Below, in pieces: positions 1-64,000 of a stretch of DNA of 64,000 nucleotides. Made by a program: the position numbers and the translations under genes. The DNA lies in the NCBI GenBank assembly GCA_964247055.1, contig OZ176053.1, positions 12,710,001-12,774,000 on the forward strand, written 5' to 3'. The DNA comes from Paragordius varius (lineage: Eukaryota; Animalia; Nematomorpha). Numbering within the stretch: position 1 is the first letter of the stretch; every line of letters begins with the position of its first letter. Under the pieces are notes generated by a model. That model saw only the letters and a list, made by a program, of their open reading frames with translations. It was not told the origin of the DNA and made no database searches.

Positions 1-860
1 GGGTGATGCGCAAATCTCCTCCTCATCTTTAAACCTAATCAGTATTGGGTGATGTTAATTTTGATTAGAAAGAAAGTTGTGGCAAAAAAAGTAAAATAAA
101 TGAAAATACCAACAAACGATGGATGTTATAGGGGCATCGATCAAAGTTTCTAACCGTAATGATTTGCCTTCGGCAGCGGCCATATTTTTCAACGGGGACA
201 TTATTTTCATCTTATATTCTTTGAATATATAAAGATAGATTTTTATTATGAAAACAAACTAAAAATTTTATGATAATTCGCTAGAATATATTTTTTATGT
301 TGCAATTAGGTAAAATACCTGGACATTTTGGCTTAAATGATTTTGGTGTCGCCTCGGTGCTTTGTGTTGATTTAATAGGTTTTGTTTTCACAACTTGGGT
401 TGATTTAATCTAAATAAAAAATTAATTATAATAAAATATTATTAAAATTTTATGTTGAAAATTTAATTATTTATCGTAAATATTATCATTTGTAAAACGA
501 ACGTTTCCTTGAATTATAACTTATATAATCGCATCCCTTGTAGAATTTCCTTTTACAAAAATTTTTAGAATTAATATTTAGCAAAGCTTCAATATCAATG
601 TTATGATTGATAATTTAACGTAAGAATCATCACTGATATCTAAAAGGGTTAATAGGATATAAACAAAATTTTGAATTTACTGGTGTATGGTATTTAAAAA
701 AAGTTTTATGGTAAAATTAATACTAATAAATTATTAGATAAAATGATTCCATCATTTTTCCATTGAATTTTTGGGATTTTGGAGTCAATCGTAACTTTCA
801 CCCTGGTTAGCTTCAACAATTTTAACCGTAATTCTAAAAATCGACTTATTCGTGGCATAT
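1..860 (-). CDS. Further Ig-domain-coding exons downstream of the titin-family model (partial, runs off window start)
   Basis: Phase-consistent exons 319-409, 110-218 and 1-34 join to give IKSTQVVKTKPIKSTQSTEATPKSFKPKCP-EYKMKIMSPLKNMAAAEGKSLRLETLIDAPITSIVC-W-FKDEEEICASP, an Ig I-set N-terminal half with the W-F-K-D motif. An Ig-like fragment (..TIDSKIPKIQWKNDG..) at ~724-860 and a possible one near 540-639 have unresolved frames. Confidence 0.75.
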
Positions 861-1127
861 CTATAAAAATCAAAAAAAATCTCTATTATATATTTATATA
901 ACAGAAAAAGATAACATATTCAAATTATGTTTTTATTTCTGATTCTCGAGCTATTAAAATAAAATAAGAATAATAGCGGCTTACTATTTATGTGAATACC
1001 CAAAAATCGATAAATACTTAAATTTTTCAAATATCTTATTTTTAGGTAAAATCACTATCTCAGTGGTTGTTAATCATATGCCATTAATGCTATAACAATA
1101 TTCTTATTAATTACAAAAATTTCACCA

Positions 1128-4100
1128 TTACCACTTAAAACCCATTTTAGAATATATACGGTTACCAATATAATCGTCGCTCAAAATTGGATTATTTCGC
1201 AGTTGAGTGGTGGGAAGTGGGCCCTCACGTATTAAACCATAATGGAAAGCAGAATGATACGACCCCGAAGATCTGTCATTACTTTGTTTATCAACTATCA
1301 TGAGAGTAAAGAAGGCAGATGCCGACCCATATTTGTTGGTAAAAATACATTCATAGTTTCCATCATCCGCTAATTGGCATGAAAAAATGTGAAAAATTGC
1401 CGAATTGTATTGTTCTTCTATGGAGGTGCCTAAAATTCTATAAATAAAAATGGCTATATACATAACAAAATATTGGCTTGTGATTGATTTAATCACTTTT
1501 AAGCAATATTAAGAAAAAAATATTTTAAAGGTTATCTACCTAACAGGGAGGTTATCCTTTAACCAATTAATGAGTACTGGCCGGTCTTCAGACTCGAAAT
1601 CAATTTGAATAGAAAAGGGATCTTTAACCTTTATAGGATATAACATTAAATAGTTAATTAATTTTAGATAAACGCAAGATATAAAATTTAAACGATTGTG
1701 AAAAAACCTTAAGTATAAAGAGCTTAGGAGCCAACGATAAGCTAAAATCATTGAGCAACGTCGGTCTTCGCCCAATATGAGGTGTCATAATTTCCGAGGC
1801 AGCAGACATTTGTCCCAAGCCAGCAGCATTAACTGCACAGACACGATAACTAAATCCGGGGGTGTCTTCTGGCACGTCAATTATAAGAGGACCGCCGTTT
1901 TCATCTAATGTAAGGGAGCTGCTTTGGCTACTTGATATCGATCTTTTGGGGTACTTTTTAAGTCTATGAACAAATAAGACGTAAATTTATACCTAAAAAG
2001 TTTATCATCCATGTAATGGTTATCCTGGTAACATTCTTCCAACAAAGCCCAAACATCATCATCTTCAAATTTGCGCTCAATTCGGTAACCTATGGTTTGT
2101 TTAGAGTACGATTATATTTATTTTAGTTTTTTAGTTTGTAAAGCAATACAAAATATTATCATATATTTTACCAAGAATGGGGCATCCTCCTGTAAATCCA
2201 GGCGGTTTCCAGGCAATTTTTATGAAGGAAGGACCTTGTCCAACGCACACAGGGGGACTTGGACTGTCTGCAACGCCAATATTTTTGAGAGTTCGAAACC
2301 AGCAAGTTTCAACCGGCTCAGAAAGACCATAAATGTTTTCTGCCATTATACGGAATTGATATTCTGTATCACTCTCAAGTTCCAGAACGGTATGACGAGT
2401 TCTTACACTATACTTTGCGATAGTTCGCCAAAACACAGATCCTCGCTCTCGAATTTCAATAACATAATTTCTAAATTTGAAAAGAATGATGTTAAAATAG
2501 AATAAGATTTATTGGGGAAAAACAACTAAATTTTCAATAAAATCAAATTAAGAGCAAAATATAAATTATATTACGTTATATCCGATCCACCATTAAATAA
2601 ACTAGGGCCCCAGGAGAGATTACAATTTTCTGAAGTTATTTCGTCAATTACAATTGGTTCTTGAATGGGTCCAGGTGGGCCTTATTGTTAAAATTAGAAA
2701 CAATAATTAATTTAGCTTTTATGATAAATCCAATATTTTAACTAATTATAAATATTTGCCTTCATCCAAATAAAGATATAATTTTATGTGCCTAAAAAAT
2801 ACTAATGAACATTTACAGTGTTTTACGCCAGTAAAAGCTTACGAAAATCATCTATTAACAAATAATTTATATCCATATATGTAATATTTTCCCCAATCAA
2901 CAAGCCAAAGCAACCTTTGATACCAATAATCAAGTGGAAGGAGATAATCTTTTTAAATTTAGCGAGAAAAATATACAGTATATCAGCGGTACTTACATAA
3001 AATTTGAAAGAACCCAAAAAATATTATCATCTCTTAAGGGCCGTATTTCATATAATACAGATGAGATATTTGCAGATATTACTCATATTTATAAAAATTT
3101 AATAAATAATTCAGGACCATAAAAAAGCACTTTAAGAGTCGCGGTTTGAGTATAACTCGTATCGTTTTCCAAAATTACTATAGAGTAGGGACATATTACA
3201 AATATCATAAATATAATAGAAATTGTGACTAACACGCTTATTGCCTTAACCACTTTTGTTATAAAATATTTTTAATATCAATATACCATTTATATTACTT
3301 AAATAAAATATCATTTTGTGTCTGGTATTTGATTGATGTAAAGCAATTAGGTTACGGTCCATATTTTAGTTCGATATCAATTATTTTATAAATATTGTTT
3401 AAAATGATCTATCAAATCATGGAAATTTCGATAATTAATGCTTACCAAAAACCACGACCCAGAATTCCAACGTTTCTACTCCAAACTCGGTCCAAACAGT
3501 GATGCGGTGAAGGCCAGCAAATTCATGCGTAATTTTGGAAATGAAAAAAATTATTTGATCTGGCAAACAACTCCAATAACAGTTGGGAGTAGAAGTCAAT
3601 ATTCTATTATCGAGAGTCCATTCGATTCTTTGGACAACAAGTCCAGTATGTGGGAAAGTAGCTTCCAAAGTATCCAGTTCTTTAACCTTAAATCTTTTTG
3701 GGCCTTCGATCTCTGAAAAAAACATGTTTGTATGAATCGCTCCACCGCCAACAGAAGCAAGCGCCATACCGGGTTGACGGTCAACTTCAACTGTAAAGAG
3801 AGTATAGCACATTATTTTTATAATTAATACCTGCTAAAATATTACCATCAATTAATTTTTGTACCAGCAAAAACATAAACAAAATGTGCTTACCTCCAAC
3901 CATTGGGCCAGGAAGGCTTGGTAAAGGGCGACGAAAGTACCAGGGTGGTGGCCTGCTTAAAAAATATTTTGCCACTGGACCGTAAATGTCCATTTCGTCA
4001 TATGAATCTGGGATAGATGGCATGGAGCGATACGAAAACGTAGAACTTTTGAATTCATCCAAAATTCTTGGGTGACGAGGCGGAGAGACGCTTGATCTAT

Positions 4101-4152
4101 CCAAATTAAACATTTTTACTTCGTAATAGTTGTTTACAATATTATAAAAACT

Positions 4153-4187
<35 letters not shown>

Positions 4188-7100
4188 GGAATTAAAATTT
4201 ATAGTATATAAACCTTAAAAAACTATCATCGTAGGCTGGACCTCTATAGCCGAAAACACTGCGTCGTATTGGTCTTCGTATTGGCCTGCTTAACTCATCT
4301 AAAGTAGATAAGGAGCGCCTTCGTCTTAAGGATGCAAAGTAATATGGATTTGTGTAAATATTGTCATGATAATATACGCGCCCGGGGTGAGGTGGATAAT
4401 TAAGTATTCCCTTTCCCCCTTGAGGCAGCACTTCATCGTCCCAAAGTGGAAAAGGAATATCATTTTGATCGTAAATGGTGAAAGACCGTCTCCGTTTAGG
4501 TCTAACAAGCGGGAAAAAATCTGTGTCGACTAACGGTTTCTTTAGCTCTTCTAATGGCGGAAGCTTACGACGTCGATACCAGCTCTCGAGATTGTCAATT
4601 ACGCCATAATCATAGTTATCTATTAGATAGGGTCGTGGTCTCCGAGCTCGCCAAAGTGGGCCTTCCGAAAAAGGTGGCAATAATAATCTTTGATTGAAAC
4701 GTGGATAAAACGGTCTTGTTGGTAAAGAAAAGCCTGGCATTTCTGGCAATAATCCAGCTTCGGGCCTTGGGGTAGGCCATATTATCCCCTCTGGCCTTGG
4801 GGTTGGCAATATTATACCCTCTGGCCTTAACATTCTGGGTAAATAGTCTGCATAAGGTGGAGGGGTAAGAGAGCGCCTATAATGATCTGGTAAAGGTTCT
4901 ATCTTTCGATAACTAGGACCGGGAGGTGCAACATTTAATTGAAAGTCATATCTAAACCATAAAATAAAATATTGAAAAACTAAATGATTTTGCTAAAGAT
5001 GCAAAAAAAATATTTTATTACCACCATTATATACCAAACTAATCTAAAGCTAACAGCAAAACGATTAAAACAATATTTCATTTATAAAATATATATGACT
5101 AGACTACGTTTTAGCCTTATTCAATAAACAAAGATAATTGGTACAGAGCCTCGGTTTTTTTAACATTGACTATGAGTTATTATACCCACGGTAATTTCGT
5201 GACTAAACCAGTGTGTATTATGTGACATTTTAGCGTTAAAAAAGTATTTACCTCTAAACTGTAATAAAAATTTCTTACGATTTCGTCAATAAACACTGTG
5301 CAGATGTTAATTAATATTAAATTTATAAAATTATGCTTTAATTCTGCATACTCTCCGGTAGATTATGTGATTGCACTAAACTAAATGCGAAATATGAAAA
5401 ATCTGTATATGATGAGATGACAAAAAGACAAAATATCTACACAATATGTTATTATAATGACAAAATTTTGTAAAGGTTATATATAGTATTACCTATCAGG
5501 GGCTAATGGGTTAGTTGGAGTTAACAAATATTTCCCTCCGTGGTCAAGATCTATTTTGGGAATCTTAATTCTTACACAAGGTTGTGTGTCTGGCAGTTCT
5601 AACCGTTCAGAATCAGTATCCCTGGGTGTATACCGGGGCAGAGGTAATCCTTCTCGATACACTTCAAGCTATATTAGTATTTCATCAAAAAACAAAAAAA
5701 TCTATAATATTTTGAGAAAAGTCATTGAAAGGACCTTTCTTTTTTTAATATATCTTTCTGTCTGATTTCCTATTACACGTTACTGAAATTATTTATAAAT
5801 TTATATTAATATTGATTAAAGGGTAATATAATCAATATCCATACAATTAGTATTAAAAAATGAAACAATCTCATTAGATAAGCAGATATTTAGTTAAAAT
5901 TTACACATAAGATGTACGTTATATTGACCGCAATATTAGACCTGTTTCGATTTATTTATATGACATTATCCCTTACTGCGCAAAGCTTGACTTATCCATA
6001 TTCAACTTTTTTGCTCAGTTTCCTTAAATTCAAAATAAAACGGCCAGTCGAATAGGACACAAATGTTAAAATATAATAAAGTACCATGATAGGACGTGGT
6101 CTTGCATCTAATTTCGGACCTAAAAAATAAAAAACATCACATTAGAGAGATTGTTTAAAAGTATTTTTTTGCAAAAAAAAACTTGGAATAATTTCCATAG
6201 GAATCCGGGGTTGAGACCGTCGCTTTAGTTCATTAATCTCTTCCTCCAAGTTTGCAAGTTCTTTATCACGATTTTCGCGTGCTCGTTGTAAATCTTTTTC
6301 CTATAGATCAAATTAAATTTGTAAAACGCAATAGAATATAAAATATGTATGCATACCAAGTTGTATTCGTCTGGTTTATGCAATTTGGTGGGTTTGGGAT
6401 GATATTCCTCGCCTGCAAACGGGTATCCTATTCTTTCTCGATCGGCTTCGCGTTCCCTTTCGTGCTTTTCTCGAAGAATTTCAGACATTTTTGGCTCTTT
6501 AAAAATATTGGACATCAATCAAGAATAATATGGCCAAAAAATCATGCGAATAATAAAAAAATTAAAACAAAATTTAAATTTCCTCACATTTAGAAACAAA
6601 TATTTACAAACACAACTAATATGTTAAATATTTATAGTTTGGAATATTAGTTTGCTTAATACTTAAGGTTTACTTTGTCTGGGTGTTATTGGTTCCGTTT
6701 CTCTGACTCTCGGTTGGGAAAGGCGTTTGAGATGAGCGATTTCTTCATCTAAGTTTGCTAAATCCCGCTCTCTAGCTGCACTTTCTCGACGTAACCTTTC
6801 TCTTTCCTGTAAAATTCATTCTTAATTTAAAAAATGTACAATAAAATATTTTTTATATGAGAGAAAAATTTGGAAAATACGTGATGTAACAAATCATCGG
6901 GGGTCGTTTTTCGACTTGTTGCGTATCTTTCCTCATCTAAAAGCCCAGGTTCGTAAGGGTACTCCCGATCATACTCAATTATTATTTCTGTAAATGTAAA
7001 AATATAAAATTAATAATTGATTAAACGATTATAAAAAGGTTTTAAATTGCAATTTAACCATCAGGAGACTCAAATCGTGGCGAAGGCTTAAATGGTATAT

Positions 7101-10100
7101 CTGATTGTTTTCTGGTAAGTTGTGTCTCAACTGGCACGTTTCTTGAAAGTTCAGGATAGCTTAAACGTTCTGTTATAAATTTTAATGTAATAATAATGCG
7201 TTGATTGCAAATAGTGTAAAATTTTTTACACCATACAAACAAAAGATTTAAAGTTTTTGTCTAAATTTCAAGAAATAACAGAAATCGCGCCACAGAGGGT
7301 AGAGAAAATGATTTATCAGGGGCAAAAATTATTATAAATGACAAATAATTTATAGTTCAGAAAATTGCAATAAAGTCATGAAACCTTGCATGATCATATG
7401 TGGAATAAAATTCAAAGTGAGGTGAAAAATGCCGTTCTTTAAGCCTTTAAATTAATTATTAAACGAATTAATGAGAAAATAAATAATATATAAAGCCCAG
7501 AATACTTGAAACAAACTACTATAAACAGAAAAACCTAAATTCTTCGCATGGACAACATTTAAAGCCAGGCCCTCAACACAAATGGCTTCGCCGGCCACAT
7601 AAAAAATATTGGCACTAATAAATCAATAAATTTAATTAAACTTAGAACTGTATAAAAATATAAAAACAATATAACTGCTAATTTATATCCCTATTTTTTG
7701 CTAGTTGGTTGCCAAAAATTAAAAACTACAATTTTACTAATATTTTAGGAAAAGCATGTTTTTGCGTATGAAATTAATTCCTAGCCTATTCAAAAATTTT
7801 CTATATTTTTCGCGGGCATGACAGGAGGGCCCCCTGTTCACTTGATTTAGAGGGTTAAAAAGGATTCAATAGCGAGTATGGTCAGAAAAAATATAAAAAT
7901 AAGGCCTTTGCTTCCAAATGAACACTAAAATTGAGTATCAAGTAGAATTGCAAGTGAACATAGGATTTAACAAATATTATAGTTTCAAAATGTTGTACTA
8001 TAGATTTTATAAAAATTCAGGTTAAATATGCCATCTCATTATTATGCAAGATAAAATTTCTCACACAAAATATCAAATTCGAATATAAACGGCTATGCAA
8101 CTAAAACGTTGCCTACGCATGCCGAGTATTAATATTTAGATAAGTTTTTTAACTAAATACATTTGATCGCATATACTTTATTTAGAGTTTAAATTATTGG
8201 AAAATATATATTTTTTTTAAAACAAACAATATTTTAAATTAACCTGGAGTTCTTGGTTGGATTTCCGTCTCTATTTCTTTATGGGTTTCACTTTCCGTAA
8301 AAGTGTGAGTTTCTTCCTCTTCCTGAAACGCTCTGGTTGGCATTTTCTTATCAATGACAACAGATTCTCGCAAAATTACTTGACTAGTTTCAGGTTTTAT
8401 GGGTTCAGGTGTGGATGGTTTTCGCCCTATTAATTATAACATTTTTTCATTTTATATATCGAATTGACGACTAATCAATAGTATAAAATATTGAAAAAGT
8501 CCAATTTTTAATTCGTATTTAACCTGGAGGGCTTGGCTGGATCTCAACTTCAATTTCTTTTCGCGTTTCACTTTCTGTAACAGTTTCGGTTTCTTCCAGT
8601 TCTTGAACTGCTGTTTGAGATGACTGTTTTCTGCCATCAGAAACTAGGGATTTTTGCAAATTCAATTGACTAGTTTCAGATTTTATAGCCTCAGATGTAG
8701 ATGTTTTTGGTCCTACATGTAAATTTTTTTTTAGAAAAATGCCCTTCAAATGACCTTGACAAAAAACCATACAAATAGGAAATCCTTAGATGAGCTTGAT
8801 TAAGAGCTCATAAATAAATTCATAAAAAATGATGATATTTAAGTAAAACAAAACATACACACAAATTTTTTAATTATTTTCATTAATCCTTCTGGGAGAC
8901 CGAATGTTATGTATGAATATTATTTAGGAAATATAAATAGATTATTGTATATATGTACCGATTAGGTTTAACCGAATATTTGCCGCGCTTTCTCCATATG
9001 GATTAAGAGCTAAGCATCTGTACTTGCAGAAATCATTAATCGTCGGATTCTGTTGGCGTCATTAAAAAAACAAAATTTGTAAAAATATTGTCAAATAATA
9101 AAATTATTTATATTCTTTATTTACATGTATAGTTAGGATGATTTTATAGAAGTTTCGGGATTCCATACTCATGACCGATTCGTATCGTTGAGAAGTCATG
9201 ACCTGATTTTCACAATACCAAGTTAGGTCGGGCACGGGGTTGGCTTCCACTAGACATTCAATCAAGAGTCTCGTGTTTCCTTCCAGTTTGACGAAAGGTT
9301 TGTTATGGAACCGAGGAGCGATTCCATGAAAAATTCTATAAATTTTAGTTAAATGTCGATAATTAATTACCTTGGAGGCTTGACATCCGTGATCTCTAAA
9401 TTTAGATATATTAGTAAATATATAATTTCGATTTTCGGTTTCATATTCATAAAGCATAATATAATTATAAAGTACCATATTCTAGATGAAACGAATCAGT
9501 AGCAGATCCATTTTTATTCCTTGCAACAATCCTATAATCTCCGGCATCGTTCAAGTTCGCGTCATGAACTTCCAAACTTAAAATGTAATCATTTCCTTGT
9601 AACCGCGATTGTGTTCGATATTTGCCCCCATTTTGAATCAAATGATCTCCGATAAACCTAAAAATCATAGCTTAAAAAAGTTAGGTACCATTGGATGTCT
9701 GGACCAGGTTGGGCCGACAGTCGGCATTCAAAGTAGACGACACTTCCTTCCTCTGATTGTCGAACATGCAGTTTTTCAGTAAAAGTTGGGGAGAAATCAG
9801 ATTTTTGAGGCAAGTAATAATCTTAAAAAAGAAATATATTTTGACTTTAAAGACTATATGAAAAAGAAGACTTTTATTGAAGCGATATTACCATCAAAAG
9901 TTATGGCTATGATTGAGGTACATTGGCCAGCTTGGTTACTAGCACAAATATGATAAGTTCCAGCATTTTCAACCCCTAGGCGGGAAATTGTGAGAGTTGT
10001 AATGTAATAATATTTATCCGTGCATTTAATTTCGATGCTATATTGTCCACCCGTCTAATATAATGTTATATAATGTTTAAAACATTTTTAAACCAATGCA

Positions 10101-10102
10101 TT

Positions 10103-10171
<69 letters not shown>

Positions 10172-10847
10172 CAAGACATACTCTAATTTCTTGGTCGTTA
10201 AATGTCCAAACAATGTTGGGCTTTATTTCACTGCAAATTGTGGATTCAATAACCATTTTATGATCAGTTTGTTTGGCGCTTGTCTTTTTCTTAAAGTAAG
10301 GTGCGGAGTATTCTTCGTTTTGTTGATGAAATGTACTCACATCTTGTATATTATATAGAGGTTAATTAATGAGGGTTATAACCAAGCGTAAAATTATATT
10401 GAATTACCTTTGCTCCTAACGAAATTGAGGTGAATTTTGGATTGCGTGCTTCCGTATGGGTTTGTCGCCGTAATCTCATACGTTCCCGTATCGTAATTAC
10501 TGTTTGGTGACAAAATTATGATTGTCGCCACATAGGTATCACCTTTTTGTCGCTCCAATCGACAAACTAAATTTTGCGTAGCAATTTCACCTCCTAAATT
10601 TTGGTGAAAATCATTCGTTTTCGTTGGTAAAGAGGATCCATCTTTTTTCCATACTACGATGGGTTCAGGATTAGCGATAATCTCAACCTTAAACAAAAAA
10701 CAATCACCAAAATTAATTTCTGTTTTAAAAGCAAAAAACAGAAATAGTCTAATTTATATATACCTTGATGCAAAGACTCCCATCAGGGTTATGCGTTAAA
10801 TGAGGCTTTCTGATAATGTTGGGTGGGCTATCTTCTAAAATGACCAT
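1128..10847 (-). CDS. Twitchin/projectin-like titin-family muscle protein: Ig-Ig-Ig-Ig, low-complexity linker, Ig-Fn3-Fn3-Ig (27-exon model, ~1654 aa if it ends at 1128)
   Basis: Exons: 10764-10847, 10408-10687, 10182-10342, 9892-10054, 9689-9821, 9476-9657, 9371-9395, 9125-9335, 8959-9049, 8524-8712, 8244-8426, 7059-7169, 6881-6987, 6674-6806, 6357-6496, 6183-6300, 6085-6119, 5493-5668, 4214-4951, 3894-4096, 3446-3790, 2575-2680, 2172-2470, 1993-2089, 1708-1963, 1540-1628, 1128-1437. All introns are GT-AG, phases match, total 4965 nt. Ig motifs DTGTYEITATNPYG, DAGDYRIVARNKNG and DFCKYRCLALNPYG; Fn3 motifs YQFRIMAENIYG and YRVCAVNAAG. The first Ig (PPNIIRKPHLTHNPDGSL..ANPEPIVVW) resembles, from memory, the N-terminal Ig of twitchin/projectin. 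Exact orthology was not established. Confidence 0.88.
4155..4184. repeat. (AT)n microsatellite, intronic
   Basis: About 15 uninterrupted AT units inside intron 4097-4213. Confidence 0.95.
4760..4830 (-). repeat. 30-bp coding tandem repeat (~2.3 copies) encoding RPEGIILPTP/RPEGIIWPTP/RPEA
   Basis: Visible in both DNA and translation of exon 4214-4951. Confidence 0.85.
10102..10167. repeat. (TA)n microsatellite, intronic
   Basis: Long TA run with one interruption inside intron 10055-10181. Confidence 0.95.
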
Positions 10848-11658
10848 TGACACTTATTATACACACAATTTTGATTTTATTTAATCTTTTAAATTATATT
10901 AATATATTATAGACATATAAAAGCTGCGCGAAAATATAATTTAGAAAAAACAATACAAATAAATAAATTAGATTCGCTGGAATTCATGCAAAATGCGTAA
11001 AAACACAGCAAACACAGCAGTGGGGAGGAAATTTTTTTAATTACGTAAAACCTAGCTAGCTCGGTATATACAATTTTTATAGAATAACAGTTTAAAGATT
11101 AGTATATATATATTTATTGGAATATCGATAATAACGAATAATAATATTAACCATGAAATATTCTAATTTATTTTCTTATTTACATTGCATTACATCTTGT
11201 AACTTGTATGAGCAAGAAACAACAAGGTTATTGGTTAATCGGGTAAAGCATATCTATCTATTCATATATTAAATGGAGGGAGGTTAAATATTCATTAAGC
11301 CGATCAATCGAATAATTTTAGATAATATTTTACAAAATATTTAATTGATTAAGATATGACTCACTTCTAGTGTAAAAGTAAAAATTAGCTTATCTCGTTA
11401 GTTATGAATCATTTCGGTGACATATCCGGTCGAAATTGGAAATAATATTACAAAAAATATAAGAATTTTAATAAATTAAATTTTATGATAAAGAAACCTC
11501 AGTGTTTTCTTCGATTGTACGCAGTTCTGCAACAAAATATATTTTAATTTGCTTGAAATCAGCATCTGGTGCTTGCATATATTCCTATTTTTTACTGATT
11601 TTTTTGAAAAATGATGCATAATGTGCAAAATAATATAAAATTTTTTCCTGTTGAATGC

Positions 11659-11679
11659 TATATATATATATATATATAT
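11659..11679. repeat. (TA)n microsatellite
   Basis: About 10 TA units. Confidence 0.9.
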
Positions 11680-12959
11680 TTAACTATTAAGTTATTGTTG
11701 GAATGCAAATCAATAGAACCGAAATGGAAAAGACGCTAACACTTTTGCATAATAATATTTTTTTTAATGACTTAGTATCTTGAACTTGTTTGTAGTGATT
11801 TAGTAAACCTCTCCAAGATGAATAACCCCTGTGGCTTCTAGCTATGGGTTAAAAAAATGAATTTAAAAATCTATGGTTTAAATTTAATTTTTAATATCTG
11901 TAGCGTAAAATACCATTACTTTTAATCCGAAACTATTATACATAAAAAATGAATAGGTCCAGAATGCGCCAAATTTATACAACCAAAATATCGTTAAATT
12001 TTTTAACTAAATTAAACTAAATTAAAATAAGATAAATAGTAAATATATTTATTTTAATTGTTCATGTTTATACACACTTTGAGGAAAAAAGCAATGATTC
12101 AGATTCCAAGTTTGACGTCAATATGTGATTATAACTCTAAATTAAATTTTTATTATGATTGTTTGTCGCACAAACATTGACCAAATTATCATATCTAGAA
12201 TTAATCCATTTACATGGCAGGTGAAATGGCTTCAGATGTAAATTTTAAAAATTTTAATTTATTATCAGCATATACGAACTGAATATCAATCGGATGGTTA
12301 ACATCCACATCATTGGAAAAAATATTTAATAAAGTATATTTTATAATCCTTTAAAAAAACATTGATGGAAAAAAATATAAAAATCCACAAAATATTTCTA
12401 GCAAACATCAAAATATCCGTTTTGGCTGATTTTTTCGATATTTTCGAATTGACCCCCATTTTTTATTTTTATCAGACAAATAATTGGTGACAAAACTTCC
12501 GCAAGTATGATCTATGAATTTATATTTGCTATATATATCATGGCTTGTCAAATTTCAATTTTTTCACCTAAAAAAAGTGTAATCATGAGCTTCTTAATCC
12601 GAAATTATTAAAAAAATGAAAGAGAACTGTCAACTATAGGCATCCTTTGATTTTGTCGTCATTGATTCTACAACAAAGTTATATAATTACCAAATTAAGA
12701 ATATGTAAAAATGAACCTTGTTAACTTTTCATTTACAATATGTTCAATTGTTTGTACTTTAGGGACGCTAAAATTTGAGCATTTGTTGGTATATTTCGCC
12801 GATTGCCATACGTTAAAATGTGAAATATTAGTTAAAAAAAATAAATTAAACCAACATAAAAACAATATAAATTGCATATTAGCATCATAAATAGGGTAGT
12901 TAAAACATTTTTTAATTCAAACCAGATTAAAGAAAGGGTTGGACACGGAATGGACCAAA

Positions 12960-13290
12960 TATTTGGGAGCAGCGGCCGATGACTCTTAAGTACTTACATA
13001 CACCCTAAAAATCCGTAATAATTGGAACAAATTAAGGTTCCATCTAATTAACAAAATTATTTCCATCAAAATTGAGCAATTATTCAACAAAAAGCCAACA
13101 ATGGTGTATAAAAGAAATATGGGCAATAAAGAATTAGCAAGATAAGAGGTGTCTAAAAGACTCTGAAAGTAAATAGACTTAGGTAGTTTTAAATACACAA
13201 AGAAAAAAGAGTTAGTGTGACAAAAGAGGTGAAAAGGCCATTCAAAACTAGGTGGATAGATAAAGTTAGTTAATAAAGTCGTAGATAGGT
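12960..13290 (+). mobile_element. Possible decayed Penelope-like retroelement fragment
   Basis: Broken frames give LSTYIHP / LKIRNNWNKL..IEQLFNKKPTMVYKRN / GSFK. This recalls the TYHP..W..L..FP..P..A(Y/F)KR..N region between RT and GIY-YIG in Penelope-like elements. The match is from memory and the region has stops and frameshifts. Confidence 0.3.
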
Positions 13291-15035
13291 ACTATTAATA
13301 GTTGGCGTATTCGACCACTTTAAAAACTAATGTCATATACATGATATATAATCTCATAACAATTTATTTGTAAACGGCTTTTAATTTCAAATATCTGCAA
13401 TAAATGAATTGGAAATACATATAGATTTATGTAATAAATTCTTCTAATCTAAAGTCGATGAATTGTATTGCATGGAGAGTGATACGCTCTTCCCAATCCG
13501 ATCTATTATTGTTTGTCAAAATGGAATTCCAAAATAACTATTCCAGGGTCCCTGATAATTGACTAAATAAATGATAAAACATATGTACAACTAAAAATAT
13601 CTAGTTTAGAAATCTTATCAACACTTTGTTTAAATAATTTAAAATAGGTTATTAATCAATATAGGGTTCGTGGCACGAAAAATAAAATTTAAATCTCCTT
13701 TGCAAGAAAGAACATGATATAGTTATCAAAAATTACCAATGGTTGTTCAAAAAAATTCCTCATTTTCTAAATCAATTAAAGATTTTAAGAGTCATTTTAT
13801 TGTGTAAATCATGCATCAATTTAAATTTCCACTGGTTCGCTACTACATGTGTTTTTAGGGATGAATTAACCTTGAACATATTGGGTCAAGGCTTTTCAAA
13901 TAATCAGTTTATTTATATAACGAAATTAAATTTACATCTTATTTTTGTAAAAATGTTTTTATTGAAATTTTTGGATAAACTAATATAAATTTATTGACAA
14001 CAAAGTTAATAAATATTAATTTATTTTATTTTACTGAGTTATTATGCATCGCTCATATATATTTTAAAAATAAACTATTTTCTGAAAACTGGTGATCCTC
14101 TAACCATAAATAATAATATTTAGGCTAATATTAAGGCATCGATTTCCAACACAAAACATATAGTAATAACCAAACCGAAAAAATTCAGTTTTTTTAAATT
14201 TTAATTATAAATATTACAGAATGAATGAGTATACATTGCTAGAAAGTTTTTATTTATTGCCAAATAGTATTTGCAGCAAAGAGAATTATTATTGGCTAAT
14301 AAGAAGAATGTAAAATGTGAAAAAATAACTATAAACCAATAATATTGCCCTTTGTTGTATTCACTATTTGGTAATAATTAATAACTTAATGTAAAAATAC
14401 TCATACTGTATTTCTATCGAATATTTCGTGCAATATATATTTCGTGGCAAGGTTACCAATATTTTTAGGAGTAAAATTTTAACTCAACATTTTTTTAAGT
14501 TTTCATATCTTTGAGTAATGAATGTATCATTCATAAATCTAAATTTTATACGCATTTAAAACCGTCAACAATGAAATTCTAACATCAGTTCCCGTGTTTG
14601 AAAATATCAAAAAAAAACACAATGATATAAAGTCCAATTTATACCTTATTCCGCCCATATTTTAGGCGAAAAATCAATATTTTTGATGACGATTGGCGAT
14701 GCTGTAATTATTAATCTCGCTCTATTTACATTTTAAAAAATCATAATTTTTTAAACTGTATTTTTGCCTCCTAGTCTCTTTGAAACTAAAAATTAAATAA
14801 AACCGAGTATTATAAATACAGTAATAATTGAAATTATACAGATTAGATGTAAACATTAGACAAATATTTTTCAAAAGCTCTACTTTTTTGAACTTGATTA
14901 CAAATAACATACTTTACAATTATTAAAAAATTAAGATCAAAAATATGTTTGTCTTTTGAAAAAAAAAAGTATTTCTCATTTTAGTTATTACAATTTTCTG
15001 TATATAATCTCAATTTGTATTGTGTTTTAAAGCCT

Positions 15036-15236
15036 TACAGATAAATCCACAATAATTTGCGGGGCACGAGAGTTGCTCTTGTAATAAAGTTTGTAGCCTT
15101 GATAGATGCCAGCATCAAGCGATTTATCTCTTTCAATCCAAATCTGAACATTTCGGTTATCTCGTAAGAAATGTTTGACACCGGGGACATTGATGTTGTT
15201 TGTGTTAAAGGTGTCACCACTTGCCAGAGAAAATAC
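15036..15236 (-). CDS. Candidate internal exon of an unannotated gene (product unknown)
   Basis: GC-elevated segment with AG acceptors and a strong donor (TCT|gtaagg). Two frames are open; one reads SGDTFNTNNINVPGVKHFLRDNRNVQIWIERDKSLDAGIYQGYKLYYKSNSRAPQIIVDLS. No family recognised. Confidence 0.35.
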
Positions 15237-15364
15237 TATAAAACATATTCATTCAAACTACAGAGTTCAAAATATAAGTTTGGGGGTAATCATCCCATTT
15301 TGTTGTACATATAAAATAAAACTTACCTAGTTTGTAATGTGTAGTATGAATATTTTAACCGAAA

Positions 15365-16378
15365 CTAAAATCAATCTCGTGCTGCTACGCAGCCCGAGAA
15401 AGTCCTTTGGACTTCTGGAGGGGGGGGGGGGAGTCATTTTAATTTTATAAGCAATTTTATTATGCGGCACGAAGTTTTAAAATGATTCACATAGTCTCAT
15501 AAGTTTTCTGAAATTTGGCTCCAAAGGCATGCTTGGATATGATGGCGCAGTTGTAAGCGGGTAGCCCCCTACCCAGAGGCCAATATATAAATGTAGTTAG
15601 ATAAAAAAATTTGCCTTTATACTTGGAATCAGCGTTCATTCCTAATAGTTTATGGAATAATGGCTTCAAAACTAAATAAGAGTACAATGATAGCGCATTT
15701 TTTAGAGCGTAAAGGGCCTCTTTAACGGCTAATTCAAAAATCCGCTCGTCTAATATTTTTGACTTTTTACGGGTAATACTTTAAGCAGCTATTGCATATA
15801 GCCTGATAGGTTTTCTGAAATTTGGCCCCAAAAGCGGGCTATTTTGATATGACGGGTTAGTTTTTCGAGGGTAGCGCCTTACTCAGCAGCTATCATCAAA
15901 GAAATGCTTGACTAAAATTTTTGCCTTTTAACAGGGAATACGTAGAATCCTTATTGAAATTTTACGGTCTCATGGCGAAAAATAGATTCAAAAAATTATT
16001 TTTGTGGACTTTGTTATAAAAAAATGGCATTTTACAGGGGGAGCGGGTAAAAAGAGGGCCTAAATTAAAAAGCGAGCCGACTATGTTCGGCGCAATCGAT
16101 AATAAGTAAACAAAAATCATATTTGAAATTGAATGGTCCAACACGTTATCCGGAAAACTGTCTCAAAAAAACGATTTTTGCGGACCTATGTTTTTAAAAA
16201 AACCTGTTTTTCACACGGGGTGGGATGGAACTGGAGGCCTAATTCAAAAAAGGGAGAAGCTATTGTCGGGACATTTATTAATGATTAAATTGTTTTTATA
16301 TTTGGATTTGAATGGGTCTACCGGTTTTCCGGAAACAGAACACAAAGCCAGCATTTTCCATTTTTATAGATATATAGA
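15365..16378 (-). mobile_element. Complete non-autonomous Helitron (~1.0 kb), family copy H1
   Basis: On the minus strand: 5' A|TCTATATATCTATAAAAATGG; 3' GC-rich hairpin CTCGGGCTGC-GTA-GCAGCACGAG, then 7 nt, then TTAG|T. Inserted between A and T with no TSD. The body is homologous to 27962-29165 and 62341-63460. No RepHel ORF. Confidence 0.8.
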
Positions 16379-18196
16379 TTTAATTTAAAGTTTATCCATG
16401 GATACCAGTTTAACCAGAAATTTAAATATATTTACACGGATGAATAAAAACAAATGTTTAGGTTGAAAAAATGGAAAATACTAATGACATGGTTATATTT
16501 ACCCTAAAATACTCACATAATCCGTTTTTCATTTCAAAGAAAAAATCTTTATACAATGTATACTGTGTTAGGTTTATATGTCTAAAATAATTTACTAATT
16601 ATGAATTTTACCAGACTCTCCTATATAAATACATCAAGATTAAAAAGTATAATCAATTTTTCATACTTATCGAATTTCTAAAAGTGGGTGGCTTGTGTGG
16701 TAATCTTACAAAAACTGTCACATAACATTCTTTGGAAGGAGTTTTTGTTATGGACACAAAATTTTTGGAACTTTTTTGCATATCTAAAGGGATATTTAAA
16801 AAAAAATCATTTTGAAGATAAAGTGTTTGTTAATAACTAACATTTAATTTGTAACTGATATTTCATATTTTCAGGTGGCATAAATATTTTTACATAATGA
16901 AATTAATAGTTTTATAGGTGTTTTTTGACTTATTGTATTAAAATTTATTGATGTAAAAAGTTATTATTTTTACAATTAAAAAAAATCCAAATCCGTGAGC
17001 ATATAATGGATTTTTGAAAAAATGTTACATTTGTTATTCCCATTAAAAGATATATTTTGAAATTACAAGGTTGGAACCCAATGTTTTTATTTTAGCCACT
17101 AAAAACATATATAATTAAAATACGCTCTGCCTCTATAATTACACAAGAGCCTCCTCTAAACAGCATATACTTGCGACAAAATTTAACGCTGAAATTGCGT
17201 TTTAAATTAAAAAGTAATATTTTTAGTCTCTTTCACCATACCGGAATTATTTAATAGATACCACTGAAGACTAGCATCTAAAAATATAAATCATTTGAAT
17301 TTAAATCAAAACAGTATTATTAACATAAAAATTTTGAATTTCAAATTAATGCGAACATTTGAGTAGATTGATATACCTCTCCGGTAACTAAAGCGAATTA
17401 TGTAAAAAAATGTGCTTTTATAATATTCCAACGAATATATTTCGTCATGATCCAATATTCATGTAATACGCTATATTTTGATATATGACACATAAGAATT
17501 TAACAAAACTAATTTTACAGCACACAGCTGATTACCAACATTAGTGAACTTTTAAAATATAACCTATATAATAACAAATTAAAAATGTTTATTTACATAA
17601 ATACCGAATTCGGCGAAGCAACAACTTTTTTGAACTGAAGAACCTGCCCGAAGTAACTAAAATATTTAACTTAATATTATAAACAATATTCTAAAATATT
17701 GATGATTTTAATGTAAATTATCAAATTTCTAAAATTATTAAATACATCCCTTTACACTTTAATACCCTTATCATTTCTAGATCATCCTCAAAATAATAAT
17801 AATTCCTCAGAAAATGTAAAATTAAATTTTGGTTTTATATTTTACACATACGCATCATCACTCGCTATAAAACTATAGCTAAATCTTACCATGTTGATAA
17901 TTAATAATAATTTAAAAATGTTATCGCATTTATACAAAATAATTTTATCATATTTTTTATATAACTCATAATGAAAGCTTTTAAAGTAAATAGGCTGCGA
18001 CTCTAGACCGAATATTATAATGGAAAATTGATTATTTGCAACAAATGCATGGGTTCAATAAATTACCGCCAAATTTTATTATACTATTATTAACAAATTT
18101 GGTCAATTATAATGTTTTTATATAAAAGCAAAATTATGCAATATTTTGATTTCAAAACCGGCTAATAATCTAAGTTTAAAAAAGTCTCTCCTTTAC

Positions 18197-18341
18197 TTGA
18201 AGTGATAGAAAAGGGATTGTTAACATTTTGTTGGAATTGACGTGTCGAAAAAGCTGAACCAGATAATATGCAATTCTGCGCCCAAGAATTGATAATCAGG
18301 GCTGATAGAATGAATAAACACTCGATAAATAATGATTTCAT
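18197..18341 (-). CDS. Candidate first exon of a secreted protein (signal peptide), not in the ORF track
   Basis: ATG at 18341 gives MKSLFIECLFILSALIINSWA|QNCILSGSAFSTRQFQQNVNNPFSITS, followed by a phase-1 donor A|gtaaag. Basic N-terminus, hydrophobic core, S-W-A cleavage-type site; GC ~34% versus ~24% in the flanks. Confidence 0.5.
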
Positions 18342-18650
18342 AACAATCGATTCAAAAAATAATTGAAAAAAATATAAATAAATTTATGTGGTATATATAA
18401 TTCGGGCTTCAGGCTACACAACATAAGGTTAAAGCGAAAAACGCCAAATATTAATTAATTCAAAATATATATGTCGCCAATATTAATATAATGAATGGTA
18501 ATCAATTTTATATAGGTTAGCTATATTAAGAAGAATATATTTTTTGTATGGTATCTAACTCATTTCCCATTTATTCATTTTATGGTAAGAAATATTATAT
18601 AAAATGTCCATCGTATTTATTGCTAGTAAAGACGACTGAATTAATACGTT

Positions 18651-21600
18651 TCAAGCGTGTTCATTAAATAAGCGGGAAAGATTGATGGCAGCGAGTTCTA
18701 CATTGCCTCCACACTTCTCAAGTTCCTTTTCGGCCGTTTGACGGGGAAAACCCATCTCCACCAATTGATTTATTGCTAAACACAATCAATTTTAAAGTTT
18801 ACAATGAAAAATTTATAAAATAATTGTGCATAATTTTAATAATATAAGGACTACAGGTTGGTGCCATTACTCATTGTTATTCACAAAATACAATTGAAAT
18901 AAATTATGGTCGTCCCCTAAGGTGATTATAATTTAATAGTATGGGATTTCGAATGTTATACATTAAAAGTTATGGTTAAAGATCCCCAAACCTATATTTT
19001 AAATTAAAATTCTTAAAAATATATGGATGCTTTCAAAGTTAAAAATAATTGATTAGGTGTTAATTTAACACAAAAAGCATATATTTGTTAGATCTTGTAT
19101 GCATATGTTTTTGTTAGGGTAAATACAACTCATTCATTAGTAATTCAGTACCGTTTGTGGAGCTATTGAATAGATCTTTTTGATATGAAAATTGAACGAA
19201 TGTATTGCGACACTTAAAAGGACATCCGAATAACATTTTTGCATATATTAATTAGAATCGTTTAAATCAAAAGGAAAAAAATTATAGAACATTAAATAAC
19301 ACGAGTTAACGCAAAAACTCATAAACAACAAAAGGATTCAATTTAAATTACAGCTTTCTAATTAAAGTTTAATATCATAAATATTTAACATTGGCCTGTG
19401 ATCGTCGACTATTCCAATTAAATGCTAAGTTAGAGGAGAGAAATAAATGGTTTATATCTTAAAATTTTATTAATCTCTTAGGATTTTTGGTCATGAAACA
19501 AGATTAAAATAATTAAAACAGAATTAAGCAAATATTTTATCACAATCAAAATATCAATAAGGAAATTATAGGAAATCTTGTCTTGAGGTTAAAATAAAAA
19601 TCTTGTCTTGAGGTTAAAATTATCATTTTAAGATAATAATTTTTTATACATTCTTTGAAATATGATTAATTATAGTAAACAAATAAATAATAGAATTTAT
19701 GATTAATTAATATTAAGGAAATAGTTTAGATGAGAAATCTTAAAAATGCTATATGAAATTAGCTATTTATTATCATTAAGCAATAAATAGGTGCTAAATA
19801 AATCCCTAAATCTTGTTATATATGAAATTATATTCAACACATCCTAATATTTGTCAGTCTATATTATAATTATTGAAAAAATATTAATAATGTATAAAAA
19901 TAAATCTTGCTTTATTAAATTATTTTTTAAAACATATTTTCCTAAAGAGATAAGGGGATAAAAAAGGATTTTCCAAAAAATGATATTGCCAATGGTAAAA
20001 AAATTTTTATATAAATTTTTATTTAGAGAAAATTAAAGGTCTTTGAAAATTAAACGGTAAGAATTGTTGATAAATTTGTCTGCATATCTGAGAGTATTGT
20101 ATATTATTATTTTTAAATAACCTGTGAACTAAAAAACTAAAATTTAAACAAATTACTAAAATAATCGAATTTACACTCCTAAAAATTTGAATAAGGATAT
20201 AGTTGTAGGGCTAAACAAAAACATCAATTCATTTGTTAGCAATAATTCATTTGTCCCGAATCATTTTAAAATTTAACCATTCATTCTATCTGGCAATGTG
20301 ATGTTTGTTAAGTAATCGTTTGAATGAAACAAAAAATTAAAATAAAAAAAGTACCATCGTTTGTGTCACCATGCGGTGCGGATTCCTTATTTGTTTGAAC
20401 ATTTTTTGCATCAAATGCAGGCATGGAAGTGGAATGTTCCAAATAATTTTGTGGGCCTCCCAACTCTTCTTCATGGTGATATTTGGGAATTTCGTTTTCT
20501 GGCAAAAAGGGTGTACTCACTCCGTGTGACTTTATATGCAATCTGTATTGATAGAATTTAAAAGATGATACATGCATGTACTTTAAATACCAAGTATTTC
20601 GACAATATCCATGAATCATTTATCTTCAAGTGAATATATATATGTATATATATATAAACGCATTTACATTGGAATTTTTTGGACCAAACCATAGAAAATT
20701 ATACACATTTTGGTATAAATTAGTAAAATAAATTTGGTATTTCCAATTTAATTTACATTTTGACTTTACATCTAGAAAGTGTAATGCATTTTAAAATACG
20801 GACATAGTTAAGTTGAAGCGAGTTTTTTATTCGCATGTGCCCGTGTAATAAAACTTTTTGCATAGAAATTTTTACAAATCCAAAATCTGCCTTTGCTGCT
20901 GTATATTAACTAAAAATAAACCAGCTAATACCACGAATATTTAAATTTCCAAATTATTGGGAATCCATAATTTAAAATGATTATTTGAATGCAGCATTAT
21001 TTATATGTAATAATCATTTCGTTCCAAATCAATACAGAGAAGCCTGAGCAGTACTGTGTTTTTCATTGTTAATAATTTTATCAATGTTTTATAATAGTTG
21101 TTAATTTTAAAAGTCTAATATTTGTATTTATATTAAAAATAATCAAGGTAAATGCAGTGTTTATAAGTTAATAATAAAGGACTTATTTATTACACATTTT
21201 GTTCTAAATCGATGATACAGTGATGCCTGAGCAAAACATCGAGTCCCAGCAAAACGTCCATCATCTGACCCTCGAGGATGGAAAAGGAACAAGGGATGTG
21301 CGCATGCTCAATGATCACGTGAGTCATGTGGATGCGGCCTAGAATATTCTGAACTCCGACACCTCGTGCTATTCCACTCCATCTAAAATTTATAACTAAT
21401 TTATTATATCAACTATAATACCCATGAATAATTACAATATTATTAGTAAAAAATATTAAAAGTTTTAAACATAAAAAGTAAAAGACGAATGTTTTGCGTT
21501 GGTTAAAGAAAACCATGTTTTTTTAAAAAAAGGTGATCGTCTGGACTGCGACATAATAAATAGAGATGTTAGTTGGTAACATGATTATTTATGATCGCAA

Positions 21601-23974
21601 TTCTTTCATATATATATAACAAGGGTAAAATGGTTAAAAAATACACATCTTTACTTACTTTTTATTTAATAAAATTATTTTTTAATGTAAAATTTTTCAA
21701 TAAAACTATTTACTCATAAATGCATCTTATAAAAAAATTAAATCACTGTTTCTAAAATGGGTCACCTATATCTTAGAAATAAACCTAAAATATATGCGAG
21801 ATTTATATCAACCAACACAATCATAAAGAACGTTAACCAAAATATGCCATGTTTTTAAACTTTCGGACAACTGACATTTTAGTAAAAATTAAAATTATAA
21901 AAGCAAAAACACAAACAAACCATACTTTTTAACAATTTGTTTTCTAAAAACAATATATTAACAATTTCGATTTATATGATTGAGTGTACCATTTCACATT
22001 TTTATTCTTTATTTGGTAATTCAAAACGATTATACATATTTGCGGAAATAATGATTAAAAAAACAATATTGTCTTTCTCAAAAAATATTTAACTTAAAAT
22101 TTTTTCTCTCAGCGAAAATTAACATATTTCCTAGTTTTTTTCCAAAAAGAATCATATTTTATAAAAACAAGCTTTATAAACATGATTGTCTTTTTTGAAA
22201 ACAATTTATTCAAGTTTTGTCTAAGTTTTATCTGGTTAATTTAAATTTTTAGTCTAGTTACGCGCATATATGAAATGGCACCTTTTATCTGCAAGACGTA
22301 AGAGATTACATTTCTGGGCACAAGATTTAGACATGAGCGTTGATTGAGCCCCAGTGTCTACAAAAGCTTTCAGAGGGATCCCATTGACACGGATATTTAT
22401 GTATAGCATATGGACCTAATGTTCATAAAAAAAATTATAGAGACAAAATCTAAGTTTTTTTAATGGCAGATAAATTTTTTTACACTTATTTTTTAAGATA
22501 AGCTTTTTATTGCGAAATAAGAAATAGATTTAAAGGGGTAACACTATACATTTTGCTAGGTTATTAGAAAACATTAATGTTTAAAACAGTAGGGTTGCTG
22601 GCTTTATATTAATAATAATTTACGATATGTCTAATATTTACTCTATTTATGACAATTAAATGCCGTTTATGAAAGCAAAAAAAGGGAAACCATTGCAAAA
22701 GATTCGGGCGTGTGTTCAAGAGCTGCCTCCATGGCGTTATCAATGTTTTTCTGGTGAATATAAGAATAAATTTTTTCCTGAATTTCGGGTTTCATGAGAT
22801 CCTCTTCCGAAACAAAGCCTGCTCCCAAATTCGATGAAGATGGTGTGGATTGAGACATATACGGCTACATTCATAATTATATAAATACGGTCAAAATTAA
22901 ATTTAGTATAAAATATAATTATTTAAAATTTGATACGACAATATATATGTTGTTTTTCTAAAAATAAGTTTACAAATGAGATATGATTAAATATTAGGTT
23001 CTTAATGCTAAACCACTTAGACCTTCAAAAAATTGAACTTAGATTGAAAACAATATTTAAGGGATTATTGAGTGGTATATCATGATATGTGATGGTTACA
23101 AACTACACAAGCTTTAAAAAATAGCTTCTTTAAAATTTTGCGCACACAGTAATAACAATCAGAGTTAAAAATAATATTTGACTCTGTTAGATAAATGATT
23201 TATATAAAAATAAACTATAATTTTGCCAGATATAATAAAAGACAATGAATAAAGATCATATGCAATCTAAAATAGCTTTCAAACTTCAACTAAAACCATA
23301 AAATTAAAATCTGAATATATATTATGATAATAAAGAACTTAAAATAAAATCGAGAACGTCTAAATATATTATACAGAACCAAATTTAAAGTATTAATTTG
23401 AGAATATGTGGAAAATCCGTATAAGGCCAAATGTAAAAAAATTATATATTTTTATAAGTAAAATTGTTTAAATAATAAAATTACTTGCATAATTGAGCAA
23501 AACTTTTTGACATCGTTTTTTAAAAATGCATCTACCAGGTCAGGATTTCTTTGGCGTAAAATTTCAAGTTCTTGGGGATTCTTCAAAAAATGGTTTTTAA
23601 GGTTTTGTATTAGTTGGCTATGGACATGTTTATCATTTTTAGATGTAGATTTAGGAAGGACTATATTTGAAAAATCAATTTTAGGTACAAAGTTATTTAC
23701 GGTTGATGGATTTTCATCAGTTTCATTTTTTATAACTATCATTAAGTCCCCATCTTTAACATTCTCCTGTTCTAATGTTTTGGTAGCAGAAGTCAACATA
23801 ATTTTACCATCGTGCATAAGTAAGAATGTAGACTTTGGAACTTCTGTAAATATTAAAAATGTTCTTACTCATAGAAGTTTGGCATAAATTCCAAAAATTA
23901 TCTAAGGTAGTTTCCTTTGTACATTTAACATTAATAAATTCGTCATCTTTAATTAAAGTTACAGTAATTTCCAT
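18651..23974 (-). CDS. DDI1: DNA damage-inducible protein 1 homolog (UBL, retroviral-like aspartic protease, UBA), 7 exons, ~424 aa
   Basis: Exons 23869-23974, 23485-23843, 22691-22864, 22282-22415, 21194-21382, 20355-20542, 18651-18775 (1275 nt, phases match). Hallmarks: N-terminal UBL (..VKDGDLMIV), [31 protein letters not shown], catalytic [38 protein letters not shown]-terminal UBA ([16 protein letters not shown]). Confidence 0.95.
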
Positions 23975-24156
23975 TAATCAAGTGTGATCAAAACTTAAAA
24001 GGTTGCAAGACAGGTATATGAATGCAAATCAAACATTTGATACCTTATGATTACCAACAAAACTACGTCCGAATCGGAGAGTATTAAAAAATATCCTGAT
24101 AAAATATATATCTTCTAATCAATAAGGATTATCAGACTATTTTGGCTTTGGCCTAA

Positions 24157-24684
24157 CAATTCTATTTAGATTGGGGTATCCAAATACATCGGACTATTTC
24201 TAAGCGATATTTTTAAATACTACTGAAAGAAACGGTTATATTTCAAATTTATGTTTTTATCCTAATAAAAAATATATAAACATGCCAAAATAATGATATA
24301 AAATTTAATTTTGGAAAAAAAAACCCCGCACCAAACTATTAGGATGCCATTTTAATTTTACAACATTTTTGCAAAATATCGTATATTTGATTCTAAACCT
24401 AAAACCAAGTGCATTTTTTAAAAAAATCACAATTACCATTGCTTTAAAAAAAAGTGGTACATTTTGTATTATTTAGGTTATGCACACATGTATTTTTTAC
24501 CTGATTTTATTTTAAAATAGGCTATATATTTTTGAAAGAACTTTTATATGTTTTTAAGTGCAAATTTTTCTCATGGTTTCAATTCATTTCATATTTTTTG
24601 GAACGTATAATTATAAACAGGCCTGGGTATCCAACTACCCCAATTTGAATAGGTGGACTGAAAAAAATGTGTTGTATCCAAGTG
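24157..24684 (-). mobile_element. piggyBac-like TTAA MITE, copy E1, ~180 bp upstream of the DDI1 ATG
   Basis: Homologous along its length to 48277-48831 and 39062-39638. Right end ..GTATCCAAGTG|TTAA; left end degenerate (CTAA|CAATTCTATTTAGATTGGGGTATC). Confidence 0.75.
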
Positions 24685-26289
24685 TTAAAAGAAGAAATAG
24701 ATTAAGATTTTTTCATAATTTTAGATTTAAAATTTTTTTTTAACACATGTGCTAAAATAAAAAATCATAAATTATTTGGATTACTTTATATACTTTTTAA
24801 GATATTTAAATTTGCTCTGGGACATAAAACTACCCCTAAAAGAGAATGAAGTGTTAAGCAAAATAGCCATTTTTTCGGGAATAAAAACTTTTGTACTAAG
24901 CAAAATTAAATTTTTTCTAGATCAGTCTCGGCCCTTTTGTTTTTATTTAAATAAACTTGCCCAATTTTGACGGATCCAACAATTTACGATTTTCAAAACC
25001 CACATTTATAATTTAAAATTTCATAAAAATATTATTTTGTTTTTATATAGAGTTTATAATATATTTTAGTAATGTTTTTTTTTAAAAAAGCATTCAGCTT
25101 TTACCAAAAATAATTTATTTTACAAAATGTGCGCTATTTTACCAATTATAGGATTGCATTTACCACGAAAAGGTAAATAACTATTAATCACTCATAAAAG
25201 CCAAAATCAAAAGTACAAAAATAATTCTGATAATTTTCTTATAATAAATATATATACTCCCCACCCGATGTTGCAAATGGTATATTAACAATATATATTC
25301 TATCTAAGCATCTCAAAGACTACCCCTTTCCTACATTTTGCGTTTAAGGAAAGGAACCTTTTGATTTCCAATATTTGTGATATTATTATTTTTCCATCAA
25401 ACTTAGCGTTATTTTATTAAACATAAAAAAGCCTCCATAATGTGTTTTGAGATTAATAAGTTATAACAGCGGTGTCACAAATCGCTTGGCTGACCGAATT
25501 GAAAAAAATAACAAACGGAACATAAAATGTTTCATTCATGGCACTTGAAAAAATTTTCCGGCCCCGATATATCTTCTAATTTTAATTTTCGTTCATTTCA
25601 TTAGCGAAATTCGGAAAGATACATTTCTTACATTTATCATTAAGAAACATATTGAAAATTATTTTTACGATCAAAATTTTCCAAAAATGTAAAATTTTTT
25701 GGAGGGCCGCGATTAAACCCCTTACTTATGTGGGCCCCATACGATATTAAACGTAAGTGTCTATTATTTGGGGATTATTGTCAAAATGGAAGTTCTGGGC
25801 CTTTTACACTGTGCACTAGAAGGGAGAAACTCACATTTTAATATATTTTTTTTTTGAATTTTTTCATGATTATATTGGTTAGTCCTAGGTTTTAGAAGTA
25901 ATTTAAGAAAATTATTACAGAGTTGGCGGTTTAATAAGACACCGAAATTTTCGCTAAATATATGTGGTGAAATTTAAGGCATTAATATCATAACTAATGA
26001 AATAAGTTATATAGTCAATTTTTAAAAAGGTTATTTTTGACTTCAATGGGTTTTTCATACAAAAATGTTAAGATTGCAAGATGAAAAGAAAATGATGCTA
26101 GTTTATGACATTGATATTCTTTTTGAATTATGCTATGTTAATTTTTAAAATTTTGTTCACTAAATTTCTTCACTTTTTTATGTGGACTTAATTTTTGAGG
26201 TAGTTTTGTTTCCCACCAGAATTTAAATTTGTAAACATATTAAAAGATTGTGGTTAATTTTATTATTGTAGCTAAGATTGGGGATTCGT

Positions 26290-26520
26290 CATAAAGCGTA
26301 ATTACGCCATATTGTACGGTTGTGATGACTATCAACTGTTGCATTGATAGTTTGGTCTTCAGTCAAATTATCGATCCAACTCATTTTACATCTGCCACAT
26401 TTTCCAAAGCCTTCAATTTTGCCCGATATAAGTTGATACTCCAAGTTTTTGGCTCTAGTTATGTGACAGAAGTAATATTGTTTCAAGGCATAAGCCGAAT
26501 AAGGATATTTCAGGTTTAAT
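26290..26520 (-). mobile_element. RTE-clade LINE 3' remnant
   Basis: Translation YFCHITRAKNLEYQLISGKIEGFGKCGRCKMSWIDNL..RTIWR matches the RTE ORF C-terminal pattern YFGHI.R..LEK..(G)KIEG.R.RGRP...W.D..DR..WR. Confidence 0.7.
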
Positions 26521-26611
26521 TTAATCGAGAATGTCAGTGGTTTTATTTTTTTCAATTTATCTGTAGCAATTTTCTAAAGCACCACATTTCGAAAGTATTG
26601 ATATATCTGAC

Positions 26612-27534
26612 TACTTTGATTCAAATTAAATGACACCTTGTTACCCCAGACCATTTCAAAAATAATATTATAAAATTAATAAATAGATTATCCCAAATTC
26701 TAGCCTAAGAAAATTATATGAATAAGCCAAAATGTTAAAAAATATAGTTTTGAAGAAAAATTCTATTTCAAACTGCTTCAACGCCATTTTTATTTTACAA
26801 AATTATTTCAAGTTATCATGATTATTATTCTAACGCTAAATTTAAGGTAAATTATTTATTATCACGTCTAACATATAACAGAAAAACTGGTTCAATTTTA
26901 ATTATTTTTATATATAAGGTGATGCACACATTGTTGCCTAAATTTTTACCATAGGGCAGGGGCGTACCGATGGGGGGGCAAGGGGGTGCATCATGCCCCG
27001 GGCGCCGTTATTTAGGGGCGTCTAAATGATTTTTTAAAATAAATTGTAATTTTGCAAAAAAATAAGAACTTTTAAATGAGATTTTTCAGCAATTTAAGAA
27101 ATAATCCCTATAATATATACTCTATTATTCACCTAATTAATACCATTGAATAAATTTAGTATCATATGAATATATATATTTAATAAATTTAAAATATATA
27201 TGACTGTGCTATCTTATCTATGGTGTGTAGGTTACAACGTTTGTATTTTTTTACTAAATTGTTTTATTGGCTTTTAAAAATAAGGGGGAGGGGGGGGGGG
27301 GCGCCATAAAAGTTTTATGCCCCAAGCGCCGCAAATGCTCGGTACGCCACTGCCATAGGGATCCGTAAATTAGGTAATAACAGTTTTTGCATTGCATCTT
27401 TTTTTATATTATGGTGAATTAATATTATATAAGTGCAAAATTTTACAATCCATATTTTTTATATTTGATTTTAATCACCTCACCAACTACCACAATTTCT
27501 ATCAAAGGAAATGAATGTCTTGTATCCAAAATTG
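26612..27534 (-). mobile_element. Degenerate piggyBac-like MITE, copy E2, interrupted by a hAT MITE
   Basis: Both halves align by eye to the E family (ACTTTGATTCAAATT..TACCCCAGAC at the start; TGTATCCAAAATTG|TTAA at the end) and are separated by the 26957-27352 insertion. Confidence 0.6.
26957..27352. mobile_element. hAT-superfamily MITE (396 bp)
   Basis: 14-bp TIRs CAGGGGCGTACCGA / TCGGTACGCCACTG (1 mismatch) and a perfect 8-bp TSD CCATAGGG (26949-26956 and 27353-27360). Confidence 0.9.
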
Positions 27535-27961
27535 TTAAACATTGTTCTTCTGTTTATATAAAGGTTTTTTACAGCTTTCCAACTTCTATAGATTAAAATT
27601 AAGTAGTTGCAAATGTAGATCGAAGCAAACCCAGATATAATCAATAAATATTAAAAATTCGTAGCTAAAATATAATTAACAACTTTTATAAATTATTTCA
27701 TTTTTAATATTATATGCAAAAAAATTAAAAAATGGCAGCAAAAAACCTGAGAGAGAGATTATGTTATAATTATGCTTTTTCAATATTATATTTCCAATAT
27801 CAATATTTAAAATTTTGGAGCTCGGATGCATAGCTACATAAAGTAATGGAGTTTAAAGCGTTTGGATCATATTATAGTTATATATACTTTTAGGACTTAA
27901 TGCTATTTCACCCGAAATACTAAATATTTGTTTTCCTTAAATTTAAGTGTCGAATTTGTCA

Positions 27962-29165
27962 TCTATATATTTATGAAAATTGAAATTTCTGGCTTTGTGA
28001 TCTGTTTCCGGAAAACTGGCAGACCCATTCAAATCCAAATGTCGAAAAAATAATATCATTAATGAATTCCCCGACAATACGCCCTTTTTTAAGTTAGGCC
28101 CCCAGTTCGGGCCCACCCCGTGTAAAAAACGGGTTTTTGAGTGTCCTTGAGACAATTTTCATGAAAACGTGTTGGATCATTCATTTTCAAATATGATTTT
28201 TTAAAATTATTTTCGATTGCGCCGAACATAGTCCGCTCATTAGCCCTCTTTTTACCCGCTCCCCTCGTAAAATGCCATTTTTTTTCACAAAAATTAACAC
28301 AAAAATAATTTTTTGAATTTTCGCCCAAAGTATGAGACACTAAAAATTATATAAGGATTCCATATATTCCCTGTTAAAAGGCAAAATTAGTCAGCGTTTC
28401 TTTGATGATAGCTGCTGGGTAAGGAGATACCCGCTAAAAACTGACCCGTCATATCGAATTAGCGTGTTTTGGGGCTAATTTCAGAAAACCTATCAGGCCA
28501 TATGAGTTCAATGGCTGCTTAAAATATTACCCGTAACAAGGCAAAATAGGTCGTGGCCATGCCATGAAAAATGCGCCACCATAGAAGGATTTTTTAGTTT
28601 GGAGGCAATTTTTCCAAAAACAAATGAGAGCATATGGAATCAATCATGATTCCAAGTATTCTTAAATAACCAAAAATTTTAATCAAGCACTAATTTCTAT
28701 CAGCCTCTGGGTAGGGAGCTACCCGCCTAAAACTGCCCCATTATATCAAAATTGCGTTGTTTAAAAGTTAATTTTCAGAAAACTTATCAAACCATATAAG
28801 TTCAATATGTGCCTGAAATATTATCCGTAAAAAGGCAAAAAATTATGTCAAGCGGTGTTTTTAAATTAGCGGTTATTAGGATCATTACGCCCCTATTTGG
28901 TTTTAAAGCCATTCTTCCAAAAACCATTAAGAACATATGGAATGAATGATGATTCCAGGTATTACCCTATAAGAGCAAAATTTTTTATCGGACGTCTTTA
29001 TTATATTGGCATCTGGGTAGAGTGGTACCCGCCTACAACTGCGCCACCATATCGATACAGCGTGGATTTGAATGCAAATATTAGAATACTTATCAAGCCA
29101 TATGAGCTCAAAAAGGGCTTGCAATATTTTCCGTATAAAGGCAAACATTTAAGAGCGGTTTTAGT
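27962..29165 (+). mobile_element. Non-autonomous Helitron, copy H2 (5' end intact, 3' end not seen)
   Basis: Starts A|TCTATATATTTATGAAAATTG, matching the H1 5' end. Reverse-complement homology to 15480-16378, with three diverged ~290-bp internal subrepeats. Confidence 0.75.
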
Positions 29166-30008
29166 TGGATTTATCTAAAATATTTACAGGCTCCTGTAAT
29201 TTTCCATTTCATTTTCTTAATAAATTTACTATAACCGAATTTGGCCACATTATTTTTTGTATACGATGAAATTTTGGAGTATTTTTCTATCCCAGAGCTT
29301 AAACTAATAAACAAAATTAATTATCTATTCTCTTCTCCTGTTAATAAACTTGGCTTTATAATTTTTTAACTTGTAGAGTCCCGAATTCAAATTGAAACGA
29401 ACAGATGATAATAAAATCAATATCAAAAATTTGCTAAATTATTTTAATCTTTACCAAAATTATTTACATTTTACAACCAAAACATCCAGTTGTGATCACG
29501 ATTCGAAATGATAATAATAGCAGAGAAGTTAAAGATTAGAACTTATATAATACTTTTTTCAAAATTTTTGAATCATGCGGGCTAAAAAAAACGCATATTT
29601 CTAAATTTAGCCTAATGCTAAAAATATTTTTAATATTAAATTTTATGTGGCCCTGGGGTATAAAACAGCCCCAAGACAGTTTAACCGCGATGGTTAATAA
29701 ATTAATTCCATACACTATAACACTACCAAATATTTTTTTAATAAATTGTTAACCTCTGTAAAATATTCGCATTAATCAAATTCGCCTAAAACGATCATTG
29801 ATAACTTTTACGGCATAAAAATACTTTAAAACTACAATATGGAAACATAATATATTTATTAAATATAGTTATAAAGAAAAATAATTGTTTGTTTGTTTGT
29901 CATTGTACAAAATAAATATTGTATAAAATTGCACTTTATTCAATATCTTTGAGATAAATGTTTGGTTTCATTCATTTTTGATTGGTATGATAAAATTTCT
30001 TATATAAA

Positions 30009-33000
30009 TTATTGACAAATAAAATTGGGATCCAAATAGAAATTAAGCCCCTTCAATGCATTATCTAAGGATTCCAAAGTGTCCTGAAAGCCTAAATTAA
30101 GTCAATAAATATTTAATTATATTAATGTGATTGAAACAAAATAGTTGATTGAACATATGGTGTTGTAAGTTATCCGGCAAAATGTTAATTCATTTTGGTT
30201 TATATAGAGAAAGTAAGCTTTGAGATTAACAAAAAACTGATGGCCAAGTTAAAATGGTGGCTAATAATTTAGTGGTCAAATGTTTTTTAAATAAACAATA
30301 TTTGTGATTAAAATAATTTTATATTTATTGGCCACAATATTTTAAAACTCATCTAAAACGCGATTGACAGAATTTTTAAATGTGTACATATATTAATTTG
30401 CAAAACTTACATATTTTTCCATTTCAGTGTATTAATTTTATTTTAACAATAATTGTAAAAATTAAATTTTTTTAATTGAGGCTAATTGATATTCATTACA
30501 GATAATTATATTTTATGAAAACCGATTCCCACTGTATTAAAACGTCAATAAAAAAATAACTCTAAAACATTAGATTTACATTTTAAATGTAACTTAACTA
30601 TTCATTATATAATAATTTAAATATTTAATATTTTTCAAGCTTAATCGCTTCAAAGGCAAAATGAACCTCTTTTTCGTATTCCAATATTTAATATAAATTT
30701 GCATAAAACTATATGTCTCACAAAACGGCAGATGATCAATATAGTTTTTTTTTCAAATTAACGAGTTTAAAAAAAATTGATTAAAACCATTATTACCAGT
30801 TATTGAGACATAACTCCATGATTCATAAAAGGTTTCGACCACAGCTCGACATCTAAGTATTGCTCTTAACCAGCAAACCAAAAGCTTGTAACTATCAGTA
30901 TAAAAAATAAATAAAAAATAACCAAGAGACAATTATACATTTTATAATGCAAAAAATGTTATATTACTTTAAGGCATGGCAAACAAAGGATTTATACAAG
31001 GCATTTTTATTGGTAATCCCATGAGATTGATGCGTTTTCACAATGTTATATATGGTGGCAAACATTTTCTTGAATTATTAAAAAAAATAATTATATAAAT
31101 ATAAATTTTTTTTTAATTTATATCTTTTCATTTCAAAAAAGCGAAATACCGATTTAACCGTAATTTTGGTCGGGGCAAAACTTGCATTCGAATTTTGTTT
31201 GCGATCATTGCCAACCAAAACGGATGAATCCTGTTCAATGATCCGTTTTACGGTTTGTCGATTAAATTCAGGACCGCCCTAACCCAAAATAAAATTTCAT
31301 AAGAATACGATTAAAAAACCATAATAATGTTATTTTGTGTTCTACAGTAAGATTGATTGAATATAAGATATTTCTTCATAACAATTTTACCTTTATACGA
31401 TAATAGAGTAAAATAGCATCCCAGAAATGATACAGTCTGTTTGATGATGATAATGTCGATGAAGGTAGGTCCTTATTGAAATGTTTCTCCAACTTTTTAA
31501 TTTTGTTGATTCTGTCCTTTTCTTTAGCACACATTTTTGCATCCAACATTTTGTGAAAATCGTCATCATTTTCTGGGATAACGACATATCGGTTGGGGGC
31601 AAAATAGGCTTCACTTCTTTTCTTCAGTAATGTTTTGTTATTAGGATGACAGGATTTTGCATTGGGTTTAATTTTGGTTTTATTTACGTTGTCAGTTTGT
31701 ACTAAACATTCAAAATCATCAAAAAGGAGAAAATTATCGTCAATGTGGGGAGATTTGGCTTTTTCCTGACCTCTGATTTCTGTATTCTGTGATTCGTCTT
31801 TGCCATCTGAAAAGCAACTCATATGGGGAATAAAATAAGAAAATTTGGAAGGAATCTTGACTTGGAGCGAATGTTTGTTTTGGGTGTTGGATGTGGGATT
31901 TGCCGTAGAATATTTACCATGATGACCGTTAAAAGAAAAATGATCAACTGATTTCTGCGAGTTTAAATTAGGCAAACAAATGCGTTTAACAAGTTTTATA
32001 TATACCATTTACAGTTCAAATTCACCCTTAAACAATTTAAATTCACCCTTGAACAATTCAAATTCACCCTCGAACAATTCAAATTCACCCTCGAACAATT
32101 CAAATTCACCCTCAAATGAATAACATGTTTTTTAAGATTAAAAATTACCTATATTTTAATATATTTTTAAAAATAAAATTTTGTTTTAAATTAAAATAAT
32201 ACTGAAAAAAATAATTAATTATGCCATAAAGATATATTTTATATTAATAATGAGTTATATTAGTTCGAAAACACATAATATATTTTTAGGGTAATTTTAA
32301 ATTGTTCAAGGGTGAATTTGAACTGTAAATGGTATATTTTAAATCAAGTCAATATATATAATTGTTTAATATATAGTTTTGATAAAAAATAATGAGGTAT
32401 AATTTTATAATCTTACAAATCTGAAACCATGGTGCAAGAGTTTAAGAAGCCTAGGCGCAAAATCCCGTCTTACACAATGCAGAATTGCCAAATCACATGC
32501 TTCATTTTCTTTCGTTTCGCTAGCAAAAAAATCCTAAAATATTTAAATTATTATAATGAATCATTGGAAAATTAAATAAATTGTTCTAATTTAAACAAAT
32601 TACGAATTATCAATCACGGAATATAAAAAGAAATGTATTTAACCCGGTTAAAAATTAATTTTATGCTAGAATGAAAGAAGCATGTGTATAAAAATAAAAT
32701 TATTATGTTAAAAAGGCTTGTTTGAAAAGGAATTACTATCGTTAACATTTTTAATCGTTATTCAGAGACCAAAAAAATAGAAACAATTGTAAAAAAATAA
32801 ATACCTATCTCAATTTACCCATCTTCAAAAGAAAAACAGTGTAACAAATTTAAAATAACTATATACTTTACAAAAGAGAAATCACGCACGATTAAATCGA
32901 GTTATGCCAATATATTTGTTAAAAATCTATTTATATATATCCCTGTATCTGATGGTAGTTAAAAGCACGTATAATTTACATGCTTTAAAGATGTATCAAA

Positions 33001-36000
33001 TTTTATCAACAATAAAATCTTTATTATTTTACTGCAATAAAAAGTCATAATTAATAATTATCTAACTGACATACGACTTAATCTTTGACGGTCGTTTATT
33101 ATATCCGCTCATTTAACAAAATTCCAATCTATAAAAAGCGTTAAAGCATAAACTAAATAATGAATTTACTTGATAACAAGTTTAATTTTAGGCAAAATAT
33201 CCAAAACGCTTTTTAAAACTTTTTTCAGTTCATATAAATAATGGCTAAAATACCGAGAATCGGGGCATTTAATTTTTAATTTATTTCTTATGACATTCAA
33301 AAATTAACGTTATCCTATAATCCCGCAAATCCATCATTCACTCTATCTATAATTTTCAGTTTCCCAAAACGTACAACTCTCTATATAAAAATTACTGTAT
33401 CTGTGTCTATTCCGTGTAAATCATCATTTTCTTCTGTGGAACTACTGCTAATCAAAGATTCATTTCCTTTCGAGTTTTGGTCTAAATTTTGATTTTTGAG
33501 GCTGGAGGCAGAAGATGGCTCCGTTTTATAGAGAGATGATTTCTTTTGATCCGACAATTTTTGAACAGCCATAGTCTGTAAAGCCTTAACATCGCGTTGA
33601 ATAAATTTGTCAATACAAGCCGCAATTTCACAATTCCCTTTGTCTCGATTAAAATCTAAATAAAACGTTGGTTGACTTTCCTTAGTTCCAATCTGTAGTT
33701 TTATGGGCTTCAATGATTCTAAAATAAAATTAATTATACATTTTATATTTCACACGTATACATAAAATGCTTTATATATAAATGCAGCATACATTTGTCA
33801 TATAAAAAAGGTTTGTAACCTGATTCAGCATCCGAAGTGCCTGGCGATGAAAAATACTCGGTTGTGCTTGAATTGGTTTTGGAACCTTTTTGAATTTCAC
33901 CTAAAGGACTGTTTAAGGTTACACTTTCTTTTTGTTTTTGATCATTGCTCACATTTTGGCATTGATTTGAAAATAAATTTTGATTACAATCCTCCTCGGA
34001 AATTTTATTATTATTAATTATGTCCGTCTTTGGTTCAAAATCGGCATGTGCTTGAAAATTGTCACTTTTCCAGTTGTTTTGATGATAGAGTAGCGGATTT
34101 TCCTTCTTGAAGTCAAAAGCATTGATTGTAGTAGAATCTCCAATGTTAGAAAATGAATCTTGGCGATATTTAAAACTCTTCAAGGAATTTTGTTTAAGTG
34201 CCATGTGTTTTTGGCGTTTCCTGCGGGCCAAAAGTACTGAATGATATACACTAACCAGTCTTTCGATTGCAAGTTCGAAATCAGCTCTTACATTCCTAAA
34301 TCAAATCAAATACATGATGGTTATATAATTTTATTTAATGTTATATAAGATATAAAATTGAAACTAACCCCCAGTGTAAATAGGGCGCATGAGCGAAAAT
34401 TTCCGTTTTTCTTTCAGTTGCGAATTTGTGTTTGTTTCGACGCGAAAAATTGTCATCGCAGTTTTTGGTGTTTTTTATAATTATATTACTGGCATTTTTT
34501 CCATTTGTTTGAGATGGAGACAACCCGGTATAATTCGTTTGCTGAATATTTATGATGTTGATGGTTTTTCCATTTTTGTTTTTAGTAGAGTCAGAATCGA
34601 TGTTTGAACCATTAAACCCATCTATTGTAATACAATTATTACCATTGATATTTTTACTACTATTATTATAGTTGTATTTTCCATTACACGTAGTAAAAAG
34701 GTTGTCATAAAGCGCCTGGTTATTATTGGAAAAGAGTAAATTTGTTAAAAGTTTTTCACGTTGGACATCCAAAATGGATAGAAGTGCAATTCCAAACAAC
34801 TGATAAGCTTTTCGAAACATGCCGCTAGAATTTTTGGAATCACAAACATGGGAGTTTACGGCGTTTCTACAGCCAAACTTTCTGGATCCTTGCTTCTTTT
34901 TGCTAAAAGTACCACCACACTTTTATTGATACGATAAAATGTTATATAGTTTATTATAAAAAAAATATTATTACAAGATGTTGAATGTTTGTGTCAGAAA
35001 ATATAAATTTATTCCCCTGGCAAAATTCAAATTAACAATATAATCAAGATATCAAATATATTCACTAAGAGAAACTTATGCAAACCTAGCATAAAATATA
35101 TTTGTAGTATATCTATTATATATAAATAAAGTGACAGATTAAAAAACTAAACTATTCAAGCTATCAATTATATTGGGTATATAATAAAATGTCAATGTAA
35201 CGTCTAATATTAAAATTATAAATGGAAATTAAGGAAAGAGTTCTACATCATCATTTAATATTCCAAGTCAGTGGTGTTCGACCGGAGTCAAGTGCTTTTT
35301 TATAAAACAGCTATGAATATTATCGGTATTATATGGTGCGCGGCCCTTGAGACACGAAAATAATTTTTGGCACTCTTTTAAATCTTTTGGTGAGTAACAC
35401 TGCTCTAAGTTATTAATAATAAAACTGTTGTAATTTTAAATAAAATTTAATAATTCCTAAACTCTTACTTTTGGGTTCTTGCATTGACAATTGATTGCCT
35501 TGTTATGTTTTAGCGGCGATCCTGTATAAACAAATTTTTGTAATAATTAAAAAAATGTGTTTAATCAAATCCTTATTCATTATTATAAAATAAAATGTTT
35601 GTTCGTACCAGATGATTGGAGAAAGTTTACAAACTGTTCTAAATCATAGATTTGAGTTTTCATTTGCCCAATCAAACGCTCTTCAACAATGTGCTGAGAT
35701 GTGTCTTCATAATTCTAAGAACCAAAAAATCAATATTTAAAGATATAAACTAATCTTCTAAATAAAATTATCATAAGTAACAAAATTAATTCATGTAATT
35801 TTCCCTATATCATAATCAATAGCAAAAAAGCGATGTATTTTCACACTATAACCCTATTAAACACAAGAAGCTATTTTTGGAAAACTTTTTTGCACAGTCA
35901 ATATATATATTCAAGAGCCATAAATACTAATTTTTAAAATATAATAACCAAATTAAAAAATATGCATCTCAGGCTTTAAGGCGTATTAATCAATATTAAA

Positions 36001-37573
36001 AAAATGATGGTTAAACAAATCCTTTAAATATTTTGCCGCCAAGAACACATTGTGATAATTCATAATTTAATAAAATAAATTCTATCTCATTTTAACAGCA
36101 TATATCGAATAATTTTAATTAAAAAATCTGCTATTAGTTTGAGATGACTTATTTCATCCAAATTTCGGATTTTTCATTGTAAAGCTCCATGTTTCATTTT
36201 AGTCAGAATACCTTATTTCAAATTTCCGCCTATGGTGATTAATTTTTCAGAAATAAATTCGTAGAAGCGTGTCAAAAATTTTTGTTTCTAATAAATATTA
36301 AAATGTAATATATTAGACAAATATAGTTAAAAACCTGATATTAAACATCATTTGGGATACGTTGCAACATAAGGAGTAAAGAAATAGAAAAAGTTAACAC
36401 CAATTTTATTATTATTGGTAATAGTTTTTGTAGACATCAAGGAAATGTATAGTTAGCTTTTCAAAAAATATTTGTCTATTATTTTTTGTCCGTATAATTT
36501 CGATGGTTAATGACTGTAAAAATTTTATTTTTTCATTTTTTATAACGGATTGGCAATTAAAAATTAATAAATTCTTTAAGATTGTTTTAATACAAAGTTA
36601 AACCATTCTTTGCGACTTTTCTAGAGATTAACCCATTTTATGAAAATTGGATAATTGAAATTTATTGGTTGTTTTAGCGATAATGCATATATTAAAAATT
36701 AAAAAACAGCTCATAGTTTCAAAATAGATGAAAAAAAACGATAATATTTTTGCAATAACTAAATTTTTAAATAATATTCTGAAAATATTTTGTTTAACTT
36801 TATGAATAAAAAATTGCATTCGCCAATCCTGAGAAAAACACAGGTGGACTTACATTAACTGAAAAAAAGTGAACTGTCAGTTACTTTATTTATATACCAT
36901 TAATATTTAATATTCTTCAAATTTATAATAAAATCAATCAATTTTTTCAAGCCTATAAAAAGAAAGTCATTCATTGTATAATAAAATTCAAAATAGTTTG
37001 TTAAAAAATGGAACACAATAACACATGTATGTTTTTGGATAAATTAACGGATATGTATATTGGCACACCTGCCGACTTTGTCCACCCATTAATCCCATTA
37101 TATAAAGCTAAAAAATCACTGTTAATTGTAAAATAGGATAAAAATAATTATATGATGTTGCAAAAAGTAAAATATTAAATTTAAGAGAGAGAAAAACACT
37201 TTTATATTAAGGTAAATTGGGATGCATAGATACAAAAAGAAAAATCAATATTTTATGACGAAAATAAAAATGCTAAAAAACGAGATTTAAATTAATATAA
37301 CTTTAATTATTTTAAAATGGGAATAAATTTTATATAATTACTTTTTCACAAAATTGATCGCTAGGGCATCCTTTGAAAGCAAAACTCTCCAAAGATTTAA
37401 GCATTTTCTAAGATAAAATTTTTTTTTACTTCGCGGTCATCTGTAGATGCTAACATAATTTGTTTTAATCTAAGTTGTATTTGAGCATAATGTGTGGTTA
37501 TGGATAATAAATAATTATTAAGCCGATTACACTCGTCTCCTAATTTTGAATAGTCGGAGTCTTTATTTCCCAT
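30009..37573 (-). CDS. RUNDC1: RUN domain-containing protein 1 homolog, 13-exon model, ~935 aa
   Basis: Exons 37430-37573, 37342-37407, 35609-35714, 35469-35521, 34369-34919, 33820-34295, 33396-33718, 32417-32533, 31391-31954, 31150-31278, 30968-31068, 30797-30891, 30009-30091 (2808 nt). RUNDC1-type blocks appear in order: THYAQIQLRLKQI..LESFAFKGCP; GQMKTQIYDLEQFVNFLQ..GSP..CQCK; HWGNVRA; VRRDFAPRLLKLLHHGF; HFWDAILLYY; KSFVCHALN; LLVCWL..FYESWSY; GFQDTLESL. Small exons may be missing in the 35715-37341 intron. Confidence 0.9.
32003..32334. mobile_element. TA-flanked MITE (Tc1/mariner-like), copy M1, in a RUNDC1 intron
   Basis: 39-bp TIR TACCATTTACAGTTCAAATTCACCCTT(A/G)AACAATTTAAA with 1 mismatch and TA on both sides. 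About 4.5 copies of a 21-bp subterminal repeat at the left end. Second copy at 49238-49490. Confidence 0.85.
35269..35402. mobile_element. Possible old hAT/Charlie-like MITE
   Basis: Ends CAGTGGTGTTCGACC / GGTGAGTAACACTG form an imperfect inverted pair; 8-bp flanks TTCCAAGT / CTCTAAGT match at 6 of 8. Confidence 0.3.
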
Positions 37574-38866
37574 AATATATCAATGACATATGCTTTCGCA
37601 TAATGTGTGAATATGACAAATTCATCAATATAGATGTAATTAAAATAAAAAATTTCAGCTTTGTAACCTTTGAGATATAAATATAGGCTTGAATTTTATC
37701 TAAAAAAAATTTATTGATTATTTTTTAATTTTGTTTTATATTACTACAAATGAATTTTGTTAACTAATATTTAATATACATTTTATTTGCCTAAAACGGT
37801 GGAAAAAGATTATCTAGGATTTCCTCAAAACATTAATAATATTCCCGCTTGATTATCATATTAATCATTGTTATACCTTTTTTGGTCACTCAGTTTTTCT
37901 ACATCCTGTGGAAAACTAGCCTTTTTGAGAAGCGTTTTCGATAAACGTGTTTAGCCATTTAGTTTCCTTAGTATACTTCTTTAACAATTGGGTTCAACTT
38001 CATTTCAGCCCTTCGATTCGTTTTGAAGTAACTAGTGACTACTGTATAAAATAAAATATTTAATAAATATATATTAAATTGAAACATTTGCAAATTGCAC
38101 TTACATATCATTGATGAACCAAAATATAAATATAGATTTATTCCATACTTGTTATAACTACTTTATAGATAAATCTAAAGGTAAAAATTTAGCCAACTAA
38201 TGTGTGCACTAACCACCTAAAAGAATCCATTAAGCCATGTTTTTAGTTTGTATTTACGTTGAATTAACAAATTAAGCTTTAGCATAAAAATATCACGATA
38301 ATTTGCGAAAACGTTGTATAATAACAATAGCATAATAATGGATAAAGATTTCTCAATACTGATTTATTTATAAGTTTGACTTAGCTATTTATTTTTCAGA
38401 ATTAAAGTATAAATTTAAAATGGAACGATTAAGGGTAGCTTTTTAATTCAATTTAAAAACGTCTAGGATAACTAGTTCCAACAATATGAATCGAAGTGTT
38501 AATGGTTTGAGAAAGTTCTGATGGTGATCGAGCCTAAATTGGCCTCTCACTTTAGTAGTCCTTGAACTGCTGTCCTTAAATTTTGGCTTTATAGCACATT
38601 TTTGAAAAACGTGTGGGCTGAATCAGTTTAAAAAAACACAGTGTAACCAAAATAAAAAATGTATATTCTGATAGAAAAATGTATGTTCATGGTGATAGTT
38701 TTGGCCCTTATTTTTTTAGACTTATTTTAATGATTATAAAAGAGAAGATCCTATTTAAATAAAATCGGATAACCAGTGGCATATTCCAAATCAGGGCAAA
38801 ATTTGCGCCATTTTTTAAATAAAATTTGGTGAAAACTAGAGGCTTCATTTTAAAAAATATTATAAG

Positions 38867-40006
38867 CACTTGGATACAACACATTCATTTTAGTGCTTCG
38901 ATTCAAATTGGGGTAGTTAAATACCCCAGGCCTCTTTAAAATTATATTCATTAAAAAATATGAAGGGAATGGAAATGGCAAAATTTTGCACTTATATAAC
39001 ATTAATAAACCGAAATATATAAAAAATTTTATTTAAAAATACTTGATATTGCTTATCTTAACACTTCGATTCAAATTGGGGTATCTAAATACCCCAGACT
39101 AAATTTAAATTAAAATTTTAAAAAAAACTACTGAAGGAAACGGTCCGAATTAAAATTTATGCTTCTATCCTGATTAATATTATATAAATATGCCAAAATA
39201 TCTTGATAAAATTTTGTTTTGAAAAAAAAGTTCCATCTCAAACTACTTCGACGCCATTTTTATTTTACAAAATTTTTGTAAAATATCGTCTTTATTTAAT
39301 TTTAAGGGTAAAACTAAAGCTAATTTTTTATATAAATTATATCTAACATTGATAGAAATAGAAAAAGCGGTTTATTTTGTATTATTTTTCAATTTTAAAA
39401 TTTGACACATGTCACGTTGACGAAATTTTTACCTTTCGGTTTTAGCTCAAAATAAGTAATATCAAGTATTTTTGAATAAATATTTTTATATATTTCGGTT
39501 TAGTAATGTTATATAAGTGCAAAATTTTGCCATGGTTTTGATTCCTTTTATACTTTTTTAATTTGATTTTAAACGGGCCTGGGGTATCCAACCCCAATTT
39601 GAATCGAAGGACTAAAATGAGTGTGTTGTATCCAAGTGTTAAGCTAAAACCGAAAGGTAAAAATTTAGTCACCTTGACATGTGTGCAATGGTAAAATTGA
39701 CAAAATAATCCGCTTTCTATTTCTATTAATGTTAGAGATAATTTATAAAAACTAGCTTTAATACCCTTAAAATTAGGGGAAAATGATATTTTGCAAAAAT
39801 TTTGTAAAATAAAAATGGAGTCCAAGTATTTTGACATGTAACCTTTTTTTTCAAAGTAAATTTTTTTTAAGACATTATGGCATAATTATATAATTTTTAT
39901 TAAGATAAAAACATTAATTTGAATTAAGACCGTTTTCAGTTGTTTTTTAAAATCCTAACTCAAATTTAGTCTGGGGCATTTAGATACCCCAATTTGAATC
40001 GAAGTG
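38867..40006 (+). mobile_element. piggyBac-like TTAA MITE, copy E3 (outer copy, split by E4)
   Basis: 38867-39057 plus 39643-40006 reconstitute one copy collinear with 48277-48831; ends ..GAATCGAAGTG|TTAA. Confidence 0.85.
39062..39638 (-). mobile_element. piggyBac-like TTAA MITE, copy E4 (nested, inverted, 577 bp)
   Basis: Flanked by duplicated TTAA (39058-39061 and 39639-39642). Termini CACTTCGATTC / GTATCCAAGTG, with an asymmetric ~30-bp subterminal inverted repeat. Confidence 0.9.
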
Positions 40007-40788
40007 TTAAAATAAAATTACATATATAAAGCAAAACAATATTTTCAAAATATTTTATTTTATATGTGAACTCTGAAAGTTTTAAGTTTATTATACTATT
40101 AAAATGGGCTAATTCACTGAAAAACATGCCAGAATTGCGAAAATTTCAATCTAAAATATTTTATAAAAAATGCATAATTTTTTCAAAAGTTTATTGGAGC
40201 GTACTAATACTATTTTCAGTCATGAGTGGTTAAATGCTTTAAGATAAAAAAACTATTTTTTTATATATTTTGATGATGCTGAAGATTTCTATCACTAAAT
40301 ATTAATCTAAAGGTTCTTGGCTTAAAAATTAATTTTGTAGAAAAACACAATATTAAATTAACTTAAATTTGAGTGAATATATTAATCATAATTCTAATGT
40401 GATACAAATGTTTAATCGAATTATAGAAAAAGTGGTTGCTCAATATTTTTAAGTGTTCTTTAACTGTTTCCATCATTTAAATGGAATGAAGTGAGCTTCA
40501 AAAAAATTTTGGTAAAAAAATATTTTTTGGAAAAAGTATGCATTTTTTAAAAAATATTTTTAGTTGTTATCAAAATTTAGCATATATTAAATTCATAGCT
40601 CCATCTCGAAATTTTTGCCTTTATTTTAAGATCAGCCTATTTTAGAAATGAAAAAATGGACTTTTGGAGCTTACATCTAATTAATTTTTTTGAAAATATT
40701 GTTTTCCTTTTATGTATTTGGTATATTTTAGAATAGGTAGGTAGGTAAATCCTTAGATCGATTTAGATCCCATGAAAATAAAAAAACT

Positions 40789-41270
40789 AGTTCTCTCCAC
40801 TTGTCTCTGTCCCTGCAATTTCCTTTAATTCGCTTATATATCTATCAAGTTCCTATTTACAGTTTCCAACCATCTTAAAATCGGTTTTTCGTCTTTATTT
40901 CTTCCTTTTCAAAAATCAAATCTTTCTTGAGGGGTGATCTTAAAAGGTGTCTGTACATAAACTTTCTTTTTATTTTAGCTCCCATTAAGATACTCTCAAT
41001 AAATTTTTTTCGTATTTTTATTCCTCTTGTCAAAACACGTTATATTCAACATTCTCCTCCAATAACACATTCTAAATGATGCAAACCTTTTTTATCGTTC
41101 GGTTTTAATGTCCTTACTGCAGCATACGTCGCTACCGCAAACCTGCATTTTATTACTCTCACTTTGTTTTCATAGTGGTATCTTCACTTTTTAATAATTT
41201 ACATTTTCGCAGATGATCTAATGCGAGGCGACATTCAATATCTGGCGTGGGGAATTCTTTAATATCAATA
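40789..41270 (-). mobile_element. RTE-clade LINE 3' remnant (heavily decayed)
   Basis: Broken frames contain DIECRLA, FAVATY, WRRMLNIT, MYRHLLR..LKKDLI and RDRDKWREL, in the order of the RTE post-RT C-terminal region. Confidence 0.55.
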
Positions 41271-43984
41271 AGAGAGACTAAGTATTATATAATTTAATAC
41301 CGATACTGAGGCGTCGTCTATGGTTTTAGGTTGGTTTTTTGATAAACTCATTTTTTTAGGATTGAGGTTTAATTAATATATTTTACTATGGTATTACTAG
41401 CTTTCACCAAAAAAAATATTAAAAAACCGCAAATTTTTCCATTTTTTCATATGGAGCACTTACCACCAAAGTGTAAACAACTTTTTATATGGGCCACACC
41501 CGAAGGCACCATGATAATACTCATACATTTTCATATAAATATATTTCATCACTATTTTTATACCACTCCTGATTTAGGATGCAATGTAATAAAACTCTTT
41601 TAGTGGTTTTGCAAATATGGCGAAAATAATTTTTTTAATTTCTCTTCATGTTATCACTTATTGTGATCGCCATATATGTAAATATATGGTTAACACTTCA
41701 TGATCTTTTCAATTTTGTCCCTGTTGGCATATTGAGGTAGTTTTTATAAAACTAAATCTTATTAAACTACTTGAAAGCTTACTAAAGTTATTACTTACAT
41801 TTTGTTATATTATACATTAGTTGCGGCAAAAAAGTTTGAAAGGATTTTTTATAATTTTACATAATTTCTTTTTGTATTATACGCCTAAAAGGCTAAAAAC
41901 ATATTCGGCCTAAAATCCTAATTACTTTCTAGGATATATGAATTTAAAATCGCTCTAGGATATAAACTACACCATAATGTTATGAAAAGCATGTTTTCGA
42001 AAAATGCGAAGCCCTATATATTTCAAAAATATTTTCAGGACAAAGTAGATGCCTTATAGTTTTGATAGTAGATTTTTCAGGCGCTCACGTAACTCCACTT
42101 TTTAAAGCAGCCCTTAGTTTTGTCCCATCTCCGGATTTCAAAAAATATTTCGTAGAAATTTTCTGGAAGCAAGCCCATTCGAATTCGAAATATTTTTTTT
42201 TATTATTTACACACATTGTGATTTAGCCATTTTTATGAATCCCCTCAGTTGCCCTCCGCCAGTGTAAAATTGGATTTCAAAAAATGGTTTTGAAGCGATT
42301 TTTTGAACGTGGATGACTATTCAGTTTCAAATTTTGTTTAAGTCTATTATGGTGTATTTAAAAGTATAAAATCCCTTTTTCAATGGTAAATACTGTCACC
42401 TCATATTTTGATGAAATTAATTATCTTAAAATTTAGATTAAATATAAATTACGTTTTTCAGAAAATATCTAGTGATTATTTAGTCGGCCGCTTCTTAAGA
42501 CGCCAGGTACGGCTCAACACTTTGTTATGAGCCACCATAATGGATGATTTTAACCTTGTTTTCGATAATCCTATAAGGCCGGGTTGTTAAGAAACTGGTC
42601 GTGTAGCGACTCTTAGCTTTCTCATAAATAAGCGTTTTCCATTCTGGACATCTTGAGACTTACGAATTATTTAAGAGAGGGTAAGGTTTGCAACTGATTT
42701 TATATTTTTGCTCTCTATAATGGCAAAAAAATAGTCATAGGCTGTTTTATATTAACGACTGGGCAGGCCCACCTCTGTAAAATACGTCACCATAAAAAGC
42801 GAGTTTTGAAGCAACTTTACAGTGTATAGTTTTCTACCCAGATCGATATATAATAATTTTAAAAACGTGAAATTGGCAAATGGAAGCGCATTTATTATTG
42901 TACTAATACAAGCCGAAGAATAATTTGCTAAAACCTGGATATAAAATAGAGTAGCTAAAAATAATTAAGTTTTTTATTCTTTTACAAAAAAACTGTGATA
43001 GGTTTAAATTTGATTAATGTTTTACAATATATTTTCATTTAAGTTTTCTATACACAGAAAACTTTTATACAAAACAAAAAGACCAAAAGGTAACCATATT
43101 TTAAAAAACTATGATTTTTCCTACAAGAAATATATGATTTGAATTTTGTATTACATAATTGTGGTTACCAAATAACTCCTTATTTTCTTACCCAATACAA
43201 TGAGTTACATTTAAATAAATCAAGATTTGAAAAATGTCTTGAGAAATGTTTTTACGTTTTGCTTGAAAAACCTGAGTTTTTACTGTTAATAACCAACTTG
43301 GAATCTATGTGGCAAAAACAAGCCTAACATTTAGCTTAACTATTTTTTGGTTAATTTTATAACCCATACATGACAAATAAAATTATAATATATCATTATA
43401 AAATTTTTAATTGCAGTTTTAATTGTATACTACAGAATAATTACTTTCGATTCGGTTAATTTTTATTTTGTTCAACTCACCGCGACGCTGAGCATAAACT
43501 AGTATTATTTATACTTTAACGTGATAGCTTAGGGTTTCAAAAAAAATCCAAAAATTAATTGATTAATAGAGCCTTAATAATATTTTTACAGTAAAAATCG
43601 TAATATAGAAAAAGTAAACTTAAAATGAATACCATATCATTTATAACTATTTAGGCTTAAATTATTAAATTTTCTTAATTTGATTTCGCAACTTAAGCTC
43701 TAATTTAAATTTAATTGTTGATATAAAGAGATATTCTTTTTTTGTCCTTTATAGTCACTCAAAAAGTACAAACCTATGTCAAATGACCCAATAAAATAGT
43801 CATTAATATGTCATTTATATTTGAAAAATAATAAAGTGAAGAAAACGAAGGTCTATTATTATACTAAATTAAATATAAAAAATGAGGCATTACAATTTAT
43901 AAATAGACCCTTTGTCAATAATTTATCAAAATAAATAATTTATTAATATTTAATCCTTTATACATATATAAATATATAATAGAA

Positions 43985-44009
43985 AATATATATATATATA
44001 TATATATAT
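43985..44009. repeat. (AT)n microsatellite just 3' of the SLC17 gene
   Basis: About 12 AT units. Confidence 0.9.
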
Positions 44010-44155
44010 GGACATAATGTAATCATCTAAAATTTGTTGATTTCAAACAGTCAAATATTTACACCATGTTGTACTTTTATATATGTGTGATGACCCTTTA
44101 TTGTGATAGATTGTCTTTCTTTAAGAAGGCGGAAGGGTGGAATCGAATGTTAGAA

Positions 44156-47100
44156 TCACAAGATAAGTTGTGTGGTACTACTGTGACTGCAATAAAAAAG
44201 CGCTCCGAGAATGTTAACTAAACCCGCAATCCAAAAAACTGCTGACCAGCGGCCTTGGGTTTTATGGACCAAATCGGCAGTCAAAGGACCACATATAACA
44301 CCAGGTAAGGCACCTATCGTATTCGCTATCGCAAAGGTCGTACCTAAACAAATAAAATGCATTGTATAGCCATAAATTATATAACATATTTCACTATGAG
44401 TAATTCCATTAAGAAAAATGACTATAGATAATAAAAAACGAACCATTTCGGATGTATAATCATATAATTAAACACAAATGCCAAAATAAACACAAAAGCA
44501 AACTTATGAATGTTCGCTAATGCCATTCTCAGCAAATCAAAGATGCCTTATGCAAGCAGTTTATGTAATTTTTAAATTTAATAACATCTACATCTTATTA
44601 ATAGTAATTTTTAATAGTCACAATCAATCAGACCTCTAATAAAAACGAAAAATATTTATCTATCGGTATTTAATAATTTTGTAAATTTTTCAAATAAACA
44701 TAAAGTTTCTAGGACTTAAAACAATAGATAAAATCTAATAATCAGTTTAAAAATAACTATACATTTTTTATTTTTTTAATATTTTGGAATTCATTAAAAG
44801 CCAATCGTTTTAAATTCGAAAAAACCAATTATTAATTTTAAAACAACATTGAAACTCAAACTCATTAACCCACAGAATCCACTTAATTTTTGACCGATTG
44901 TCAATAAATATTGTATGATATGAAAAAATGTTGTAAAACAGAAAAAAAATTTATAATTTCAACCATTTGTTGGTTTTTACTCATAAACTCCTATTTTACA
45001 AAAAGTTTTGCAAAAAATAGTCATTATTTGGAATAAACCAATTCTCAATTAATGCAATATAAATATAAATGAACCATAAAACTTTAATGACAGGGGGCAA
45101 AGGGTAAAAGAAAGAGTTTTAAAAGCGTTTTACCAGCATGCCTTGGAACAATGTCTGAATGATTGCTGAGATGTCCGCAACTGTTGCAAGCGATCGCTGC
45201 CATGGCCAGACTGATGAAAGCGATAGCAACCAGGACATTGTGTGTGGCGGAGATGGCCACAAACAGGAGTGCTGGAATGCACAAACCAATGCAAGTCATC
45301 AATCGCCGCACGTAGAGAAGCGAACGGCCTTGTCGCACCAACAGCAGTTCGGCCCAATGAGCCACGCCAACACCCGCAACCGAGTTAACGGCATAAGGGA
45401 TGGCTGTCAGGCTGAGATGGTCAGCTCGAGCGCCCAGTCGGGTTGAAAGATACGTCGGTAACCAGTGTGCCACAATGTAATTGGACCAATTCATGGCAAA
45501 ATGTGCTGCGTAAATGGCATAAAGTGGTCCGCTCATAAAGTAGGGCAACCACGCTTGAAGGCAAGGCTCTATCCGAGCGGACCAAACCTTAGATTCGCGC
45601 AATCCAAACGGCAATACAAGGCGTCGAAAGCACATCAACAAATTCGAAGGTTCAGACGCCATCGTAGATGAAGATAAAGTTGCTGGTTTGAGGGAGGTGC
45701 TATCATCAACCTTAAAAACATAAAAGTAAGATCATCTCATTAACCACCATTATATACATAAAACAAAATTATTCTTGTGAATAAATTAATATAATATACA
45801 TTTCCCATTTATTACCAAATAATGTATTTTGTGGTATTTAAAGTTTTTTGTGCAAAAAATAACCAATGAGTTTTGAAATAAGACAAACATTGATAATTTT
45901 ATATTAAATATTGCCAGGTTCCATAAACAGCAAAGAATATTATTATTCGAAAAAAGCTTATAGTTTATTAATACAAAATGATAACAATTAAATGTTAAAC
46001 AGGAAAGGATGTTTTCAGCATATTTCTGCATTTTGACATTTCATAACCTTTTTAAGGGAATGGACTAACTAGCATTTAGAAATTAATGTTAAATAGATTT
46101 TGGGCCTTTAAAACGCTTTAGACTCAAATATATTTTTTAGATACCTTAGACTTACAAACTGAATTTTAGTTAGCGGTTAGTCGCAAATGACATTGGAAAC
46201 ATAATTAAAATTTTAAGTGTTGAAGTTGCAAATTGCAAAAAAGTTGCGCTTATAATAAAATTTTTTTAGCCGAAAGTACCTAGAAGTATTTTTGAGTGAC
46301 AACTTAAAATCCTGGAATGTAAAGTGTTATAATTAAATTATAAATTTGTATAATCTTAGACCATAAAAAATCAATAGCTTAACTTGATTTTAGCAGAGAA
46401 GTAATGTTACTAAACCATATTAGGACCAAAATTTAAAGATAGCTAATTGTGTACCTCAAAATCTCTTTGGTTTGGGAAGACATTAGATTTGTTGGGTAGA
46501 AGGGAAAGTGTTCCTTTTTCTTCCACATTTATCCCATGACTTGCAAGCAAAAGTTGTTGGCTTTGTTGGTCATCGAATCCACTACCATTATTATACAGAC
46601 TTAGTGTTCGCCGTTCTTTGTAATACACAAGCCAAAGAATGGTCCATATAAATCCGGACACACCTAAAGCTCTAAAGGAGAAGGTCCAAGGAACATGTGG
46701 AATAATGAGCATGGCCGCACATTGACCAATGGATCCGAAGGCTAGCAAGTAGCCAAAAGCTCGACTTCGTTCTGCGGGAAGCAAAGTTTCAGAATAAACG
46801 TGGAATATTGCAGGGAGGCCAAATCCCTCACCCAAACCCATCAATATTCTTATTGTTATCAAAAATGGAATATTATGAGCTACCCAAGGTGTCATGAATG
46901 TTGAAAGAGACCATAAAAAAACTGCAATAGCCAAAACAAACTTGGCTCCATATTTTGGGGCTGCTCCAGCTCCCATAAGTTGTGAAGTAAAGAATCCAAC
47001 TGAAAATGCACTTAGAATCCATCCTTTTTGGTGAATATTCCAACCATATTCTAGGGACATACTTACTATAGTAATGGGCATGATGACTCTATCAGCAGAA

Positions 47101-47177
47101 TTTATAAGATTTGCTAAGGAACAAAAGGAAATAATTGTTGCATAACTTGAGGGTGATGAAGATAGACTGAAAAACAT
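44156..47177 (-). CDS. SLC17-family (MFS anion:cation symporter; SLC17A9/plant PHT4-like) transporter, 3 exons, ~495 aa
   Basis: Exons 46455-47177, 45134-45710, 44156-44343 (1488 nt, phases match). ACS motifs: ADRVIMPITIVSMSLEYGW..KGWILSAFSVGFFTSQ; RILMGLGEGFGLPA; ERSRAFG..GS; NWSNYIVAHWLPTYL; NHSDIVPRHAGTTFAIANTIG..PG. The start codon is not proven. Confidence 0.9.
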
Positions 47178-48276
47178 AATACTATCAAATTGAGCAGAAC
47201 AGGCTGTATGCCATACTAAAAAAAGTAATTAATTATTGGATTAATTTAGCGTGGTAAAATTTAAATTTTACAAGTACATTTTATATTAATATTTTTAGAT
47301 ATTTGTTATTATCAGAAAAATACCACTCATAATAAAGCACACATAGGTGATGATTAATTTAAATCTGTAGCAAGATTGTCCACAAACATTCACGGTTTTT
47401 ACAAAAGATATGGCTTGCCATTTGTTCTACAAAGTAAATTATATCTTCGTATTGTTTAAGAATATTATTTATCAATTAACCAATTTTATTCGCACTTGAA
47501 ATTGATAAATGTGTTATTGATTCCAGATAATTAAACATTCTGTGACAAGGCCAAATTAAATTAATATATTCATTTTTTATACCATTTTCATGATATGGCT
47601 TAGAATTTTGGTGTTTTAGTTTTAAATATGAGTAGCATTTTATGTTCTTTTGTGATAACATAATCTAAGTCTAAAATATTTAGAGGAGTTTAAAGCTTTT
47701 TTAATTAAATTGATAGGTTGATATAGTTGACATAAATATAAGCGATAAAAAAACCTAGAATAACCATATATTAAAAATGGATTAAAAATATTAGTGCACC
47801 AAACATTACCATAGCTGTTTGACACATTTGTGACTATACTCCAAATAAGTAGATCATGTTAAAATATATATAAAAAAGCACTTTTAGCGCGCCCTGTTGG
47901 CCTCAAGGGGTACTATGGATTAAGACTCTTTTAATAGATAAATTTTGATTAATTTGCGCTTATAAAACTATCTACAATATCAAAGTTGGGTAGCTTATTA
48001 ATTATCATAGGAGATTTTCATGGTGCTTTGGTTTTGACCCTTACCAGTCATTTAAAATTATTATACCTTATTGCTATTGTCTATATCGGAAAAGGCAAAA
48101 TTAACGTCATTACACTGTGGTTAAGATAAACATCCCGATGAACTAAAAGCTATGTTTTAAACGAAATTGATTTATTTGAAATCACACACATTTTAAGACC
48201 GAAATATATGGTATAAATGTTTAGCATTATTGAATTATTACGAAATATATTGTTTCCGCCATTCTACATTTATTAA

Positions 48277-48831
48277 CACTTAAATACAACACATTGATTT
48301 TAGTACTTCGATTCAAATTGGGGTAGTTAAATACCCCAGTCCTGTTTAAAATTAAATCCTTTAAAAATTATGGAAGGAATCGAAACCATGGCAAAATTTT
48401 GCAGTTGTATAACATTAATAAACCGTAATATATAAAAACTTTATTCAAAAATACTTGATATTACTTATTTTAAGCCAAAACCGAAAGGTAAAAAGTTAGT
48501 CAACGTGACAAGTGTGCAATGGTAAAATTGAAAAATAATACAAAATAAACCGCTTTTTCTATTTCTATCAATGTTAGATTTAATTTTATCCCTAAAATTA
48601 AATGAAGACGATATTTTGCAAAAATTTTGTAAAATAAAAATGGCGTCGAAGTGGTTTGACATAAAACTTTTCTTTCAAAACAAAATTTTATTTAGATATT
48701 TTGGCATATTTATATGATTTTTATTAGGATAGAAGCATAAATTTAAATTGCAACCGTTTCCTTCAGTAGCTTTTTGAAAATCATAATTCAAATTTAGTCT
48801 GGAATATCTAGATACCCCAATTTGAATCGAA
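48277..48831 (+). mobile_element. piggyBac-like TTAA MITE, copy E5 (uninterrupted reference copy)
   Basis: TTAA|CACTT.. at the left end; retains the single internal TTAA (..TTATTTTAAGCCAAAACCG..) that was the target in E3. The last few bp of the right end are missing. Confidence 0.85.
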
Positions 48832-49237
48832 CTCGCATTACCGAAAATTTGTTATATTTTGAGCAATTTTCGGTTTTTTTTTGATAATATAATCACGCAT
48901 TATCGGCATTAAGTTAGTTAAAAAAGTTGCCCATTTTAGATAGGTCCAAAAATACAACTTCCGAAACCCAAATCTAAAATTTGAAGACTTTATAAATATG
49001 GCTTTGTTTTTATTACAGTTCATTATTTTAGTGATTTTATTTAAAATCAAGCATTTAGTTTTTGTTAAAAAATTTTATTAAACAAAATATGAAATATTAT
49101 GGTGGATTTTACGTATTTGTTTTTTATATTTGATTCTCTTATATGTCGTTAAACTCCAAAATTTAATCAGAGTCGGAAAGCTAATCATGTCTATTTAAAG
49201 TTGTTTACTAAAACGAGAAGTACCCCTATAATATATT

Positions 49238-49490
49238 TACCATTTACAGTTCAAATTCACTCTTTAACAATTCAATTTACCCTAAAAATAAATTGTGTTT
49301 TCGAACTTTTATAACTCGTTATGAATTATATCTTTATGGCATAGTTTTTTCAGTATTATTTTAAATTAAAACAAAATATTATTTTATAAAAATATATAAA
49401 AATACAGGTAATTTCTAATCCTAAAAAACACATAATTTATTTGAGGATGAATTTAAATTGTTTAAGGGTGAATTTGAATTGTAAATGGTA
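49238..49490. mobile_element. TA-flanked MITE, copy M2 (inverted relative to M1)
   Basis: Same TIR (TACCATTTACAGTTCAAATTCAC) at both ends; the interior is the reverse complement of M1; lacks the expanded 21-bp array. Confidence 0.85.
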
Positions 49491-50164
49491 TATAATACTG
49501 CTTTAAATTTCAAAACCCTATTCTACGTTTTGTGAGAAAGGGTTGGGATTTTACAAACTGGAAAAAAGGTATCGAACGCAAAATACAAAAAACCAAATGC
49601 TTATATCACCTGAATAACAATTTTTTTGCTATAATTTTACAATTATTATATTAAAATATACGTGAAAAGTTTTATATGTATTCTATTTACAGTTTATTTT
49701 GCAAAGCTATTCTGACATTAAAATTTTATTAATTGGATTTTTCTTTTGTTTTTTATATTTTTGTTTCCTACTTACTATCCGATTTTTATAATAAAGTTAT
49801 TTTTTGCAATACGCCGTGTGTATTGTCAATAACTGATAATTTAAAGTGGTGCATCTAGGGTAAATTTTTATTTTAAATTAAAATTGAAGCCGTTATTTAA
49901 TTTAATAAAAATATATCTAAAGATACAAAATTTATTTATAGCGTCAACATTATCATAAAAATATAATAAAAATTAGGCGTTTTACCATTTTAAAGGGTTA
50001 TAGCCAAATTACTGATAATCAGCTATTTGCCGGACTTTTTTTGATTTCACGGATTCTGTAAGGTCTGTTTTTCTAAAATGTTATACAACGTTCAATGTAC
50101 CCGAAAATATTACATTTTATAATATAATTAATACTAGAATCATCCACTTTTTGCTAAATTCTGC

Positions 50165-51139
50165 ATGGTTTGCTTAACAACTTCAACATTCGCTTTCATA
50201 TGGATTATGATGAATTTCCCACTTAATATGCTCAATAATGATAATATATTCATAATATATGAAATTGTTCAGAGGCTCTTTTATCTACCTTTGCAGGAAT
50301 ATCTAAAAGTATCATACACATGGTGGATTGGCTGCTTTCTCTTGTTTTTTGGTTATGTTTGCCGAACCTTGTCAAAAAATAAATTTCCAAAAATCATTTT
50401 TAAAAATATTATGGTGAATTATTTATACTCCAAATTTGTTTTATCCTTTATATTTATTATTGCAATATTATATTATATCAACAATGGTAACGATACAGGC
50501 ATTCAAAATATTATACCATTTTTGAAACCTCACTTTAATCCCTCACAAAGTATGATGGTATATGGAAGTTCTGAAATTTTGGATGCCTTTGCCATGTATC
50601 AAAAAATGTTCGAAGGGGAACATTCTACAATAAAAATCAACAATTTTAATGATTTTTACGAATTTTACAAACAAAATACCACAAGACAAAATAAACCTAC
50701 TTTTCTAGGTCCTTTTTATCGAAATTTTTTCAGGATAAATTTACTTATAAAATTTGCAATTAGTCTTTTATCCGTGATTGTTTTCCTGAAAATTTTAAAG
50801 GTTAATATTAAATCTGCTAATAAATATTCTAACAGTAAGGATGTGCTAGTAGAAAATCACCAAAATAAACCTTTACATTTTGGGCGGCGGAATAAATTAA
50901 AAATAAATAAAATCAAACCCAGTTCATATACTTTTGAGCGAAATTACGATCCTGCCGTCTCGGCCTTGCAATTGACGTCTTTGCAAATCGGTCCTACTGC
51001 TTTTAAATTGTTTTCTTTTAGCCAACACAGGGAATACAACTGTCCTAATTATCGCAATAAATTCCGTCCAAATATATTTATAAAGTCACCAAAGCCTACG
51101 CACTCATCATTTAATTATTCCAAGGCAATTTTCACTTAA
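50165..51139 (+). CDS. Uncharacterised multi-pass membrane protein, 324-aa ORF (possibly the last exon of a longer gene)
   Basis: 975 nt stop-free in AT-rich DNA, with 4-5 hydrophobic stretches and a basic C-terminal tail. An in-frame acceptor (atactag|AAT at 50138) could add NHPLFAKFC and upstream exons. No family recognised with confidence. Confidence 0.65.
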   Translation: MVCLTTSTFAFIWIMMNFPLNMLNNDNIFIIYEIVQRLFYLPLQEYLKVSYTWWIGCFLLFFGYVCRTLSKNKFPKIIFKNIMVNYLYSKFVLSFIFIIAILYYINNGNDTGIQNIIPFLKPHFNPSQSMMVYGSSEILDAFAMYQKMFEGEHSTIKINNFNDFYEFYKQNTTRQNKPTFLGPFYRNFFRINLLIKFAISLLSVIVFLKILKVNIKSANKYSNSKDVLVENHQNKPLHFGRRNKLKINKIKPSSYTFERNYDPAVSALQLTSLQIGPTAFKLFSFSQHREYNCPNYRNKFRPNIFIKSPKPTHSSFNYSKAIFT

Positions 51140-51267
51140 ATTCATTGAATGACATGTACAAAATTTGGTTTTTAATAAAATGTACTATATATATATTTTC
51201 TATTATGCTATCCTATTGCTTGAGTAAGGTTCAGATGAATTAAAATTTTTTTATGTTTGGATTTTCC

Positions 51268-54200
51268 TTTTGAGAATTATGTAAAAAGGGATGAAATAAT
51301 TAATATACCTAATCGGAATGACAAAAATTTCAACCGTTCTTTTACTGCTAAAAGCCCTGTTGTTAACAAATAAAGTTGGATACTAAGTGAAAAAAATAGT
51401 TTTAATATTTATTCTCGTAGATAAAATAAAAAATAGTTATGAAAAATTTGAATTTAAAAGCACGTATTCTTGGTGTTATATTAGATATTAATTTGACTTG
51501 TTTTTTATGTAATTTTAAATTGTTGTACTTTTTATCCACAATTTTTAATTAACTGAGAAATGAATAATATCGTACATGATGTAATAAACATGTAAATTAA
51601 ATAATTTTTTAGCCGTTTAACAACCAAAATGATATGAACTCTCTTTACTTTTAAAGCCGTATATTTTCTTAACATGCAAATTAGTATGGTTTATAAACAA
51701 CACGCCATTCTTTACGTGACTAAATTTTGAACATTTATTTTTCCTCGCTTTATATTATTTTTTGCCTAATTTGAATAGTTGATTTTTATATTTTTTTGCA
51801 GTCTTATTAATTATATCATTTCTTAAATTTATACATCTAACTTTTTTATCAAATTCTTGGGCCTATTTGGTAATTTTTAAGCATACTATTTAAAATATAG
51901 GTACAATATTTTTATTACAAGCATATTTTTTTTAATATTAATTTAATATTGGGTAAATTTCCCAATTTAAATTAAACATTACCTTAAACAAAAATAATAT
52001 TGTTGTAAACTAAATGAATTTTGCTAAAACGTAAATTGGCTAAAATAATTTCATGATTTACTACTGACATTTTGTTTATATATAATATAAATAAGGTGTT
52101 AATGACTTTTCGGCCATTTTGCAAAAACCTAAGAACCTGGCTGAAGATTTTGAAACGTGGATAATTTTTTAAAAATATTTTTCAATGTATGATAGGACAA
52201 CATATTTAGCCTTTAAAGGATATAAAATTGCAATATTCATCAGGTTTCAAAGTATTAAAAATATCTAAAGTATTTTATTATTAAGGGATGTCTGATGGCT
52301 ATTTTAAATTTTGATTTAGACAGCAAAGTCGAATATTTTTTTACTGATCAAATCCTTTAAATTAAATATATAATTTAATATAATATTTTAACAAAGTTCA
52401 TATAATAAATTGATCTTTGAAATCAATTTCTATACATATCATTTACATATTTTCATAATGTACATTTTATCGAATTTTGATTCAAAAACCGAACGCTAAT
52501 CTATACACAAATGTTAATTTTGCTGTAGATTTGTAATATGTCATTCGAAAAAGTAATAAAAACTCTATAAAATGCATACATTATATTCCATCGTTAGTTA
52601 ATATTTGACATAGGAAGCGACAAACTCGCGAAGCAGAGCTTTTTTCATAATTAATATATTTTTAAAACTAATGGATGAAATAGGGCAAACTGTGTATAGA
52701 TGGCAATGAATGTCTAAAAAAGATAACAGAAGAATGTTATATTGAATAAATTCATTTTATCACATAAGTGAACAAAGATATTCAGTGAAAATGAGATATT
52801 TATTCAAAATTAATTTTTAATTAATTAACTAAAAAACTTATATCATTACCTGGACCCAAGTCAATGAATGAACTATCTAAAAATAAATCAAAATTATTAT
52901 TAAAATTTACATCGTATTATTAACACCTTTTAAATTAAAATTTCCAAATCTATTTTTTTATCTATTAAATTCTCAATACCGGATTTATTATATAGTTACA
53001 CTAACTAAATTTATGTGAAATTAAAACTTTTACATTACAGGATTAAACTACAAATATTTAGCAATAAACAATTATTATTGCGAAAAAAATTATATTGAAT
53101 AGAATTTCTAGTTGCATATCCATTTAGTTATGTAATTTTTTTTGAAAAAAATTATATACAAAAAATACCTGGAATAATGGATTAGTGGTTGATACTTGGA
53201 CGTTTTGACTTTTTGAGTGTTTAAAGAATGATAGTTTATTTTTGAGAATTATGTAAAAAGGGATGAAATAATATACCTAATCGAAATGACAAAAATCCCA
53301 ACCGTTCCTCTACTACTAAAAGCCCTGTTGTAAACAAATAGAGTTGGATATTAAGTGAAAAAATTTGTTTTTATTATTTATTTATTCTTGTTGATAAAAT
53401 AAAAAGTTATGTTAATAAAATTTGAATTTAAAGCACGTATTCTTGGTATTATATTAGATGTTTAATTTGAATTGTTTTTATGTAATTTTAAATTGCTGTA
53501 CTTTTTATCCACAATTTTCAATTAACTGAGAAATGATTAATATCGTACATGATGTAATAAACGTAAATTATATAATTTTTTAGCCGTTTAACAACCAAAA
53601 TGATATGAACTTTCTCTACTTTAAAGCCATATATTTTCTTAACATGCAAATTAGTTTAGTTTAAAACAACACGCCATTCTTTACGTGACTAAATTTTTCG
53701 CTTTATATTATTTTTTGCCTAATTTGAATAGTTGTTTTTTTATATATTTTTTCAGCCTTGATAATTATAAATTTTTTTAAATTTTTTTATCAAATTCTTG
53801 GGCCTATTTGGTAATTTTTAAGCATACCATTTAAAATATAGGTATAATATTTTTATTACAAGCAGATTTTTTTTAATATTAATTCAATATTGGGTAATTT
53901 TCCCAATTTAAATTAAACATTACCTTAAACAAAAATAATATTGTTTGTAATCTAAATGATTTCGCTAAAACGTAAATTGGCTAAAATAATTTCATGATTT
54001 ATTACTGACATTTTGTTTAAATATAATATGAATAAGGTGTTATGACTTTTCGGCCATTTTGCAAAACCTAAGAACCTGGTGGAAGATTTTGAAGCATGGA
54101 TTTAATATTTTAAAATAATTTCGAATGTATGTTAGGACAACATACTTACCTTTTGAAGGACAATAAAATTGCAATATTCATCAAGTTTCTAAGTATTGAA

Positions 54201-55130
54201 TATATTTATGGTATTTTATTATTAAGGGATGTCTGATAGCTATTCTAAAAAAAGGCAAATATTTTTTTACTGATCAAATCCTTTAAATTAAATATATAAT
54301 TTAATATAATATTTTAACAAAGTTCATATAATAAATTGATCTTTGAAATCAATTTCTATACATATCATTTACATATTTTCATAATGTACATTTTATCGAA
54401 TTTTGATTCAAAAACCGAACGCTAATCTATACACAAATATTAATTTTGCTGTAGATTCGTAATATGTCATTCGAAAAAGTAATAAAAACTCTATAAAATG
54501 CATACATTATATTCCATCGTTAGTTAATATTTAACATAGGAAGCGAACTCGCTAGCATTTTTTTTAATTAATATATTTTTAAAACTAATGAATGAAATAG
54601 GTCCAACTTTGTATAGATGGCAATGAATGTCTTTAAAAGATAACACAAGCATGTCATTTTAAATACTCATTTTATGACACAGTTGAACAAAAATATATTC
54701 AGTAAAAATGAGATTTATTCAAAATTAATTTTAAATAACCAAAAACTTATATTAAAATATATTAACTGGACCCAAGTCAATTAATGAACTGTCTAAATTA
54801 TTAAAATTATTATTAAAATTTACATCGTGAGATTATTAACACCTATTAAGTTAAAACTTTCCAAATATTTCATACCTATTAAATTCTCAATACTGGGTTT
54901 TTTATATAGTTAAACTAACTAAATTTATGTGAAATCAAAAATTTTAGGTTACTGGATTAAACGACAAATATTTAGCAATGAACAATTATAATTGCCAAAA
55001 AAGTTTTATTGAATAAAATTTCTAGTTGCATATCCATTTAGTTATTTTTTTTGAAAAAAATTTATATACAAAAAAACCTGGAGTAAAGATTAATGGTTGG
55101 GAATATTTAGAACGTTTTGACTTTTTTGTG
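51268..55130. repeat. Direct tandem duplication, two ~1.97-kb non-coding units (51268-53240 and 53241-~55130)
   Basis: Anchor TTTTGAGAATTATGTAAAAAGGGATGAAAT at ~51268 and ~53241; collinear with scattered substitutions and indels. Confidence 0.9.
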
Positions 55131-55189
55131 TGTTCATGTTATTATAAAAATTTAATTAAAAAATGATAGTATATTTGAATTTAGTTTAT

Positions 55190-55805
55190 TTTATATACAA
55201 AAAATACCTGGGGTAAATTGTATTAACGGTTGCGAATATCTGTTTTTTTGACTTTTGACATTCTTGTTATAATAAAAATTTATTAAAGAAGGTTTTGAAA
55301 AAATAATTGGTCTTCACCTAAGAATTTTTTATTAATAGGGTTTACTGAAATTTTTAGCGATTTAACATGACAATCCAAATTTTTAAAATTTTAAATATAG
55401 GGCCATGTGTTTCATATCATTCGAAAGAGCCGTGAAGGCTATTCTGTGAAGGGGATTGTGGAGTCTAATGCAGACTTAAACTGTCAAGAAATTGATTTTG
55501 TTTCACCTTTACTGATACTGAAGAGCGCAAAAAACTGAATTTTATGAATGGTAGTATTTAAATCAATCTGATGTAAAAGTTATATGGCTTATTATAAAAT
55601 TTAAAAATTTCGAATGTTTTGTTAAATCGCTAAAAATTTCAATAAACCTTATTAATAGAAAAATTTTAGGTGAAGCCAATTATTTTTTCAAATATACTAT
55701 AATTCTTTAATGAAATTTTTATAATAACAAGAATGCCAAAAGTCAAAACACAGATATTCGCAACCGTTAATACAATTTACCCCAGGTATTTTTTATGTAT
55801 AAAAT
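55190..55805. repeat. Long inverted repeat (foldback-like): ~220-bp arms, ~175-bp spacer
   Basis: AAAATACCTGGGGTAAATTGTATTAACGGTTGCGAATATCTG at ~55201 is the reverse complement of ~55750-55793. Weaker inverted homology extends outward several hundred bp. Confidence 0.85.
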
Positions 55806-58800
55806 TTTTCAAAAAAAATCACATAAAATGGATATGCAACTAGAAATTGTATTCAATAAATTTTTTTTGCAATAATAATTGTTTATTGCTAAATATTTGT
55901 ATTTTGATCCAGTCACTTAAAATTTTTGAATTCACATAAATTTAGTTGGTGTAACTATATAAAAAATCCAGTATTGAAAATTTAATAAATAAAAATATAC
56001 TACAAAGTTTTGACTTGAAAGGTGTTGATAATCTGACAACATATATTTTAATAATAATAATTTTGATATTTTTAGATAATCCATCTAACCCGGATTTGAG
56101 TTTAGGGTATTATATTTTTATTAATTATTTTTTAGTTAATTATTAAGTATCAATTTTAAGTAAGATTTTTGGTCAATTTTAATTTTATAAGAAACCTAGA
56201 AAATATAATTGGGTTATTCAATGCATCAATAAAAAATTAGGAACGTTGTGGAATACGAGTGCAGCAAAAATATATTTTTATGAATCATATATTTGATAGT
56301 CACAGGCTTTAGGATTAAAATAAAAAAAAATGCGACTAACTGGCAAGAATCAATTTATTAATTTTTTCCATTATTTGTTATAATCGAAAATCGCATTTAT
56401 GTCGCCCATTGGGTCGAAAATTAAATACAATAGAAACGCGCAAAATTTATTTGCTAATATATTCTGTAAGGATAATCTTAAACGCATAATTATAGTGTAC
56501 AATTTTTTAGAGTGTAAACAAATTAAAGCTTATAATTTTTATAAATATTTAATTTATATTATGGAAAGAAAAAAATCTACCGACTTAGCTTTTTAAGGGA
56601 AGTTTTAAAAAGCGGGATTAATAGCCAAAATTACATCAATACATAATTTTTGGGCATGATATGTCCCTAAATCAAAAACGAAATGAATAATCTTTACCGA
56701 ATGTATAGTACGATTATTATAATATATGTTGTTTAAAGTTTTAAGCTACTTTTGGTTGGGTGCAAATTATTAAAATAAAAATTATTTTAAACACGATATA
56801 TGCGTAAACTCTAAATATAATCATATAATAGTTAAAACAAAAATTAAAATTTTCACCGCATCAAGTTTTTCCAATTTAAATTTTAACCCAAAGAACAATT
56901 TTATTAATACTTGAAAATACCTAAGAGACCTTCTAAAATTTTCGCTAACATTTTGTGTTTTGGAATATCCTTATGCTATATATCATCAAAATCGACACAT
57001 TTTTATCCGTTACAATTAATTTTATTTGACTTAATATAAGACAAGAATGCGATTTTTGATTATAGCATATTAACTTTCTTTTGTTCTAGCCTATTAACCG
57101 CAATAATTTTTTATAATCCTTACCCCGAATTTTTAGCAATCGAATATATAATTGATAAATGTAAGATTTATGCTGCGTCACGTGTTCTACTAACACTCCA
57201 TGATATTTTCTGTTATTTACTATCATTTTAACAGTTAATTATTATTCCATTAAAGAATTTTTTTGATTTTTCTTTATCAAATATTTAAAAATGTTTTTTG
57301 AAAATATACATCAAGTTTCATTTGTACTATATTCGAAAGAGTAAAAATCTATATACTGTTTTACATTGGTAATATTGGACTTAAAAGCGATCGCCCGAAG
57401 TGAGAGCGTTTTTTTTAATTGATATATATTTTTAAAACTAATGGATGAAAATAGCTCAAACTTTGTGTAGATGGCAATGAATGACAAAGAGATAACCTTT
57501 TCTGTCTTTGCATTTGTATGTTGCGTGTAACTCCAATTTGATAGAAAATGATATCATAATATATTCTGTGTTTATACTTGCATTTATAATTATATAGTTA
57601 TAGAGCGTGTAGCTCAAGAAAACGTGGTAGATGTTTAATGAATTGGTTCGATTCGTAGTGATTAACATTGCAACAGTTGATATCCATCACACCAAACCAT
57701 ACAAGCTGGCCTAACTAGACTACGAAATAGCGAGGAATCGATCCCGATTAGCTATGAAAACAACACAACACCATCGCCAAAGTCACCAGGTATTTTTTAT
57801 TACAGGCATTAATAAAAGTCCGTAAAGGCTACTATTTTTTATTTAGTTATATTAAAATACTAAATCTCAAAAATAATAACACCCACATCTATTAACCAAG
57901 GGTTTTTATTAGTGCTACCCTTTTGATTAATTTCTGGCATATATAACAGAGTCTATTTAACATTACTGGTATATAATGTGTTGACCCTTCATAACTTTGA
58001 TTTTTTTGTACAAACTTAAATTTTTAAAAAAATAAAACATTTATGTATAATTACGATTCATTAAACTGGACAAGAAATTTTGCCACTCGAGTTTTTTGCA
58101 TTTTCTGATAATTAACATTTTAAAAATCTGATATAATAATTAAAACACCTGAATTTTATTTTTATCAAAATTTTATTTATAAATGTTTCATTTTATATGC
58201 AACAGATGCCCATTCGTAATATATCATTCGAAAGAGTAATAAAAACTTTATAAAATGCATACTTTATGTTCCATCTTTAGTTAATATTTGACATAGGAAG
58301 CGACAAACTCGCGAAGCAGAGCTTTCTTCTTTATTAATATATTTTTAAAACTAATGGATGAAATAGGTCAAACTGTGTATAGATGGCAATGAATGTCTAA
58401 AAAAGATAACACAAGCATGTTATATTGAATCTCATTTTATCACATAAATGAACAAATATATTCAGTAAAAATGAGATATTTATTCGAATTGATTTTTAAT
58501 TAATTAACTAAACAACTTATATTAAAATATATTACCTGGACACAAGTCAATGAATGAACTATCTAAAAATATAATCAAAATTATTATTATCATTTACATC
58601 GTGAGATTATTAACACCTTTTAAATTAAAACTTTCCAAATCTATTTATACCGGATTTATTATATAGTTACACTAAATAATTTTATGTGAAATTAAAATTT
58701 TTATGTTATTGGATAGAACTACAAATATTTAGCAATTAACAATTATTATTGCAAAAAAATTTTATTGAATAAAATTTCTAGTTGCATATCCATTTAGTTA

Positions 58801-58949
58801 TTTTTTTTGAAAAAAATTTATATACAAAAAAACCTGGAGTAAAGATTAATGGTTGGGAATATTTAGAACGTTTTGACTTTTTTGTGTGTTCATGTTATTA
58901 TAAAAATTTAATTAAAAAATGATAGTATATTTGAATTTAGTTTATTTTA

Positions 58950-59565
58950 TATACAAAAAATACCTGGGGTAAATTGTATTAACGGTTGCGAATATCTGTT
59001 TTTTTGACTTTTGACATTCTTGTTATAATAAAAATTTATTAAAGAAGGTTTTGAAAAAATAATTGGTCTTCACCTAAGAATTTTTTATTAATGGGGTTTA
59101 CTGAAATTTTTAGCGATTTAACATGACATTCGAAATTTTTAAAATTTTAAATATAGAGGCATGTGTTTCATATCATTCGAAATAGCCGTGAAGGTTATTC
59201 TGTGAAGGGGATTGTGGAGTCTTATGCAGACTGAAACTGTCAAGTAAATGATTTTGTTTCACCTCTGATACTGATACTGAAGAGCGCAAAAAACTGAATT
59301 TTATGAATGGTAGTTCATTTAAATCAATCTGATGTAAAAGTTATTTGGCTTATTTTAAAATTTTAAAAAATTGAGAATGTTTTGTTAAATCGCTAAAAAT
59401 TTCAATAAACCTTATTAATAGAAAAATTTTAGGTGAAGCCAATTATTTTTTCAAATATACTATAATTCTTTAATGAAATTTTTATAATAACAAGAATGCC
59501 AAAAGTCAAAACACAGATATTCGCAACCGTTAATACAATTTACCCCAGGTATTTTTTATATATAA
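58950..59565. repeat. Duplicate copy of the foldback-like inverted repeat
   Basis: Same arms and spacer as 55190-55805, carried by the 3.4-kb duplication. Confidence 0.85.
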
Positions 59566-62340
59566 AATTTTTCAAAAAAAAATCACATAAAATGGATATG
59601 CAACTAGAAATTGTATTCAATAAATTTTTTTTTGCAATAATAATTTTGCTAAATATTTGTATTTTAATCCAGTCACCTAAAATTTTTGAATTCACATAAA
59701 TTTAGTTGGTGTAACTATATAAAAAATCCAGTATTGAAAATTTAATAAATAAAAATATATTACAAAGTTTTGACTTGAAAGGTGTTGATAATCTGACAAC
59801 ATATATTTTAATAATAATAATTTTGATATTTTTAGATAATCCATCTAACCCGGATTTGAGTTTAGGGTAATATATTTTTATTAATTATTTTTTAGTTAAT
59901 TATTAAGTATCAATTTTAAGTAAGATTTTTGGTTAATTTTAATTTTATAAGAAAATTAGAAAATATAATTGGGTTATTCAATGCATCAATAAAAAATTAG
60001 GAACGTTGTGGAATACGAGTGCAGCAAAAATATATTTTTATGAATCATATATTTGATAGTCACAGGCTTTAGGATTAAAATAAAAAAAAATGCGACTAAC
60101 AGGCAAGAATCAATTTATTTATTTTTTTCCATTATTTGTTATAATCGAAAATCGCATTTATGTCGCCCATTGGGTCGAAAATTAAATACAATAGAAACGC
60201 GCAAAATTTATTTGCTAATATATTCTGTAAGGATAATCTTCGCATAATTATAGTGTACAATTTTTTAGAGTGTAAACAAATTAAAGCTTATAATTTTTAT
60301 AAATATTTAATTTATATTATGGAAGGAAAAAATCTACCGACTTAGCTTTTTAAGGGAAGTTTTAAAAAGCGGGATTAATAGCCAAAATTACATCAATACA
60401 TAATTTTTGGGCATGATATGTCCCTAAATCAAAAACGAAATGAATAATCTTTACCGAATGTATAGTACGATTATTATAATATATGTTGGATGTTTTTTAA
60501 AGTTTTAAGCTACTTTTTGGGTGCAAATTATTAAAATAAAAATTATTTAAACACGATATATGCGTAAACTCTAAATATAATCATATAATAGTTAAAACAA
60601 AAATTAAAATTTTCCGCATCAAGTTTTTCCAATTTAAATTTTATCCCAAAGAACAATTTTATTAATACTTGAAAATACCTAAGAGACCTTCTAAAATTTT
60701 CGCTAACATTTTGTGTTTTGGAATATCCTTATGCTATATATCATCAAAATCGACTCATTTTTATCCGTTACAATTAATTTTATTTGACTTAATATAAGAC
60801 AAGAATGCGATTTTTGATTATAGCATATTAACTTTCTTTTGTTCTAGCCTATTAACCGCAATAATTTTTTATAATCCTTACCCCGAATTTTTAGCAATCG
60901 AATATATAATTGATAAATGTAACATTTATGCTGCGTCACGTGTTCTACTAACACTCCATGACATTTTCTGTTCACTATCATTTTAACAGTTAATTATTAT
61001 TCCATTAAAGAATTTTTATGATTCCTCTTTATCAAAATTTTATTTAAAAATTTTTTTCAAAATATACAACAAGTTTCATTTGTAATATATTGAGTAAAAA
61101 TCTATATACTATTTTACATCGGTTAATATTGGACATAGGGAGAAAGCGATAAACGGCCGAAGTGAGAACGTTTTTTTTAAATTAATATAATTTTAAAACT
61201 AATGGATGAAAATAGCTCAAACTTTGTGTGTAGATGGCAATGAATGACAAAAAGATAACCTTTTCTGTCTTTGCATTTGTATGTTGCTTGTCACTTCAAT
61301 TTGATAGAAAATGATATCATAAATATTCTGTGTTTATACTTGCATTTATAATTATATAGTTATAGAGCGTGTTCATGTTTCTACGCTCAAGAAAACGTGG
61401 TAGATGTAAAATAAATTGGTTCGATTCTTAGTGACTAACATTGCAACAGGTGATATCCAACACACCAAACGATACAAGCTGGCTTACTAGACTACCAAAT
61501 AGCAACGAATCGATCCCGATTAGCTATGAAAACAACACAACACCATCGCCAAACTCACCAGGTATTTTTTATTACATGCATTAATAAAAGTCGGTAAAGT
61601 AGGAGTATCTAGGCAACTATTTTTTAATTAGTTTAATTAAAATACTAAGACCCATGTTCGGGTAAGTATTACTTACGTCCGTATGCTTAAATCCTTTTGC
61701 TTCCATCCTTATGCTTACATTTTTGAATAATAATCATAAGTCTGATTCTAATAGACCTATTTAAATTTCAAAGTGGCATAACTTTAAAATATGCGAATTT
61801 TTGAATTCTGTAAATTGGAGGACAGAAAATCTGTATATAAACAAATAATTAATAGGTTTTAGAAAGTGCATCAATCTCTTACACATCCTAGTTAACTAAA
61901 CCGCTTCAAAAAATACATCTGGATTCACACATATAAAATTCAAAGTTTTTAGACGGTGTGCAAACGATTTAACTATATTTTTAAGATTTTGATCTCATAG
62001 CGATTAAAATATCTGCGTACTTTTTTCATTTTGAGGGAGATTTTTCTGAGGTATTAATCCCTAAAATATATACTCTATATTATTCACCTAATAGTACCAT
62101 AAAACAGAATGACTTAACATTTTTGAGAGTGGAAAAAGAAAAATATGATAGATTTTAATAATATAATTAATAATTTTGATCTTCATATAATTAATATTTC
62201 ATTAAATTAAATGCATTATAAATCTGTTTATGTATTGTAAAATTCTCCTAGATTTACAATTATTTTTTAAATCATTATTGTTCGCCATTATCATAAGATA
62301 AATTCAATATATGCAACAAAAACATTATTTTTATATATAA

Positions 62341-63460
62341 CTAGCGAAAGTCTCGGGCTGCTAAGCAGACCGAGGAAGTCCTTTGGACTTCCGGGTGGGA
62401 GGGGGGCGCTATTTGAAAAAGTATTTCGAAACATTATTTAATAGCTATGATCTTTATAAAATTTTAAAACGGTGCATTCATACTAATGTATTGTTTACTT
62501 GGGCCAAACGGTCTCATACCTAGGACGAAAAATAAATTTAAAAAATTATTTTTGTAGACTTTGTTTTTTGAAAAAATTGGCATTTTATGGGGGGCGGGTA
62601 AATATAGGGCCTAAATGAAAAAAGCGAGACGACCATGTTCAGCGCAATCGAAAATGAGTAAACAAAAATCACATTTGAAATATGGTTCAACACGTTCTCC
62701 GGAAGATTGTCGCAAAGACACGATTTTTGTGGACTTCTGTTTTCAAAAAAAACCGTTTTTTACACGGGGTATGCCCAAACTGGGGGCCTATTTCAAAAAG
62801 GGCGAAGATATTGTCGGGGCATTTATTAATGATTATGTTTTTTCGATGTTTGGATTTGAACGGGTCTACCGGTTTTCGGAAACATACAAAGCGGTTTTAA
62901 TGAGCTCATATGGCTTCCTAATTTTCTGTAAATTAGCTCCAAAACAAAGCAATTTCTATATAGTGGACCAGTTTTTGGAGGGTACTCCTAACCCAGGGTA
63001 GGTATAAAAAAGCGCTGGTTAACATTTTTGCCCTCATATGGGGATCATGGAATTATCATGGAATTTACTGTTCCTATTAGACTTATAGATTTTCTGAAAT
63101 TTGGCTCCAAAGGCTAGCTGTATCGAGATTCGACGCAGTTTTACGCGGGTAGCCTCTAACCAGGAGCGAAATAAAAAAACGCTTGATTAAAATTTTTGCG
63201 TTTTTACGGAAAATACCTGGAATCATTATTGATTCCATATGCTCTCATTAGTTTTTTGAAAAATTCCTTAAAACTAAAAAATTATTCTTGGTGGCGTATT
63301 TTTCAGGGCGTGAATAAAAATTCTTACGACCTATTGCTTTGTTATGGGATATTTTAACTATTGAACTCATATGGCATGATAGGTTTTCTGAAATTTAGCC
63401 CCAAAACCACCCTATTTCCTTATTATGGGGCAATTTTTAGCGGCTATCTCCTTACCCAGC
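62341..63460 (-). mobile_element. Non-autonomous Helitron, copy H3 (3' end intact, 5' end not seen, modules rearranged)
   Basis: On the minus strand: hairpin CTCGGTCTGC-TTA-GCAGCCCGAG, then 7 nt, then CTAG|T at 62341. The body is homologous to H1 and H2. Confidence 0.8.
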
Positions 63461-64000
63461 ATTTTGCATTTTGAGGATGAAGCATTGAAGAATCTACGCA
63501 TTTTATTGTATTATTAAATATTTACTCCTAGATGTATAAAAATATATTTATTGAAAATAAATATATGATATTTGGAATTTAATATATCGTTTTTTCGATC
63601 TTGCAAGCGTCTAAAAATCATTCATATCCACAAACAAAAACGGAAGCTATAAATATATCCTGATGAATCAAATATATTCTGAGAGAATAGCATATTATGA
63701 ATGTCATGGTGCTTTAGGTTTTAAGTGTAACGAATAATTTAGAGTTATATCCACTTTTTTGGTAATTGTTCCTTATCGAAAAGTTGCAAATTAGGCAAAT
63801 TATATATTTTTTTGGTGGAAGCTAAATGCCCCCCTTTAAAAGTATCATTATATTATCGAAAATTAATATAAAATTTATAATTTAAAGCGTAGGCTCCAAA
63901 AGTTGCATTTGGACTTCCCCAAAATGGGCCAGTTTTTTTAAAAAAGCCGATGCGCGATAACATTTTATATATTAACTAGAACTTGACAATATAATATTAT

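What the first reader, a model, noticed from the sequence alone, without database searches (positions are those of the whole stretch)
37408..37429. 22-nt obligatory intron in RUNDC1: ultra-short splicing in an animal genome
Seen: GAA|gtaaaaaaaaattttatcttag|AAA ATG. The acceptor TAG is an in-frame stop directly before the downstream exon, so no indel error can explain it away. Removal gives QIMLASTDDREKMLKSLESFAFKGCP, ungapped against recalled human [26 protein letters not shown]. The same gene has 0.5-1.6 kb introns, so the genome is not generally miniaturised. Established: minimal animal introns usually peak around 45-90 nt, and ~20-25 nt introns are known mainly from reduced genomes. Inference: one spliceosome handles a class too short for normal U1/U2 co-occupancy alongside long introns. 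This is the best candidate for undescribed biology in the window.
Basis: partly seen in the sequence, partly recalled or inferred. Interest (0 to 1): 0.82.

Follow-up and report, generated by a model that had tools for sequence, protein, structure and literature searches.

The report
22-base intron in hairworm RUNDC1
A 22-base GT-AG segment in the RUNDC1 gene of this AT-rich worm genome sits exactly where a related horsehair worm has a 4,578-base intron, so it is very probably a real, extremely shrunken intron, though no RNA data covered the site.

Summary
On the minus strand, 37429..37408 reads GTAAAAAAAAATTTTATCTTAG (22 nt) between two coding pieces in different frames. Taking it out is the only canonical GT-AG way to join them.

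- **Orthologue fit:** exon 1 ends at residue 120 of the Gordionus RUNDC1-like protein and exon 2 starts at residue 121, with no gap. The motif spacing (14 residues) matches 102 of 106 orthologues.
- **Conserved intron position:** Gordionus has a 4,578-nt phase-0 intron at this codon boundary, and an unidentified animal has one of 211 nt. All 27 short genomic ORF fragments from other animals run into a GTN codon at that point.
- **DNA check:** independent contigs confirm the sequence. A second copy or haplotype carries 21 nt. Its listed exon differences are mostly synonymous in the conserved stretches.
- **Missing evidence:** the two probable RNA runs laid hold nothing of this gene, so splicing itself is not shown.
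- a 1-nt error in the AAAA run after the TAG would also restore the frame. The contigs and the spacing exclude that.

Introns under 30 nt are published for only two animal groups (myxobolids, dicyemids). The scan has already noted this class many times elsewhere in this genome. This site adds a homologous 4.6-kb versus 22-nt pair.

The parts
37430..37573 (-). RUNDC1 coding exon 1 (ATG at 37573; 48 codons ending ...STDDRE)
   Evidence: Open frame. A 1.84-billion-protein search gave 29 hits at E<=1e-3, nearly all aligned up to residue 48. BLASTP residues 10-48 match Gordionus P0003 residues 82-120, 62% identity.
37408..37429 (-). 22-nt GT-AG phase-0 intron (GTAAAAAAAAATTTTATCTTAG); 21 nt in a second copy or haplotype
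   Evidence: Sequence. An X1 contig matches exactly, and a second X1 contig lacks 1 nt of the A/T run at 37419. Introns sit at the same codon boundary in Gordionus (4,578 nt) and in L002 (211 nt).
37342..37407 (-). RUNDC1 coding exon 2 (22 codons, KMLKSLESFAFKGCPSDQFCEK), followed by donor GTAATT
   Evidence: BLASTP residues 2-14 match P0003 residues 122-134, 10 of 13 identical. Against Gordionus: 6 identical codons, 4 synonymous, 4 amino-acid changes.
35715..37341 (-). Intron 2, 1,627 nt, with moderately repeated elements
   Evidence: E2 donor and E3 acceptor (..TTCTTAG|AAT) read. Raised contig depth at 36318-36506 and 35184-35372.
35609..35714 (-). RUNDC1 exon 3 (..EERLIGQMKTQIYDLEQFVNFLQ..); the 3' end is approximate
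   Evidence: tblastn to Gordionus P0031 residues 276-301, 62% identity. The second X1 copy differs at 4 synonymous sites and 1 amino-acid site.
30756..30932 (-). Open frame holding a RUN-domain exon of the same gene
   Evidence: Pfam PF02759 RUN, E=1.6e-05, 25.4 bits against a cut-off of 22. tblastn to P0031 residues 637-678, 55% identity.

Best explanation
The 22 bases at 37429..37408 (minus strand) are a genuine U2-type GT-AG spliceosomal intron in phase 0, the first intron of a RUNDC1 orthologue.

It is the remnant of an ancestral intron that many animals keep at this codon boundary. That intron is 4,578 nt in the hairworm Gordionus montsenyensis. In this species it has collapsed to 22 nt (21 nt in a second copy or haplotype).

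Shown here:
- the sequence and its GT-AG ends;
- the ungapped fit to orthologues;
- the conserved intron position;
- the non-3n length difference between the two copies;
- purifying selection on the flanking exons.

Inferred:
- The major spliceosome cuts it out by intron definition. The most likely branch point is the A at -7, in TTTAT.
- An unspliced transcript meets a premature stop in either form: TAA 10 codons on in the 22-nt form, or the acceptor's own TAG in the 21-nt form. Such a transcript would be discarded.
For: - **Only canonical join:** this GT-AG pair is the only one that joins the two conserved pieces.
- **Ungapped fit:** E1 residue 48 aligns to P0003 residue 120 and E2 residue 2 to residue 122.
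- **Spacing:** 102 of 106 RUNDC1 orthologues have 14 residues between the ..KQ[IVM] and LExFA motifs. The window has 9 in E1 plus 5 in E2.
- **Gordionus:** locus L001 has a GTAAAT...TTTAG intron of 4,578 nt at the same codon boundary.
- **Third species:** L002, an unidentified animal, has a 211-nt intron there.
- **Read-through ORFs:** 27 of 27 short genomic ORF calls from other animals lose homology at this point and continue with V, a GTN codon.
- **DNA check:** an X1 contig matches 37260-37540 exactly (depth 340). A second X1 contig (depth 386) lacks 1 nt of the A/T run.
- **Selection between the two copies:** the listed exon differences are mostly synonymous in the conserved stretches, 4 of 5 in E3 and 11 of 13 in codons 21-66 of exon 33749-33384.
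- **Selection against Gordionus:** E2 shows 6 identical codons, 4 synonymous and 4 amino-acid changes.
Against: - There is no RNA evidence. The two probable RNA runs of the same species label that were laid (X4, X6) put nothing on 32160-37800.
- No protein from this species joining E1 and E2 is in the protein collections.
- The gene is unusually divergent. No counterpart of Gordionus residues about 135-275 was found, and the near-universal C-terminal LPVDLA..KDAF motif is absent.
- The 5' splice site GTAAAA is weaker than the consensus, and the intron has almost no room for a branch site plus a pyrimidine tract.
Confidence: 0.88

Rival explanations
1. Dead or dying junction. The ancestral intron was deleted down to 22 nt and can no longer be spliced. 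Exon 1 is then a relic, and the protein, if any is made, starts at the ATG at the beginning of exon 2 (37404..37402).
For: No RNA evidence for splicing. An ATG lies at codon 2 of exon 2. The gene has lost a conserved middle segment and the C-terminal motif.
Against: - Exon 1 keeps the RUNDC1 motif: 24 of 39 residues match Gordionus, 11 of them through synonymous codon changes.
- Exon 1 has an intact ATG-started frame.
- GT and AG are intact, and the second copy keeps the segment with only a 1-nt length change.
- The exons are under purifying selection between the two copies.
Confidence: 0.06
2. Removal at the DNA level. The segment would be an internal eliminated sequence, cut out of somatic DNA as in ciliates, so that somatic cells carry an uninterrupted exon.
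For: Segments of similar size are removed from DNA in ciliates (general knowledge). Adult hairworm tissue is largely gonad (general knowledge), so DNA runs may mostly show the germline form.
Against: - The ends are GT...AG at an ancestral spliceosomal intron position, not TA-bounded.
- Both X1 contigs over the site keep the segment. Their summed depth (726) is like that of the flanks.
- No 22-nt 'left out' row is among those listed. Some rows were not shown.
Confidence: 0.02
3. Sequence error or recoding. Either a 1-nt assembly error in the AAAA run after the TAG makes a continuous exon, or ribosomes shift +1 at the TAA of the upstream frame.
For: Either would formally restore the downstream frame (reading). 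One published hairworm assembly (Gordionus) was built from Nanopore reads, which err in homopolymer runs.
Against: - An independent X1 contig matches exactly, and low-depth X3 shows no difference at the site.
- Either route would add 7 or more residues, where 102 of 106 orthologues keep a fixed spacing.
- The 21-nt form would need a different recoding event from the 22-nt form.
Confidence: 0.02

Closest known systems
Ultra-short introns of myxobolid myxozoans and Dicyema japonicum (Hadjez et al. 2026, PMC13644364)
   Same: These are animal spliceosomal introns under 30 nt (medians 22-27 bp). They sit at conserved intron positions between conserved exons, have splice signals reduced to about GTa...AG, and carry a few A residues upstream of the AG.
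   Different: Those genomes are compact, and most of their introns are tiny. Here the next intron in the same gene is 1,627 nt, and the homologous intron in a related hairworm is 4,578 nt. Nematomorpha is not mentioned in that paper.
Tiny introns of ciliates (Paramecium about 25 nt; Stentor 15-16 nt)
   Same: The length class is the same. So is the feature that a retained intron gives a premature stop, through non-3n length or an in-frame stop (PMC5014332 in the listing; the stop-codon rule is from general knowledge).
   Different: These are unicellular eukaryotes in which essentially all introns are tiny. There is no coexistence with kb-sized introns.
Human 'ultra-short' introns (43-65 nt; SPF45/RBM17-dependent short introns)
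   Same: These are short introns handled by the major spliceosome alongside very long ones (PMC4463651 and 10.1101/784868, abstracts).
   Different: They are two to three times longer than 22 nt. Whether the hairworm introns depend on an RBM17-like factor is untested.

Membership tests
U2-type GT-AG spliceosomal intron | GT at the 5' end and AG at the 3' end, and removal restores one continuous reading frame | tested here: met
   GTAAAA...CTTAG. The phase-0 junction GAA|AAA joins the two open frames.
U2-type GT-AG spliceosomal intron | Lies at the position of an intron in orthologous genes | tested here: met
   Same codon boundary as the 4,578-nt intron in Gordionus L001 and the 211-nt intron in L002. 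27 of 27 read-through ORFs continue with a GTN codon there.
U2-type GT-AG spliceosomal intron | The spliced product matches orthologous proteins without a gap | tested here: met
   E1 residue 48 aligns to P0003 residue 120 and E2 residue 2 to residue 122. The 14-residue spacing matches 102 of 106 orthologues.
U2-type GT-AG spliceosomal intron | Evolves as non-coding sequence between constrained exons | tested here: met
   1-nt length difference between the two X1 contigs. Listed exon differences are mostly synonymous in the conserved stretches.
U2-type GT-AG spliceosomal intron | Excised from RNA (spliced reads, lariat) | not testable with these tools
U2-type GT-AG spliceosomal intron | Recognisable branch point and pyrimidine tract | tested here: inconclusive
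   TTTAT with an A at -7, followed by CTT, fits yUnAy only loosely. A single intron cannot give a consensus.
Genome-wide ultra-short intron class (as in Myxobolidae and Dicyemida) | Intron under 30 nt | tested here: met
   22 nt, and 21 nt in the second copy.
Genome-wide ultra-short intron class (as in Myxobolidae and Dicyemida) | Many such introns across the genome | tested here: inconclusive
   One more candidate lies in this window (DDI1, 25 nt). An ORF-only census cannot separate GT..AG from control dinucleotide pairs (224 against 206-343). Earlier notes of the scan report many, but I did not check them.
Genome-wide ultra-short intron class (as in Myxobolidae and Dicyemida) | Compact genome in which short introns dominate | tested here: not met
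   Intron 2 of the same gene is 1,627 nt. The window holds repeats at up to thousands of times single-copy depth. The related Gordionus genome is 288 Mb and 64% repeats.
RUNDC1 (PF26030 + PF02759) | N-terminal RUNDC1 motif and C-terminal RUN domain in one gene, in order | tested here: met
   E1 hits RUNDC1 proteins. RUN domain in 30756-30932. The exons are collinear with Gordionus P0031. The middle coiled coil and the C-terminal KDAF motif were not found.
Programmed +1 ribosomal frameshift | One fixed shift site that gives the conserved product | tested here: not met
   The product would be at least 7 residues longer than the fixed orthologue spacing. The 21-nt form changes the incoming frame.

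The most novel reading that the evidence does not exclude
Horsehair worms would be a third animal lineage with introns of 20-30 nt, and the first in which they coexist with kb-sized introns in a large, repeat-rich genome.

Ancestral long introns, mostly near the 5' ends of genes, would have collapsed to the physical minimum (here 4.6 kb against 22 nt). One spliceosome would process both extremes.

Standard gene finders and BUSCO-type tools would miss these introns. [quoted passage not shown]
Probability: 0.45. Interest if true: 0.8.

Novelty: new variant of a known kind. Interest (0 to 1): 0.62.

Why it matters
If the intron is spliced, it shows that an animal spliceosome which handles multi-kb introns can also remove one too short to hold U1 and U2 particles side by side. 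That bears on the minimal requirements for splice-site pairing.

The homologous 4,578-nt and 22-nt pair gives a clean case of intron collapse between related worms.

There is also a practical side. My understanding is that gene predictors commonly apply minimum intron lengths well above 22 nt. They would then break such genes, and this one would lose its conserved N-terminus. Gene counts, BUSCO scores (71.6% for Gordionus) and claims of gene loss in hairworms may therefore need re-examination.

Tried and rejected
- **Read-through ORF:** a word search with the 58-residue ORF found no candidate.
- **DDI1:** a word search with DDI1 exon 2, looking for a transcript-derived protein that spans the 25-nt candidate, found nothing.
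- **Pfam on single exons:** only the RUN piece scored.
- **Census:** a window-wide count of 18-40-nt GT..AG segments that join open frames gave 224 candidates, against 206-343 for control dinucleotide pairs. It has no discriminating power.
- **A second tiny intron in the gene:** a 35-nt candidate at 34825-34859 was rejected, because the Gordionus protein aligns straight through it in one frame.
- **Contig look-ups:** P0003 is not on record, and P0010 came back without DNA.
- **Joined model:** the joined E1+E2 model was not searched. The exons were searched one by one.
- **Species:** I did not identify the species. It is not G. montsenyensis (62% identity in E1).

Full report
**Observation.** The gene lies on the minus strand.
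- Positions 37573..37430 form an ATG-started open frame of 48 codons ending ...QIMLASTDDRE.
- Positions 37429..37408 read GTAAAAAAAAATTTTATCTTAG, 22 nt.
- Positions 37407..37342 read KMLKSLESFAFKGCPSDQFCEK and are followed by GTAATT.
- Read through, the upstream frame stops at TAA 10 codons after the GT. The TAG of the acceptor is a stop in the downstream frame.
- Exon 1 holds two other GT dinucleotides, in phases 1 and 2. Neither can pair with this acceptor and keep the downstream frame. The 22-nt GT-AG pair is therefore the only canonical join.

That is not strictly true. Losing one A from the AAAA run after the TAG would give a continuous frame with 7 extra residues. Other evidence, below, excludes this.

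**What the gene is.**
- A Pfam scan of single exons finds a RUN domain in 30756-30932 (E = 1.6e-05, above the curated cut-off).
- An exhaustive HMMER search with exon 1 alone gave 29 proteins at E <= 1e-3. Nearly all are aligned right up to residue 48, the last residue of the exon.
- The best-identity full-length hit, P0003, belongs to a cluster that NCBI names 'RUN domain-containing protein 1-like [Gordionus sp. m RMFG-2023]'. The other named hits are RUNDC1 of scallops and a sponge.
- A word search with the Gordionus protein gave 193 further RUNDC1 orthologues. Nearly all those listed carry both PF26030 and PF02759; a few carry PF26030 alone.
- tblastn of the Gordionus protein on the window shows collinear exons down to about 30030.

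**The junction.**
- Exon by exon, BLASTP puts exon 1 residues 10-48 on P0003 residues 82-120, and exon 2 residues 2-14 on residues 122-134. The join has no gap.
- Among the proteins fetched, 102 of 106 that carry both motifs have 14 residues between ..KQ[IVM] and [LMIV]ExFA. The nematode proteins, which have Q in place of E in the second motif, show the same 9 + 5 layout on inspection. The window has 9 in exon 1 and 5 in exon 2.
- The joined model itself was not searched.

**The intron position is ancestral.**
- The Gordionus locus is L001 (GCA_954871325.2, OX940784.2). It has the donor GAT|GTAAAT right after the codon aligned to E48, and the acceptor TTTAG|GGA right before the codon aligned to K1 of exon 2. 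Between them lie 4,578 nt.
- A genomic contig of an unidentified animal (L002, Logan SRR10898805) has a 211-nt GT...AG intron at the same boundary.
- 27 short proteins among the hits are ORF calls on genomic contigs. All 27 lose homology exactly there and continue with V, a GTN codon, as expected when an ORF runs into a donor site. They belong to at least 21 separate clusters at 50% identity.
- The window's own read-through does the same (REV...).

**The DNA is right, and the segment behaves as non-coding.**
- One contig of run X1 covers 37260-37540 with no difference (depth 340).
- A second X1 contig (depth 386) differs by one base left out at 37419. That makes the A/T run 8 instead of 9 and the segment 21 nt.
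- Low-depth run X3, from a different study and organism label, covers the site and shows no deletion. X1 may be the sample the assembly came from, so it is a check on base calling, not an independent individual.
- The second X1 copy, whether haplotype or recent paralogue, differs from the window elsewhere in the gene. Its listed differences are mostly synonymous in the conserved stretches: 4 synonymous to 1 replacement in exon 3, and 11 synonymous of 13 in codons 21-66 of exon 33749-33384. In the low-complexity tail of that exon (codons 70-95) replacements outnumber synonymous changes. The listed indels there sum to 3. The lists were truncated by the tool.
- Against Gordionus, exon 2 has 6 identical codons, 4 synonymous and 4 replacement changes. 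Exon 1 has 13, 11 and 15.
- Both flanking exons are therefore under purifying selection in their own frames, while the 22 nt between them tolerate a frame-breaking length change.
- Retention gives a premature stop in both forms.

**What is not shown.** The sequencing-run search listed no run on record as RNA that holds the stretch. The two probable RNA runs of the same species label that I laid put nothing on it. No protein of this species joining the two exons is in the collections. Excision from RNA, the branch point and the responsible machinery are inferred.

**Organism.**
- The window is about 27-28% G+C, like L001 (27.5%) and the published G. montsenyensis assembly (26.93%).
- Gordionus gives the best identity for exon 1 (60-62%, against 46-59% for the other hits).
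- The two share lineage-specific stretches, for example LHCVR(R/K)DFAPRLL(K/E)LLHHG.
- At 62% identity the window is a different species from G. montsenyensis, very probably another nematomorph. I did not identify it.

**Literature.**
- A 2026 paper states that animal introns under 30 bp are known only from Myxobolidae and Dicyema, among 51 genomes surveyed (PMC13644364). It does not mention hairworms.
- No paper in the library holds both 'Nematomorpha' and 'short introns'.
- The Gordionus genome preprint never uses the word intron.
- Cunha et al. 2023 is not in the library, so I could not check it.

**Earlier notes of this scan.** Many 20-32-nt introns have been reported in other windows of the same genome. 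One note claims RNA support at another gene. I used these as leads only.

**Rivals.**
- A dead junction, with translation starting at the ATG of exon 2, is hard to square with the conservation of exon 1 and the intact GT and AG.
- Removal at the DNA level is unlikely. The segment sits at a spliceosomal intron position, and both DNA contigs keep it.
- Assembly error and frameshifting are excluded by the contigs, the fixed spacing and the 21-nt form.

**Verdict.** This is very probably a real 22-nt intron (0.88), one locus of a class the scan has already met, here with unusually direct comparative proof. Because such introns are published for two other animal groups, I rate it a new variant of a known kind.

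Noticed in passing
window 23844-23868 (minus): A 25-nt GT-AG candidate first intron in a DDI1/DDI2-like gene (GTAAGAACATTTTTAATATTTACAG, phase 1). It would join MEITVTL...CQTSM to (K)[15 protein letters not shown]. The downstream exon hits the Pfam Ddi2 HDD domain (E = 1.6e-11). Like the RUNDC1 case, it is the first intron of its gene.
   Followed up: partly
window 32011-32113 and 32160-32348: A 21-nt tandem repeat (unit ACAATTCAAATTCACCCTCGA, 4.9 copies) lies inside the RUNDC1 gene. Next to it is a stretch whose contig depth in X1 is about 5 million against about 600 for single-copy DNA. The loose ends there match the repeat unit. This looks like a very abundant satellite.
   Followed up: no
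window 35715-37341 and 30012-30107 (minus): The window's RUNDC1 shows no counterpart of Gordionus residues about 135-275 (the middle coiled coil, ..QLKxQLxxLExYAYE..). It also ends FYLDPNFICQ* instead of the near-universal LPVDLA..KDAF C-terminus. The gene is either unusually divergent or has undetected exons.
   Followed up: partly
window 32160-37800 (run X1): Across the gene, X1 holds a second set of contigs at similar depth, 4-11% different in exons. This is either a very divergent second haplotype or a recent duplicate of the locus.
   Followed up: partly
L001 2145-2186 (approximate): Gordionus RUNDC1-like has an annotated 42-nt GT-AG intron inside its first coding exon (after ...PPMNE), with in-frame stops. 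So short introns occur in that hairworm too.
   Followed up: no
window 9336-10382 (minus): The Ig/FN3 (titin-like) gene at the left of the window shows several GT...AG segments of 31-40 nt between long open frames (9336-9370, 9658-9688, 9854-9891, 10055-10093, 10343-10382). They look like ordinary short introns.
   Followed up: no
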